Assembly: GCA_030634505.1 (NCBI GenBank)
Contig: DAOWAQ010000001.1
Coordinates: 1 to 25,074, forward strand
Length of the DNA: 25,074 nucleotides
Source: Calditrichia bacterium
GTDB lineage: Bacteria > Calditrichota > Calditrichia > JAJRVZ01
Reading direction: 5' to 3'
Shown here: positions 1-25,074 of the stretch, piece after piece
Layout: every line of letters begins with the position of its first letter
Position numbering within the stretch: the stretch's first letter is position 1
Position numbers and translations under genes: made by a program
Notes under the pieces: generated by a model
What the model was told of the DNA's origin: nothing
The model's input: the letters and a program-made list of their open reading frames with translations, nothing else
Databases searched by the model: none

Positions 1-101
1 AAACATAAAATACCCAAACAACCATCCACAGAAAAACACAAGATTGCCCATTCTATCTGCATATAATCAGAATAACTGCTGGCGAGGGATTTGGTGGTTG
101 G
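1..101 (+). pseudogene. Degenerate or error-laden upstream part of the DnaB helicase (H1a motif region)
   Basis: No frame is open into ATG 102 with helicase-like sequence (frame 3 has TAA at 6-8). Fragments EKHKIA (frame 1), FY (frame 3) and SE*LLAR (frame 1) piece together a DnaB-like ..IAF.SLEM.SEQLLAR|MVAQETG motif. Confidence 0.45.
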
Positions 102-722
102 ATGGTGGCACAAGAGACGGGGATATCTGCAAAAAAAATAATGTTTAACAGAATGTCTTTGGATGAAAAAAAGTTAGTGTTACACATGTTAGAATCCATG
201 AAAAATATTCCACTGTATTTTGATGAAAATGTTCTAAATGATGTTGATAAAATATGTACCAGCATTCGGAAAATGAAGTTAAAGTATGGGATAAGGGTGG
301 CATTGGTAGATTTTATTCAGGACATGAAGGGGGCTCATGATGAAGCGGGAGTAGCGGAAATTGGTAGAAAATTAAAAAATCTTGCAAAGGAATTAAAAAT
401 TCCGATAATAGCAATTAGCCAATTAAACAGGGATAAGAATAACCCAGAACCAAACAGATCAAGACTTCGGGGATCTGGACAATTAGAGGAAAAATCTGAT
501 ATTGTGATATTGTTATACAGGCCGGAAGAGTATAACAAATCATATTCAGAACCTTTTTCAACGATCCCGACAAATGGCACTGCGTTAGTCAAGATTGCCA
601 AGGGTAGAAATTATGGAACTGGTGGTTTTATACTCAGATTCAATTCAGAGACTACTAATTTTTGCGATTACAAAGGTGTGGATACAGATGAAGAAAACAC
701 AAAAGGGGATAATCCTTTTTGA
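102..722 (+). CDS. dnaB: Replicative DNA helicase, DnaB family, C-terminal ATPase portion (5' part missing or disrupted)
   Basis: Motifs VALVDFIQ (H2), LKNLAKELKIPIIAISQLNR (H3), LRGSGQLEEKSDIVILLYRPE (H4) and IAKGRNYGTG. Confidence 0.93.
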   Translation: MVAQETGISAKKIMFNRMSLDEKKLVLHMLESMKNIPLYFDENVLNDVDKICTSIRKMKLKYGIRVALVDFIQDMKGAHDEAGVAEIGRKLKNLAKELKIPIIAISQLNRDKNNPEPNRSRLRGSGQLEEKSDIVILLYRPEEYNKSYSEPFSTIPTNGTALVKIAKGRNYGTGGFILRFNSETTNFCDYKGVDTDEENTKGDNPF

Positions 723-737
723 TTAAAATTATAAAAG

Positions 738-1577
738 ATGAAAGCGTATAAAGTATTTAACAGTGATTGGACATGTAGGGGTTTTAAATTTAAAGTTGGT
801 AAAACTTACGATTTAGGAACAAATCCCATAATGTGCGAGCGTGGTTTTCATGCTTGTCTAAAAGTACAAGATTGTTTTAATTATTATTGTTTTGATCCAG
901 AAAACAAAGTAGCAGAAGTTGAATTACGCGGAATTGTTTTGGGTGAAAAAGACAAAAAACAATGTGCTGAAAAAATAACAATTATTAAAGAACTTTCTTG
1001 GAACGAAATGCTTATTTTAGCTAACACTGGGCTGGGGTGTTCTGGACACAGTAATAGCGGACACAGTAATAGCGGACACAGGAATAGCGGACACAGGAAT
1101 AGCGGACACAGGAATAGCGGAGACAGTAATAGCGGACACAGTAATAGCGGACACAGGAATAGCGGAGACAGGAATAGCGGAGACAGGAATAGCGGACACA
1201 GGAATAGCGGAGACAGTAATAGCGGAGACTGGAATAGCGGAGACTGGAATAGCGGATTTTTTAATTCAATAAAACCCGACACAATTTTTGTGTTTAATAA
1301 ATTGTGTGATAGATTTAAATGGGAATCGGCAGAAAAACCAAATTTTATCAGAAATCTAATTTTAAATACATGGGTTTATTTTTTCGATATGACAGATGAT
1401 GAAAAAAAGGAAAACCCAAAGGCTTATGTTTGTGATGGATATTTAAAAACATTTAATTATAAACATGCATGGAAAGTAGCTTTTGTATCAGCCAACGAAG
1501 AAGATATTAAATTATTAAAATCTTTACCAAATTTCGACAGCAGTGTTTTTGAAGAAATAACAGGATTAAAATTATAA
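738..1577 (+). CDS. Phage pentapeptide-repeat protein (DUF7666-like N-terminal domain plus G[HD][SRW]NS repeats)
   Basis: N-terminus KAYKVFNSDWTCRGFKFKVGKTY...CERGFHAC resembles a common phage domain; 14 GxxNS repeats in the middle; C-terminus LPNFDSSVFEEITG. Confidence 0.8.
   Translation: MKAYKVFNSDWTCRGFKFKVGKTYDLGTNPIMCERGFHACLKVQDCFNYYCFDPENKVAEVELRGIVLGEKDKKQCAEKITIIKELSWNEMLILANTGLGCSGHSNSGHSNSGHRNSGHRNSGHRNSGDSNSGHSNSGHRNSGDRNSGDRNSGHRNSGDSNSGDWNSGDWNSGFFNSIKPDTIFVFNKLCDRFKWESAEKPNFIRNLILNTWVYFFDMTDDEKKENPKAYVCDGYLKTFNYKHAWKVAFVSANEEDIKLLKSLPNFDSSVFEEITGLKL
1044..1253 (+). repeat. 14 tandem copies of a 15-bp coding repeat GGA[CG]AC[AT]G[TG]AATAGC
   Basis: Read directly: 14 x 15 bp; only unit positions 4, 7 and 9 vary. 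Confidence 0.97.
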
Positions 1578-1579
1578 AG

Positions 1580-2260
1580 ATGAAATTATACAAATTCAAT
1601 GGTTTAATGTGTAGGCCGGGAACAAATGATTACAAAACTGTGGCCGATGTTTTTGCCGGTAAATACAATCATGGTGGCCTACCTTTTGCAGTAGAGAAAG
1701 ATGAACGGTGGCTTGATGGTGGGGCCCACATTGGTGCATTTTCTGCACATTGCCTTCGCCGGGGTGCAACTCCCACAGCAGTTGAACCTAGTATTGATAA
1801 TTTTGAAATACTCCGGGCCAATATGCCGGGGCGTGTTAAAATAATTCATGGTTCGCTTGGTGTAAATGACGGGAATTGTGTATTATATAAAACACCATTC
1901 AAAGAATGTACTGAATTTACAACAGCGAAAACAGATGGCAATATGCCTACTGAAAGGGTTAGGGTTTATTCTATAAACAATCTTATCGAATCAAGTTTAA
2001 TCGATTGTGTTAAATTAAGTATATGTGGAAAGGAATCAGATATATTAGATTCAGCTTATTTAGGAGAGTTAAAAAAACTTGTTATTGAATACGATTTTAC
2101 TAAAAGCCGATCTATTAGTGATTTTCAAGATCGAATTAGATTTTTAAAGGCAATATTCGATGTTATATATATTTCTGAGAATGTTATTTATGCGTTAGAG
2201 AATCCAGAAGGACACTGGAAATTACTAATGAAGTCAAATATTTATTGTTTAAATTATTGA
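1580..2260 (+). CDS. FkbM-family SAM-dependent methyltransferase
   Basis: Motif I WLDGGAHIGAFS, then AVEPSIDNFEILRAN and DCVKLSICGKE (variant of the family KIDxEGxE motif). Confidence 0.8.
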   Translation: MKLYKFNGLMCRPGTNDYKTVADVFAGKYNHGGLPFAVEKDERWLDGGAHIGAFSAHCLRRGATPTAVEPSIDNFEILRANMPGRVKIIHGSLGVNDGNCVLYKTPFKECTEFTTAKTDGNMPTERVRVYSINNLIESSLIDCVKLSICGKESDILDSAYLGELKKLVIEYDFTKSRSISDFQDRIRFLKAIFDVIYISENVIYALENPEGHWKLLMKSNIYCLNY

Positions 2261-2262
2261 TC

Positions 2263-2742
2263 ATGGAAGCAAAAGAATTAAGAATTGGAAATTTAGTTAA
2301 TATAACTGAAAAAACAAAAGAAGATCTTTGGGATAATTGTGAACTTTCCACAAATGAAATATCATTTGATGTTTCCCGTATCGAAGAAACAGAATTGATG
2401 CTGTATATTGAGAAAGAGGAAATTGAATTTTATTGTAAAGAAATATTGCCTATTTCATTAACAGAAGAATGGTTAATTAATTTGGGGTTTAAAAAAGATG
2501 ACATAAAAGAATTTTATTATATAGATTGTAATGAGTATAAAATGGAAGTTGTAGTAAACGCCTTTTCTGGTTCAATGACTAATAATCCAAGTTGGTTTGT
2601 TAGTATCAATCCCGGATATGGAAGTCAATCTGTTACCCTTGTTAAAAAAGACGTTCACCAACTTCAAAACCTATACTTTGCTTTAACTGGAAAAGAACTT
2701 GAATTTAGAAATATAAAATGCCAAGACAAAAAAAGAAATTAG
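2263..2742 (+). CDS. Conserved phage hypothetical protein (MEAKELRIGNLV type)
   Basis: Start moved to ATG 2263 just after the upstream stop; motifs ELRIGNLV, PISLTEEWLINLGF and VHQLQNLYFALTGKEL. Confidence 0.75.
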   Translation: MEAKELRIGNLVNITEKTKEDLWDNCELSTNEISFDVSRIEETELMLYIEKEEIEFYCKEILPISLTEEWLINLGFKKDDIKEFYYIDCNEYKMEVVVNAFSGSMTNNPSWFVSINPGYGSQSVTLVKKDVHQLQNLYFALTGKELEFRNIKCQDKKRN

Positions 2743-2990
2743 GACAAGAACCTGCATTTCCAAGAACAGAGGCAGATTTATTTGGAGGTGGATTTTGCGA
2801 AGGACAAACAGGAATGTCAAAACGATTTTATGCTGCATGTGCAGCAATGCAGGGGGTATTATCCGATGAAACTGCTATGTTGCAATTAATTAAATTTGCC
2901 AGAGAACGGGGGCGCAATGAAGGACGGAAATTTATTATAGAAGCCGCTTACGCACTCGCAGATGAACTTTTAAGACAAGAACTATTATGA
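2718..2990 (+). CDS. Conserved phage hypothetical protein
   Basis: PAFP...GMSKRFYAACAAMQG...AYALADELL pattern common in small phage ORFs; ATGA overlap with the next gene. Confidence 0.75.
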   Translation: MPRQKKKLGQEPAFPRTEADLFGGGFCEGQTGMSKRFYAACAAMQGVLSDETAMLQLIKFARERGRNEGRKFIIEAAYALADELLRQELL

Positions 2991-3253
2991 AACAAAAGGC
3001 CAATCCAACATGTGAGCAAATAGGGTGCAACAATAAAGCAACACATAAGATTATGCTCGAATTGCGATCCCTCCCTAATACTCCTCCTGTTAAATCGAGG
3101 ACGTTATTTGTGTGCGATAATCATTGCGATGTTCAATTTAATGATATTGTAAGCAGTCAAATGTTTTGGATGGAAATTTGCACATATTTTAAACGGTTAA
3201 AATTGGCTATACCTGTTAAAAAATATTCTACAATAACAATTAAGAAAAAATAA
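2987..3253 (+). CDS. Hypothetical protein, possible Zn-binding
   Basis: Coupled start; CxxxxC and CxxHC motifs. Confidence 0.65.
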   Translation: MKQKANPTCEQIGCNNKATHKIMLELRSLPNTPPVKSRTLFVCDNHCDVQFNDIVSSQMFWMEICTYFKRLKLAIPVKKYSTITIKKK

Positions 3254-3255
3254 TC

Positions 3256-3399
3256 ATGAAAAAAACAGTAAGAAAACCATTCCCCTCCCCTAGAAAAACA
3301 AGAGAACCAAGCCTTGGTGCATTATACGCTATTTTAATTACGGCTATAGCATTTGGATTTTGCATTGCATGGATATGTAACAAGTATCAAATATTTTAA
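3256..3399 (+). CDS. Small 47-aa membrane protein (not in the ORF track)
   Basis: MKKTVRKPFPSPRKTREPSLGALYAILITAIAFGFCIAWICNKYQIF*; fills the gap between neighbours; basic N-terminus plus one hydrophobic helix. Confidence 0.65.
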   Translation: MKKTVRKPFPSPRKTREPSLGALYAILITAIAFGFCIAWICNKYQIF

Positions 3400-3410
3400 T
3401 TAAATAATTT

Positions 3411-3830
3411 ATGAAAAAAGTAATTTTATTTCTTATGCTAATTGCAATAGTTGTAGTTAATGTAAGCGCACAGTCAGCGAAACAGGACACATTAAAAGGA
3501 CAGGAATTAGAGGTTTTTACCGATGCACTACGGGCACAAGTTGAATTTGTAGCAGAACGGGATCGAATCCAAAAAGAATATGAATTACTTGTTGAAGATT
3601 TTACCGGAAGTGATTCTATTCTAGTACATGAATTTAATAAAACGAAAGTATTTTATTATTTCATCGCAATGGAAAAAATAAAAAGAAATTCGTATGATGA
3701 TTCTGGGGATACCCTGATAATAAGAGAGGTATATAAAGAAAAAGATCCCGTACTGAAAGAAAATATCCGCGATTATAACATCTGGATATTAAAAATGAAG
3801 ACCAAATATTTAACAAATAAAACACCATGA
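3411..3830 (+). CDS. Exported protein with Sec signal peptide
   Basis: MKK, hydrophobic core, then VSA|Q cleavage site. Confidence 0.75.
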   Translation: MKKVILFLMLIAIVVVNVSAQSAKQDTLKGQELEVFTDALRAQVEFVAERDRIQKEYELLVEDFTGSDSILVHEFNKTKVFYYFIAMEKIKRNSYDDSGDTLIIREVYKEKDPVLKENIRDYNIWILKMKTKYLTNKTP

Positions 3831-4426
3831 AAAAAAGAACAGGAATAGCACTTATAATTTGGAGAATAATATTCTCTTTGGTTGTATTGGTTTTATGTTA
3901 CAATCAATACAGTATTTACAGGCACGTGGAAAGTCATTGTGAAATGCTCCAGGTTTTATCGTATGTAATTTTTCAACAGGGCCTGGAAATACAGCCTGAT
4001 TCGACTGATTACAACGAATTTCAACTAATTAATTATTCAAAAGAAAAATCTAATTGTTCATTCATATTAAAATATGAAAACCAGGTAATAGCAAAAGGGG
4101 TTAATGTTGATTTTGATTTTCAAGTCACAGACAGCACTAATCTTTATTATCGCGGGAATGAGGATTCTGATTTAAAACCAATGCTTACAGAGAATTCACC
4201 CGATTGTATTGTTTCCTTCCATGTAGATAAACATTATTGGAAATTAATAGAAAATTTGTTTACACTTGTGGATAAACCCTTATATTTCTACATAGAAACG
4301 GAATTATATTACCCCAATGTTGATTTCTGTTTAATTGGCAAGGGTTATTTAATTGAATATTATCGGGGAATTTGTACTTTAGAGGTGTTAAGCGGGGATG
4401 TGTTTACGGAAATAACGGAGGAATAA
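3827..4426 (+). CDS. Hypothetical protein with N-terminal membrane anchor
   Basis: MKKR followed by a roughly 20-residue hydrophobic stretch; ATGA overlap. Confidence 0.7.
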   Translation: MKKRTGIALIIWRIIFSLVVLVLCYNQYSIYRHVESHCEMLQVLSYVIFQQGLEIQPDSTDYNEFQLINYSKEKSNCSFILKYENQVIAKGVNVDFDFQVTDSTNLYYRGNEDSDLKPMLTENSPDCIVSFHVDKHYWKLIENLFTLVDKPLYFYIETELYYPNVDFCLIGKGYLIEYYRGICTLEVLSGDVFTEITEE

Positions 4427-4427
4427 A

Positions 4428-4655
4428 ATGGCACGTTTAAATCACAAATGGGTAAAAGACAAGGATTTTAAGATTGCAAAATATTCATCAACATTTGCAA
4501 AATATACTTGCTCCCGTTGTGGTTGTGTTAAGCATAGCAATTCTTATAAAAGAGAAGATGGAGGCAGGAGATATGAAGATCATTTTACAAGGGATGGCAG
4601 AAGTTTTGGTTACAACCCGGAATGTATAGATTGGGACGACAACACTTTAGATTAA
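4428..4655 (+). CDS. Small hypothetical protein, possible Zn ribbon
   Basis: Tightly packed ORF; H...CSRCGC...C motif. Confidence 0.65.
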   Translation: MARLNHKWVKDKDFKIAKYSSTFAKYTCSRCGCVKHSNSYKREDGGRRYEDHFTRDGRSFGYNPECIDWDDNTLD

Positions 4656-4662
4656 AATTATC

Positions 4663-5271
4663 ATGGGATTAAACAAATCAAAAGGGAATTGCTGTATTTA
4701 TAGCATATATTCAAAATCAAATAAAAAGACGTATATCGGCTCAACAAATGATTATAATAAAAGAAAAAGACGCCATATATCAGATCTAAAACTAAACAGA
4801 CATCATTCAATATTACTTCAAAGACACTTTAATAAATATGGAATTGATGATATATCATTTGAATTATTAGAATATGTTAAAGAAGAAAAGGATTTAATCA
4901 CCATAGAACAAAAGTATATTGATAAGTATAATCCTTCATTTAATATCCTAACTGTAGCAGGAAGTCCCCTTGGACGAATATGCTCTGATGAAACAAAAGA
5001 AAAGCTGAGAAAAATAAATCTTGGGAAAAAATTATCAAAAGATACAAAAAGAAAAATGTCAAAAAGCAGAATGGGTAAAAAACGGAAACCATTTACAAAA
5101 GAGACATTAAAAAGAATGTCCGAAAGCAGATCAAAAAGAAAAATAATCAACACAAACACAGGTGCTATATATGAAGGATACAATAATGTTCCCATTGATA
5201 TGAAAACATCAACATTAAGGGCACAATTAATTGGTCAAAATTCAAACAAGACCATATATAAACTAGTATAA
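4663..5271 (+). CDS. GIY-YIG homing endonuclease with NUMOD3-type repeats
   Basis: CIYSIY...TYIGST...R...H, EQKYID...FN catalytic domain, then SDETKEKLR / SKDTKRKMS / TKETLKRMSES repeats. Confidence 0.92.
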   Translation: MGLNKSKGNCCIYSIYSKSNKKTYIGSTNDYNKRKRRHISDLKLNRHHSILLQRHFNKYGIDDISFELLEYVKEEKDLITIEQKYIDKYNPSFNILTVAGSPLGRICSDETKEKLRKINLGKKLSKDTKRKMSKSRMGKKRKPFTKETLKRMSESRSKRKIINTNTGAIYEGYNNVPIDMKTSTLRAQLIGQNSNKTIYKLV

Positions 5272-5286
5272 AATTCAAAATCCAAT

Positions 5287-5946
5287 ATGCTGAATAAATC
5301 CAAAGGAAATATGTACGAGTTTATAACTCACACATGGAACACCGTTAAAGGCAAATGCCCACATGATTGTTCTTATTGTTATATGAAACGTTGGGGAAAA
5401 TTAAACCCCGTTAGATTTGATAAAAAAGAGCTTAAAGAATTCGATAGAGATATTAAAAAATACGGAAATGATAATTTTATTTTCGTTGGTTCTAGTTGCG
5501 ATATGTTTGCTCCTGACATTCCCCATGAATGGATACTTGAAACTTTACACAAATGTTTTGCTGCTGATAATGATTATTTTTTCCAAAGCAAAAATCCATT
5601 TCGGTTTCGCGATTTTGAATTTCCAAAGAAAAGTTCATTTTGCACGACAATAGAAACCAATAGATTTTACATGGACATAATGGGGAATACACCCGAACCA
5701 CACGAAAGGGCTTTTTCTTTACCATTCAATAATTATATAACAATTGAACCTGTAATGGATTTTGATTTAGAAGAAATGATTATTTTGATTAAATTGTCTT
5801 CTCCTAAACAGGTAAATATCGGTGCTGACACTGGCAAAAATGGATTACCCGAACCCAGCAAAGAAAAGATAATATCCTTAATCGAGGGGTTAAATGAATT
5901 TACCATTGTGCATAAAAAGTCAAATTTAAAACGTCTCTTAAAATGA
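5287..5946 (+). CDS. Radical SAM protein, DUF5131 / phage Gp37-Gp68-like
   Basis: HTWNTVKGKCPHDCSYCY (CxxxCxxC), FVGSSCDMF, ITIEPV and QVNIGADTG. Confidence 0.85.
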   Translation: MLNKSKGNMYEFITHTWNTVKGKCPHDCSYCYMKRWGKLNPVRFDKKELKEFDRDIKKYGNDNFIFVGSSCDMFAPDIPHEWILETLHKCFAADNDYFFQSKNPFRFRDFEFPKKSSFCTTIETNRFYMDIMGNTPEPHERAFSLPFNNYITIEPVMDFDLEEMIILIKLSSPKQVNIGADTGKNGLPEPSKEKIISLIEGLNEFTIVHKKSNLKRLLK

Positions 5947-7076
5947 GCAACACAGAAAACACCAATCAGTTTAATAAAATGAAAATAGGTTTAATAGATG
6001 CGGATTTAATAGGGCAAAAACAACATAATTTCCCGAATTTAGCATTAATGAAAATTTCGGGATATTTTAAAAATAATGGATATGAAACCGAATTAATTCA
6101 TTATGATGAAATAAATCCAAATTGTTTATTTCAAAAATATTTTGATAAAGTATTTATTTCAAAGGTTTTCACAAATACTAAAATTCCTGAAAATATTTTA
6201 AAATTAGATTTTGTTGAATTTGGGGGAACTGGTTTTTTTTATGATAAGTCTCCAAATTTACCAGATGAAATAGAACATCATTTCCCGGATTATAATCTAT
6301 ATAATAATTGGATTAAAGAAAAAATAAGGAAAGGGAAAAAAGAAGATTATTTTAAATATTATACTGATTTTTCTATTGGGTTTACAACTCGTGGATGCTT
6401 CAGACAATGTGAATTTTGTGTAAATAGAAATGAAAAAAAAGTATATCCACACAGTCCGTTATCTGAATTTATAGATAAAAATAGAAAGAAAATATGTTTA
6501 CTTGATGATAATATTTTGGGTTGTGGAAAATATTGGGAACAAATTTTTAAAGAATTACAAGCGACAAAAAAACCATTTCAATATAAGCAAGGGATGGATA
6601 TACGTATTTTATCAGAAAAAAAAGCTAAAATTTTAGCAGAATCTAAATACGAAGGTGATTATATTTTTGCTTTTGATAATATTAAGGATAAGAATTTAAT
6701 TGAAAAAAAATTGCAACTATTCAAAAAATATATGCCCACTACAGTACCTAAATTATATGTTTTTTGTGCATTTGATAGGAACAATATTTGGAATGATCAA
6801 TTTTGGTATAATGATTTGATTGATATTTTTGAAAGATTAAAATTATTAATGCAATATAAATCATTGCCATATTTAATGAGATTTGAAAAATGGGATAAAA
6901 ATAATTTTAAATTTATTTATACATTATTAAGCAGTTGGTGTAATTGTCCGGCAATTTTCAAAAAAATGTCATTTAGACAACATTGTGGAAACAATAAATA
7001 TATTATAAGATTTGAAAAACAATATCCAGAAATAGCATTAAAATATTTTGATATGAAATTTGGTGAAATATATTAA
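5943..7076 (+). CDS. Radical SAM protein with N-terminal flavodoxin/B12-binding-like domain (alternative start 5979)
   Basis: FPNLALMKIS N-terminal motif; TTRGCFRQCEFC (CxxxCxxC); LLDDNILG. Confidence 0.85.
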   Translation: MSNTENTNQFNKMKIGLIDADLIGQKQHNFPNLALMKISGYFKNNGYETELIHYDEINPNCLFQKYFDKVFISKVFTNTKIPENILKLDFVEFGGTGFFYDKSPNLPDEIEHHFPDYNLYNNWIKEKIRKGKKEDYFKYYTDFSIGFTTRGCFRQCEFCVNRNEKKVYPHSPLSEFIDKNRKKICLLDDNILGCGKYWEQIFKELQATKKPFQYKQGMDIRILSEKKAKILAESKYEGDYIFAFDNIKDKNLIEKKLQLFKKYMPTTVPKLYVFCAFDRNNIWNDQFWYNDLIDIFERLKLLMQYKSLPYLMRFEKWDKNNFKFIYTLLSSWCNCPAIFKKMSFRQHCGNNKYIIRFEKQYPEIALKYFDMKFGEIY

Positions 7077-7149
7077 TATTTTAAAAACATAAAAACCAAT
7101 AAAGAAAGGAGGCAATCCATGTAGATATACATAAGGCGAAAAGACTAGG

Positions 7150-7187
7150 AAGGGTAACAATTTGTTAAAACATTGTTACCTTTTTTA
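7150..7187 (+). terminator. Rho-independent terminator after the radical SAM operon
   Basis: Stem GGTAACAAT (7153-7161) / ATTGTTACC (7172-7180) followed by a T6 run. Confidence 0.7.
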
Positions 7188-7213
7188 TTGTTTTTTACCG
7201 TAAAAATTTGTTT
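7162..7213 (+). promoter_or_regulatory. 52-bp element, copy 1 (copy 2 at 10026-10077); candidate terminator/late-promoter module
   Basis: Ungapped 44/52 identity with 10026-10077 by manual alignment; lies upstream of the fibre operon. Confidence 0.55.
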
Positions 7214-7259
7214 ATTACCAAAATATTTTTATAACGATTACTAAAAAACAATTAATATT

Positions 7260-7733
7260 ATGGCAGCAGCAGGAAAATGGAAAATGTACGAAGAATCAAA
7301 GTTGGCACTAGCTAACGGAGAAATTGACTTTGAAAATGATGCTTTTGAAATAGCATTGTATTTAAGCACTTCAGACGCAGACACGCTTACAGGCACAAGG
7401 ACTTTAGCAAGTATAACGAATCAAGTAGCAAGCGCATTTGGGTACACCCAGGCGGATGGCTCAGCGGGTGGAAAAGTACTTGCAGTAACATCTGCAAATG
7501 CAGCAGGAACAATTACAATTGATGGCGACAACCCTGTATGGACGGCTTCGGGCGGATCTATTACAGCAAGATTTGCGGTTATAATTGACGGGACTCACGC
7601 TTCTAATATTGCAATAGGTGTATTTGTATTAGATACAGCTCCAGCAGATGTTACCGCAACGGACGGAAACACATTCACAGTAACAATGAATGCAAGTGGA
7701 ATGTTTACTATTAGTGGAGCTGATTCAGATTAA
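7260..7733 (+). CDS. Putative small virion structural protein
   Basis: Ala/Gly/Thr-rich; LANGEIDFENDAFEIALY and VTATDGNTFTVTMNASGMFTI resemble small phage proteins that precede fibre genes. Confidence 0.6.
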   Translation: MAAAGKWKMYEESKLALANGEIDFENDAFEIALYLSTSDADTLTGTRTLASITNQVASAFGYTQADGSAGGKVLAVTSANAAGTITIDGDNPVWTASGGSITARFAVIIDGTHASNIAIGVFVLDTAPADVTATDGNTFTVTMNASGMFTISGADSD

Positions 7734-7746
7734 TCTCGAATAAATC

Positions 7747-9726
7747 ATGGCAATACCTACCTATCTTGATGATGGTGGGATAGGAACTGGGACGGATACT
7801 TCCGTAGCTGTACCATATCCTTCAACTGTTAATGCAGATGATATTCTCATTGTTCATGTTATGGATGCAGATGATGATTCGTTCGATACACCTTCTGGCT
7901 GGGTTAAAGCCGGGGAAAATACAGATCTTCCAAATCTTTCTAATGCATGGTACTGGAAAAGGGCAGTAGGAACTGAATCTGGAACAGAAACATTTACGTC
8001 TACAAAAACAGCAGGTTCATTGGTTGCTGGTATTATGTATCGTTTTTCTGGATGTATAACTATCGGAACACCTTACGAGATAGAGCAGACAGGAGTCGTA
8101 ACACAAGCTACATTTAGAACAGTTTCGGGTAGTACTTTAACCGATGACTCCTTATTTTGTGTAATTTTTGTAATAGAAGATAATATCGCCGCAACTTTAT
8201 CAGGAACGGGATTTGTCGAAAGATCCAATAAGACAACAGCAGTAGGTTCTGATGCTGCATTCACATGTGCGAGTAAGGATATGGCCACGGCAGGAGCTAC
8301 AGGGGTAGCGCAGTACTCATGGGGGTCGAATGAGTATAATTCTGTGGTTAGATTTGCTTTGTTGCCTGTAGAGGATGGCAACATTGAAGTATTACCACAG
8401 GTAGGAGCTCTGATTATTACGGGAATAGCTCCCACAGTAATTGCAAGTGACCATAAAGAAATTACCCCAGGAGTAGGAGTTGTTAGTTTAATTGGATTTG
8501 AGCCTGTGGTTTTTGCATCAGATAATCAAAATGTAAATCCATTAACCGGAATTATCACAATCGCCGGGTTTGAACCAACTGTTGCAGTTACGGATAATAA
8601 AAATGTATTTCCCGATGTTGGTATTATTTCACTAGTCGGATTTGAACCAATAGTTACTGTTACCAATAACAAAAACATACTTCCTTCACTTGGAGAAATC
8701 ACTATAACAGGCTTCGAACCTACGGTTTTTGCGAGTGATAATATAAATATATCTGCATTCACAGGTGAAATTACAATCGCAGGTTTCGAGCCCGTAATAA
8801 CCATAAGCGATAACAAAGAGGTATTTCCAGATGTCGGTTCTGTTCTATTAACGGGTTTCGAGCCCGTAGTAATTGCAACAATTAATGTGAATGTGACACC
8901 TGATGTTGGTGTTATATCAATCGCAGGATTCGAACCTATTGTAATTGCAAGCGATCATAAGAACATAACCCCATTAACGGGTGAAATAACAATTATAGGT
9001 TATGAGCCTATTGTTTCTATAGGCGCGAACAAAGAAGTATTCCCCGATGTTGGAAGTATTTCGTTAACAGGATTTATTCCTACGGTTGTCGTAACAGACA
9101 ATAAAAATATAACTCCCGATGTTGGAGTTATTACCATAACAGGCTTCGAGCCCGTAGTTTTCGCGACAAATACAAAAGAAGTATTTCCACAACCGGGCGA
9201 TTTATCTATAGTGGGAATAGAGCCAATTGTATTTGCTTCGGACAATAAAGAAGTTCAACCAGGCATCGGAATAGTAGTAATAGAAGGTTTTGCATCAATT
9301 GTTTTTGCAAGTGATAATAAAAATATACTTGCATCCACAGGAGATATTATCATAACAGGCCTTGAACCAACCGTTAGTGTGCCGACAGGCATAGATATTA
9401 CACCATTAACGGGTGAACTAAATATCACAGGATTTGAACCCAATGTTCTCACTCCAGTAAATATTAACGCTGATGTAGGGGTAATTATCGTAACAGGCTT
9501 TGAACCAATCATCAGTATAGGTATAAATATTACACCATCGACAGGTATATTAACCACCAACGGATTAAAACCAACAGTAGCAATAGCTGGAATTCCAATA
9601 ATAGAAAGACCACCTATAAGATTAATAGATATTCCTCCGCAGACAAATAGATTGGCTAAAATAAATGATGTAGGAGGTAGATTTAAACAAATAGGGCCGA
9701 TTGAAAAAAGATTAAATAAATTATAA
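7747..9726 (+). CDS. Putative virion fibre/appendage protein with about 17 repeats of 24 aa
   Basis: N-terminal beta-rich domain (VAVPYPSTVNADDILIVHV), repeats P.vG.i.itGFEP.V.asdnk.i., basic C-terminal tail. Confidence 0.65.
   Translation: MAIPTYLDDGGIGTGTDTSVAVPYPSTVNADDILIVHVMDADDDSFDTPSGWVKAGENTDLPNLSNAWYWKRAVGTESGTETFTSTKTAGSLVAGIMYRFSGCITIGTPYEIEQTGVVTQATFRTVSGSTLTDDSLFCVIFVIEDNIAATLSGTGFVERSNKTTAVGSDAAFTCASKDMATAGATGVAQYSWGSNEYNSVVRFALLPVEDGNIEVLPQVGALIITGIAPTVIASDHKEITPGVGVVSLIGFEPVVFASDNQNVNPLTGIITIAGFEPTVAVTDNKNVFPDVGIISLVGFEPIVTVTNNKNILPSLGEITITGFEPTVFASDNINISAFTGEITIAGFEPVITISDNKEVFPDVGSVLLTGFEPVVIATINVNVTPDVGVISIAGFEPIVIASDHKNITPLTGEITIIGYEPIVSIGANKEVFPDVGSISLTGFIPTVVVTDNKNITPDVGVITITGFEPVVFATNTKEVFPQPGDLSIVGIEPIVFASDNKEVQPGIGIVVIEGFASIVFASDNKNILASTGDIIITGLEPTVSVPTGIDITPLTGELNITGFEPNVLTPVNINADVGVIIVTGFEPIISIGINITPSTGILTTNGLKPTVAIAGIPIIERPPIRLIDIPPQTNRLAKINDVGGRFKQIGPIEKRLNKL
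8395..9591 (+). repeat. About 17 diverged 72-bp coding repeats with a 3-unit higher-order period
   Basis: Counted in the translation: 14 units of 24 aa, two of 22 aa and one partial. Confidence 0.9.
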
Positions 9727-9848
9727 CGGAAATAATAAACACAGTAGCGATATGAAAAAGAAAATATATGATATAGTATTTGCAGCCCAATACGAAGGAC
9801 TTAGCACCAAAGAAGCAACCAATAAGCTATTGGGTTTATTTGGTGTTA
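9724..9848. mobile_element. attC-like imperfect palindrome (TAAC ... GTTA)
   Basis: TAAC 9724-9727 (contains the fibre-gene stop); arms AATAAACACAGTAGC 9734-9748 and GCTATTGGGTTTATT 9826-9840 (13/15 complementary plus one G.T); GTTA 9845-9848. Confidence 0.6.
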
Positions 9849-10003
9849 GCGAGCGTTATTCTAAAGATGATATACGGAAGTATGGTGATGATTGGAAGAT
9901 AACAACTTGGGATGAAGGGCAGCAGAGACGTAGGATAATGGCAGAAGGGTATAAAACAAGAGATGAAGCAGAGCACGACAGGGAGATATTTAATGCTCGC
10001 TAA
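9752..10003 (+). CDS. Hypothetical protein starting inside the attC-like hairpin and ending in a second TAAC
   Basis: 83-aa ORF; LFGVS is encoded across GTTAGC; the stop TAA 10001-10003 is part of GCTAAC. Confidence 0.65.
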   Translation: MKKKIYDIVFAAQYEGLSTKEATNKLLGLFGVSERYSKDDIRKYGDDWKITTWDEGQQRRRIMAEGYKTRDEAEHDREIFNAR

Positions 10004-10025
10004 CGGTTGGGATATAGCAATGTAA

Positions 10026-10077
10026 TTGTTAAAATATTATTGCTCTTTTTATTGTTTTTTACGCAAAAAATTTGTTT
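10026..10077 (+). promoter_or_regulatory. 52-bp element, copy 2, upstream of the terminase operon
   Basis: 44/52 identical to 7162-7213; includes the 3' arm of a hairpin (AGCAAT 10016-10021 / ATTGCT 10039-10044) followed by T runs. Confidence 0.55.
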
Positions 10078-10100
10078 TTTTATTAAAATTTATTATTGAA

Positions 10101-10286
10101 ATGATCAGAAATGAAGTAATACCGGGAAGATTTATCGAATTCAAATGCAGAAATGCAGGTATTATTATGGATGAATTTAATAGACTACTCGATCCTGATA
10201 AATGTAATTTAGGGGCTAATAAGGCCCTCATTAGGGGCTCATATTTAAATATAATATGGCTCATATTTAGACGAAGCGCAAATTAA
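10101..10286 (+). CDS. Possible 61-aa hypothetical protein upstream of terS
   Basis: ATG 10101 preferred over TTG 10026; stop lies 1 nt before the terS start; no recognisable motif. Confidence 0.35.
   Translation: MIRNEVIPGRFIEFKCRNAGIIMDEFNRLLDPDKCNLGANKALIRGSYLNIIWLIFRRSAN
10209..10269. repeat. Three GGCT[AC]ATA cores phased at 22 bp
   Basis: Cores start at 10214, 10236 and 10258; TTAGGGGCT is shared by units 1-2 and GGCTCATATTTA by units 2-3. Confidence 0.7.
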
Positions 10287-10287
10287 A

Positions 10288-10788
10288 ATGGAACAATCCG
10301 ACGAAAATAAAAGCAAAGTAGGCGCACCAGATGGAAATACCAATGCCGAGAAATGGACGTTTGAAAAATCAAAGGAACTTCTCGAAAAGGCATTAGAGCT
10401 ATCTGACCGCAAATATGCATACAAAAAAGTCGGCAAGAAAAAGATATGGGGATATGAGTTTGATTTCATTGGCGAAATAGCATGTGAATTGGGTACATAT
10501 CATCAAAACATAACCAGGCACATCCCTTCAAGACACAAAGAATTACAAGTGCTTGTTAATCAATTGATTGCAAAAATGGAACGCAATTGTTATGCAAACA
10601 CAAAAAGAGGACTGATTAAAGAAGGCACTGGTATAGTGAACCTCAAATCCAACCACCATTGGACAGACCGACACGATCACAACGTTAAATCAAGGAACTT
10701 GAATGCCGATGTACCATTAAGCCCAGAGGAGAAAAAGGAGGCATTGAAAGAAATACAAAAAGGATTAGATGAACTTAAAGACTACTGA
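10288..10788 (+). CDS. terS: Terminase small subunit
   Basis: GAPDGNTNA N-terminal motif, IVNLKSNHHWTD, and position overlapping terL. Confidence 0.8.
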   Translation: MEQSDENKSKVGAPDGNTNAEKWTFEKSKELLEKALELSDRKYAYKKVGKKKIWGYEFDFIGEIACELGTYHQNITRHIPSRHKELQVLVNQLIAKMERNCYANTKRGLIKEGTGIVNLKSNHHWTDRHDHNVKSRNLNADVPLSPEEKKEALKEIQKGLDELKDY

Positions 10789-12238
10789 TGACATATTAAA
10801 GGCGAAGGAAACCATCCGACAAGCAAGGATAGATGCCGGGCGTAATCATACGCTTGGTTTTATTCGTTATAATATGCCGTCCTTCCAAGGCACTCCATTT
10901 CATATAACATACTATACAATATTAACCCTATTCGTGAAAGGTAAGATTAAAAAGCTAATGTTCTCTATGCCGCCTCAACACGGTAAATCAACAGGGAGTT
11001 CAATTGCCGTACCAGCGGATATGATAGGTGCTAATCCTGACTTGCACATAGCTATTGTATGTTACAGTGCAACCAAGGCAAGAAAGTTTGGTCGTAAGGT
11101 TAAACAATTAATGAACGAACCATTATACACAGACATCTACGATTCTAAGTTGGGTACTCGCAAGGATGGGGATTATATCAACACTGCTGAAGAAATGGAA
11201 ATAGTGGGATATGATGGTAATTTGAAAATGGTTGGTTATGAGGGTGGGTTGACAGGTGATCCCGTGGACGTTCTTATTATGGATGATTTATACAAAGACT
11301 GGAAGGCAGCCAATAGTCCTATAGTTAGAGAGAACGTTTGGGATTGGTATGTTGCTGTAGCCGACACACGTTTACACAATGACTCACAGCAATTGATTGA
11401 TTTTACCAGGTGGCACGAAGATGATTTAATCGGAAGAATAGAAAAACTCGAAGAGGTTGTTACTGTAAACACATGGGAAGAGCTCGAAGATGCAATGGGG
11501 CGCGATGTATGGATTAAATTGAATTTCGAAGCAATTAAAACAACTGCACCAACAGAACTCGATCCAAGAGAAATAGATGAAGCATTGTGGCCCGAAAGAC
11601 ATTCTTACAAAAAGCTAATGAAATCCAAAGCCAAAGACCCGGTTAAATTTGACTGCTTATATCAGGGTAACCCCATAAACAAAAAAGGGCGCTTATACTC
11701 CAAGTTCAAAACATACACCGAAAAGCCAAATATTATAATGCGTAAGTCTTATTGTGATGTTGCTGATACAGGAACGGACAATTTATTGAACATCGTTTAT
11801 GATATAGACACAGATGGTTATTGTTACGTTGAGGACGTGTATTATACACCAGAACCCGCCGAAGTAACTCAACCTGGTATGATAACCCATCTGAACAATA
11901 ACGGGGTTAAATTGGCCGATATTGAAAGCAATAATGGGGGTCGTATATTTGCAATGAATGTCAAGCAAGGAGTAAAGGCCGGGGTGACAGTATTTTGGTT
12001 TTATCAAGGAGACAACAAAGAATCTCGCTGCATATCAAGCGCAGCAGATGTAATGGAATATGTATTATTCCCCGATAATTGGTTTGCCCGATGGCCCGAT
12101 TTTTATACTGATGTTACAAATTTTAGCAGAGTATTCAAATCTAATGTTCATGATGATGTGGCAGATGTATTAACAGGGATAACAGAACGAAGATTTATGT
12201 ATGTACCAGAAAATGAATCGGCATTTATAGGGAGATAA
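10769..12238 (+). CDS. terL: Terminase large subunit
   Basis: Walker A MPPQHGKST, Walker B LIMDDLYKD, FTRWHEDDLIG, nuclease motifs CDVADTGTD and HDDVADVLTG. Confidence 0.95.
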   Translation: MNLKTTDDILKAKETIRQARIDAGRNHTLGFIRYNMPSFQGTPFHITYYTILTLFVKGKIKKLMFSMPPQHGKSTGSSIAVPADMIGANPDLHIAIVCYSATKARKFGRKVKQLMNEPLYTDIYDSKLGTRKDGDYINTAEEMEIVGYDGNLKMVGYEGGLTGDPVDVLIMDDLYKDWKAANSPIVRENVWDWYVAVADTRLHNDSQQLIDFTRWHEDDLIGRIEKLEEVVTVNTWEELEDAMGRDVWIKLNFEAIKTTAPTELDPREIDEALWPERHSYKKLMKSKAKDPVKFDCLYQGNPINKKGRLYSKFKTYTEKPNIIMRKSYCDVADTGTDNLLNIVYDIDTDGYCYVEDVYYTPEPAEVTQPGMITHLNNNGVKLADIESNNGGRIFAMNVKQGVKAGVTVFWFYQGDNKESRCISSAADVMEYVLFPDNWFARWPDFYTDVTNFSRVFKSNVHDDVADVLTGITERRFMYVPENESAFIGR

Positions 12239-12242
12239 TATA

Positions 12243-13595
12243 ATGGGAGCAAAACAAATAATAGGAACATGGTTATTCAAGCGATTAGGATTGACAGTTG
12301 ATCCTAAATATGTCGAATCTGTATTTCGATCATTGCTTCGTTCGGGTACAATGCACGAAATACAAGATGAGGCGGATGCGTATGTAGAGGAAGGGTATCG
12401 AGGCAATCCAGACATTTATAGCATTGTAAGGCGATATATTAACATGTCACGACAGGCCGAACTTAAACTTGGTAAAACCGACGAAGAGGGGAATATTGAA
12501 GTAGTAACCGATCATGAGCTGGTCAAATTCATTGAGGATGCAAATCCTAGAATGTCACAAATGGAATTGAAAGAAGCTTATGATATTTACATGCTTGTTA
12601 CCGGGAATTCTTTCTGGTATAAACCAGTATTAGAGGAAGGTGTTAATGCTGGCAAGACAATCGAGATGTATTTACTACCATCCAACGACCTTGAAATTAT
12701 ACAGGGATTTGATCCAATTACTGCTCCGGTCAAGGCATATAAACTGGTTAGTTCTAATGTGCTGTATGACCCCAAAGAGGTATATCATGACAAATACTTC
12801 AATCCTAATTTTTACAAGAATTCAACATTATTTGGACAATCACCAATCCGGGCGGCTGCAAATATTGTTGCAAAACAAAATGAAGCATTCAGCACAGAAA
12901 TCAGGCAATTCGAGAATCAAGGCCCACCATATTTCATTCACAGAGATAGTGATGATAATTGGAATACGTTAAGCGAACCTCAAAAAATAGAAATTGAAAA
13001 GGAGATTACCGATATATCTAAAAAGCAAAGACAGGGCGGGGGAATGGTTTTGAAAGACAAATTCAATATTATTAAACTTGGATTATCACCCGCTGATTTA
13101 AATATCATAGAATCTACACAGGACGGCAGGAGAATACTTTGTAATGTGTATCAATTCCCTGTAGCATTGTTTAACGATCCAGAAGGGTCAACCTATAACA
13201 ATGTAACAACAGCGAGGAAATCTGCATGGACTGATGCCCTGATTCCCCATAACAATCGATATGCAAATTCACTAACACGTTTTCTCATTAAGCCAGTGGA
13301 AGAATACCGTAAGCAAAGATTGTTTTATTATATGGATTATTCCAAGGTGGAAGAATTACAAAGCGGATTGAAGGATAAAGTAGATTGGATGACACGGGCT
13401 CACTGGTCGGCGAATCAAATATTACAGGCTACTGGCAAAAACAGAATTGATGATCCAGTTATGGACGAACCAATATTTTCACGTACCGATGTGCTATTAA
13501 GTGAATTGGGGTTTGATTCGGATTTAAATAAAGATTTTGGTGATTACATGACATTAAAAGCAAAGGAGAAAAGTGATGGCAACAAGAAAAGTTAA
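12243..13595 (+). CDS. Portal protein, HK97 family
   Basis: Follows terL; LLVTGNSFW-like, FGQSPIRAA, ILCNVYQFPVALF and STYNN motifs. Confidence 0.92.
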   Translation: MGAKQIIGTWLFKRLGLTVDPKYVESVFRSLLRSGTMHEIQDEADAYVEEGYRGNPDIYSIVRRYINMSRQAELKLGKTDEEGNIEVVTDHELVKFIEDANPRMSQMELKEAYDIYMLVTGNSFWYKPVLEEGVNAGKTIEMYLLPSNDLEIIQGFDPITAPVKAYKLVSSNVLYDPKEVYHDKYFNPNFYKNSTLFGQSPIRAAANIVAKQNEAFSTEIRQFENQGPPYFIHRDSDDNWNTLSEPQKIEIEKEITDISKKQRQGGGMVLKDKFNIIKLGLSPADLNIIESTQDGRRILCNVYQFPVALFNDPEGSTYNNVTTARKSAWTDALIPHNNRYANSLTRFLIKPVEEYRKQRLFYYMDYSKVEELQSGLKDKVDWMTRAHWSANQILQATGKNRIDDPVMDEPIFSRTDVLLSELGFDSDLNKDFGDYMTLKAKEKSDGNKKS

Positions 13596-13824
13596 AACAA
13601 TAAAAAGTGTTTCTTTATTTCAACCCAAAGATGATAAATCATATATAGAAGTATTGTTTGAAGAAGAAGAAACGGGGAAACTCGAAAGATGTACTGTTTA
13701 TGATTTATATGTAAATCCGGTTGAAATTGAAAATTCGGGTTGTATAATTCATTCTACCGATAGAAGTGGAAAATGTTTTATTTGTAAGGAACAAGTATTT
13801 ACTAAAGAATCGACAAAGAAATGA
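13573..13824 (+). CDS. Hypothetical protein (C/H...CxxC)
   Basis: Overlap-coupled ORF with CIIH...CFIC. Confidence 0.6.
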   Translation: MMATRKVKTIKSVSLFQPKDDKSYIEVLFEEEETGKLERCTVYDLYVNPVEIENSGCIIHSTDRSGKCFICKEQVFTKESTKK

Positions 13825-14195
13825 AACCATTAGGCAAAAGAATGAGATTTTTAAGATGGCTACGCAACGATGTATTCAAAGTAGCCGTAGGGACTGTTGC
13901 ACCGAAACCATTACAGATAATTTACAACATTTTGTTCCCGATATTATCTGCATACAACAAGCAAAATGATTTAAGATATGATGCTGAAAGGAATGTGTAT
14001 TTTGTAAATGAGATTGAATTTGACGGGGAGTTCTTTGAGATAATAAAAAATGCTGCAAACGATGGAGTTAAATTTCAATTATCATTTAGTGATGGCATTG
14101 TGAAAATAAGAAGAATAGATCAAGTGCAAGCTGTTGTGGATGGCAAAAGTTTATATAAATCAATAAACAAAAGAGGCAGGAATGGGGATAATTAA
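13821..14195 (+). CDS. Hypothetical protein
   Basis: ATGA-coupled 124-aa ORF. Confidence 0.65.
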   Translation: MKPLGKRMRFLRWLRNDVFKVAVGTVAPKPLQIIYNILFPILSAYNKQNDLRYDAERNVYFVNEIEFDGEFFEIIKNAANDGVKFQLSFSDGIVKIRRIDQVQAVVDGKSLYKSINKRGRNGDN

Positions 14196-14210
14196 AAGGA
14201 AGTAAAAGTC

Positions 14211-14417
14211 ATGAATATAATATTAGATCAATATGGAAATCCAATCAATGAATGGTACAATGAAATACCAGAAACATTTAATCACGATCTTACATATTTA
14301 GATATTGATTCCAGAGAAGCATGTGATTGCATAAAATGCACTGATTTAAAAAAGAGAAGAGATTCAATCTATAAAAATAAATGGTATTATAAAATATTCA
14401 AATCATGGGGATTCTAA
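14211..14417 (+). CDS. Hypothetical protein
   Basis: 68-aa ORF with CDCIKC and an A-rich initiation region. Confidence 0.55.
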   Translation: MNIILDQYGNPINEWYNEIPETFNHDLTYLDIDSREACDCIKCTDLKKRRDSIYKNKWYYKIFKSWGF

Positions 14418-14716
14418 AACGAATAGGATTAGTGATATTTTATGCAATAAGTTGCGTGATATTGATTTTGGCAACGATAATCAAACCATTGTATGGAGCT
14501 GTGTATTTGTTGTACATGGCAGAACGTATTGGGAAGTATTTTGGTGAGAATAAAAACGATCCCAACAAAAAGGAATTATTCAAATGTCCTGAATGTGGGG
14601 AAAGCATAAGTTTGGAAAAATTGGCAAATTACAAAGGTTGTCCCAGTTGTGGAAATTTATTTAAGAATGCAAAAGTAAAACCTACTAATGGGAGCAAGAC
14701 AAAGAAGGCGGTTTGA
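14405..14716 (+). CDS. Membrane protein with C-terminal Zn ribbon
   Basis: N-terminal hydrophobic helix; CPEC...CPSC. Confidence 0.7.
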   Translation: MGILKRIGLVIFYAISCVILILATIIKPLYGAVYLLYMAERIGKYFGENKNDPNKKELFKCPECGESISLEKLANYKGCPSCGNLFKNAKVKPTNGSKTKKAV

Positions 14717-15476
14717 ACGTCAAATAATTAGACTTCGAAATCGTATAAACAAAAAAGGACAACAGATGGCATTTAATGCTATCAAAAAACAATATAAAAC
14801 GGTCTTTGACATGGTTGGGTTAATGTCTCCTGCAACATTGCTGGATAATGTTGAAATGTTTGTAAAGGAAGCACCTATAAGAAAGTTCATCGTTGATTAT
14901 TATGGCATGATGTCAGAAATAGCAATGTTATATCGAAATTATGCAATAAACACCAAAATCGATGATGCGGAATATTTTACAAATCGTTTCCTTGAAAAGA
15001 TGCGATCATACGCATTAGTAGAAGCCGGGGCAAATGTTGTAAGCATAACCGGGACATCCGAAACGTTTATCCGGGGAGCGATTGAAAGCGCAATGACCGA
15101 AGGTGTTGAACAGGGTTTTGGAATACCGAAAATAGGAAGACTGATTCGCAGAAATTTAAGCGAACAGTTAGGCGAAATCGGAGTAAGTAGGGCTAAGACA
15201 ATTGCACAGACTGAAATGACAATCAGTAGTAATTTGGCGGCCCAAGACGGGATACAATCAACCGGGTTTGATTATAGAAAGTTCTGGAGCAATTCCGGGC
15301 TCAAGGGAGTACGTGACAGCCACATGTTTGCACAAGATAATTATCCTAATGGTATTGCAAAAGAAGAGTTATTTGATATGGGAAATGGCAATGTAATGCG
15401 TTTTGTGGGCGATCCACAGGGGGCGGTCGCGGAGTTGGTTAATTGTAGATGTACAACATTGTATGAAGTTATTTGA
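14688..15476 (+). CDS. Minor head / head morphogenesis protein (SPP1 gp7 / Mu F-like)
   Basis: RAKTIAQTE, K.W...VRDSH, MRFVGDP and terminal VNCRCT. Confidence 0.9.
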   Translation: MGARQRRRFERQIIRLRNRINKKGQQMAFNAIKKQYKTVFDMVGLMSPATLLDNVEMFVKEAPIRKFIVDYYGMMSEIAMLYRNYAINTKIDDAEYFTNRFLEKMRSYALVEAGANVVSITGTSETFIRGAIESAMTEGVEQGFGIPKIGRLIRRNLSEQLGEIGVSRAKTIAQTEMTISSNLAAQDGIQSTGFDYRKFWSNSGLKGVRDSHMFAQDNYPNGIAKEELFDMGNGNVMRFVGDPQGAVAELVNCRCTTLYEVI

Positions 15477-15483
15477 AATAAAT

Positions 15484-15555
15484 AGTATTATAGCTCAGTG
15501 GTAGAGCAGTTCCCTGATACGGAAAAGGTCACAGGTTCAAATCCTGTTAATACTA
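15484..15555 (+). tRNA. tRNA-Ile (GAT), no encoded CCA
   Basis: Acceptor AGTATTA/TAATACT, D stem GCTC/GAGC, anticodon loop CTGATAC, T arm ACAGG-TTCAAAT-CCTGT. Confidence 0.9.
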
Positions 15556-15563
15556 CTAAATAT

Positions 15564-15636
15564 TGCTGGGTGGAGCAGTTGGCAGCTTAACAGGCTCATA
15601 ACCTGGAGGTCGCGGGTTCGAATCCCGCCCCGGCTA
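15564..15636 (+). tRNA. tRNA-Met (CAT), initiator-like, no encoded CCA
   Basis: Unpaired 1:72 (T:T), A11:U24, loop CTCATAA, T arm GCGGG-TTCGAAT-CCCGC; overall similar to bacterial tRNA-fMet. Confidence 0.88.
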
Positions 15637-15641
15637 CAAAG

Positions 15642-15848
15642 TTATTTGAAATTATGTAATATTTTATTGGCGATATTTAAATCGTCAGGCACGTATTCTG
15701 TAACAATATGGATGCTGGCGCTAATAGTCGATGAGTCAGATATTGATCTAAAATATACATCAATACTTGTCATTTCGAATTTATTTGGTTCTGATACGGT
15801 AGATACATTTACATAGTTTCTACTTATACTGTCTATTAAAATTTGCAT
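15642..15848 (-). CDS. 68-aa hypothetical protein on the antisense strand (moron-like)
   Basis: Lies in a non-coding gap of the + strand; A-rich context with A at -3; downstream of a consensus promoter; stop falls in the 14-bp repeat. Confidence 0.55.
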   Translation of the reverse strand: MQILIDSISRNYVNVSTVSEPNKFEMTSIDVYFRSISDSSTISASIHIVTEYVPDDLNIANKILHNFK

Positions 15849-15871
15849 AATACGTTCTTTTAATTATTGAA

Positions 15872-16042
15872 GTATGTTCATCCAGCAAACAGATTGAGAA
15901 GGAGTATTGACTTACTCACTCATTTAAATAATTGTTAACAACTTATTTAAAGTCTCAATCTGTCGGTGCGCAAAGAACGAATTGTTTTACCGCACTTTAT
16001 CCAGTTCTCCAATGGATGTCAACCCATTGCTTTATGGCATAC
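15872..16042 (-). ncRNA. Candidate structured RNA / 5' leader
   Basis: Several nested stems: GTATG/CATAC closing stem, 11-bp ACAGATTGAGA/TCTCAATCTGT, 9-bp TTTAAATAA/TTATTTAAA, GAGTA/TACTC, GTGCG/CGCAC and CAATGG/CCATTG. Confidence 0.55.
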
Positions 16043-16044
16043 AA

Positions 16045-16076
16045 CAAAGGTAATATAAATATTAATAACAAACAAA
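16045..16076 (-). promoter_or_regulatory. Bacteroidota housekeeping-sigma promoter, leftward
   Basis: Minus strand TTTG (16076-16073), 20-nt spacer, TACCTTTG (16052-16045); matches TTTG-N19-21-TAnnTTTG. Confidence 0.7.
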
Positions 16077-16086
16077 TTATAATACT

Positions 16087-16782
16087 ATGAAAAACGATGT
16101 AAGATATTTAAACTTCAAATTCGAAGTTAAAGCAGACTCTAAAGATGAAATGATTATCGAGGGTCACGGCGCTATTAAAAACGAAATTGACAGCTACAAA
16201 GAAGTTATAACCGATGGTGCATTCACTAAAACGTTATTGCAGCGCAAGGGAAGAATAGCATTTTGTTTGCAGCATGATATTTATAACCCGGTTGGGAAGG
16301 TGATGGAAATAAGAGAGGATGATAAAGGGTTGTTTGTAAAAGTGCGAATATCTGACTCAGAAGAGGGTGTTAAAACCAAAATACGCGAAAAGATATTGAA
16401 AGAAATGTCAATCGGGTATGTTACTATAGATGCCAAAAAAGGCGAAAAAGGTGGAGAGGATGTATTATTCTTAACTGAGATTAAATTATACGAAGTTTCA
16501 TTGGTAACAATTGCTGCAATGGAACATGCAATGATTGAGGCAATAAAAGCAGAAGGACAAAAAAACAGTGATGTTATTGAAGCCGAATTTGACAGGCTAA
16601 TAGGCATTACACGAAATACTGAGAAGAAATATGAAATCATGCAACTGAAAGCACTTGTTATGAGTTTGCCGTTAGATTCCAAAGGCACGGAAACGCCGCC
16701 AAAGAAAAAAGACACGAACAAAAATAAACCGCAAGTAAGAACAATTGATATGAAAGATTTTAATTTAAAAAAGAAAAAGTAA
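16087..16782 (+). CDS. Prohead protease, HK97 family
   Basis: IEGHGA...IDSYKEVITDGAF, LQHD, EMSIGY and KLYEVSLVT. Confidence 0.93.
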   Translation: MKNDVRYLNFKFEVKADSKDEMIIEGHGAIKNEIDSYKEVITDGAFTKTLLQRKGRIAFCLQHDIYNPVGKVMEIREDDKGLFVKVRISDSEEGVKTKIREKILKEMSIGYVTIDAKKGEKGGEDVLFLTEIKLYEVSLVTIAAMEHAMIEAIKAEGQKNSDVIEAEFDRLIGITRNTEKKYEIMQLKALVMSLPLDSKGTETPPKKKDTNKNKPQVRTIDMKDFNLKKKK

Positions 16783-16784
16783 AC

Positions 16785-18077
16785 ATGAAAAAGAAAAAGT
16801 TCGAAATCAAGGGATTCGAAGACGGTCAGGTTACGGGATTACAAGATTTGGTAGACCAGTTAACGATTCACTTAGGAGAAGAAGTAAAAGAGATTTTGGA
16901 TGATTATGCAGGGATTGCTGTTGTCGATGAATTAAGTGCTCTGTTATCAGCAGAGGAGGGAGACGATGGCAAATATAAAACCGAAATATTCACCAAAATG
17001 CAAGCGCAATTAGACCAAATTGCCACCGATCTAAAAAATGGACTCAAAGCTCAAATGAAAGCCGCTGAAACTCCAAAGGATTTCATTGCTGCTATTAGAG
17101 AGCTATTGGATTCGAAAGAATTCAAAGATGCAAAAAACGAAGGATTCACAAAAAAGAAAGTATTTGATGTAAAAGTTGATACTTCTGTGATTACCGGAGA
17201 TGTAAACAGAACTGTACAAAATTTAACCGTGTCTTTTGCTCCTGAAAATCAATTAGCTTTCATCCCTAATTTTGGGGCGGGTGGAACAATTGGTCAGGAC
17301 AAAAACCGTGTATTATGGGTAGAGGGTGCTTATACTTCTAACGTTGGATACGTTACAGAAGGAACAGGACAAGCAACTGCGGACACTGGTACTGCCGTAG
17401 AAAAAGGTCGTGAGATGGCAAAAATTTCCGCCAAACTCCCACTGACTTCCGAAATGTTGGAAGATGCTGATTATGTTGCTAGTGCTTTCCGTACTAAATT
17501 GCAAGAAAAATCATTACTATTTACCGATGGTGAGGCTTATGACGGCGATGGATCAGACGGAGGTAATCCTAAACATATTTACGGTATCCAAGGACATGCA
17601 ACTGCGTTTAATGCAACTACTGCCGGGGTAAATGCCACTGTGGATGTACCTAATATTGGAGATGCTGTTGATGCTGGTATTTTGCAATGTGAAAAATCAA
17701 ATTTCAGATCAAGTAACATTCTTTGGTTGAATCCATCTGATTTTTACAAATGGAAAAAAACCAAAACTACTGACGGGGATTATGTTTTCGTTAAGGATAT
17801 TAATGGTACATACAGCGTTGCCGGATTACGTGTAATCCGTTCAAACCGTATTACTGCTAATACTATGTTATTGGCCGATACTTCAAAACTACAATACTGG
17901 ACTAAGCGTATGCCAGAAATCAAATTCAGTCAAATGAATGGTTCTGATTTCGTGAATGACGCTTGGACTGCTGTATTGTTTGTACGTTCTCAGGTTGTTG
18001 TTGAAGCACAGGATAAATTATCGTTGATTTATTTCAGTGATGTTGATGCTGCTGTTGATTCACTTGAAAAACTATAG
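16785..18077 (+). CDS. Major capsid protein, HK97 fold, with N-terminal delta/scaffold-like region
   Basis: Position after protease; 430 aa; YVTEG, AKISAKLPLTSEMLEDA, WLNPSDFYKWKKTKTTDGDY and GLRVIRS. Confidence 0.92.
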   Translation: MKKKKFEIKGFEDGQVTGLQDLVDQLTIHLGEEVKEILDDYAGIAVVDELSALLSAEEGDDGKYKTEIFTKMQAQLDQIATDLKNGLKAQMKAAETPKDFIAAIRELLDSKEFKDAKNEGFTKKKVFDVKVDTSVITGDVNRTVQNLTVSFAPENQLAFIPNFGAGGTIGQDKNRVLWVEGAYTSNVGYVTEGTGQATADTGTAVEKGREMAKISAKLPLTSEMLEDADYVASAFRTKLQEKSLLFTDGEAYDGDGSDGGNPKHIYGIQGHATAFNATTAGVNATVDVPNIGDAVDAGILQCEKSNFRSSNILWLNPSDFYKWKKTKTTDGDYVFVKDINGTYSVAGLRVIRSNRITANTMLLADTSKLQYWTKRMPEIKFSQMNGSDFVNDAWTAVLFVRSQVVVEAQDKLSLIYFSDVDAAVDSLEKL

Positions 18078-18089
18078 GAGGGTAAAATC

Positions 18090-18500
18090 ATGAGAAAATT
18101 ACTAATTTTAACAAGTTTGATTTTATTTGCCGTTGTAGCAATGGCACAAACTGCTGGAAGTTTTGTAAGTTTAGTAGCTGATACTACTACAGATGCAGAG
18201 ACAGAATACATGATTATTAGTTCGCCTAAACAGTTAACTAAAAATTATGTTGTGACCATGTTTCTAATCCCAACTAACGAATCTGGAACTGCGACGGTGA
18301 CATCAACACCTCAAGGATCAGATGATAATTCTGTTTTTTTCGATTTGGCATCAGCAACTACCGTCAATACTGCTGGTACAGTTGCGAATTCTATATATGA
18401 ATATGCGAATGCCAATTTCGAGTACTACAGACTTAAACTAGTGAGCACTGGAACTGGTGTTACTAGTTTTACGGGGAAGCTTGGATTGAAGCGAAAATAG
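18090..18500 (+). CDS. Beta-rich protein with Sec signal peptide in the capsid-decoration gene position
   Basis: MRK-LLILTSLILFAVV-AMA|Q; mature part has QGSDD...FFDL...YYRLK; AGGAGG at 18076-18081. Confidence 0.7.
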   Translation: MRKLLILTSLILFAVVAMAQTAGSFVSLVADTTTDAETEYMIISSPKQLTKNYVVTMFLIPTNESGTATVTSTPQGSDDNSVFFDLASATTVNTAGTVANSIYEYANANFEYYRLKLVSTGTGVTSFTGKLGLKRK

Positions 18501-18541
18501 CCTAAATGGTGAAACCGGGAGTTCGATTCTCTCGGTAGGCA
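18500..18541 (+). other. tRNA-like minihelix (acceptor plus T arm, no anticodon arm)
   Basis: GCCTA-AATGGTGAAA-CCGGGAG-TTCGATT-CTCTCGG-TAGGC-A: 12 bp of helix with a T-loop. Confidence 0.55.
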
Positions 18542-18568
18542 CAAATTATTTAAAAACAAAGAATCATT

Positions 18569-18820
18569 ATGATTAGGAAATACAAGGTTGGAAAAGGATA
18601 TTGTGGTATTGAAAAGGGGACAATACTTGAAAGAGATGATTCAAAATCACGAACTATTGTGATGTTAAAAAAGGGATATTACACAGAATATAATCCGATA
18701 GAAAAAGCGAAAAGGCAAATAGGCGGATTAAAAAATGTTGTAAAAGCCAAGATTGAAAAGGGACTGGATTATATTCAGAATAAGATTGAACCGGGGGTTA
18801 AAAAACGTAAAACAAAATAG
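18569..18820 (+). CDS. Small basic hypothetical protein of the head-neck region
   Basis: Lys-rich 83-aa ORF between capsid and connector genes. Confidence 0.7.
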   Translation: MIRKYKVGKGYCGIEKGTILERDDSKSRTIVMLKKGYYTEYNPIEKAKRQIGGLKNVVKAKIEKGLDYIQNKIEPGVKKRKTK

Positions 18821-18822
18821 TC

Positions 18823-19356
18823 ATGCAAATTAATTATTCAAATGAAGGAGCAGAACCCATAGATTTAGCAACTGCAAAGAGTTGGTTAAAAGTTGATTTT
18901 ACAGATGAGGATGATTTGATCACTTTATTGATAGGGGAAATTAGGGGCTTAGCTGAAGAGGTGGCCGGAAGATCATTTGTGACAAAAACAATCACATACT
19001 TTGAAACAGACAGGGATATTATCAAGGACTGGATAAAATTACCATACCCGGATCACAATGCAATTACAGAAGTGATATTGGACGGAGGAGAAGTAACCAG
19101 TGATAGTTATTCTGTTACCGGATTCAAACAAAAATACATAAAAATTACAGGTGCTGTAACAACATCTGATACATTAAACGATAGTGGATTAAAGGTAACA
19201 TATACTGTTCTTGCCACTCTTCCGAAAGGGTTTAAAATGGCTATGCTTTGTGAAATAGCAGAGAAATATGAAAGACGGGGTAATACATCGGAGCAGTCTG
19301 CGAATAAATTATCCAGTAGCTTCATGAGTTATATCAGCACAATAAAAATATATTAA
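18823..19356 (+). CDS. Head-tail connector/adaptor (HK97 gp6 / SPP1 gp15-like)
   Basis: EPIDLATAKSWLKVDFTDEDDLITLLI, LPYP and LPKGFKMAML. Confidence 0.85.
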   Translation: MQINYSNEGAEPIDLATAKSWLKVDFTDEDDLITLLIGEIRGLAEEVAGRSFVTKTITYFETDRDIIKDWIKLPYPDHNAITEVILDGGEVTSDSYSVTGFKQKYIKITGAVTTSDTLNDSGLKVTYTVLATLPKGFKMAMLCEIAEKYERRGNTSEQSANKLSSSFMSYISTIKIY

Positions 19357-19359
19357 TTA

Positions 19360-19689
19360 ATGGAAATTGGTAAACTAAATAGAAGGATTACAATAACCAC
19401 GTATGCAGCATCAAGCGAAACTCCGTCTGGTGGCACGATTAAGGGGGCGTCGTCAACAAATGAGACATGGTGCAATGCAAAGCCATTACGACAAAAAGAA
19501 AGTGTGTTATATGGCCTTAAAATTGGTCAACGGGGATATAAATTCGGATTTAGATACGAAGCTGGGGTAGATATGGGGCAAACAAATGAATTAACCTACG
19601 AGGGGAGAAGGTTTAGAATAATTCAGGTATTAGAGATTGATGAAGCAAAACGAATGATAATAGTAATTGCAAATGAGCGTACAAATTAA
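19360..19689 (+). CDS. Head closure / stopper (SPP1 gp16-like)
   Basis: MEIGKLNRRITI...WCNAKP...YEGRRFRIIQV. Confidence 0.85.
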   Translation: MEIGKLNRRITITTYAASSETPSGGTIKGASSTNETWCNAKPLRQKESVLYGLKIGQRGYKFGFRYEAGVDMGQTNELTYEGRRFRIIQVLEIDEAKRMIIVIANERTN

Positions 19690-20119
19690 ATTAGATCCAT
19701 TTAGTCACAAGAAATTGAAACATAAATTCAAAGTTCTTGGCAGGATTTACCCGGATGAAACATTCCGGGCTATTATCAAGATATTGTTTGATATGAAACG
19801 TCTTGCACAGCAGAAATTAAAGAGGGATGGTCATATTATAACAGCTCGATTGCGGAATTCATTGTTTGTACAAACACTTCGTAATAAGTTTTCCAACAGG
19901 GCCAATAATAAACCTGTGTACAGCGATAAAGATGGGAATGTTTTTAAATCTAAAATAAGAGTTCGGCTGAAACAATTACAGGGTGCATTCGGGACTAATG
20001 TTATATATGCGGGATTTATTGAAAATCTTGATTCTTATATAGAGTGGGCTATTCAGAATGTTGATGTAAATAAGCGGTTGCGTGAAATAACTGATAATGC
20101 GAGGAAGAAAATAAAATGA
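19673..20119 (+). CDS. Tail completion protein (HK97 gp10-like)
   Basis: Synteny; TARLRNSL and GTNVIYAGFIE motifs; ATG 19673 preferred. Confidence 0.7.
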   Translation: MSVQIKLDPFSHKKLKHKFKVLGRIYPDETFRAIIKILFDMKRLAQQKLKRDGHIITARLRNSLFVQTLRNKFSNRANNKPVYSDKDGNVFKSKIRVRLKQLQGAFGTNVIYAGFIENLDSYIEWAIQNVDVNKRLREITDNARKKIK

Positions 20120-20523
20120 AAGATGTAAGGAAACAGTTATCTATAGCTTTGGTTGCAGCAATAAAAGCAGCAATACCGGGGAGGAATGTTTACACTAAAG
20201 TTCCTAAAAATGTGACATATCCTTATGTTTTCATTGCTGCTATGTATGATATTGAAGATGGCCCTAAAAATCAATTTTTCTATCAATATGATACTACCAT
20301 AGAGGTTGTTTACGAAAATGTCGATGCAAAAGATGATATGTGGGATGATGTTGATGCAATAAAAGGATTAATTAATAATGATGTACCATTTTCATTGACA
20401 GATAACTTTAAAATAATGCAAGCCACATTAATTGAAACAGACGAAACGGAAGATTTGGTAGACAGTTTATCTGTGGACATAACGGATATACGAGTAAATT
20501 TTGAAATCGAAGATAATAATTAA
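20116..20523 (+). CDS. Tail terminator protein
   Basis: Acidic 135-aa ORF immediately before the tail tube; VYTKVPKNVTYPYVFI. Confidence 0.75.
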   Translation: MKDVRKQLSIALVAAIKAAIPGRNVYTKVPKNVTYPYVFIAAMYDIEDGPKNQFFYQYDTTIEVVYENVDAKDDMWDDVDAIKGLINNDVPFSLTDNFKIMQATLIETDETEDLVDSLSVDITDIRVNFEIEDNN

Positions 20524-20537
20524 AAAAATTAGAAATT

Positions 20538-21245
20538 ATGGCAACAAAAGTAGGAACACTAGTAAAATTGAAAATCGGAACTATCTTTATGGTAGGGGAA
20601 ATGTCAAACAGTATGGCTTCTGTTGCTGCTTTGATTGAAGTTAGTTCGAAAGCATCAGGGAGAGCATCTAATTTCGAGTACGGAAGGATTGCAGAAACAC
20701 TTTCTGCTAGTTCGATTGGTTCGTCTGATGCAGCTATTGCAACATATAATTTTAAACAAGCATTAGCAGCACAAAAGGCAGGGACAAAGGTTGAAATTGC
20801 AATAACTGAATATACATCTGGGGCTGCGCCCGTTGCAGGGGCAATTATCATATCAGGGACAGTGCTTATTGGCAATGTATCCCAGGAGAATCCAGACAAC
20901 GAAAAACTAACATTTAGTCTGGAAATGACATTTGACGGATTTTCGAGAGTTGAAACTAATCCGGCAACTGACTTCTTGGCTTATTCTTTCCCAGAACAAA
21001 CAGGGGAAGCAACAATTAATACAGGAGCTCACACGGTTGCAATAGAAGTAGCCAACGGAATAGACGTAACAGGATTGATTGCAACATTTATTGCATCAGG
21101 ATTATCTGTTGTAGATGTTTCAGATGCAGTACAAACAAGTGGGACTACTGTGAATAATTTTACAAACCCGGTAGTATATACAATAACAGCGGCTGACGGA
21201 TCAACAGAACAGGATTGGACTGTAACTGTGACTGTAGCTTCATAA
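20538..21245 (+). CDS. Tail tube protein 1 with C-terminal Ig-like domain
   Basis: About 140-aa tube-like domain plus Ig-like tail (FTNPVVYTITAADGSTEQDWTVTVT). Confidence 0.8.
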   Translation: MATKVGTLVKLKIGTIFMVGEMSNSMASVAALIEVSSKASGRASNFEYGRIAETLSASSIGSSDAAIATYNFKQALAAQKAGTKVEIAITEYTSGAAPVAGAIIISGTVLIGNVSQENPDNEKLTFSLEMTFDGFSRVETNPATDFLAYSFPEQTGEATINTGAHTVAIEVANGIDVTGLIATFIASGLSVVDVSDAVQTSGTTVNNFTNPVVYTITAADGSTEQDWTVTVTVAS

Positions 21246-21260
21246 AAAAAACAAATAATT

Positions 21261-21692
21261 ATGGCAACAAAAGTAGGAACATTCGTAAAGATCAAAATTG
21301 CAACTAAATTCATGGTTGGAGAATTATCTCAAAGCATGGCATCGGTTGTGAATTTGATTGACATTAGCTCAAAGGCATCTGGCCGAGCATCGAACTTTGA
21401 GTATGGAAGATTGGCCGAAACACTTTCGGTTAGTTCTATTGGAACAACAGACGCAAGTGAAAGTGCTGAGAATTGGAAAGATGCACAGGCAGCACAAGTA
21501 GCAGGAACGAAAGTGGCCGTTACTATTTCTGAGTATGATTCCGATGGTGTGTTAGTTCCCGGAGCAATCATTATATCTTCGAGTACAGTGCTTATCGGTA
21601 ACGTATCCCAGGAGAATCCAGACAACGAAAAACTAACATTTAGTCTGGAATTAACATTTGACGGAGAAGTAACAGTTGGAACTAATGCGTAA
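21261..21692 (+). CDS. Tail tube protein 2 (paralogue lacking the Ig-like domain)
   Basis: Colinear with tube 1: MATKVGT, SSKASGRASNFEYGR, GNVSQENPDNEKLTFSLE. Confidence 0.8.
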   Translation: MATKVGTFVKIKIATKFMVGELSQSMASVVNLIDISSKASGRASNFEYGRLAETLSVSSIGTTDASESAENWKDAQAAQVAGTKVAVTISEYDSDGVLVPGAIIISSSTVLIGNVSQENPDNEKLTFSLELTFDGEVTVGTNA

Positions 21693-22074
21693 CGGGACAA
21701 TTGAAGTAAAATTACCCTATCCTATTAAATTCTTAGGAGGTACATTTCACAGGGATAGGATTATCGGATTTTCATTCGATCAGCGATCTATGTTAATTAT
21801 TTTAAAGAATAATAATATAGATATGAAACAATTTTCTGTGTGGCGAAAAAAAATAACCAGTAATATAGTTGTTTTGGAATTCATATTTGCAGCAGCACAA
21901 AGCTATTGCGAAGAAAGAAGATTGAAAGATAATTTTACCAAGAAAGGATTATTACATGCGTTTAATGAATGTTCAAACGAAATCAGGGAATTGATTGCTA
22001 ATTGTTGGAAAGATTCAGAAGAATTGGGTTATAAAGAATTACCCGGTAGAAAAAAAAAAGTGATAAAACATTAA
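21685..22074 (+). CDS. Tail assembly chaperone (gpG-like)
   Basis: Between tube and tape measure; ends in a slippery A run; ATG 21685 preferred over TTG 21676. Confidence 0.8.
   Translation: MRNGTIEVKLPYPIKFLGGTFHRDRIIGFSFDQRSMLIILKNNNIDMKQFSVWRKKITSNIVVLEFIFAAAQSYCEERRLKDNFTKKGLLHAFNECSNEIRELIANCWKDSEELGYKELPGRKKKVIKH
22050..22060 (+). other. Programmed -1 ribosomal frameshift site (A10G)
   Basis: AGA AAA AAA AAA GTG; the -1 frame is open (SDKTLTFSEIYN) into the ORF 22095-22376. Confidence 0.8.
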
Positions 22075-22094
22075 CATTTTCCGAGATATACAAT

Positions 22095-22376
22095 ATGGCT
22101 ATTGGTGAACTACAAGTAAAACCAGATGAATTTTGGAGATTAACAAACGGTGAATTAATGGCAATATTAAGGGGTTATGTTATAAGGGGAAATAAAGAAA
22201 GTGCGAATCACAGAAATCTATATACACTATTCTGGAATGCCAACAAATCTAAAGATACATCTACCAAATTGCCAAAGGATTTGTGGCCACTAGATATAGA
22301 TTATGATGGTAGCGAAATGAGCATGGAGGAAAAACAAAAATTATTTTCTAAAATAGCGAATAACGATGGGACTTAA
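22095..22376 (+). CDS. gpT-like extension of the tail chaperone (made as a G-T fusion)
   Basis: KPDEFWRLTNGEL and PKDLWPLDID motifs; in the -1 frame of the chaperone. Confidence 0.75.
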   Translation: MAIGELQVKPDEFWRLTNGELMAILRGYVIRGNKESANHRNLYTLFWNANKSKDTSTKLPKDLWPLDIDYDGSEMSMEEKQKLFSKIANNDGT

Positions 22377-24099
22377 AATTGGTGATTTATTTGTAAAGCT
22401 TGGACTGAAATCAGGGACATTTAACAAGGGGTTAAATGCAGCAGAAAAGAAAACCAATAATTTTGGTAATGGTTTAAAGAAAATTGGCGGATTAATTGCT
22501 GGTGCTTTTGCTGTTTCCCAGATAGTATCTTTTGGAAAAGAATTGGTTCAGTTAGGTGGTATCGCAGAAGGTGTAAGAACCGCTTTTAATCGTATTGCAG
22601 ATGACCGCGTTCTTCGAGATTTAAAAGATGCTACAAGGGATACTGTTGGCGAATTAGAATTAATGAAGCGTGCTGTTACTGCTTATAATTTAGGTTTACC
22701 AGTTAAAAACCTTGCATCATTATTTGAGTTTGCAACCAAGCGAGCGCAAGAAACAGGCGAATCAGTTGATTTTTTAGTCAACTCGATTGTAATTGGGATC
22801 GGTAGAAAATCACCATTAATCCTCGATAATCTTGGAATTTCCGCTATACAATTAAGGAAAAAACTCAAAGGCGTTGGAATGGAGACTGCCAGTGTTGCAA
22901 CTGTTGCTAAAGCGGTTGGAGAAATTGCTGCTGATTCAATGTCCGAATCTGGAAAGATAATTGATACTAATGCGATTAAGGTTGCTAATTTACAATCAAA
23001 ATGGGCTAATTTAAAATTAGAATTAGCAGAGAATCCACTTGTTAATGATACCGTAGGCAAAGCACTTGATTTTCTAAACAGACAATTAATTTTATTACCG
23101 CAAAATTTAGAGATTTCAAAAAGAGCATTAAAAGCCGTGTTTGGGGCTGATCTGGGCGAAGGTATTAGCGCACAACAGAGAGCATTAAATGAAAGAGCAA
23201 AGATATTTATTGAAAGACAAAAAGAATCAGAGGCGGCAGCACAAAGAAGAATCGCCACAATTAACAGATTAAACGCTGCGTTAGCCGAACAGGGCGAACA
23301 TGTAAAAACACTTGGGGAATTAAAAACAGAAACAGAGGCACTAACTAAATCAATAGAAGATTATGGTATCAATCAGGATGCGGAATTACAGCGCACATTG
23401 CGCCAAATAGCTGCCAATGAAAAGCTAATTAAACAACTCACCACATTACGATCAACCAGGGGGGCAGCTCCGGCAAGAATGACAACAAGGGGAGGAGTTC
23501 CAGAAATAGGTTTTGGATTTGGCGAAGGATTAGAAAGAACCGAGGAGCATCTTGATAATATGCAATCGTTCTATGATAGGATGAGCGAGCAATTGAAGAA
23601 ATTTACTGATGATTATTTATCTGATTGGGATCAATTGGGGGAAAGTCTTGATTCTTTAATAGTGGATGGAATTATATCTGTTATTGATGAATTTGGACAA
23701 GCAGTAGAGGCCATGTTCGCGGGTGATTTTAATATTGAAGAATTAGGGGGAAGGCTTTTAACAACAATCGGTCAATTTCTGGGGCAATTTGGTAAAATGT
23801 TAATTGCATACGGAATTGCACAAGAAGCATTCTGGACATCGCTGGGGTTAGGCCCTATTGGTGCTGGGGTTGCAATTGCAGCAGGGGTTGCATTGGTAAT
23901 AATAGGCGGTGCAATTAGTGGCATGGGAAGCAGTGTTTCAAGAGGCAATCTTTCTACTGGAGGAGGAAGCCGTGCAATTAATCAATCATTTAATGTTATT
24001 AGTACAAATGCACAGGATAAAGAACTTGTTGCGACAATTACTTATAACCAATTGAATTTTATATTGAAAAAGGGAAATTCAAATCTAAATAGATTCTAA
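22366..24099 (+). CDS. Tape measure protein (577 aa)
   Basis: IGDLFVKLGL N-terminus, helical Ala/Gly-rich body, hydrophobic C-terminal segments, synteny. Confidence 0.9.
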   Translation: MGLKIGDLFVKLGLKSGTFNKGLNAAEKKTNNFGNGLKKIGGLIAGAFAVSQIVSFGKELVQLGGIAEGVRTAFNRIADDRVLRDLKDATRDTVGELELMKRAVTAYNLGLPVKNLASLFEFATKRAQETGESVDFLVNSIVIGIGRKSPLILDNLGISAIQLRKKLKGVGMETASVATVAKAVGEIAADSMSESGKIIDTNAIKVANLQSKWANLKLELAENPLVNDTVGKALDFLNRQLILLPQNLEISKRALKAVFGADLGEGISAQQRALNERAKIFIERQKESEAAAQRRIATINRLNAALAEQGEHVKTLGELKTETEALTKSIEDYGINQDAELQRTLRQIAANEKLIKQLTTLRSTRGAAPARMTTRGGVPEIGFGFGEGLERTEEHLDNMQSFYDRMSEQLKKFTDDYLSDWDQLGESLDSLIVDGIISVIDEFGQAVEAMFAGDFNIEELGGRLLTTIGQFLGQFGKMLIAYGIAQEAFWTSLGLGPIGAGVAIAAGVALVIIGGAISGMGSSVSRGNLSTGGGSRAINQSFNVISTNAQDKELVATITYNQLNFILKKGNSNLNRF

Positions 24100-25074
24100 T
24101 GGCATACGTACTGAGATATACAGGGGAGTTAAAAGATCATTTCAATAGAACGATCCGTGTGGATATTTCCGAGGATGGATATACCGGGGATAGTACTGAA
24201 GTAAAATTAAAAGGGATATCTAAAGAATGGAATGGTTCTGATGATGATTTGTTTATAGGACGAATTGGAAGTGCTGTGGGTGTTGGTTTTTTATCTGAAA
24301 CAAACTTTCAATTTATTGATTTATATTCCTCTGATTCGCGTAAATTTAAAATGCAAATATATATCAATTCTGTATTGGATTGGCGAGGATGGATAATACC
24401 GGATTTATTTACAGAAAAGTATGATGCACCACCATATAAGACAATAATATCCGCAAGAGATGGATTAGCCGAGTTGGATTCTATATCATTTGAACTTACC
24501 GGAATGCAAAATCAAGTTGTAATATTACAGGAAATATTTGGTAAAATAGGAGATCCAACTGTTCATCTAGGCATTAATGTATTCGAAGAAAATCATTCAA
24601 CATCAAACTCCCCATTACTTCAAACTTATGTGGATTGCGAGCGATACGAAGGTATGAGTTGCGGAGAAGTATTGGAAGATTTGATGGATGGATACAATGC
24701 AAGGGTTTATCAACAGGCCGGGGATTGGTGGTTTATGCGTGTGCCTGAATTCGAGGAGGGAGTTGATTGGATTAAATATAATATATTTGGTTCACCTACA
24801 TCCGATACAAAAAATACTGAATTATTAATAGGAAGACCAAAAGAAGATAAATTTGCGCGTGTAGATCAGCAATTAAATTTTCTTCCAGCATGGAAATCAC
24901 AAAACATAAATATCGATCTTGGACTAAAAGAATCGTTTATAAAAAACTGGGGATTTGATGACTGGACTAAAACCGGATATGTAACAAGAAGAAATCCAAT
25001 TTATGAACCAGATTACTGGGATGGTACTGCAAGTGTAAGAAGGTCTGTTGGTGATGATTTATATATGTTTTTTA
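24099..25074 (+). CDS. Baseplate hub / tail-tip protein, 3'-truncated by the window end (not in the ORF track)
   Basis: ATG overlaps the tape-measure stop; the frame is open to the end: MAYVLRYTGELKD...WRGWIIPDLFTEKYDAPPY...ARDGLAEL. Confidence 0.75.
   Translation, partial: MAYVLRYTGELKDHFNRTIRVDISEDGYTGDSTEVKLKGISKEWNGSDDDLFIGRIGSAVGVGFLSETNFQFIDLYSSDSRKFKMQIYINSVLDWRGWIIPDLFTEKYDAPPYKTIISARDGLAELDSISFELTGMQNQVVILQEIFGKIGDPTVHLGINVFEENHSTSNSPLLQTYVDCERYEGMSCGEVLEDLMDGYNARVYQQAGDWWFMRVPEFEEGVDWIKYNIFGSPTSDTKNTELLIGRPKEDKFARVDQQLNFLPAWKSQNINIDLGLKESFIKNWGFDDWTKTGYVTRRNPIYEPDYWDGTASVRRSVGDDLYMFF

What the first reader, a model, noticed from the sequence alone, without database searches (positions are those of the whole stretch)
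4663..5310. Homing endonuclease shares a recoded N-terminus with its neighbouring gene
The GIY-YIG ORF starts MG-LNKSKGN (tta aac aaa tca aaa ggg aat). The radical SAM gene 15 nt after its stop starts M-LNKSKGN (ctg aat aaa tcc aaa gga aat). The 7 codons encode identical residues and all 5 nucleotide differences are synonymous. Inference: the nuclease inserted in frame after codon 9 of the radical SAM gene, took its start signals, and carries a recoded replacement 5' end. That would keep the host gene intact and immune without splicing, an intron-less homing strategy.
Basis: partly seen in the sequence, partly recalled or inferred. Interest (0 to 1): 0.65.

Follow-up and report, generated by a model that had tools for sequence, protein, structure and literature searches.

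The report
Homing nuclease hijacks host gene's start
A selfish nuclease gene sits inside the first few codons of a phage radical-SAM gene, borrows that gene's start codon, and is followed by a spare copy of the gene's beginning that keeps it whole, which is a phage, 5'-end version of a trick so far described at the 3' ends of fungal mitochondrial genes.

Summary
The GIY-YIG/NUMOD3 ORF (4663-5271) starts MGLNKSKGN. The radical-SAM/DUF5131-like ORF starts 15 nt after its stop (5287) with M-LNKSKGN-MYEF. All five nucleotide differences between the copies are synonymous.

So the nuclease's first nine codons are an rSAM 5' end.

- The only two close relatives of this nuclease (55-56% identity, the only ones among 1.84 billion cluster representatives) have the same layout in unrelated phage backgrounds.
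- None of the three nucleases has another start codon before its catalytic domain.
- In an AlphaFold model the borrowed peptide lies outside the fold; strand 1 starts at residue 10.
- Rfam finds no intron.
- Independently, a LAGLIDADG nuclease (L018) has entered the same gene at codon 16. It leaves a truncated 5' stub upstream and a divergent replacement 5' end downstream.

The closest known analogue is the fungal mitochondrial "mobile ORF" that carries a replacement 3' end.

Three points are not shown: that the synonymous differences confer immunity to cleavage, which copy is native, and where the enzyme cuts. I rate this a new variant of a known kind, of moderate to high interest.

The parts
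4428..4655 (+). Upstream 75-aa ORF (no family match). Its stop TAA lies 7 nt before the shared start codon. Context only.
   Evidence: no relatives in IMG/VR
4663..4689 (+). rSAM-type start codon plus codons 2-9 (MGLNKSKGN), now used as the leader of the nuclease ORF. It matches the consensus 5' end of nuclease-free rSAM alleles, including ATG GGA TTA AAY.
   Evidence: Residues 1-7 have pLDDT below 50 and lie outside the fold.
4663..5271 (+). Homing endonuclease ORF, 202 aa. It is translated from the rSAM-type ATG. There is no other ATG, GTG or TTG before the GIY motif.
4690..4935 (+). GIY-YIG catalytic domain (residues 10-91). Strand 1 starts exactly at the junction. The conserved Tyr, Arg, His, Glu and Asn columns are intact.
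   Evidence: Pfam PF01541 1.1e-10; invariant columns; model
5023..5121 (+). NUMOD3 DNA-binding motif region (residues 121-153).
   Evidence: Pfam PF07460 5e-06
5272..5286 (+). 15-nt spacer between the nuclease stop and the second rSAM start. It is too short for any ribozyme core. In the two relatives the nuclease stop instead overlaps the rSAM start by 8-10 nt.
5287..5310 (+). Second copy of the rSAM 5' end (M-LNKSKGN). The Gly codon is missing and there are 5 synonymous differences from 4663-4689. It restores the full-length rSAM ORF.
5287..5946 (+). Radical-SAM / DUF5131-like gene, 219 aa, intact, with CPHDCSYC. It is the host gene of the element.
   Evidence: (5274 homologues)
5943..7076 (+). 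Second radical-SAM-like gene, overlapping by ATGA. Context only, not part of the element.

Best explanation
This is an intron-less, intein-less GIY-YIG homing-endonuclease cassette lodged inside the 5' end of a phage radical-SAM (DUF5131-like) gene.

Shown from sequence:
- The nuclease ORF is fused in frame behind the start codon and first 8 codons of an rSAM gene, and it has no start codon of its own.
- Immediately after the nuclease stop there is a second start codon plus 7 codons of rSAM 5' sequence, joined to the rest of the gene, so a full-length rSAM protein is still encoded.
- The nuclease, the leader and the duplicated 5' end travel together in three phage backgrounds that share no other genes.

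Inferred:
- The nuclease is translated from the rSAM gene's own initiation region.
- The rSAM protein is made by re-initiation or coupling at the second ATG. That ATG lies 15 nt after the stop here and overlaps the stop in the relatives.
- The enzyme cuts nuclease-free rSAM alleles near their conserved 5' end, and repair copies the cassette in.
- Because rSAM sequence lies on both sides of the nuclease, homing needs no conserved neighbouring gene, much as for an intron but without splicing.
- The two 5' copies differ only synonymously because both descend from working rSAM alleles. The divergence would also hinder loss of the nuclease by repeat recombination, and may protect against self-cleavage.
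For: 1. The rSAM family 5' end is MGLNxSKGNMYEF in more than 100 homologues and in about 20 fetched nuclease-free loci. This is identical to the nuclease leader followed by MYEF.
2. Of 265 GIY-YIG homologues inspected, only the window protein and its two closest relatives (P0122, P0123) carry this leader. These form an isolated clade: 415 and 371 bits against 190 for the next hit among 1.84 billion representatives.
3. Both relatives sit directly upstream of an rSAM gene, overlapping it, and that gene has its own second 5' end (MLNKSKGNMYPW, MPLNKVSKNGNMYSF).
4. More distant GIY-YIG proteins start 2-5 residues before the GIY strand. In the model, strand 1 begins at residue 10 and residues 1-7 are disordered.
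5. There is no Rfam match in 4300-5700 at E<=1, and only 15 nt lie between the stop and the next ATG.
6. Only the nuclease and rSAM genes are shared between the three loci.
7. Independent parallel case in L018: a 24-codon stub whose first 15 residues are MALRKSKGNMYEFIT, then a LAGLIDADG_2 ORF (2.3e-21), then an rSAM gene with a divergent new 5' end.
8. The leaders of the three nucleases differ from one another only at the family's variable position 5 and at synonymous sites, while the nuclease bodies are 53-62% identical.
Against: - No cleavage, expression or homing data exist.
- No nuclease-free sibling of this same phage was found, so the exact insertion boundaries and the direction (which copy is resident) rest on family consensus only.
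- For L019, the nearest nuclease-free rSAM relatives are themselves MLN-type. This fits the downstream copy being native there.
- rSAM alleles of the three nuclease-bearing phages are not shown to be polyphyletic (AU p=0.455), and there is no co-conversion gradient. Horizontal homing, as opposed to long vertical co-inheritance, is therefore not demonstrated.
- A gene caller started the rSAM gene at Met10 (P0001), so use of the ATG at 5287 is inferred from conservation only.
Confidence: 0.8

Rival explanations
1. Start-codon capture by an ordinary free-standing nuclease. The nuclease originally lay in the intergenic space upstream of an intact rSAM gene, so the downstream copy is native. A short local duplication or gene conversion of the rSAM 5' end later gave it a translation start. 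The leader then travels with the nuclease and says nothing about the cleavage or insertion site.
For: - L019's downstream copy (MLNKSKGN) is the type found in its nearest nuclease-free relatives P0111 and P0018.
- HNH nucleases sit upstream of another rSAM allele as ordinary free-standing genes, with no stub (L194).
- T4 free-standing nucleases often overlap neighbours and lack their own initiation regions (PMC2988022).
Against: - A local duplication should start out identical. Here the copies differ at 5 of 21 bases plus a codon deletion, and in all three loci the upstream copy has the Gly codon that the downstream copy lacks or replaces.
- A leader with no function in the nuclease fold would not stay rSAM-like across nucleases that are only 53-62% identical.
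- L018 shows that real insertions into this coding region, with a stub left behind, do occur.
- The present-day structure and expression logic are the same under both readings.
Confidence: 0.15
2. Adaptive recoding. On this reading the synonymous changes and the lost Gly codon in the downstream copy were selected to destroy the nuclease's recognition or cleavage site, making the carrier genome immune.
For: - All three downstream copies depart from the strongly conserved ATG GGA TTA AAY of empty alleles (deletion, CTG/CTT or CCG), while all three upstream copies keep it.
- rSAM alleles next to a nuclease have more unusual N-termini than nuclease-free ones (Mann-Whitney p=0.04).
- There is a precedent in phage T4: an element-borne sequence protects the carrier from MobA (bioRxiv 10.1101/2022.08.31.505936).
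Against: - The p value falls to 0.11 without L194, which I picked because its N-terminus looked odd.
- MLN-type alleles exist with no nuclease nearby.
- Serine codon families do not discriminate between the two classes.
- The window's downstream copy is near-consensus in protein.
- The cleavage site is unknown, and in Seg-type enzymes it can lie far from the insertion site (PMC2988022).
Confidence: 0.3
3. Group I intron, intein or translational bypass. On this reading the nuclease region is removed at the RNA or protein level, or skipped by ribosomes, so that the upstream start is joined to MYEF.
For: - The upstream copy ends exactly where MYEF would follow.
- Many phage GIY-YIG genes are intron-borne, and several database relatives are labelled 'group I intron endonuclease'.
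Against: - There is no Rfam match at E<=1 on either strand.
- The ORF fills the whole interval, leaving 0 nt on the left and 15 nt on the right for a ribozyme.
- An in-frame stop and the lack of any Hint/intein domain exclude an intein.
- The downstream copy has its own conserved ATG and codons under protein-level constraint, which would be pointless if the region were spliced out.
Confidence: 0.02
4. Chance similarity or assembly chimera.
For: The region is AT-rich and the peptides are Lys/Asn-rich.
Against: - The empirical null reaches at most 4 of 7.
- The arrangement is present in the Logan contig L182, and the ENA scaffold L183, which starts inside the nuclease gene, carries its 3' part and the rSAM gene.
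- The same layout occurs in three divergent loci from different samples.
Confidence: 0.01

Closest known systems
Fungal mitochondrial mobile ORF elements (mORFs) that carry a replacement end of the host gene: Allomyces macrogynus atp6; Glomus sp. atp6, atp9, cox2, nad3 (PMC3630166); related cases in Tremella (PMC7315562)
   Same: - A GIY-YIG or LAGLIDADG nuclease ORF is inserted in a protein-coding gene with no intron or intein, sometimes in phase with it.
- The element brings a duplicate of the displaced terminal coding segment, which keeps the host ORF complete.
- The displaced native segment persists next to the element.
- The duplicates are diverged in DNA but similar in protein.
   Different: - Here the 5' end is duplicated, not the 3' end.
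- The nuclease is fused behind the host gene's start codon rather than read through from its body.
- The host gene must therefore re-start translation after the nuclease.
- The genome is a bacteriophage, not a mitochondrion.
Free-standing Seg/Mob homing endonucleases of T4-like phages ('intronless homing') (PMC2988022)
   Same: - A phage GIY-YIG enzyme with no intron, next to a conserved gene that is the likely target.
- Tight packing, with overlap or coupling to neighbours.
- Carrier immunity expected from target polymorphism.
   Different: Seg and Mob genes lie in intergenic regions and have their own start codons. None is described as fused to the first codons of its target gene or followed by a duplicate of them.
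Gene-splitting insertions: mobE in Aeh1 nrdA, and the mobA cassette in T4 topoisomerase genes 39/60 with the 50-nt bypass (PMC2988022; bioRxiv 10.1101/2022.08.31.505936)
   Same: The nuclease is inserted inside a conserved phage coding region with no intron or intein. Extra element-borne sequence keeps the host function and, for mobA, protects the carrier from cutting.
   Different: Those insertions leave the host protein in two polypeptides or need ribosomal bypass. Here the host protein stays whole, because the short displaced piece is supplied again.
[quoted passage not shown]
   Same: The nuclease ORF gains the host gene's translation start by in-frame fusion.
   Different: That case occurs within a self-splicing intron. 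No intron is present here.

Membership tests
GIY-YIG homing endonuclease (I-TevI / Seg type) | GIY-YIG catalytic domain with the conserved Tyr, Arg, His/Tyr, Glu and Asn positions | tested here: met
   PF01541 at 1.1e-10, above the cut-off. Invariant Y13, Y24, G26, R34, H38, E82 and N94 across 7 relatives. The model is confident over residues 10-90.
GIY-YIG homing endonuclease (I-TevI / Seg type) | Separate DNA-binding module after a linker | tested here: met
   NUMOD3 at 5e-06, above the cut-off. The C-terminal helices and strands are modelled at pLDDT 77-88.
GIY-YIG homing endonuclease (I-TevI / Seg type) | Presence/absence polymorphism at one site of a conserved host gene | tested here: met
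   Three carriers, against about 20 inspected nuclease-free loci and more than 100 homologues with an uninterrupted 5' end.
GIY-YIG homing endonuclease (I-TevI / Seg type) | Site-specific cleavage of the nuclease-free allele, and gene conversion into it | not testable with these tools
   This needs enzyme assays or co-infection experiments.
Free-standing (intergenic) phage homing endonuclease | Own ORF with its own start, lying between genes | tested here: not met
   The first 9 codons are an rSAM 5' end, and there is no alternative start before the GIY strand.
Mobile ORF with host-gene end replacement (fungal mitochondrial type) | Nuclease ORF inside the host coding region, plus an element-linked duplicate of the displaced terminal segment that restores the host ORF | tested here: met
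   L018 shows the stub form. It is met in mirror image, at the 5' end instead of the 3' end.
Mobile ORF with host-gene end replacement (fungal mitochondrial type) | The imported segment is demonstrably foreign: native copy matches close relatives, imported copy does not | tested here: inconclusive
   No close sibling genome was found. The family-level comparison points one way for the window and the other way for L019.
Group I intron-encoded endonuclease | Ribozyme core flanking or enclosing the ORF | tested here: not met
   No Rfam hit at E<=1. Only 0 and 15 nt flank the ORF.
Intein-encoded endonuclease | Continuous reading frame through the host protein, with Hint splicing blocks | tested here: not met
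   Stop codon at 5269-5271. Pfam finds only GIY-YIG and NUMOD3.
Radical SAM / DUF5131 (phage Gp37/Gp68-like): the host gene | CxxxCxxC cluster motif and a family profile match | tested here: inconclusive
   CPHDCSYC is present. The Pfam scores of 27.6 and 23.0 fall just under the cut-offs of 29.5 and 28.9. Many homologues carry PF07505 or PF04055.

The most novel reading that the evidence does not exclude
The duplicated 5' end is a functional design rather than a scar. On this reading it does three things:
- It puts conserved target-gene homology on both sides of the nuclease, so the element can home into any phage that has the rSAM gene, whatever its neighbours. That would make it an intron equivalent that needs no splicing.
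- It makes rSAM translation depend on ribosomes that have just finished translating the nuclease, so nonsense decay of the nuclease is penalised.
- Its synonymous divergence blocks both self-cleavage and repeat-mediated loss.

The rSAM 5' end would then be a hotspot on which at least two, and perhaps three, nuclease families have converged with the same solution.
Probability: 0.3. Interest if true: 0.75.

Novelty: new variant of a known kind. Interest (0 to 1): 0.62.

Why it matters
Homing endonucleases are thought to survive inside essential or conserved genes only by hiding in introns or inteins, or else by sitting between genes or splitting the gene. This locus shows another route in phages. 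The nuclease enters the coding region, is expressed from the host gene's own start, and the few displaced codons are supplied again downstream.

Three consequences follow:
- It explains a class of start-site and "duplicate N-terminus" annotation problems in phage genomes.
- It extends a phenomenon known from the 3' ends of fungal mitochondrial genes to the 5' ends of viral genes.
- It offers a compact natural system of about 620 bp for testing how target choice, carrier immunity and host-gene expression are reconciled without splicing.

It also marks the conserved 5' end of this widespread phage radical-SAM gene (more than 5000 homologues) as a recurrent nuclease target.

Tried and rejected
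- Close phage relatives: GenBank phages had no match with blastn. IMG/VR had no relative of the upstream 75-aa gene or of the downstream rSAM-like gene.
- Empty allele of the same phage: contigs of three cold-seep runs showed none. Two short contigs in run X2 join 4689 to about 5373, but they are relatives' empty alleles, not this phage.
- Horizontal transfer: the rSAM alleles of the three carriers are not sisters in the ML tree, but holding them together is not rejected (AU p=0.455). This is inconclusive.
- Co-conversion: similarity among carrier rSAM alleles in the first 40 residues after the duplicated codons (0.72-0.80) equals the family background (0.77 +/- 0.07). No signal.
- Serine codon switch (TCA to AGT) as a recoding signature: rejected, because AGT is common in empty alleles.
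- Loss of the Gly codon as an element signature: rejected as diagnostic, because MLN-type alleles occur without a nuclease.
- rSAM proteins annotated as starting at MYEF: all have the MGLN... codons in frame upstream, so this is only a gene-caller choice.
- Generality of the N-terminal sharing: it was not seen in any of about 95 other GIY-YIG loci.
- Promoter and terminator scans gave nothing above chance in 4200-5500. There is no TAnnTTTG on the plus strand between 2898 and 5412.
- L196, the closest long contig with the second rSAM gene, has no DUF5131-type gene recognisable in the two ORFs that flank its HNH nuclease, so it was uninformative.

Full report
**Observation.**
- A 202-aa ORF (4663-5271, plus strand) starts ATG GGA TTA AAC AAA TCA AAA GGG AAT and continues TGC TGT ATT TAT.
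- It stops at TAA 5269-5271.
- Fifteen bases later a 219-aa ORF (5287-5946) starts ATG CTG AAT AAA TCC AAA GGA AAT ATG TAC GAG.
- The seven codons for LNKSKGN differ at five bases, all synonymous, and the second copy lacks the Gly codon.

Pfam calls the first ORF GIY-YIG (1.1e-10, residues 10-91) plus NUMOD3 (5e-06). It calls the second Radical_SAM/DUF5131-like, just under the gathering scores, and the ORF has the CPHDCSYC motif.

As an empirical null I compared the N-termini of 98 other pairs of a GIY-YIG gene and its downstream gene, taken from fetched loci. The best 7-residue window matched at 4 of 7, against 7 of 7 here. The arrangement is present in the Logan contig L182. The ENA scaffold L183 starts inside the nuclease gene and carries its 3' part and the rSAM gene.

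**What the shared peptide is.**
The radical-SAM (rSAM) gene has 5274 detectable homologues.
- Nearly all of the best 120 begin M-(G/A/S/P)-L-N-x-S-K-G-N-M-Y-E-F, and many begin exactly MGLNKSKGNMYEF.
- The few annotated as starting at MYEF have the MGLN... codons in frame just upstream, so that is a gene-caller choice.
- In about 20 loci where I could read the DNA, the gene starts ATG GGA TTA AAT, then a variable codon, then TCN or AGT, AAA GGN AAT ATG TAY GAG. No nuclease gene lies in front of it.

So the first nine codons of the nuclease ORF are an rSAM 5' end, and in the family they are followed by MYEF.

**The nuclease clade.**
Among 265 GIY-YIG homologues inspected, only three start with this peptide:
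- the window protein;
- P0122 (56% identity), which starts MGLNISK then VCCIY;
- P0123 (55%), which starts MGLNVSKGN then RVICVY.

A profile of the three was searched against 1.84 billion cluster representatives. The two cluster representatives of these three proteins scored 415 and 371 bits and the next protein 190, so the clade is small and isolated.

Both relatives lie directly upstream of an rSAM gene. Their stop codons overlap its start by 8-10 nt, and that gene again has a second 5' end of its own: MLNKSKGNMYPW in L019 and MPLNKVSKNGNMYSF in L020/L021/L102.

Apart from the nuclease and the rSAM gene, the three loci share no detectable ORF. They come from different samples, although L019 is from the same cold-seep study as the window.

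**The leader is not part of the enzyme.**
- More distant GIY-YIG relatives have only 2-5 residues before the GIY strand.
- In an AlphaFold2 model (mean pLDDT 77), residues 1-7 are below 50 and strand 1 starts at residue 10, exactly at the junction.
- None of the three nucleases has an ATG, GTG or TTG between the rSAM-type ATG and the catalytic strand, so all three depend on the captured start codon.
- The three leaders differ from one another only at position 5, which is also the variable position in the rSAM family, and at synonymous sites. The nuclease bodies are only 53-62% identical.

The leaders therefore evolve like rSAM 5' ends rather than like nuclease sequence. Either they are refreshed from resident alleles during homing or they are under selection, for example for translation initiation.

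**Not an intron, intein or bypass.**
- Rfam finds nothing in 4300-5700 at E<=1 on either strand.
- The ORF fills the interval, leaving 0 and 15 nt on its two sides.
- There is an in-frame stop and no Hint domain.
- The downstream copy keeps its own ATG and codons under protein-level constraint.

**An independent parallel.**
In IMG/VR contig L018 the same gene has been entered by a different enzyme family.
- At 3118 a 24-codon ORF begins with the 15 residues MALRKSKGNMYEFIT. Its DNA follows the family consensus for 47 nt and then runs into unrelated sequence and a stop.
- A 245-aa LAGLIDADG_2 ORF with its own start follows (2.3e-21).
- Four bases after that ORF's stop, the rSAM gene starts with a strongly divergent 5' end, MALNWVKNKKSNMYQFIDATWN.

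This is a nuclease inside the coding region, a displaced native stub, and a replacement end. It is the mirror image of the fungal mitochondrial mobile ORFs that carry a replacement C-terminus and leave the native one behind (Allomyces atp6; Glomus atp6, atp9, cox2, nad3; PMC3630166). It also suggests how the GIY-YIG layout could arise: first an insertion that leaves a stub, then fusion of the nuclease ORF to that stub. This is analogous to the 'core creep' of intron ORFs onto upstream exons (PMC8393795).

A further rSAM allele with an unusual 5' end (P0038, locus L194) has two HNH genes directly upstream but no stub. The 5' end of this gene therefore attracts nucleases of three families.

**Mechanism.**
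Shown:
- the fusion to the rSAM-type start;
- the absence of another start codon;
- the restored full-length rSAM ORF;
- the co-occurrence of leader, nuclease and second 5' end in three unrelated backgrounds.

Inferred:
- The nuclease is translated from the rSAM initiation region.
- The rSAM protein is made by re-initiation or coupling at 5287. There is no promoter-like signal above chance in 4200-5500, which fits one transcript.
- The enzyme cuts empty alleles near the conserved 5' end.
- The duplicated codons supply a left homology arm inside the target gene, which would explain spread into phages with unrelated upstream genes.

**Immunity by recoding: not established.**
In favour:
- All three downstream copies alter the ATG GGA TTA AAY that is nearly invariant in empty alleles, and all three upstream copies keep it.
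- Nuclease-linked alleles have odder N-termini than nuclease-free ones (p=0.04).

Against:
- The p value is 0.11 without the one locus I chose because it looked odd.
- MLN-type alleles exist with no nuclease nearby.
- Serine codon families do not discriminate between the two classes.
- The synonymous-only pattern follows equally if the two copies simply come from two different working alleles. It would also be favoured because diverged repeats resist deletion of the nuclease.

Which copy is resident is also open. The window's nearest nuclease-free relatives have a residue at position 2, like the upstream copy. L019's nearest relatives are MLN-type, like its downstream copy.

Horizontal spread is not demonstrated either: AU p=0.455 and no co-conversion gradient.

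**Comparison with known systems and novelty.**
T4-type Seg and Mob genes are intergenic and have their own starts. Known phage insertions into coding regions split the host protein (Aeh1 nrdA) or need ribosomal bypass (T4 genes 39/60 with mobA, whose extra sequence also protects the carrier) (PMC2988022; bioRxiv 10.1101/2022.08.31.505936). Replacement of a displaced gene end by the element is described for the 3' ends of fungal mitochondrial genes.

My literature searches found no description of a phage nuclease fused to its target gene's start and followed by a duplicated 5' end. The library is incomplete, so this is not proof of absence. I class the finding as a new variant of a known kind.

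**Verdict.**
- The structural interpretation is supported and extended to a small clade plus an independent LAGLIDADG case.
- The immunity claim and the direction of the event remain open.
- Confidence in the architecture and expression model is about 0.8, and in adaptive recoding about 0.3.
- Interest is 0.62.

Noticed in passing
L018:3118-4101 (IMGVR_UViG_3300035208_004768): A LAGLIDADG_2 nuclease is inserted at about codon 16 of an rSAM homologue. A 24-codon native 5' stub lies upstream and a strongly divergent replacement 5' end (MALNWVKNKKSNMYQFIDATWN) lies downstream.
   Followed up: yes
L194:579-2447 (SDBU01083337.1): Two HNH-type genes (NUMOD4+HNH_3, and HNH) abut an rSAM allele with an unusual 5' end (MGLNKVKKGSQMYQFIDYTWN). 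No 5' stub was found. The same unusual IDxTWN variant recurs in P0103, P0020 and P0052.
   Followed up: partly
L002, L003, L005, L006, L008, L009, L011, L016: 24 nt upstream of the rSAM start: Many nuclease-free alleles share a conserved upstream stretch (about TTAAAATACAAYTAT before the ATG), although their upstream genes differ. It could be an initiation or promoter element, or part of a nuclease target.
   Followed up: no
window 5311-5335: The conserved MYEFITHT codons form an 11-pair imperfect inverted repeat, found by the terminator-like scan on the minus strand. The L018 LAGLIDADG insertion point lies inside it. It is a possible pseudo-palindromic nuclease target.
   Followed up: no
window 5943-7076: A second radical-SAM-like gene (with a CFRQCEFC motif) overlaps the first by ATGA. 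It has no Pfam match but more than 5000 homologues, and the two genes often travel together. Its function is unknown.
   Followed up: no
L029, L036, L117 (rSAM at about 440-1330; GIY-YIG at 2501-2917): In other phages a related GIY-YIG gene (48% identity over the catalytic domain) lies about 1.2 kb downstream of the rSAM gene rather than in its 5' end.
   Followed up: no
L196:2211-2729 (JAZHCI010365169.1): An HNH_3/NUMOD4/AP2 nuclease lies just upstream of the closest long-contig homologue of the second rSAM gene. Neither ORF flanking the nuclease resembles the DUF5131-type gene.
   Followed up: partly
window, whole: The contig is binned in a 2.45-Mb, 422-contig MAG from a cold-seep metagenome, but it reads as a phage, going by the first-stage notes on terminase, capsid and tail-fibre-like genes. 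The binning may be spurious, or the contig may be a prophage fragment.
   Followed up: no

Follow-up and report, generated by a model that had tools for sequence, protein, structure and literature searches.

Candidate structured exchange sites in an apparently chimeric 83-residue gene of Bacteroidota phages

The stretch of DNA considered here (the window) is the whole of positions 1 to 25,074 of contig DAOWAQ010000001.1, from GenBank assembly GCA_030634505.1, a length of 25,074 nucleotides. Within it, a small open reading frame starts inside an imperfect palindrome that resembles an integron attC site, and stops at the end of an inverted repeat. This raises the question of whether the gene is put together from exchangeable pieces of DNA, and by what kind of system. 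The initial annotation proposed an integron-like shuffling of cassettes that builds chimeric proteins.

The locus and its two modules

A 659-aa ORF encoding a repeat protein (7747-9726) stops at the TAA at 9724-9726, and the 83-aa ORF (9752-10003) stops at the TAA at 10001-10003. Both of these stop codons, together with the TAAC and GTTA cores and the 15-bp inner arms described in the initial annotation, are confirmed on the sequence, the arms (9734-9748 and 9826-9840) being complementary at 13 of 15 positions plus one G.T pair. The first module (N-module) is bounded by TAAC at 9724-9727 and GTTA at 9845-9848, is 125 nt long, and holds the start codon and 32 codons. The second (C-module, or cassette body) has terminal repeats, 9845-9858 and 9991-10004, that are complementary at 13 of 14 positions, which bears out the inverted repeat previously noted at the cassette ends. 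The features are as follows.

9724-9727, forward strand: TAAC core, R''-like; stop of the upstream 659-aa repeat protein and left edge of a 125-nt island of homology
9728-9733, forward strand: 5' unpaired spacer GGAAAT, 6 nt long where the 3' spacer has 4 nt
9734-9748, forward strand: 5' arm of a conserved long-range stem, at -18 to -4 from the ATG, in the 5' leader
9749-9825, forward strand: 77-nt loop, which includes the ATG at 9752 and the first 24 codons for the N-module peptide
9826-9840, forward strand: 3' arm of the stem, codons 25-30
9845-9858, forward strand: left terminal repeat of the cassette, GTTAGCGAGCGTTA, with the breakpoint at its GTT (9845-9847), the codon for Val32
9845-10004, forward strand: 160-nt cassette body (C-module), codons 32-83 and stop
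9991-10004, forward strand: right terminal repeat, TAATGCTCGCTAAC, including the stop TAA (10001-10003)
9752-10003, forward strand: apparently chimeric 83-aa ORF of no known family; residues 1-32 come from the N-module and 33-83 from the C-module
10005-10077, forward strand: downstream region; contains AGCAAT...ATTGCT as a short stem, a run of T and one copy of the 52-bp module

The other copy of the 52-bp module lies at 7162-7213. It had been suggested that this module truncates a second site beyond the cassette, and this part of the annotation is not confirmed: no second hairpin site was found downstream of the cassette, and 10005-10025 has no partner arm. The window has a single site, with no enrichment, and the two occurrences of GTTAGCG in it are not significant as a count alone. 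The N-module is single-copy, both in the window and in the whole 2.45-Mb assembly.

Relatives of the 83-aa protein come from metagenome protein collections only, with none in IMG/VR, GenBank phages or GTDB genomes, and the protein has no match in Pfam, PHROGs or the ESM Atlas. As the annotation had stated, the ORF crosses the junction between hairpin and cassette, and its relatives fall into two sets. Residues 1-32 are common to 17 proteins (about 90% identity) whose C-termini are unrelated, these having weak, sub-threshold Pfam matches to zinc ribbons and DUF551; conversely, residues 33-83 are common to six proteins with unrelated N-termini. The homologues are thus not conserved end to end, and the joint in the protein (V32/S33, at LFGV/S) coincides with the GTT breakpoint in the DNA.

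All-against-all blastn of the loci identifies the modules as the sole homology between them. The best N-module island has 98.4% identity across exactly 125 nt, from TAAC to GTT, and the N-module is flanked by unrelated sequence on both sides. Islands begin at 9724/9725 in L004-6, L017 and L020, and N-module homology ends at 9847 in five independent contexts; the N-islands of L004-6, L010, L015 and L020/21 end there, and those of L016, L017, L007 and L019 at 9850-9852. C-islands start at 9843-9845 (L009, L011, L012) and end at 10004/10005, just past the AAC, in L003, L008, L009 and L018, as well as in L011 by inspection; in L003, L008 and L009 they are 160-171 nt long with 88-90% identity. In five contexts (the window, L003/L008, L009, L011 and L018) the C-module is followed by unrelated sequence directly after the AAC. 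These comparisons support the view that the two segments are separately exchangeable units in metagenomic phage contigs, and that the 83-aa ORF is a chimera.

Both modules are real coding sequence under purifying selection, with dN/dS of 0.18 for the N-module (10 copies) and 0.02-0.03 for the C-module at dS of about 0.7. The cassette termini are identical despite dS values of 0.7-1.6, implying a constraint at the nucleotide level, and they are conserved in L011 and L012 even at 40-54% amino-acid identity. In another contig of the source sample, the same arms enclose a different loop, of 79 nt. Among the assembled Logan contigs of three cold-seep runs, a loop-replacement variant was the only rearrangement found, with no joints from excision, inversion or an empty site. 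A ribosomal hop from one to the other of the GGT codons on either side of the cassette was also considered and rejected, since it fits three of eight loci only.

The stem, the cassette ends and related sites

The 125-nt hairpin is absent from the minimum free energy structures of 9724-9848 (both strands) and of 9700-10070, and its folding z-scores are weak (-1.8 for the top strand and -1.0 for the bottom). No Rfam family matched over 9500-10300. Single-sequence folding was set aside as a test of the hairpin, and is not counted against the stem. Across 10 homologous copies the 15-bp stem is 90% paired, with three compensatory double changes and an invariant G.T, and sliding the partner arm drops the paired cells to 55% or less. 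The covariation score was reached in one of 500 shuffles, and RNAalifold recovers the stem independently. The covariation couples a non-coding base with a codon position. The stem is not a chance feature, and the comparative evidence supports the site better than folding energy does.

Related phages have further sites of this kind, together with tandem arrays of them (in L011, L014, L019 and L020), so that the hairpin is not confined to this locus. In the related loci, 17 sites with the layout AAC-stem-loop-stem-GTT were found where about 3 are expected, an enrichment of about 5-fold, most of them with spacers of 112-120 nt. The asymmetric geometry, with the longer spacer on the 5' side, recurs in about 15 sites, and the stems are ungapped apart from a 1-nt bulge at one of them (L020, 766-890). 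The cultured Polaribacter phage P12002L has a tandem run of the same design at 32693-32924, and in this phage the favoured strand tracks gene orientation. The sites occur in different reading frames and outside ORFs, and there are several loci whose AAC does not serve as the stop of an upstream ORF. They are not universal in Bacteroidota phages, none being found in Bacteroides phage UZM3, which is among the isolates with the nearest terminases (about 45% identity). As side observations, the motif GTAG is a recurrent feature of the 5' arms, and some ends (GCATAAC/GTTATGC) recall dif arms while those of the GTTAGCG type do not.

The left end of the cassette bodies has the conserved motif GTT-N7-GTT, and the right end AAT-N7-AAC. 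The annotation had also held that the start of a cassette complements its own end, and this is upheld over 14 bodies: complementarity to the body's own end extends over 9.8 of 11 positions, against 5.8 for non-own ends (permutation p <= 5e-5).

The mismatches in the paired regions are strongly biased. There are 57 in all, of which 40 are wobbles; 36 of these have G in the 5' arm and T in the 3' arm on the sense strand and four are T.G, with two mismatches overall of A.C type. For the hairpin stems alone, 26 of 33 mismatches are G.T and two T.G, and none is of the A.C type that would be a wobble on the opposite strand. The resulting ratio of 26:2 compares with about 63:37 predicted from the composition of the arms. 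In the window, a conserved G.T of the stem joins the G at 9744 to the T at 9830, and another lies at cassette position 11.

Comparison with integrons and other systems

Integrase-free clusters of attC sites (CALIN) in phages, including the virulent Polaribacter phage P12002L, were reported in 2023 (Qi et al. 2023, PMC9892861). In that work P12002L_attC2 recombined with IntI1, and P12002L_attC1, alone of the six sites assayed, gave no IntI1-recombined junction (PMC9892861). It is this P12002L_attC1 (TGCTAAC-GGCTAC-stem...stem-ATT-GTTAGGC) that is the closest published phage site, and its layout is as in the sites described here. A coding leader within the hairpin and the chimeric proteins are not described in that paper (PMC9892861).

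The module 1 site is like attC in having AAC (R'', 9725-9727) and GTT (R', 9845-9847) at its ends, as do about 15 related sites and P12002L, and in being an imperfect palindrome with an unpaired spacer, an inner stem and a variable loop; its 125 nt lie inside the attC range of 57-141 nt. The pairing of each cassette start with its own end, and not with that of the preceding site, is also found in integron cassettes. As in phage CALIN, start-less or short-leader ORFs lie between sites, with the stop in or near the AAC core, in a phage without an integrase.

Several features are unlike those of integrons. In place of the extrahelical bases of the attC bottom strand there are G.T wobbles on the sense strand, and the strand that they imply is the opposite of the one used by canonical attC. 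The outer pairing is 11-18 bp compared to 7, and the bodies are just 125-306 nt. A start codon lies within the loop, followed by a conserved N-terminal peptide whose reading frame continues into the next cassette. Moreover, AAC and GTT are both breakpoints. A canonical integron has one crossover, at G/TT, which leaves the second sharp breakpoint after AAC without an explanation; and since unrelated sequence follows the C-module in five contexts, bodies travel without a downstream site, and what moves is not an ORF together with its own attC. Unlike a complete integron, which has an adjacent IntI, or a CALIN, for which at least two attC sites close together are needed, the window has one site and no IntI. 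At least two sites lie close together in L011, L014, L019, L020 and P12002L.

As the annotation had stated, the locus lacks a tyrosine recombinase: neither PF00589 nor TIGR02249 (IntI) has a match on the contig of the window. No recombinase was found in P12002L, and no invertase or transposase near module 2 in the window. Transposases of the Y1 (IS200/RAYT) type were tried as the enzyme and rejected, the 7-9 such genes of the assembly being flanked by hairpins of a kind unrelated to those of the phage. The original proposal of integron-like shuffling is supported as regards exchangeable units and a chimeric ORF. Membership of the integron family is not established: the window has no integrase and a single site, the stems almost wholly lack extrahelical bases, and the ORF-plus-attC unit is not the one that moves.

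Other systems have partial resemblances. The VCRs of the Vibrio cholerae super-integrons form a single array of many copies beside intI; as there, one highly conserved site type of about 120-125 nt is tied to many unrelated cassettes, but here it is peptide-coding and has one copy per phage genome, across many genomes. In shufflons and the invertible segments of tail fibres (Rci; Gin/Cin), alternatives in one genome are flipped by an adjacent recombinase. These share with the present locus a constant N-terminal part, alternative C-terminal segments and recombination at short repeats, whereas here the alternatives are in different genomes, with no adjacent recombinase. REPIN/RAYT and IS200/IS605-type elements occur in many intergenic copies within one bacterial genome, and likewise involve hairpin units of about 110 nt handled as single-stranded DNA of one strand. 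Compared to MITEs and REPINs, the modules are single-copy, have no consistent target-site duplication, and are both coding and under purifying selection. Finally, the PeSL cassettes of T4-type phages are conserved, structured motifs between genes, found on either side of small variable ORFs in plastic regions and regarded as mediators of modular shuffling; they are repeated in one genome, as promoter-terminator units for homologous recombination (PMC2839356, PMC4122927). PeSLs lie outside ORFs, make no protein chimeras and have neither AAC/GTT cores nor the own-end rule; the N-module, unlike them, is single-copy in both window and assembly.

Proposed mechanism, alternatives and significance

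The reading that we prefer, at a probability of roughly 0.5, is that cassette exchange at structured sites assembles the 83-aa gene from two modules, using an enzyme from outside the window. Two discrete DNA modules would be swapped among Bacteroidota phages at the short cores AAC and GTT, at the base of folds. Module 1 would be an attC-like imperfect palindrome (AAC, 6-nt spacer, 15-bp stem, 77-nt loop, second arm, 4-nt spacer, GTT) with a loop that gives an A-rich leader, the start codon and the conserved 32-residue N-terminal peptide, and module 2 a promoterless, start-less micro-cassette whose two terminal 14-nt stretches pair with each other and which ends TAA-C. Exchange would probably take place on the sense strand, as folded single-stranded DNA, for example the lagging-strand template. 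The enzyme may be a host tyrosine recombinase of integron or Xer type, or a structure-specific nuclease followed by microhomology joining, and the conserved G.T mismatches may mark recognition or the choice of strand. The outcome would be a combinatorial set of small phage proteins with one N-terminal leader and differing C-terminal domains.

More tentatively, the sites may constitute a distinct, non-integron system of Bacteroidota phages. It would be made up of sense-strand hairpins in chains, with AAC/GTT at their bases and a code of spaced G.T mismatches, in which leader "site" and start-less "body" are each exchangeable, and a host or phage enzyme would use it to build libraries of chimeric small proteins during lytic infection.

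The main rival, which we consider rather unlikely, is that the stems are mRNA structures. In one form, translational coupling, the leader stem would hide the initiation region until it is opened by a ribosome that terminates at the upstream TAA(C); in another, the stems would be elements of processing or stability. The mosaics would come only from illegitimate or short-homology recombination where structured junctions yield viable in-frame hybrids. The recovery of the stem by RNAalifold fits this proposal, as does the position of the 5' arm, starting 8 nt past the upstream stop and ending 4 nt before the ATG. It would also account, at least as well as exchange does, for the near-exclusive occurrence of sense-strand wobbles, with no A.C type in the hairpin stems, and for a favoured strand in P12002L that follows gene orientation. 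However, it leaves unexplained the invariant AAC and GTT triplets, the own-end pairing of the bodies, the placement of G nearly always on the 5' arm, and the nucleotide-sharp islands of 125 and 160 nt, at 98% identity, in unrelated genomes. In addition, coupling does not suit the several loci where the AAC is not an upstream stop.

We consider it improbable that the 160 nt are a miniature inverted-repeat element or an invertible segment within the gene, whose 14-bp terminal repeats would be used by a transposase or invertase, and whose inversion would leave the N-module plus VSEH. The terminal inverted repeats have conserved end motifs and the islands are discrete, and on a reading of the sequence the flipped orientation gives GTT AGC GAG CAT TAA, all of which agree with such an element. 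On the other hand, there is one copy per genome and no multi-copy family in the 2.45-Mb assembly, target-site duplications are not consistent, neither enzyme was found nearby, and the assembled contigs have no strand-change joint. The body is moreover a protein-coding domain under strong purifying selection, and the hairpin spacers are not accounted for. Ordinary domain shuffling, with the repeats arising by chance or as by-products of coding and the edges being gene or domain boundaries, is strongly disfavoured and very improbable: its right edge at a stop codon, left edge at a domain boundary and the weak folding z-scores are outweighed by covariation between non-coding and codon positions, the significance of the own-end rule, sites in differing frames and outside ORFs, the excess of AAC...GTT hairpins, and termini that stay identical where synonymous sites are saturated.

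If the stems are mRNA structures, they would represent a new conserved motif of translational control in Bacteroidota, where initiation signals are poorly understood. If recombination does take place at the junctions, a dedicated means of mixing small accessory proteins below the level of the gene would exist in the lytic phages of a major bacterial phylum, and the chimeric proteins are likely to be factors in host takeover or counter-defence. This would extend an integron-like logic from whole promoterless genes to domains and from bacteria to virulent phages, possibly with another enzyme and DNA strand, and would give a sequence-defined account of some of the sharp mosaic boundaries in phage genomes. 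Polaribacter phage P12002L provides a cultured model for the system.

A chimeric gene in a phage genome

Gene content places the window in a tailed-phage genome, with a DnaB-like helicase fragment, radical-SAM enzymes, a 659-aa repeat protein, a large terminase subunit and a portal protein. The nearest terminases are from Bacteroides fragilis siphophages (44-46% identity), and the sample of origin is a cold-seep metagenome. The stretch 4663-5271, which separates the small-gene region from the radical-SAM genes, encodes a GIY-YIG homing endonuclease (PHROG 314, E 1e-25). The 83-aa ORF studied here has no family match in Pfam, PHROG or Atlas.

Features around the 83-aa ORF
7150-7213: upstream copy of a ~52-bp terminator/promoter-like module (the copy downstream of the 83-aa gene recurs at 7162-7213)
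7747-9726: 659-aa repeat protein, upstream of the 83-aa ORF
9724-9848: N-module, the hairpin site, with the start and first 32 codons
9752-10003: 83-aa ORF, between the repeat protein and the terminase operon
9845-10004: C-module, the cassette body, codons 33-83
10015-10077: downstream copy of the 52-bp module

The two 52-bp copies bracket a 2.9-kb fibre-like module and the 83-aa gene. The upstream one is preceded by a 9-bp hairpin, GGTAACAAT...ATTGTTACC, whose GGTAAC/GTTACC ends are the motif of the short sites around gp54 of Polaribacter phage P12002L.

Searching 5.8 billion proteins yielded 24 relatives. In 17 of these, residues 1-32 (MKKKIYDIVFAAQYEGL...LFGV) are ~90% identical and are followed by unrelated C-termini, for which the only Pfam matches are weak zinc-ribbon and DUF551; six others are ~90% identical over residues 33-83, with unrelated N-termini. 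Exhaustive HMMER searching of 1.8 billion representatives again gave N-only versus C-only matches. The initial annotation had proposed a chimeric ORF built across the module junction, and both the protein split and the DNA breakpoints in related metagenomic phage loci fall exactly where this predicts.

Ends of the shared islands (window coordinates)
N-module, left end 9724/9725: L004-6, L017, L020
N-module, right end 9847: L004-6, L010, L015, L020/21
N-module, right end 9850-9852: L016, L017, L007, L019
C-module, left end 9843-9845: L009, L011, L012
C-module, right end 10004/10005: L003, L008, L009, L018, and L011 by inspection

Outside these islands, all-against-all comparison found no homology among the fetched loci. 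For the N-module, contigs with unrelated flanks are up to 98.4% identical along exactly 125 nt, from TAAC to GTT. As a caveat, any single contig could be a chimera assembled across a 125-nt repeat. The main arrangements are found again in independent samples (L004/L005/L006, L020/L021, and the window with a Logan contig assembled from cold-seep runs), and every contig carries a module variant of its own. The two modules are genuinely coding, with dN/dS of 0.18 for the N-module and 0.02-0.03 for the C-module (dS ~0.7). The first ~20 nt and last ~16 nt of the C-module are unchanged even where amino-acid identity between homologues has fallen to 54% and 40%, and these termini are therefore constrained at the nucleotide level. 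At 2139-2160 of L017, the leader module is followed by just the first 11 nt of an L016-type body (GTTAGCAATAG) and then unrelated sequence, giving a truncated 52-aa product; this junction looks like a broken or deleted cassette.

Pairing in the hairpin and terminal repeats

The sequence statements of the initial annotation were all correct on re-checking. TAAC is at 9724-9727 and GTTA at 9845-9848, the inner arms (9734-9748 and 9826-9840) are complementary at 13 of 15 positions plus one G.T, the cassette ends form an inverted repeat (9845-9858 with 9991-10004, 13/14 match), and both TAAC cores supply stop codons. The truncated second site suggested after the cassette was not confirmed: past 10004 lie a short terminator-like hairpin and the 52-bp module copy, and the window contains one site and one body of this design.

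The long-range stem is absent from the MFE structures of 9724-9848, and folding z-scores are -1.8 and -1.0, so that folding energy alone gives no support beyond chance. Comparative data show that the stem is more than chance. In an alignment of ten homologous copies, taken from independent metagenomic contigs, pairing in the 15-bp stem is 90%, with one invariant G.T pair and three pairs changed on both sides with pairing preserved, one of them joining a leader base to the second position of a Gly/Val codon. Of 500 shuffles, just one reached the observed covariation score, paired cells fell from 89.5% to at most 55% once the partner arm was slid, and RNAalifold found the same stem unguided. A diverged leader homologue (MNKEVRNIIEATSMGKLEKKAVIKSLLDLHIV; L003 5998-6288 and L008 171-461), of equal length and ~35% identity to that of the window, stands ahead of the same C-module. 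Visual comparison with the window suggests joint change in its two arms (ATGTAAAACTTGAAGCG and CGCTTTTGGATTTACAT), which would add support for covariation. Another source-sample contig has the same arms (9724-9746, 9828-9850) around a different 79-nt loop, implying that the conserved core of the site is the arms and not the peptide.

Pair types (5' arm base first)
16 hairpin stems: Watson-Crick 214, G.T 26, T.G 2, A.C type 0, other 5
12 terminal repeats: Watson-Crick 150, G.T 10, T.G 2, A.C type 2, other 8

This wobble pattern implies that the structure is selected on the sense strand, as either mRNA or sense-strand DNA; on the opposite strand these pairs would be A.C mismatches. G on the 5' arm exceeds the prediction from arm composition (46 G-C versus 27 C-G pairs). 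The G.T positions look specific, beyond mere tolerance: many hairpin stems have two G.T pairs spaced 5 bp, and at terminal-repeat position 11 the left end is G in 10/14 bodies and its right-end counterpart A in 14/14. The end motifs are GTT-N7-GTT (left) and AAT-N7-AAC (right). The tetranucleotide GTAG, recalling the conserved GTAG of REP elements, recurs in 5' arms and left terminal repeats of the window, L003, L007, L010, L011, L014, L019 and P12002L (a rough count of at least 10 in ~420 nt, versus roughly 1-2 expected).

Recurrence of sites and bodies

Related loci were scanned for a stem, loop and second arm set between AAC and GTT, with at most 10 nt after the AAC and 8 nt before the GTT. 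This gave 17 sites, or 5.3 per 1000 candidate pairs, against 0.98 per 1000 for all 64 triplet pairs together. Spacers are mostly 112-120 nt despite unrelated sequences, and sites alternate in tandem with GTT...AAC bodies.

Arrays
L019: 3 sites, 3 bodies
L020: 3 sites, 3 bodies
L011: 2 sites, 3 bodies
L014: 2 sites, 2 bodies

Some bodies are an entire small ORF with a short leader; others, of the window type, have no start codon and rely on an ATG in the loop of the site before them (twice in L020, once in L011, and in all N-module loci). In some bodies the AAC supplies an in-frame stop; in L016 it is read through, and in L010, L015 and L020 it comes after the stop. Since this relation differs among loci, the repeats are not a coding by-product. 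The proposal that each body's start complements its own end held for 14 different bodies (first 14 nt against last 14 nt), with 9.8 of 11 positions matching within a body versus 5.8 between bodies (permutation p <= 5e-5).

Clusters of attC without integrase have been reported in 17 phages, including the virulent P12002L (Qi et al., 2023; PMC9892861). P12002L_attC1 was the only one of six sites without a recombined junction in the IntI1 assay, while P12002L_attC2 was recombined (PMC9892861). The layout of P12002L_attC1 is that of the sites described here. Scanning the P12002L genome gave more long-class sites on the gene-sense strand (~3-fold enrichment), and at 32693-32924 the entire design is repeated.

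P12002L 32693-32924, minus strand, in order
AAC; spacer of 6 nt; 18-bp arm (two G.T pairs); A-rich leader
ATG plus 19 codons; other arm; GTT; body GTTAGG...CGCTAAC; then GG

GenBank starts gp42 at a TTG at 32917, within the hairpin spacer; judged from sequence, an ATG at 32877, behind the A-rich leader in the loop, looks like the real start, opening a 62-aa ORF that ends CGC-TAA-C. Also on the minus strand, short hairpin sites at 38036-38089 and 38880-38935 enclose the DNA methyltransferase gene gp54 as a complete cassette (38036-38935), whose start matches its own end at 7/7 positions (GTTACCT...AGGTAAC). The main text of PMC9892861 gives two attC sites for P12002L, and the gp54 sites are not among them. 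Such sites are lacking from a Bacteroides phage whose terminase is related, and the system is therefore not universal.

Proposed cassette exchange and its alternatives

We favour a structured-site cassette-exchange system, integron-like in outline, with a probability of about 0.5. The site would double as a translation-start and leader-peptide module, so that swapping the body would swap the C-terminal domain. The chief alternative, which we consider possible though distinctly less probable, is that the stems act in the mRNA, in translational coupling, processing or stability, with recombination merely tending to resolve at them. This accounts for the sense-strand wobbles, but leaves unexplained the invariant AAC/GTT, the own-end rule and islands that are 98% identical with edges sharp to the nucleotide. 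A miniature transposable or invertible segment is improbable, and plain domain shuffling more improbable still.

Cassette exchange here would differ from that of canonical integrons. Extrahelical bases mark strand choice in attC, whereas these sites have nearly none. The single site and body of the window also fall outside the canonical pattern. The integron unit is an ORF plus its own attC, whereas here breaks fall at both AAC and GTT. In five contexts unrelated sequence begins directly after the AAC of one and the same body, so an ORF with its own attC is not the unit. No tyrosine recombinase gene is present in P12002L or the window, and the source assembly has only two Xer-like genes, both on other contigs. 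Exchange may be carried out by some enzyme other than one encoded in the window, with a strand and mismatch code unlike that of attC. The 2.45-Mb source assembly also has at least seven diverged Y1 (IS200/RAYT-type) transposase genes (contigs C70, C314, C262, C193, C391, C131 and C277), each flanked by GC-rich REP-like hairpins, e.g. CCCAGCCGTTTACGGCTGGG, unrelated in sequence to the phage sites.

Phage-borne attC clusters are already known. Absent from Qi et al. (2023; PMC9892861) are a class of ~125-nt sites (spacer 112-120 nt) whose loop is coding, micro-cassettes smaller than a gene that give chimeric proteins, modules that assort independently at both junctions, and a G.T code on the sense strand. 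There is a substantial chance that this is a separate system.

Follow-up and report, generated by a model that had tools for sequence, protein, structure and literature searches.

The window, by which is meant the whole 25,074-nt stretch of DNA that was analysed, is an entire contig of a MAG, and its plus strand holds every large open reading frame. Within this plus-strand late operon there is a slot that runs leftward, as the sequence-only reading of the stretch had correctly recognised in describing the unit as antisense to the late transcript. The left flank of the slot is formed by a MuF-like head-morphogenesis gene (14688-15476, plus strand) and the right flank by an S78 prohead protease gene (16087-16782, plus strand), directly beyond which lies the major capsid gene. 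The MAG contains 20 hits to T9SS C-terminal sorting domains, and these indicate an affiliation with the Bacteroidota. The ENA scaffold_604 (L016, L027; 39,781 bp) is 99.95% identical to the window and represents the same phage. Coordinate mapping shows that positions 5006-5060 of the window bridge both ends of this scaffold unbroken, the two ends sharing about 55 nt, which means that the phage genome, of approximately 39.7 kb, is either circular or circularly permuted. Across some 35 kb of this circular genome of ~39.7 kb, nearly all genes lie on one strand. No integrase hit is on record in these 35 kb, nor was one found in three related contigs. The unit had also been proposed to be a lysogen-expressed moron; while its nature as a promoter-bearing accessory unit is upheld by the comparisons described below, expression in a lysogen is left unsupported, because no integrase was found.

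Adjoining the MuF-like gene is a plus-strand cassette of tRNA-Ile(GAT) and tRNA-Met(CAT), identified by both ARAGORN and Rfam, in which the tRNAs occupy 15484-15637 and the whole, with its repeats, occupies 15466-15652. ARAGORN detected no third tRNA or tmRNA. The tRNA pair is flanked by perfect 14-bp direct repeats (15466-15479 and 15639-15652), which leave intact the ends of the two convergent genes, namely the MuF-like gene and the antisense 68-aa gene. In the related contigs L015 (440-470) and L017 (2460-2500) the tRNA pair is missing, and the ends of the MuF-like gene and the antisense open reading frame overlap directly. The tail-to-tail overlap in these tRNA-less relatives implies that the tRNA pair is an insertion that duplicated the overlap and thereby kept both gene ends. 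The start of tRNA-Ile also shares an 11-nt perfect inverted repeat with the region preceding the protease gene (15482-15492 and 16078-16088, 585 nt apart), which is probably due to chance.

At the opposite end of the slot, abutting the protease start, lies a candidate leftward promoter of the Bacteroidota sigma-A type (16045-16076, minus strand). Promoters of the sigma-ABfr type are defined by a -7 element TAnnTTTG, refined to the consensus TAHHTTTG (Baez et al. 2019, PMC6847099), and by a -33 TTTG located approximately 19-21 nt upstream. Both elements are found here: the -7 box TACCTTTG at 16045-16052 (minus strand) agrees with TAHHTTTG, and it is preceded, across a 20-nt spacer, by TTTG at 16073-16076. 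The full pattern occurs five times in the window against 1.8 expected, which is a mild enrichment, and a pattern match would on its own be weak evidence for a promoter; it is the comparison with relatives that carries the support. In every one of the five close relatives that carry leftward cargo, a minus-strand -7 box lies 35-45 nt away from the protease start, and the columns of the box are invariant across the alignment of the five. Among 17 distinct relatives whose gaps are short and free of cargo, none possesses such a box. The promoter proposed at 16076-16045 from the sequence alone is thus supported. Given the promoter geometry of Flavobacterium (PMC6847099), in which position -5 is taken by the G of the -7 box, leftward transcription is predicted to start at A16040.

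A search for an intrinsic terminator of the leftward unit gave none. Furthermore, there is no -7 box on the plus strand between 14614 and 17267, and transcription of the protease and capsid genes consequently has to read through the stretch between leftward promoter and 68-aa gene. Where cargo-less relatives have a gap of 48 nt or more, a plus-strand box precedes the protease in most of them, whereas the clade of the window has none. Among the relatives L033 to L075, which are without leftward cargo, a plus-strand TAnnTTTG box is usual 20-45 nt upstream of the protease start.

The gene at the far end of the leftward unit, here called ORF-B, encodes 68 amino acids (15642-15848, minus strand) and belongs to an orphan family. 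Just two relatives were found among billions of proteins, P0001 (94% identity) and P0124 (52%), both of which are the same length as ORF-B and have the same tail-to-tail overlap with a MuF-like gene. The copy with 94% identity is the one on L015. The ten nucleotide differences between ORF-B and its counterpart in L015 are distributed 1, 3 and 6 over the first, second and third codon positions, and the frame on the opposite strand of ORF-B is broken in L015. With the alignment of the three sequences, AF2 produces a beta-beta-beta-alpha model of three long beta strands and a C-terminal helix (pLDDT 87.6); the model obtained from the single sequence is poor (pLDDT 54). Together, the homologues, the bias of the differences toward third positions, the broken opposite frame, and the confident model imply that ORF-B, the 68-aa frame said to begin about 25 nt after the structure, is a real gene. 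It does begin 24 nt past the outer stem described below. Neither Pfam, PHROGs nor PADLOC returned a match for ORF-B, and a Foldseek search with the model yielded nothing at E <0.01 in PDB or BFVD. The Foldseek output does include weak COMM-domain-like rows.

Immediately upstream of ORF-B is an A-rich linker (15849-15875, minus strand) that forms its translation initiation region, and in which A residues at -3, -12 and -13 fit the initiation preferences of Flavobacterium (PMC6847099). The linker is 90-98% identical to those of the related contigs L015, L017 and L021, while the sequence on either side of it differs. The GC content of ORF-B is 29%, compared to 35-40% in neighbouring genes. ORF-B and 25 nt of upstream linker are together 94.5% identical to L015, as opposed to 66-70% for the flanking MuF and portal genes, which argues for a recent exchange of the module between phages. 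It can thus be stated with confidence that the head module contains a leftward accessory unit with a real and recently exchanged 68-aa gene.

The contents of the slot differ widely from one relative to another. The gap between the MuF-like and protease genes measures anything between -26 and over 1200 nt, and its contents are present or absent between genes that are adjacent elsewhere, which is the pattern looked for in a moron; the P0006 contig, for example, has no gap and no slot content. In L015 the slot holds a 50-codon ORF-A (89-241) followed by the 68-aa ORF-B, and the AUG of ORF-A lies exactly at the predicted +1. In L021 (4869-5163) there is a 63-codon ORF-A, and then a 30-aa hydrophobic peptide that replaces the 68-aa gene. 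This peptide resembles a small membrane toxin or holin-like peptide. In both contigs 5 nt separate the AUG of ORF-A from the -7 box G, so that this AUG would coincide with the predicted transcription start and make ORF-A leaderless. The two ORF-A sequences have only their last 11 residues in common (ending ...QPYFNN), and a search with that of L021 retrieved only itself. The DNA encoding these 11 residues makes up a linker with the next 15 nt, and this linker is 95-98% identical between phages that agree at approximately 77% in their flanks.

The window itself retains both extremities of ORF-A. At the predicted +1, with the same spacing from the -7 box as in L015 and L021, lies the remnant AUG-CCA-UAA (16032-16040, minus strand), in which the start codon is preserved and the frame is cut to two codons. 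The last four codons have likewise been kept, since the linker contains the final codons and the stop of the ancestral ORF-A. A comparable replacement is seen in L017, to which the metagenome or IMG/VR contigs L019, L020 and L022 are identical: its slot contains a different non-coding structured leader and a 109-aa orphan ORF-B. The leader (2826-2955, minus strand) has z-scores of -2.66 and -2.60, and its 15-bp closing stem is followed by a U-rich run. Part of the conserved linker is retained between this leader and the 109-aa frame. In L018 (2890-2962, minus strand) and L030, the slot is instead occupied by a minus-strand tRNA that begins approximately 12 nt after the leftward -7 box, and which this promoter therefore appears to drive; the L018 tRNA has the unusual anticodon AAT and is called as Ile.

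A protease-profile search of contigs returned distant relatives only. In several more distant relatives (L056, L076, L053, L068 and L043) the same gap contains one to four antisense orphan frames of 48-172 aa, and in L045 it contains an antisense 333-aa radical-SAM gene (872-1873, minus strand). The gap is therefore a long-standing hot spot at which accessory genes are read antisense. Pfam recognised no domain in the 109-aa frame of L017 or in the slot frames of the more distant relatives, any more than in ORF-B; for the small upstream frames and the 30-aa peptide the scan covered PADLOC.

Between the remnant start codon and the linker lies the stretch that the sequence-only reading had described as a highly structured RNA of nested stems closed by GUAUG/CAUAC and folding in the leftward orientation. 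The stems themselves are present. The outer 5-bp GUAUG/CAUAC stem (16038-16042 / 15872-15876, minus strand) encloses an 83-nt three-way junction (15885-15967), in which a perfect 11-bp helix (15889-15899 / 15953-15963; 11-12 bp as the closing helix) surrounds two hairpins: a near-perfect AT-rich palindrome at 15923-15951 and a hairpin of 5-7 bp at about 15901-15920. The 5' half of the leader (15968-16031, minus strand) contains an 8-bp hairpin (16010-16029) and, at its border with the junction, a weak GUGCG/CGCAC hairpin (15966-15995). The outer stem would nevertheless close the leftward RNA only in part, because its first two bases lie upstream of the predicted start at A16040 and would be absent from the transcript.

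In terms of energy, the plus strand of 15851-16050 ranks first of 1000 by composition-adjusted MFE among 200-nt sliding windows, above the tRNA region. Comparison with shuffled controls shows where this stability resides. The junction core (15885-15967) has z-scores of -5.07 on the minus strand and -4.99 on the plus strand, with none of 300 shuffles being equally stable, while the 5' half (15968-16042; z -0.66 minus, -1.30 plus) falls within the range of the shuffles. The fold thus withstands shuffling through its core, and the rest of the proposed nest of stems does no better than chance. For the whole element, the z-score is -3.26 on the minus strand versus -5.26 on the plus strand. G.U pairs that appear on the minus strand had been taken as support for the leftward orientation, yet each strand gains G.U pairs of its own, in different helices, and the plus strand folds the whole element better; the minus orientation is therefore not favoured. 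The core itself comprises 31 predicted pairs with almost no mismatches and one G.U on the minus strand. Such near-perfect pairing suggests either selection or a very recent origin, and it is left unexplained if the leader is merely passive. Since the core folds equally well on both strands, it could also form in DNA.

Searches for relatives of the folded stretch were negative in every collection consulted. Rfam gave no match at its gathering scores, and relaxing the cut-off to E 10 brought up just the two tRNAs and chance-level hits, so that the proposed Infernal scan provides no family to which the element could be assigned. There is no second copy in the MAG by BLAST, word-7 blastn or nhmmer, and no copy in approximately 185 related genomes (100 relatives and an overlapping 86-genome set of phylum scope), in GenBank phages, or in IMG/VR as searched with four patterns, exact or degenerate. 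Across 35 sources, the core's covariance model found no second copy. The junction pattern, when run over JGI metagenomes, matched a single contig, identical to L017. The structured leader of L017 shares a 12-nt word with that of the window, but 481 of 1000 shuffles align as well, and kinship between the two was rejected in favour of chance. In the absence of any homologue, there is nothing to compare for covariation.

Several known classes of element were considered and rejected for the folded stretch. Small self-cleaving ribozymes such as the hammerhead contain a three-way junction whose catalytic core is conserved and left unpaired. Here just 0-2 unpaired nucleotides separate the helices, so that the unpaired core of a hammerhead-type junction is lacking, and no ribozyme family, hammerhead or other, appears in the Rfam search at E up to 10. 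MITEs are present in several copies per genome and possess terminal inverted repeats and a target-site duplication; the present element occurs once in the MAG and in none of the related genomes searched, and has no flanking target-site duplication. Membership in a curated riboswitch or cis-regulatory family was likewise discarded, there being neither an Rfam match nor homologues. The statement that the RNA is no recognised riboswitch or ribozyme therefore stands. By contrast, the proposal that the fold of approximately 170 nt is a conserved cis-regulatory RNA or small RNA is not supported, given the lack of a homologue anywhere searched and given L015, in which ORF-B occurs without the fold: the stretch between promoter and ORF-B in that contig has the same length as in the window, but is unrelated in sequence and unstructured (z +0.19 and -0.39). 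The folded RNA is a one-off without relatives, and not a recognisable regulatory RNA family.

Together, these observations favour, with a probability of roughly 0.6, an interpretation in which the gap between the MuF-like and S78 protease genes would be a lineage-wide antisense accessory slot, transcribed leftward and opposite to the late operon by a host promoter of the Bacteroidota sigma-A type that abuts the protease start, and carrying in the window a real, swapped 68-aa gene. In the order of transcription, the slot of the window would comprise the leftover start codon of ORF-A at +1, a non-coding leader of about 165 nt, the A-rich linker, and the 68-aa gene. The folded stretch has taken the place of the leaderless small ORF-A, so that the leader is a lineage-specific replacement rather than a conserved riboregulator, and its sole significant structure is the 83-nt three-way junction. 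The fold is most likely a passive structured 5' UTR or a by-product of recombination; as a 5' UTR, its effect would not go beyond stabilising the message, with the initiation region largely open. A role on the plus strand, a site acting at the level of DNA, or a true switch is in each case less likely. The better folding of the whole element on the plus strand, and the need for late transcripts to cross the folded stretch, are evidence against this interpretation.

The latter two points also speak for an element of the late transcript, lying between tRNA-Met and the protease, that would control processing or stability and shield the 5' side of the protease-capsid message once the tRNAs have been cut out. 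Consistent with such a role, the plus strand has not only the lower z-score and the first rank among the windows, but also a better-defined fold, with a centroid near the MFE structure, and the plus-strand box that usually precedes the protease in cargo-less relatives is missing from the clade of the window. Yet the core folds as stably on one strand as on the other, the additional stability of the plus strand comes from the weakly supported outer parts, and relatives of the same gene order do without the fold, so that this role appears unlikely. The indifference of the core to strand is also consistent with an element that matters as DNA, either as the scar or passenger of the recombination that removed ORF-A, for instance a palindromic insertion, or as a palindromic binding site for a protein. 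The core helices are perfect Watson-Crick inverted repeats, including the near-perfect 29-bp AT-rich palindrome, and both the window and L017 have lost ORF-A to unrelated sequence, with end points that differ between the two and a long inverted repeat closing each replacement. The single copy in the MAG, the absence of others from the approximately 185 related genomes and IMG/VR, and the lack of a target-site duplication beside the core speak against a DNA element, which is accordingly held to be distinctly unlikely.

The leftward RNA might also act in its own right. The expression platform of a riboswitch works by masking the initiation region or by forming a terminator, and the sequence-only reading had seen the hint of a switch in the motifs CUGGAU and CAUCCA. 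These do occur in the leader, the former twice and the latter once, and they permit further alternative pairings. In addition, 15972-15983 is complementary to 15849-15860 in the initiation region at 11 of 12 positions, and in the ensemble of the full leader with 100 nt of ORF-B this pairing has a probability of approximately 0.39, the initiation region being about half unpaired. The leader could therefore be a new cis-acting switch, in which 15972-15983 would pair either with its own hairpin or with 15849-15860 and so make translation of ORF-B dependent on temperature, or on a ligand or protein. Nonetheless, 7.7% of shuffled leaders contain 8 nt that are perfectly complementary to part of the 25-nt initiation region (p = 0.077), so that the complementarity lies within chance. 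Furthermore, the 5' half that holds 15972-15983 is not significantly structured, the junction core makes no contact with the initiation region, homologues and an Rfam match are lacking, and L015 has the same gene without such a leader. A switch of this kind is thus very unlikely, and the same small chance is assigned to the broader proposition that the leader toggles between two folds as a new class of RNA switch on ORF-B translation, or that the junction is a new plus-strand processing signal. Least probable is a stand-alone small RNA gene expressed from the leftward promoter, with the 68-aa gene read through or separate: while L018 and L030 have a tRNA gene at this very position relative to the promoter, no terminator or U tract follows the structure in the window, the RNA corresponds to no tRNA, tmRNA or Rfam family and has no homologues, and the initiation linker follows directly, without a second promoter.

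The preferred interpretation, that of an antisense accessory slot with an exchanged 68-aa gene and a lineage-specific leader, would mean that, in uncultivated Bacteroidota phages, the head module has an antisense slot at a fixed position and equipped with a promoter. Through its conserved junctions, this slot would exchange tiny orphan genes, leaderless frames, tRNAs, and odd non-coding pieces. The reading of the stretch as a new riboregulator is unsupported, which spares effort on a singleton structure. The best guess as to the role of ORF-B, based on its position and mix-and-match behaviour, is that it may serve in host takeover or anti-defence; to our knowledge, few genes with such functions are known in Bacteroidota.

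Among known systems, the leader resembles structured 5' UTRs, riboswitches, and RNA thermometers in that a structured stretch separates the start codon from the predicted transcription start, and in that the initiation region could be masked by an alternative pairing. It differs from these classes in that conservation, covariation and an Rfam family are lacking, and in that the gene also occurs without the leader. The slot as a whole is reminiscent of a moron, a concept of Juhala and Hendrix for the extra genes of lambdoid and HK97-like phages, which have their own promoter and terminator and are expressed from the prophage. Like a moron, ORF-B is present in some relatives only, between otherwise adjacent genes, with its own promoter and a lower GC content; unlike a moron, the unit has no detected terminator, and the lack of an integrase hit leaves no sign of a temperate phage.

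The upstream frame, for its part, recalls the geometry of leaderless genes in Bacteroidota (PMC6847099), since in the window, L015 and L021 the G of a TAHHTTTG box lies 5 nt before an AUG, so that the A of this start codon would be the first base of the mRNA. Most Flavobacterium transcripts were found to be leadered (PMC6847099). The leaderless frame is intact only in the relatives, the copy in the window having been cut to two codons.

The closest known system, by analogy, appears to be the anti-CRISPR (acr-aca) locus of Mu-like Pseudomonas aeruginosa phages (Pawluk et al. 2014, PMC3993853). There are clear differences between the two. The acr-aca locus is read with the late operon, whereas the present unit is read against it; the acr-aca locus includes a helix-turn-helix aca gene, whereas the slot has none among the scanned frames and no further gene; and the host here belongs to the Bacteroidota, with no resemblance to known Acr proteins in either sequence or fold. 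An anti-defence role for the slot genes is therefore suggested by analogy alone. Yet variable small orphan genes at a fixed, promoter-bearing site, as would be expected of such a locus, are what was found. Both loci place small orphan genes at a fixed site between conserved head genes, directly upstream of the protease/scaffold gene, with a conserved promoter of their own and in mix-and-match combinations (PMC3993853). The slot is thus the same kind of place in which anti-CRISPR genes first turned up in Pseudomonas phages, and this resemblance makes its contents a short list of candidates for host takeover and anti-defence.
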